DNA of 16,036 nt from a virus: the IMG/VR virus record IMGVR_UViG_3300012985_000282, one strand, 5' to 3'. The translations under genes were made by a program, and so were the position numbers. Each line of letters opens with the position of its first letter. Within the stretch, counting starts at the first letter, position 1. Shown here one piece after another: positions 1-16,036 of the stretch. The notes below the pieces were generated by a model. The model did no database searches, had not been told where the DNA came from, and worked only from the letters and a program-made list of their open reading frames with translations.

Positions 1-192
1 AACAAAGAACAATGAATCGTGGTGTAACACGAAGGTCCAACCGTCGTTACGAGCCCAGATGACCAGCACGATGCACCAGTCGTCGGTCAATCGAGACGCA
101 TCGTTGATGGGTTCGAAGACGTCAGGTCGCTCGTACAACGAGGTGTCAGGACCGATCCAGACGATGTCACCAGGGCACACGCGATCGTCCAT
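1..192 (-). CDS. PGD-GW small-domain paralog, N-terminal portion only (3' end lies beyond window edge)
   Basis: Minus-strand ATG at 190-192 reads MDDRVCPGDIVWIGPDTSLYERPDVFEPINDASRLTDDWCIVLVIWARNDGWTFVLHH... to the window edge. It has the family N-motif (CPGDIVW) and a hydrophobic LVIW core. It is missing from the ORF track because it runs off the window. There is a 9-nt gap to the stop of the upstream gene at 202. Confidence 0.5.
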   Translation of the reverse strand, partial: MDDRVCPGDIVWIGPDTSLYERPDVFEPINDASRLTDDWCIVLVIWARNDGWTFVLHHDSLFFV

Positions 193-201
193 GTTGGATA
201 A

Positions 202-531
202 CTACCCGACGATGCGTAACCAACCTCTTTTTTCGATGCCAAAGACAAAGACCAACCTCTGTAAGCGATGGTGTAACACGTACGTGTACGTGTTCACTTC
301 GTTAACGAACGAACCCGCTCGAACCTCGTGGCTGATGACTGTCATCATGTCACCGTACTTGAACCTGATGAAACCGTGCTCGACGCTGCCGTAGGGTAAC
401 CCAACCCGGTTGTCAACGTCTTCATTTTCTGTTATCGTCGTGACTAACGTACCCGGAACGTATCGCCCGATGTTCAGTAGCGCTTTCGATAGGTCATTTT
501 CGCTCATCGACCTTGCCGATGACGAATCCAA
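202..531 (-). CDS. PGD-GW small-domain paralog (alternative start at Met9, 505-507)
   Basis: 109-aa ORF with YVPGTLVTTITEN near the N-terminus, MMTVISHEV mid strand and LVFVFGIEKRGWLRIVG at the C-terminus. It overlaps the stop of the upstream membrane-protein gene. Confidence 0.55.
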   Translation of the reverse strand: MDSSSARSMSENDLSKALLNIGRYVPGTLVTTITENEDVDNRVGLPYGSVEHGFIRFKYGDMMTVISHEVRAGSFVNEVNTYTYVLHHRLQRLVFVFGIEKRGWLRIVG

Positions 532-751
532 TCGTCCTGCCCATCAACCAAAAGACAGTCGCGACAAGGATTCCCATGTCTGTCATGGGCCACAACACTG
601 CCGCGCCAAAGATGATGGTGGGATCGAGCAGGATCCTAGCCTCACCCTTGTAGAAGCGCTTGAAGAAACGAGCGCTCAGGATGAGGACGACCACGTTGAT
701 GAGGACTGGAACCCAGTATTGCTTTGGGTGCTGCATGAAGTACCACAACAT
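494..751 (-). CDS. small hydrophobic membrane protein (2-3 predicted TM helices), unknown function
   Basis: 85-aa ORF MLWYFMQHPKQYWVPVLINVVVLILSARFFKRFYKGEARILLDPTIIFGAAVLWPMTDMGILVATVFWLMGRTIGFVIGKVDERK. It contains long hydrophobic stretches and starts 4 nt after the stop of the upstream paralog. Confidence 0.5.
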   Translation of the reverse strand: MLWYFMQHPKQYWVPVLINVVVLILSARFFKRFYKGEARILLDPTIIFGAAVLWPMTDMGILVATVFWLMGRTIGFVIGKVDERK

Positions 752-755
752 CCAG

Positions 756-1034
756 TCATCCTACCTTGTGACTGCTTGACGGTACACCTAACAGCGACGC
801 GATGGGACACCACCAGATCCTGTCACGAACGAACACTATCACACCGTGTTTGGTCAGGCGAGCGACGATGAAAACGAGGACGTTGGTTCTTGGCGTCAGC
901 ATGCGACAGCCCACCCCGAGCTCACGGCTGCCGTCAGGAGGCCAGGACAGCGATGACGAGCCAGAGTGCCACGTCGCCAGGCCTCCAGGCGCGAACGAAC
1001 CAGACGTCGTGTCAATCACCACATCCACCACCAC
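756..1034 (-). CDS. PGD-GW small-domain paralog (divergent, APGG instead of PGD)
   Basis: FAPGGLATWHSG N-motif, VLVFIVARL strand and VIVFVRDRIWWCPIASL C-motif. It overlaps the upstream gene by 19 nt. Confidence 0.45.
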   Translation of the reverse strand: MVVDVVIDTTSGSFAPGGLATWHSGSSSLSWPPDGSRELGVGCRMLTPRTNVLVFIVARLTKHGVIVFVRDRIWWCPIASLLGVPSSSHKVG

Positions 1035-1264
1035 AAGCCACGGTTAGGAACCAGGACGATCGCTCCGCGTGCCTTTGAGTTAGGAAAGCAAGCGACGATC
1101 AGGAGGCGGGTGTTCGCCTTGACGGTGCAGACCTCAGCGACGACCAGGTCGTCGATCAACACCTCGTCTGGATTGTAGAAGAACGGGCGGGACAACGTGG
1201 CATCGTGTGGCCAGTGAAGCGTGTCACCCGGCCTGGCGTATACCTCACGTTCCCAACTCGCCAT
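1016..1264 (-). CDS. PGD-GW small-domain paralog
   Basis: YARPGDTLHWPHD N-motif, RLLIVACFP strand and AIVLVPNRGLWWWMW C-terminus. Confidence 0.5.
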   Translation of the reverse strand: MASWEREVYARPGDTLHWPHDATLSRPFFYNPDEVLIDDLVVAEVCTVKANTRLLIVACFPNSKARGAIVLVPNRGLWWWMW

Positions 1265-1535
1265 CTGTAAACCTATTCATGACGGTGACAATGAAACCTC
1301 GAGAGACGGAATACACGATGAAGGTCGATGCGTACGATGCTATCTCTTCGCCGAACTCGTCCTTCCCATCGATCCTAGCCAGCACGAACAACGGTCGATT
1401 CGCAGTGATGATGCTTTGATGTTTTTCATCGTACGTCCTAAATATCGTCTCTGGTGCGACAACGACGTCACCTGGACACACGTCGGGCCAGGCAATCGAA
1501 AAGGGCACGAGCACGTGAAACTTTGGAGGTCTCAC
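1245..1535 (-). CDS. PGD-GW small-domain paralog
   Basis: VCPGDVVVAPE N-motif, PLFVLARIDGKDEFGEE region and FIVYSVSRGFIVTV. Its ATG overlaps the upstream stop as ATGA (1532-1535). Confidence 0.5.
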   Translation of the reverse strand: MRPPKFHVLVPFSIAWPDVCPGDVVVAPETIFRTYDEKHQSIITANRPLFVLARIDGKDEFGEEIASYASTFIVYSVSRGFIVTVMNRFTDGELGT

Positions 1536-1780
1536 CAGCCTGTCTCTCCCATCACTCTTAACCGATAGTCGGGCAACCAGTACAGCTGCCCTCGTTTCGT
1601 CAGCACGAGGATCGTCTTGAACGCTTCTTTCACGGGTCTGACGTTTGCGATCACGAGTAACGGCGCGTCACGTAGCGTCAATGGGTCAGCAATGGGAACG
1701 CTGAGATCCGAGTCAACCCATCCCGTGATCCCGTCGCTGAAGTCAGGTATCGCGGGCCTGGCGATCTGTCCTGGTCTCAT
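1532..1780 (-). CDS. PGD-GW small-domain paralog (start at internal Met, MRPGQIARP)
   Basis: The ORF-track ORF 1532..1849 has an N-terminal extension, but the Met at 1778-1780 overlaps the upstream stop (1777-1779) as ATGA. Motifs are MRPGQIARPAIPDF, PLLVIANVRP and TILVLTKRGQLYWLPDYRL. Confidence 0.6.
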   Translation of the reverse strand: MRPGQIARPAIPDFSDGITGWVDSDLSVPIADPLTLRDAPLLVIANVRPVKEAFKTILVLTKRGQLYWLPDYRLRVMGETGW

Positions 1781-2010
1781 GAGCCCAGCCTCTTGAGGTA
1801 CTCGGTACGGGTCCAACCGATGTTGTTCAAAGCAAAGACCAATGACCAATGGGCGTCACTGAAGATGACGAGGCCGACGTCACGGCACCGGAAGGCCGCG
1901 GCCACGTCGTTCTCGTTCCAGACGTCGTTCCGCCTGGGCTTGTTTCTCATCAAGACCAGATCTATGCTCAGGTAGTGAGCGTTCTTGACCAGGTCGCCCG
2001 CCAGGATCAC
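1777..2010 (-). CDS. PGD-GW small-domain paralog
   Basis: MILAGDLVKNAHY N-motif, GLVIFSDAHWSLVFALNNIGWTRTEYL C-motif. There is an ATGA overlap with the upstream stop at 2007-2010. Confidence 0.55.
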   Translation of the reverse strand: MILAGDLVKNAHYLSIDLVLMRNKPRRNDVWNENDVAAAFRCRDVGLVIFSDAHWSLVFALNNIGWTRTEYLKRLGS

Positions 2011-2315
2011 GGTTCCACCTCGCTCGTCACGACAGGGTAGTTCTCGTTCTCAGTGGCGATCCAACCCACCTGTCCGTTGGGCAACAACAGCATCAGGGCG
2101 TAAGCGCGAGTCACCTTTTTGCTTAGTTTGCTGTACCTTGCCATCATGACCTGCGTTTGAACCGGACCAGGATGCGTGGCGATGACGAGAGCGTCACCAA
2201 AACAATTCGGCCTGACAGCGATGCCTTTGAGCTCGATGAGGTCTTGAGAGATAGCGATCTCTGGGTACAGGCTCTGGCTCTCAAAGTAAATTGTCTGCCC
2301 AGGCTTGTAGCTCAT
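2007..2315 (-). CDS. PGD-GW small-domain paralog (start at MSYKPGQ)
   Basis: The internal Met at 2313-2315 overlaps the upstream stop 2312-2314 as ATGA. Motifs are YKPGQTIYFES, ALVIATHPGP and AYALMLLLPNGQVGWIATENENY. Confidence 0.65.
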   Translation of the reverse strand: MSYKPGQTIYFESQSLYPEIAISQDLIELKGIAVRPNCFGDALVIATHPGPVQTQVMMARYSKLSKKVTRAYALMLLLPNGQVGWIATENENYPVVTSEVEP

Positions 2316-2671
2316 GGAACTACCTTGCTGACCAGCTTCAACCTGATGGACGTTCGTGTCCACCCAAAACCCTTCTTAAAACCCGCGCCTCGTAGCAAGT
2401 AGTACCACTTAGCGTCTGTCTGACAATACTGAGCGGCCACGACGAGGCACCACTCGCCGTTCTGGACAGTGCCGACGAGTTTTTCGTTCAGGACCTTGTC
2501 CATCTGATTCACGGGTAACCCAGCAACTGACTTTGGGTAACCCACCTCCTGGAACAGGCCGAGCCATGACTTGATCCTACCAGAGTTTGGAGGGAACTCG
2601 ACGCCCGTGCACTGGACAAGGTCACCCGGCTCGAAGACGGGTGGATACGGTGGGAGCTTGTCAGTCGTCAT
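2312..2671 (-). CDS. PGD-GW small-domain paralog (start at MTTDKLPPYPPVFEPGDLV)
   Basis: The Met at 2669-2671 overlaps the upstream stop 2668-2670 as ATGA. Motifs are FEPGDLVQCTGVEF, EWCLVVAAQY and WYYLLRGAGFKKGFGWTRTSIRL. Confidence 0.6.
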   Translation of the reverse strand: MTTDKLPPYPPVFEPGDLVQCTGVEFPPNSGRIKSWLGLFQEVGYPKSVAGLPVNQMDKVLNEKLVGTVQNGEWCLVVAAQYCQTDAKWYYLLRGAGFKKGFGWTRTSIRLKLVSKVVP

Positions 2672-2973
2672 GCTTTCTTCACCAGCTCTGTTGGCAGCCA
2701 TCCGAACACAGGTCCCTCTGGCGTGTTGATGAACACGAATAGCCAGTCATTCATGGGATCTGACTCACAGTCGACGTTGACGACGATCGCGACGCCAGGA
2801 AATGAAGCAAAACAATCAGACTTGAAGTCAGGACCGTACCATACCGTGAAGAGCTTCTTCCCAGACCCGTACCTGATCAGGACGCCAGGAACGAACCCAC
2901 TTTGGATCGCTAGCGCCCGTCGGGTGCCGACGTCGTCGTCCTTGTAGAGATTATCAAAGTCGCCCCAGGCCAC
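2668..2973 (-). CDS. PGD-GW small-domain paralog
   Basis: FVPGVLIRYGS, VAIVVNVDCESDP and WLFVFINTPEGPVFGWLPTEL. It starts 6 nt after the upstream stop. Confidence 0.6.
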   Translation of the reverse strand: MAWGDFDNLYKDDDVGTRRALAIQSGFVPGVLIRYGSGKKLFTVWYGPDFKSDCFASFPGVAIVVNVDCESDPMNDWLFVFINTPEGPVFGWLPTELVKKA

Positions 2974-2979
2974 CGCGTC

Positions 2980-3222
2980 TCACTTCCTGCCGTTGACCAT
3001 GACAGTGCGACTGTCGAAATTGATCCACACGGGACCTGCTGTTTGGGTCAGTATGCATATGACAGGCACTCCATCGTCAGATGCTTCCTTGTGAACGGCG
3101 ATGACTAACAGGTCGTTGCCGAGTTTCATTCCCCAAGGAGAACCTCCAAGAAAGGCCTCGTTCAGCTTTGATAGCGACCAACCGTTGGTAGCACGAACGA
3201 CGTCTCCCGGTACGATCCTCAC
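2980..3222 (-). CDS. PGD-GW small-domain paralog
   Basis: MRIVPGDVVRATNGWSL, LLVIAVHKEASDDGVPVICILTQTAGPVWINF. There is an ATGA overlap with the stop of the MazG-like gene at 3219-3222. Confidence 0.6.
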   Translation of the reverse strand: MRIVPGDVVRATNGWSLSKLNEAFLGGSPWGMKLGNDLLVIAVHKEASDDGVPVICILTQTAGPVWINFDSRTVMVNGRK

Positions 3223-3536
3223 CTCTCGTCCTCGTCTAGCAGGACAGTGAAGCCAAGCTCACCACGTTCATCGAGCTTCTTGGCATACGCAGCCTCGAGC
3301 CTGCCTGGCTCAGACAGCTCGAGGTCGTCACACAGGCGCCGGACGACCTCAATGACGTCTGCCATCTCCTCGATCTCAGCTTCTGAGGCAGGCGGAGTCG
3401 CCTGCAGCTCGAGCGCCTCCTCGACGAGCTTGGCCTTGAGCAGCGTCCATCGTTCCTCGGGACCAGCGTGTCGGGTGTGTAACCTCTCGCCTTTCGAGGC
3501 TGCAATCGCTGGTACCTTGCTTCGGATCAGTTTCAT
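3219..3536 (-). CDS. MazG-like all-alpha nucleoside triphosphate pyrophosphohydrolase (PRA-PH/MazG superfamily)
   Basis: 105 aa: MKLIRSKVPAIAASKGE...LLKAKLVEEALEL...EEMADVIEVVRRL...AAYAKKLDERGELGFTVLLDE. This matches the widespread KLVRDKIPEII...LLEE..EF...EELADVLEVI...KKAEERGGF pattern of small MazG-like NTP-PPases. There is an ATGA overlap with the upstream gene. Confidence 0.8.
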   Translation of the reverse strand: MKLIRSKVPAIAASKGERLHTRHAGPEERWTLLKAKLVEEALELQATPPASEAEIEEMADVIEVVRRLCDDLELSEPGRLEAAYAKKLDERGELGFTVLLDEDER

Positions 3537-3718
3537 GGTTTCTCTTGTTGGGTTTTGCTGAAGAGCCTACGAACGACGAGCCAGGCGTTTGCTGAGCCGG
3601 TCACGAGAAGGATCGTTCCGAACACGTATCGACGGTCGACCAACGCCTTCACGCCAGAAGCCAGGCACAAGATCGCCGCGAACAAGTTGTACCAAGGTAT
3701 CTCACGTTTCGTTTCCAT
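3533..3718 (-). CDS. small membrane protein with two predicted TM helices, unknown function
   Basis: 61 aa: METKREIPWYNLFAAILCLASGVKALVDRRYVFGTILLVTGSANAWLVVRRLFSKTQQEKP. An AGGA-type RBS (AGGATGAGAGC) lies immediately 5' of the ATG. It is coupled by ATGA to the MazG-like gene. Confidence 0.5.
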   Translation of the reverse strand: METKREIPWYNLFAAILCLASGVKALVDRRYVFGTILLVTGSANAWLVVRRLFSKTQQEKP

Positions 3719-3753
3719 GCTCTCATCCTATCATGCGAGGACCTTAAATGACA

Positions 3754-3786
3754 TCATGCCGGCCCAAGAAAATTCCGGGCCGGCAT
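3754..3786 (-). terminator. perfect 11-bp GC-rich stem-loop (catgccggccc / 11-nt loop / gggccggcatg) about 20 nt after the flotillin stop; possible RNA-stabilising or attenuating element (coordinates +/-1)
   Basis: An inverted repeat can be read directly in the sequence. No strong U-tract follows it on the minus strand (ATGTCATTTAAGG), so if it terminates it does so only partially. Confidence 0.3.
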
Positions 3787-3805
3787 GGTGGTGTGTTACC
3801 TCAGC

Positions 3806-5659
3806 TCACTGTTTGGAAGCGACGGGCGCCTTCTCGAGTGTCGCTGGCGCGGTTGGGGCCGCGGTCTTGTACTTGTCCGCTAGCATCGTCGCTAGCAAGA
3901 CGTTGACCAAGGAACTGTCGTTCGTTCCGCCGTTGCCACCTGCGACGACCGACGGGACCAACGGGAAGCCAGAGGCAGCTAGCGCTCGAGCGATCTCGAT
4001 GCTTGCGTAGTTCTTCTGGTCGACGGCGTCTGCCTTCGCCTTGACGACGCCCGCCTCTGCCAAACCGACAGCGCTGATCTTCGAGCCTTCAGCGTCGCCG
4101 ATGAGCTTCAGCACCGAGGCGTCTGCCTCTGCGTTGATGGTCTTCGACTTGGCGTCACCTTCTGCTTTCTTCACCGCCGTCTGAGCATCGAACTCAGCAA
4201 TGGTAACCTTACGCTCGGCGTCGACGACCCTTGCTTGGGTCGCTGCCATTGCACGTGACTGTTCGAGCAACTTGCGTTGGTCTTCAGCCTGACGTTGCGT
4301 GGCGTACGTCTCTTGCTCTTGCTCTGCGATCTTACGATCGGTGAGCGTCTTCATCAGCTCAGCGGGAGGCGTGATGTCACCGATCAAGGTGTCGACAGCG
4401 ACGACGTTGTACTCGGTCAATGCGGTCTCGATCGCTTTCTTTGCGTCATCCTGGCGCTTCTGACGTTCTCCAAGGAACTTGATGACATCTGAACCTTGCG
4501 CAGCGTTGCGAAAGTAGTTGCCGATCGTCGGCTCGAGCACCTGGGTCACCAGGTTGGCGACCTTACCGAACCGAGCGATGACCCGAGGGGCGTCAGTGCG
4601 GGGGATGTGAATGATCTGGCTGACGTCGAGATTGAAGGTGAAGCCGTCGCTCGATCGAACGGTGATGGTACACAGGTTCTTGTCGAGGTTGTGTGCCTCG
4701 TTCTTGCCGTCGGCCCAGTTGAGCACCACGTTTGCAGTCGGTACCGCCTCGATCTTGTGGGTGTACGGGTTGATTGGGTACTTGCCTGGATCCAGCGGTT
4801 CGGCCCAGACGCCCTTCTCACCACGACCGACGAGGTTGCCGTGCTTGAATGCATCACCAGTCACGTCTACGCCCGGCTTGCCAACGAACGCAATGACCAC
4901 ACCTGCGTGAGCGATCGGCACCTCTGTCATCGGCACCTCTTCGACGGTTGCGAACAACGGGTTGATGTAGTAGCGACCGGCGAGAATGACCTGCTCCTGC
5001 AGGCCTTTCTTGCCTCCAGCGTTGACGAACGCTTGGGCGCTCTGGAACATGTTGTGTCCGACCACCTCTTCGCCAGCGATATCACCAGTTGCGAGCGGCG
5101 TGCCTTCCTTTGTCGTCACGACGCCGACTTGATTGTCCTTGATCTCGGTGACCTTCGCTAGCTCGACCTTGAACAGTTGCAGGTTGATGCGGTACGTACC
5201 AGGAGCGATGATCGCGATTTGAGGACCACGTTCTCCACCTCGGGTCAAGAAAGAACGAGCGTCTTGGAACGAGTCACAAGCGATCGATTGTCCAAGAACG
5301 CGACCGTCTGACGGAGTGCGGCCGTCTCGAGCGGTTACCACACCGAGCTGGTCACGGTTGATGGTGACGAATCCAACTTGCTCGACCTTGTACTGCCACG
5401 GCCACAACCAAAAGTGAACGCCCGGGGCGAGGGTGTCAGCTTGGACGCCTGCCTCGCCGTTGAGCGCGACGACCGCGCCGTCAGGCAACGACTTGTTGGC
5501 GCCGAAGAGGACGAACTTCTTGGTCACGATGCCGATGCTGTCCTCAGGGATGACGACGACGCCAAACATCCGAAGGACGAACTTGTGAAGGACCAGCGCT
5601 AGGACAACGCCCAGCAGGACCGCGCCTAAGGCGAGGTGAGAGACGATGAAATCTAACAT
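3806..5659 (-). CDS. SPFH/band-7 flotillin-like protein (YqiK/FloT family)
   Basis: The ORF track gives 3806..5728 from a TTG start. An in-frame ATG at 5657-5659 begins MLDFIVSHLALGAVLLGVVLALVLHKF, an N-terminal TM anchor, and is preceded by a purine-rich stretch. The protein has an SPFH-like core and a long Ala/Glu/Lys-rich coiled-coil C-terminal half (KAEGDAKSKTINAEADASVLKLIGDAEGSKISAVGLAEAGVVKAKADA...) with a GG-rich tail, as in bacterial flotillins. Confidence 0.88.
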   Translation of the reverse strand: MLDFIVSHLALGAVLLGVVLALVLHKFVLRMFGVVVIPEDSIGIVTKKFVLFGANKSLPDGAVVALNGEAGVQADTLAPGVHFWLWPWQYKVEQVGFVTINRDQLGVVTARDGRTPSDGRVLGQSIACDSFQDARSFLTRGGERGPQIAIIAPGTYRINLQLFKVELAKVTEIKDNQVGVVTTKEGTPLATGDIAGEEVVGHNMFQSAQAFVNAGGKKGLQEQVILAGRYYINPLFATVEEVPMTEVPIAHAGVVIAFVGKPGVDVTGDAFKHGNLVGRGEKGVWAEPLDPGKYPINPYTHKIEAVPTANVVLNWADGKNEAHNLDKNLCTITVRSSDGFTFNLDVSQIIHIPRTDAPRVIARFGKVANLVTQVLEPTIGNYFRNAAQGSDVIKFLGERQKRQDDAKKAIETALTEYNVVAVDTLIGDITPPAELMKTLTDRKIAEQEQETYATQRQAEDQRKLLEQSRAMAATQARVVDAERKVTIAEFDAQTAVKKAEGDAKSKTINAEADASVLKLIGDAEGSKISAVGLAEAGVVKAKADAVDQKNYASIEIARALAASGFPLVPSVVAGGNGGTNDSSLVNVLLATMLADKYKTAAPTAPATLEKAPVASKQ

Positions 5660-5697
5660 GTTTTTCTTTCTATTGTGATCAGAGCCAAAAGATGAAA

Positions 5698-5725
5698 GGC
5701 CGTCCCAGATCTCTCCAGGACGGCC
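5698..5725 (-). terminator. stem-loop (ggccgtcc / 12-nt loop containing agatct / ggacggcc) followed on the coding strand by TTTCATCTTTT; candidate intrinsic attenuator between the MVP and flotillin genes
   Basis: A perfect 8-bp GC-rich inverted repeat lies in the 85-nt MVP-flotillin intergenic spacer, with a T-rich tract 3' of it on the minus strand. Confidence 0.35.
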
Positions 5726-5744
5726 CAACGATCGTGCCTATCGA

Positions 5745-16036: not shown

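Follow-up and report, generated by a model that had tools for sequence, protein, structure and literature searches.

Genes at the locus

The window, i.e., the whole stretch of 16,036 nucleotides analysed here (IMG/VR record IMGVR_UViG_3300012985_000282), belongs to the genome of an uncultured huge (jumbo) phage from soil or groundwater. A phage origin is supported by the major-vault-protein (MVP) homologue, which occurs on viral contigs in IMG/VR that reach 359 kb, and by a T4_Y16D-like gene inside the paralogue array. The contig of the closest relative measures 227 kb.

All genes are on the minus strand and form one gene train across the window, see Table 1. In its middle lies the "core module", which consists of DUF4314, MVP, SPFH, a 61-aa membrane protein (TM61) and a 105-aa protein. 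Small paralogous genes are found on both sides of it. Ten full-length family copies, an eleventh truncated at the left edge and a gene for a small membrane protein make up the low side (1-3222), while 23 copies and three non-family small genes are located on the high side (8770-16033), upstream of DUF4314. These counts, eleven plus the membrane protein and 23, are those of the first-pass annotation. The window has 34 family copies in total and the contig about 50-60; all of them share one strand, and the array runs past both window edges. On the high side, copies of a "GW, long" type lie mostly in 10268-14642 and those of a "GY, short" type mostly in 14582-16033.

Table 1. Genes and other features of the window, in order of coordinate.
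Feature	Position	Strand	Remarks
Family copy, cut by left edge	1..192	-	start codon at 192; whole 82-aa ORF in contig k141_3586583; E 5e-16 (family HMM), E 8e-9 (upstream-only HMM), hhalign 95.7%
Family copy, 101 aa, weak member	202..507	-	insertion ahead of C-terminal GW motif; E 0.012 (upstream-only HMM), hhalign 86.8%; 34% identity to collinear orthologue L025 11429-11749
Hydrophobic small membrane protein, 85 aa, non-family	494..751	-	hhalign control, 0.8%; missing from L025
Family copy	756..1019	-	orthologues 3' of MVP in L014 (53%) and L025 (59%); bootstrap 97%
Family copy	1016..1264	-	L025 orthologue 58%; bootstrap 96%
Family copy, GF replacing GW	1245..1535	-	E 0.033; hhalign 73.6%; L025 orthologue 35%
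Family copy, begins MRPGQ	1532..1780	-	L025 orthologue 35%
Family copy, AGD replacing PGD	1777..2010	-	E 1e-4; hhalign 83%; no L025 orthologue
Probable family copy, weakest	2007..2315	-	loop insertion of ~20 residues; E 0.044; hhalign 6.7%; no L025 orthologue
Family copy	2312..2671	-	L025 orthologue 57% (3' of MVP); bootstrap 99%
Family copy	2668..2973	-	L025 orthologue 41%; bootstrap 92%
Family copy, first after core	2980..3222	-	L025 orthologue 29%; bootstrap 73%; start overlaps stop of 105-aa gene by 4 nt
105-aa helical protein, earlier labelled MazG-like	3219..3536	-	found in target lineage only
TM61, 61-aa small membrane protein	3533..3718	-	lineage-specific
GC-rich hairpin, 13-bp	3755..3787	-	directly past SPFH stop codon
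SPFH/Band 7 (flotillin-like) membrane protein, 617 aa	3806..5659	-	Band_7, 4.5e-28
Hairpin, 13-bp	5697..5726	-	directly past MVP stop codon
MVP homologue, 898 aa	5745..8441	-	MVP_shoulder 3e-30, Vault_3 4e-9
DUF4314 protein, 75 aa	8499..8726	-	unrelated to array family
Family copy, high-side, nearest core	8770..9000	-	longer 177-aa ORF is an over-extension
Non-family genes: 67-aa (9000-9203), Cys-rich 68-aa (9200-9406)	9000..9406	-
Two family copies: 9403-9723, 9710-10027	9403..10027	-
T4_Y16D-like gene, 95 aa, non-family, within array	10024..10311	-	PF26092; phrog_839, 1.5e-15
Twenty family copies in a row	10268..16033	-	array goes on ~3.7 kb past right edge

A family of small SH3b-like proteins

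Membership was assessed non-circularly, with an HMM made from the upstream (high-side) copies alone. This HMM recovers all eleven low-side copies (E 8e-9 to 0.044) and matches no ORF in the wrong frame or on the opposite strand. When aligned to the same profile with hhalign, ten of the eleven obtain probabilities of 65-96%, and four control proteins stay below 1%. The weakest copy (2007-2315) retains all motifs, and AlphaFold places strands at these motifs with modest confidence (pLDDT 66); it is a probable family member. Compared with a 99.3%-identical strain, the family genes carry 36 synonymous and 16 non-synonymous SNPs, and thus they are real genes under purifying selection. The corresponding numbers for MVP are 32 and 0.

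The family proteins are standalone and single-domain, 70-130 aa long, with pI values from 4.3 to 10.1. They share an N-terminal PGD-hydrophobic motif, a long variable loop and a C-terminal G-W/Y-V motif. AlphaFold predicts a small SH3-type beta-barrel of five to seven strands (pLDDT 89). A profile built from 33 window copies matches multi-repeat proteins that Pfam labels as SH3_3 or SH3_4 (E 2e-11 to 1e-9), i.e., at the profile level the family is homologous to genuine SH3b domains, with weaker support per domain than the whole-protein scores indicate, as these add up several repeats. Among 1.84 billion representatives, the family profile finds more than 100 distinct small proteins besides SH3_3 repeat proteins. 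With the curated Pfam SH3 profiles, none of the eleven scanned copies passes the gathering threshold; the sole match is to SH3_2 (8770-9303, E 0.0076, 16.4 bits where 21.8 are required).

With the SH3b domains of the SH3_3/SH3_4 clan, which bind the cell wall in endolysins and NlpC/P60 hydrolases, the family shares the C-terminal G-W/Y-V motif. However, the N-terminal PGD-hydrophobic motif, the long variable loop and the tandem multigene arrangement set the array family apart. Unlike the SH3b domains of hydrolases, the array proteins have neither a catalytic partner domain nor a signal-like N-terminal segment: SH3b domains are typically fused to secreted adhesins or cell-wall hydrolases, which these ORFs are not, and the hydrophobic maxima fall on core strands, with no hydrophobic segment at the N-terminus.

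The core genes and their neighbourhood in relatives

The MVP homologue appears from its sequence to have the repeats (Vault repeat, 0.033), the SPFH-like shoulder and the long C-terminal helix of a vault protein, and its C-terminal third is visibly rich in Ala, Glu and Lys. It is 38-40% identical to genes of uncultured phage genomes of 462-735 kb. All relatives retrieved through MVP have the gene, and the order ATPase, anchor gene, MVP, Peptidase_M24, Metallophos is kept, with a distance from anchor to MVP between 2.7 and 12-14 kb. MVP thus belongs to the conserved backbone of this phage clade.

The five core genes are not one unit. DUF4314 is found in only some relatives; it adjoins MVP in L017 and L025 and is 5.3 kb away from it in L009. 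SPFH is common only to the target and L013 (74%), and TM61 and the 105-aa gene exist only in the target, with no homologue in the relatives. The slot directly after MVP is occupied by different genes in different relatives. SPFH, TM61 and the 105-aa gene are therefore lineage-specific cargo in a third variable slot behind MVP. The 105-aa gene had been labelled MazG-like, but this name has no profile support: no significant sequence match, to MazG, PRA-PH or any other entry, was found in Pfam, PHROG, NCBIfam or the PDB. It may resemble COG4997-type proteins, which we take as a lead only.

That the core is nested within the array, as first proposed from the window alone, holds. In L010, L013, L014 and L025, MVP likewise has family copies to either side; in L017 they are found downstream of it, and only about 1.1 kb of upstream flank is available there. 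Since both flanks are occupied in several relatives, the nesting is old. Genes near MVP do not keep their order entirely: in L009 and L010 the orthologue of copy 2312-2671 is located upstream of MVP, in the target and L025 downstream of it. Together with the DUF4314-MVP spacing in L009, this implies at least one relocation across MVP.

Possible function and the association with MVP

Conservation in the family is confined to residues of the fold core, while diversification is complete in loops, surface and charge, and the proteins are therefore read as binding modules with diverse targets. We suggest that they would be cytoplasmic and bind many different partners. Judging from sequence, they are most plausibly candidate accessory host-interaction or counter-defence factors. 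What counts against this is that, among solved structures, the best-scoring neighbours are the SH3b domains of peptidoglycan hydrolases, and these bind the cell wall, not intracellular proteins.

The clustering with MVP could also be explained if the SH3b-like proteins were tied to the assembly of the vault-like MVP or of SPFH as its cargo, adaptors or regulators. Barrels of the SH3 type typically bind proteins or peptides, so the fold would suit such a role, and translational coupling links the first low-side copy to the gene train after SPFH. At nine of ten loci with an MVP 63-80% identical to that of the target, family copies lie at most 10 kb from MVP. However, the seven loci with a 37-41% identical MVP have no family copy within 10-20 kb, and L028 has a family cluster without an MVP within 10 kb. 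The number of copies near MVP, from 0 (L011) to about 60, is also ill suited to a stoichiometric partner. We therefore consider a role in vault assembly unlikely.

Insertion or expansion

The first-pass annotation left open whether the core had inserted into an existing array or the array had expanded around the core. Insertion would mean that the five genes were a mobile module that interrupted a once-continuous paralogue array. In its favour, the G+C content over 3500-8500 (0.57-0.62) is somewhat above that of the arrays (0.49-0.58), SPFH, TM61 and the "MazG-like" gene are missing from the closest relative, and one paralogue is upstream of MVP in some lineages but downstream in others. MVP also occurs in very different huge phages, e.g., LR756500 (24% G+C), that share no other genes, which suggests past horizontal spread.

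However, the distributions of the five genes differ among the relatives, i.e., they are not gained or lost as a whole unit. In L025, DUF4314-MVP has the same syntenic position with copies on both sides, MVP is likewise flanked in L010, L013 and L014, and the collinear orthologues of the low-side copies sit downstream of MVP in L025. TM61, the 105-aa gene and the first low-side copy are joined by ordinary 4-nt overlaps, like array junctions elsewhere. No flanking direct or inverted repeats are present at the core boundaries, only chance or codon-motif matches that are 16-29 nt long and placed elsewhere; no tRNA bounding the core was found, and integrase and transposase families are missing from the precomputed Pfam labels, which span about 35 kb of the contig. 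Insertion of the five genes as one mobile module is thus quite improbable, and for DUF4314-MVP this explanation is disfavoured.

Because the core genes differ in distribution, an insertion or replacement did take place, but for SPFH, TM61 and the 105-aa gene only. For DUF4314-MVP the other alternative fits, in which the family copies expanded around a fixed backbone between variable regions; in most cases DUF4314 precedes MVP. The first-pass annotation had also proposed a comparison with related genomes lacking the core; the relatives have MVP at the same backbone position, and none without MVP was found. Insertion into a proto-array long ago may therefore still have taken place.

A stable low side and a fast-evolving high side

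L025, whose MVP is about 80% identical, holds one-to-one collinear orthologues of eight of the eleven low-side copies, with bootstrap support of 73-99%. The low-side block is thus an old, stable set of ancient paralogues. Within it, 756-1019 and 1016-1264 form an old tandem pair (bootstrap of the pair clade 65%).

It had been proposed that the low-side copies are a distinct subfamily with longer N-terminal extensions. Some of them do have 14-28 residues ahead of the PG motif, and the low-side profile fits the long "GW" copies of the high side better than the short "GY" copies. However, the number of residues before the motif does not differ between the flanks (11.3 on the low side, 11.7 on the other; Mann-Whitney p = 0.92), and MRPGQIARPAIPDF is the beginning of the domain proper, not an extension. 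Mean identity is lowest within the low side (17.0%, compared with 18.1% between flanks and 21.6% within the high side), and the nearest neighbours of low-side copies are high-side copies. In the phylogeny, the low-side copies are scattered over at least six places, where only adjacent pairs cluster, and no clade unites them. A separate low-side subfamily is therefore very unlikely and is rejected at the resolution of this tree, which is poor at the deep branches.

The high side behaves differently. L025 has three copies there, the target strains 38-39 or about 47, and L030 at least 43. The L030 copies are non-collinear and 25-50% identical, and they lie beside an anchor protein that is 88% identical; this contig ends at the array, so that the comparison covers the anchor gene and the array. 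One near-identical strain (99%) lacks a stretch of 1,990 bp with about nine copies, and the junction of this single deletion falls inside 51 nt that are 84% identical between two paralogues. This junction suggests that copy number may change at least partly through recombination between paralogues. Co-oriented tandem paralogues are found on both sides, and strain variation in copy number and non-collinear turnover in the high-side block only, which is a birth-and-death array with fast turnover. As to targeted hypermutation by a diversity-generating retroelement (DGR), no reverse-transcriptase family is among the precomputed Pfam labels of the contig, and DNA repeats do not exceed about 30 nt.

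Metagenome assemblies with short repeated ORFs can be chimeric, but an array produced by assembly error or chance ORFs is hardly credible, as at least five assemblies, made independently from different samples, agree at 99-100%, the copies share almost no similarity at the DNA level, so that repeat collapse is no issue, the SNPs indicate purifying selection, and family matches are restricted to a single strand and frame.

The best explanation, to which we assign a probability of about 0.72, thus combines a backbone MVP, a stable low-side block, a high side under birth-and-death, lineage-specific cargo and putative binding modules. Both variable regions are filled by one fast-diverging family of standalone SH3b-like proteins.

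Comparison with known systems

Large DNA viruses contain multigene families and gene "accordions", such as the ASFV MGFs, the amplification of poxvirus K3L and the repeat-protein families of giant viruses. Similar to viral multigene families, the array consists of same-strand tandem paralogues with strain differences in copy number and birth-and-death turnover, but it has a prokaryotic host and very small, single-domain proteins. Unlike in gene accordions, the copies have less than 70% DNA identity, and no recent identical duplicates are seen.

T4-like and other large phages have hyperplastic (plastic) regions with small accessory ORFs between conserved modules. The array resembles these in its dense, co-oriented, overlapping small genes, in the variation of its length among relatives and in the embedded T4_Y16D-like gene. 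However, T4-type plastic regions are mostly made of unrelated ORFans, while one family of about 50-60 members fills most of the array region here.

Phage-encoded MVPs have previously been reported from two human-gut Caudoviricetes (bioRxiv 10.1101/2023.11.10.566534; 10.1101/872010). The 898-aa gene shares with these homologues an architecture of MVP repeat, shoulder and coiled coil, as far as its sequence tells. In contrast to the gut-phage genes, it is a backbone gene of a huge-phage clade from soil or groundwater, paired with SPFH in two lineages and with SH3b-like arrays on its flanks.

Gene layout

The window is one dense gene train in which every credible gene lies on the minus strand, see the table. 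The family consists of small standalone SH3b-like proteins, which lie on both sides (low side 1-3222, high side 8770-16033) of a core containing DUF4314, a major-vault-protein homologue (MVP), an SPFH protein and two small genes. The counts in the first-pass annotation, 11 low-side copies with one membrane protein and 23 high-side copies, are correct. The MazG-like label it gave to the 105-aa gene is not borne out, as 3219-3536 has no significant match in Pfam, PHROGs, NCBIfam or the PDB sequences.

Coordinates of the features in the window and of two features in compared loci
Feature	Position	Strand	Remarks
20 family copies	16033-10268	minus	
T4_Y16D-like gene, 95 aa	10024-10311	minus	PF26092, phrog_839; embedded in array
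Two family copies	9710-10027 and 9403-9723	minus	
Cys-rich gene, 68 aa	9200-9406	minus	several CxxC-type pairs; no family assignment
67-aa gene	9000-9203	minus	
One family copy, 76 aa	8770-9000	minus	gene calls and family alignment
DUF4314	8499-8726	minus	
MVP homologue, 898 aa	5745-8441	minus	MVP_shoulder 3e-30, Vault_3 4e-9
SPFH/Band 7 (flotillin-like) membrane protein, 617 aa	3806-5659	minus	
61-aa membrane protein	3533-3718	minus	
105-aa helical protein	3219-3536	minus	
Ten family copies	between 3222 and 202	minus	split by 85-aa membrane protein, 494-751
Eleventh low-side copy	start 192, off left edge	minus	
Array in relative L030	8698-20237		GCA_034680565.1, JAXOUH010042983.1; at least 43 consecutive copies right after anchor, to end of locus examined
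Deletion between strain loci	L003 7559-7609 / L004 2836-4926		about 2.4 kb past right window edge

The 177-aa longest ORF at 8770-9303 is misleading, as the gene calls and the family alignment resolve it into a family copy and a 67-aa gene in a separate frame. The long plus-strand ORFs opposite MVP and SPFH (4496-5161, 6045-6653, 6870-7286 and 7392-7862) are not genes; they appear conserved in relatives solely because they mirror the conserved coding strand. The T4_Y16D-like gene shares 44 nt with the end of the family gene before it, and the Cys-rich protein, judged by its sequence, is probably a zinc ribbon.

The only sizeable intergenic gaps are occupied by two strong 13-bp GC-rich hairpins on the minus strand (5697-5726 and 3755-3787), right after the MVP and SPFH stop codons. 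Possibly, these are terminators or attenuators that separate both genes from the tightly coupled train of small genes. A scan for sigma-70 promoters gave no more than shuffled sequences do (7 sites versus 5.4 expected).

Source phage and extent of the array

The window is 99.9% identical to the ENA contig k141_3586583 (40.7 kb) and 99.3% to a second strain, and more copies of the sequence are found in JGI, Logan and IMG/VR. At copy 202-507 the window departs from the recorded contig by SNPs. The array runs past both window edges. In the 40.7-kb contig there are 38-39 upstream copies, and downstream 11 contiguous copies as well as 2-3 scattered divergent ones. The total is about 50-60 copies, covering roughly 17 kb of the phage genome. 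For a single uncharacterised SH3b-like family this would be an unusually large case in a phage.

Relatives of the MVP are found in viral contigs from IMG/VR as long as 359 kb and in one 227-kb groundwater contig, and the protein is 38-40% identical to homologues in uncultured phage genomes of 462-735 kb. The window therefore comes from a huge phage. Across 15 IMG/VR loci the MVP is conserved, and these data make it a backbone gene that a clade of huge phages from the environment has retained.

Membership of the family

A common pattern runs through the copies: PGD-hydrophobic ... L-W ... L-V-I-A ... Y/W-x-x-V-L ... G-W/Y-V. An HMM trained on upstream copies only, including copies outside the window, recovers 11 of the 11 low-side copies (E-values from 8e-9 to 0.044). 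Its remaining matches are alternative-start ORFs over high-side copies and a few candidate copies further downstream, and no ORF of the plus strand or of another frame scores. In addition, hhalign was used to align the low-side copies one by one, together with the orthologue where available, to the upstream-only profile. Here, 10 of the 11 reach a probability of 65-96%, and four control proteins reach 0.3-0.8%. The remaining copy, 2007-2315, owes its low score of 6.7% to a loop insertion; none of its motifs is lost, and the strands in an AlphaFold model based on the family alignment fall on them, at modest confidence (pLDDT 66). DUF4314 as a distant family member was ruled out by hhalign.

The array agrees across five or more independent assemblies. 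Compared with the 99.3%-identical strain, the family genes contain 36 synonymous to 16 non-synonymous SNPs and MVP 32 to 0, ratios which indicate expressed coding genes under purifying selection. The SNPs are clustered, with 17 in the family gene 13389-13700, all 32 synonymous ones of MVP at 5745-8441, and 23 within 202-751, which holds the 85-aa membrane gene and its neighbour. This clustering suggests recombination patches between co-existing strains.

Backbone and cargo genes

Among the relatives the order of the backbone is kept: ATPase, an anchor gene of about 200 aa, MVP, a 165-aa gene, Peptidase_M24 and Metallophos. Anchor and MVP are between 2.7 kb and 12-14 kb apart. In four relatives (L010, L013, L014 and L025) there are family copies to either side of MVP; a fifth, L017, has two downstream copies and its upstream flank is cut. 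In the closest relative, L025 (MVP about 80% identical), the order is anchor, three family copies, DUF4314, MVP, a 231-aa gene and then collinear orthologues of the low-side copies 2980, 2668, 2312, 1532, 1245, 1016, 756 and 202 (29-59% identity; numbers are first coordinates). Five of these pairs have bootstrap values of 73-99%. These orthologues show the low-side block to be old and stable.

The rest of the core is distributed differently. SPFH, the 61-aa gene and the 105-aa gene are absent from L025, and the last two from all relatives examined. SPFH is common only to the window and L013 (74%), adjoining MVP in both, and other relatives have unrelated genes in the slot after MVP. Thus, the core is not a single unit: MVP belongs to the backbone, usually together with DUF4314, and the three remaining genes (SPFH, 61-aa and 105-aa) are cargo specific to the lineage. 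Of the two alternatives proposed earlier, insertion of the core into the array is consequently disfavoured for DUF4314-MVP; an insertion or replacement took place for the three cargo genes only. A search for mobile-element marks at the core boundaries found no repeats, tRNAs or known RNAs, and the precomputed Pfam labels of the contig include zero integrase or transposase families. No relative that lacks MVP was found, which leaves an ancient insertion into a proto-array a low probability.

The orthologue of copy 2312-2671 sits upstream of MVP in L009 and L010, which requires at least one relocation across MVP. In L009, DUF4314 is 5.3 kb from MVP. The 231-aa protein in the slot after MVP in L025 (8735-9430) has a lipoprotein-type signal together with a zincin motif resembling HxxGHxxGxxH; it was rejected as a conserved MVP partner, having no homologue in other relatives or in the window.

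Turnover of the two flanks

The anchor protein of L030 is 88% identical to that of the window's phage. The family copies that follow it are mostly 70-80-aa 'GY'-type proteins, only 25-50% identical to the copies of that phage, in scrambled order and with many-to-one best matches. Copy number in relatives ranges from 0 to at least 43, and near-identical strains also differ: one lacks 1,990 bp (about 9 copies) carried by three other assemblies. The deletion junction lies in a 51-nt stretch, 84% identical between two paralogues, and a chimeric 86-aa gene is left. Identity to neighbouring copies is 30-51% for the distal high-side copies, which are of the short 'GY' type; copies nearer the core and on the low side are only 17-25% identical to anything else. 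With a stable, orthologously conserved block on one flank of a backbone gene and a rapidly turning-over block of that family on the other, the locus offers a natural system for studying the growth of phage accessory repertoires.

The low-side copies had been proposed to form a distinct subfamily with longer N-terminal extensions. However, no clade in the tree unites them, mean identity falls from 21.6% within the high side through 18.1% between the sides to 17.0% within the low side, and N-terminal lengths show no difference by flank. Flank labels on the tree are still non-random (6 changes versus 10.0 +/- 0.9 at random, p = 0.001), because adjacent pairs cluster, a sign of old local duplications.

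Function and novelty

AlphaFold predicts a confident all-beta barrel with an N-terminal helix for one modelled copy (pLDDT 89). Conservation is confined to fold-core positions, all other positions being near maximal entropy; pI ranges from 4.3 to 10.1, and no member has an N-terminal hydrophobic segment. We favour the interpretation that the family represents diversified cytoplasmic binding modules, which would act as accessory host-interaction factors. Tandem birth-and-death multigene families are well known in large eukaryotic DNA viruses, and to our knowledge they are rarely documented in phages; a literature search on phage tandem paralogue arrays found nothing relevant. That the family is a bacteriophage counterpart of the immune-evasion families of those viruses is a tentative idea, somewhat short of even odds.

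The link to MVP is clade-specific. There are no copies near MVP in the group with 37-41% identity, L028 has a family cluster without a nearby MVP, and the huge phage LR756500 has MVP but, over 20 kb to each side of it, neither a family copy nor another gene in common. In a quite improbable reading, the proteins would serve a vault-like compartment built of MVP, with SPFH as a partner in some lineages, as a diversified library of clients or adaptors, every copy attaching a host or phage molecule of its own to the cage. If true, a viral vault system with a dedicated cargo-targeting family that evolves rapidly would be described here for the first time.

Neither SH3b domains nor plastic regions in large phages are new. 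Phage MVPs have been reported before (bioRxiv 10.1101/2023.11.10.566534). The new elements are an SH3b-like family of standalone proteins that lacks a profile model and comes in about 50-60 tandem copies, and the presence of one stable and one fast-turnover block of it on either side of a backbone MVP gene.

No model in Pfam, PHROG or NCBIfam covers the family, and no member is named in any source checked. With the family alignment as query, a word-indexed search of 5.8 billion proteins gave self matches only, and searches of viral contigs with single members found the same phage or nothing, exact 8-mer patterns being too strict for this family. An exhaustive profile search was required; among 1.84 billion representatives it matched 281 proteins, among them SH3_3 repeat proteins and over 100 different small proteins that carry the family motifs. 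With that many members in public metagenomes, the family deserves its own definition. Five metagenome representatives (P0004, P0010, P0023, P0064 and P0111) are two-domain fusions of 156-205 aa; neighbouring copies therefore sometimes fuse into tandem-domain proteins.
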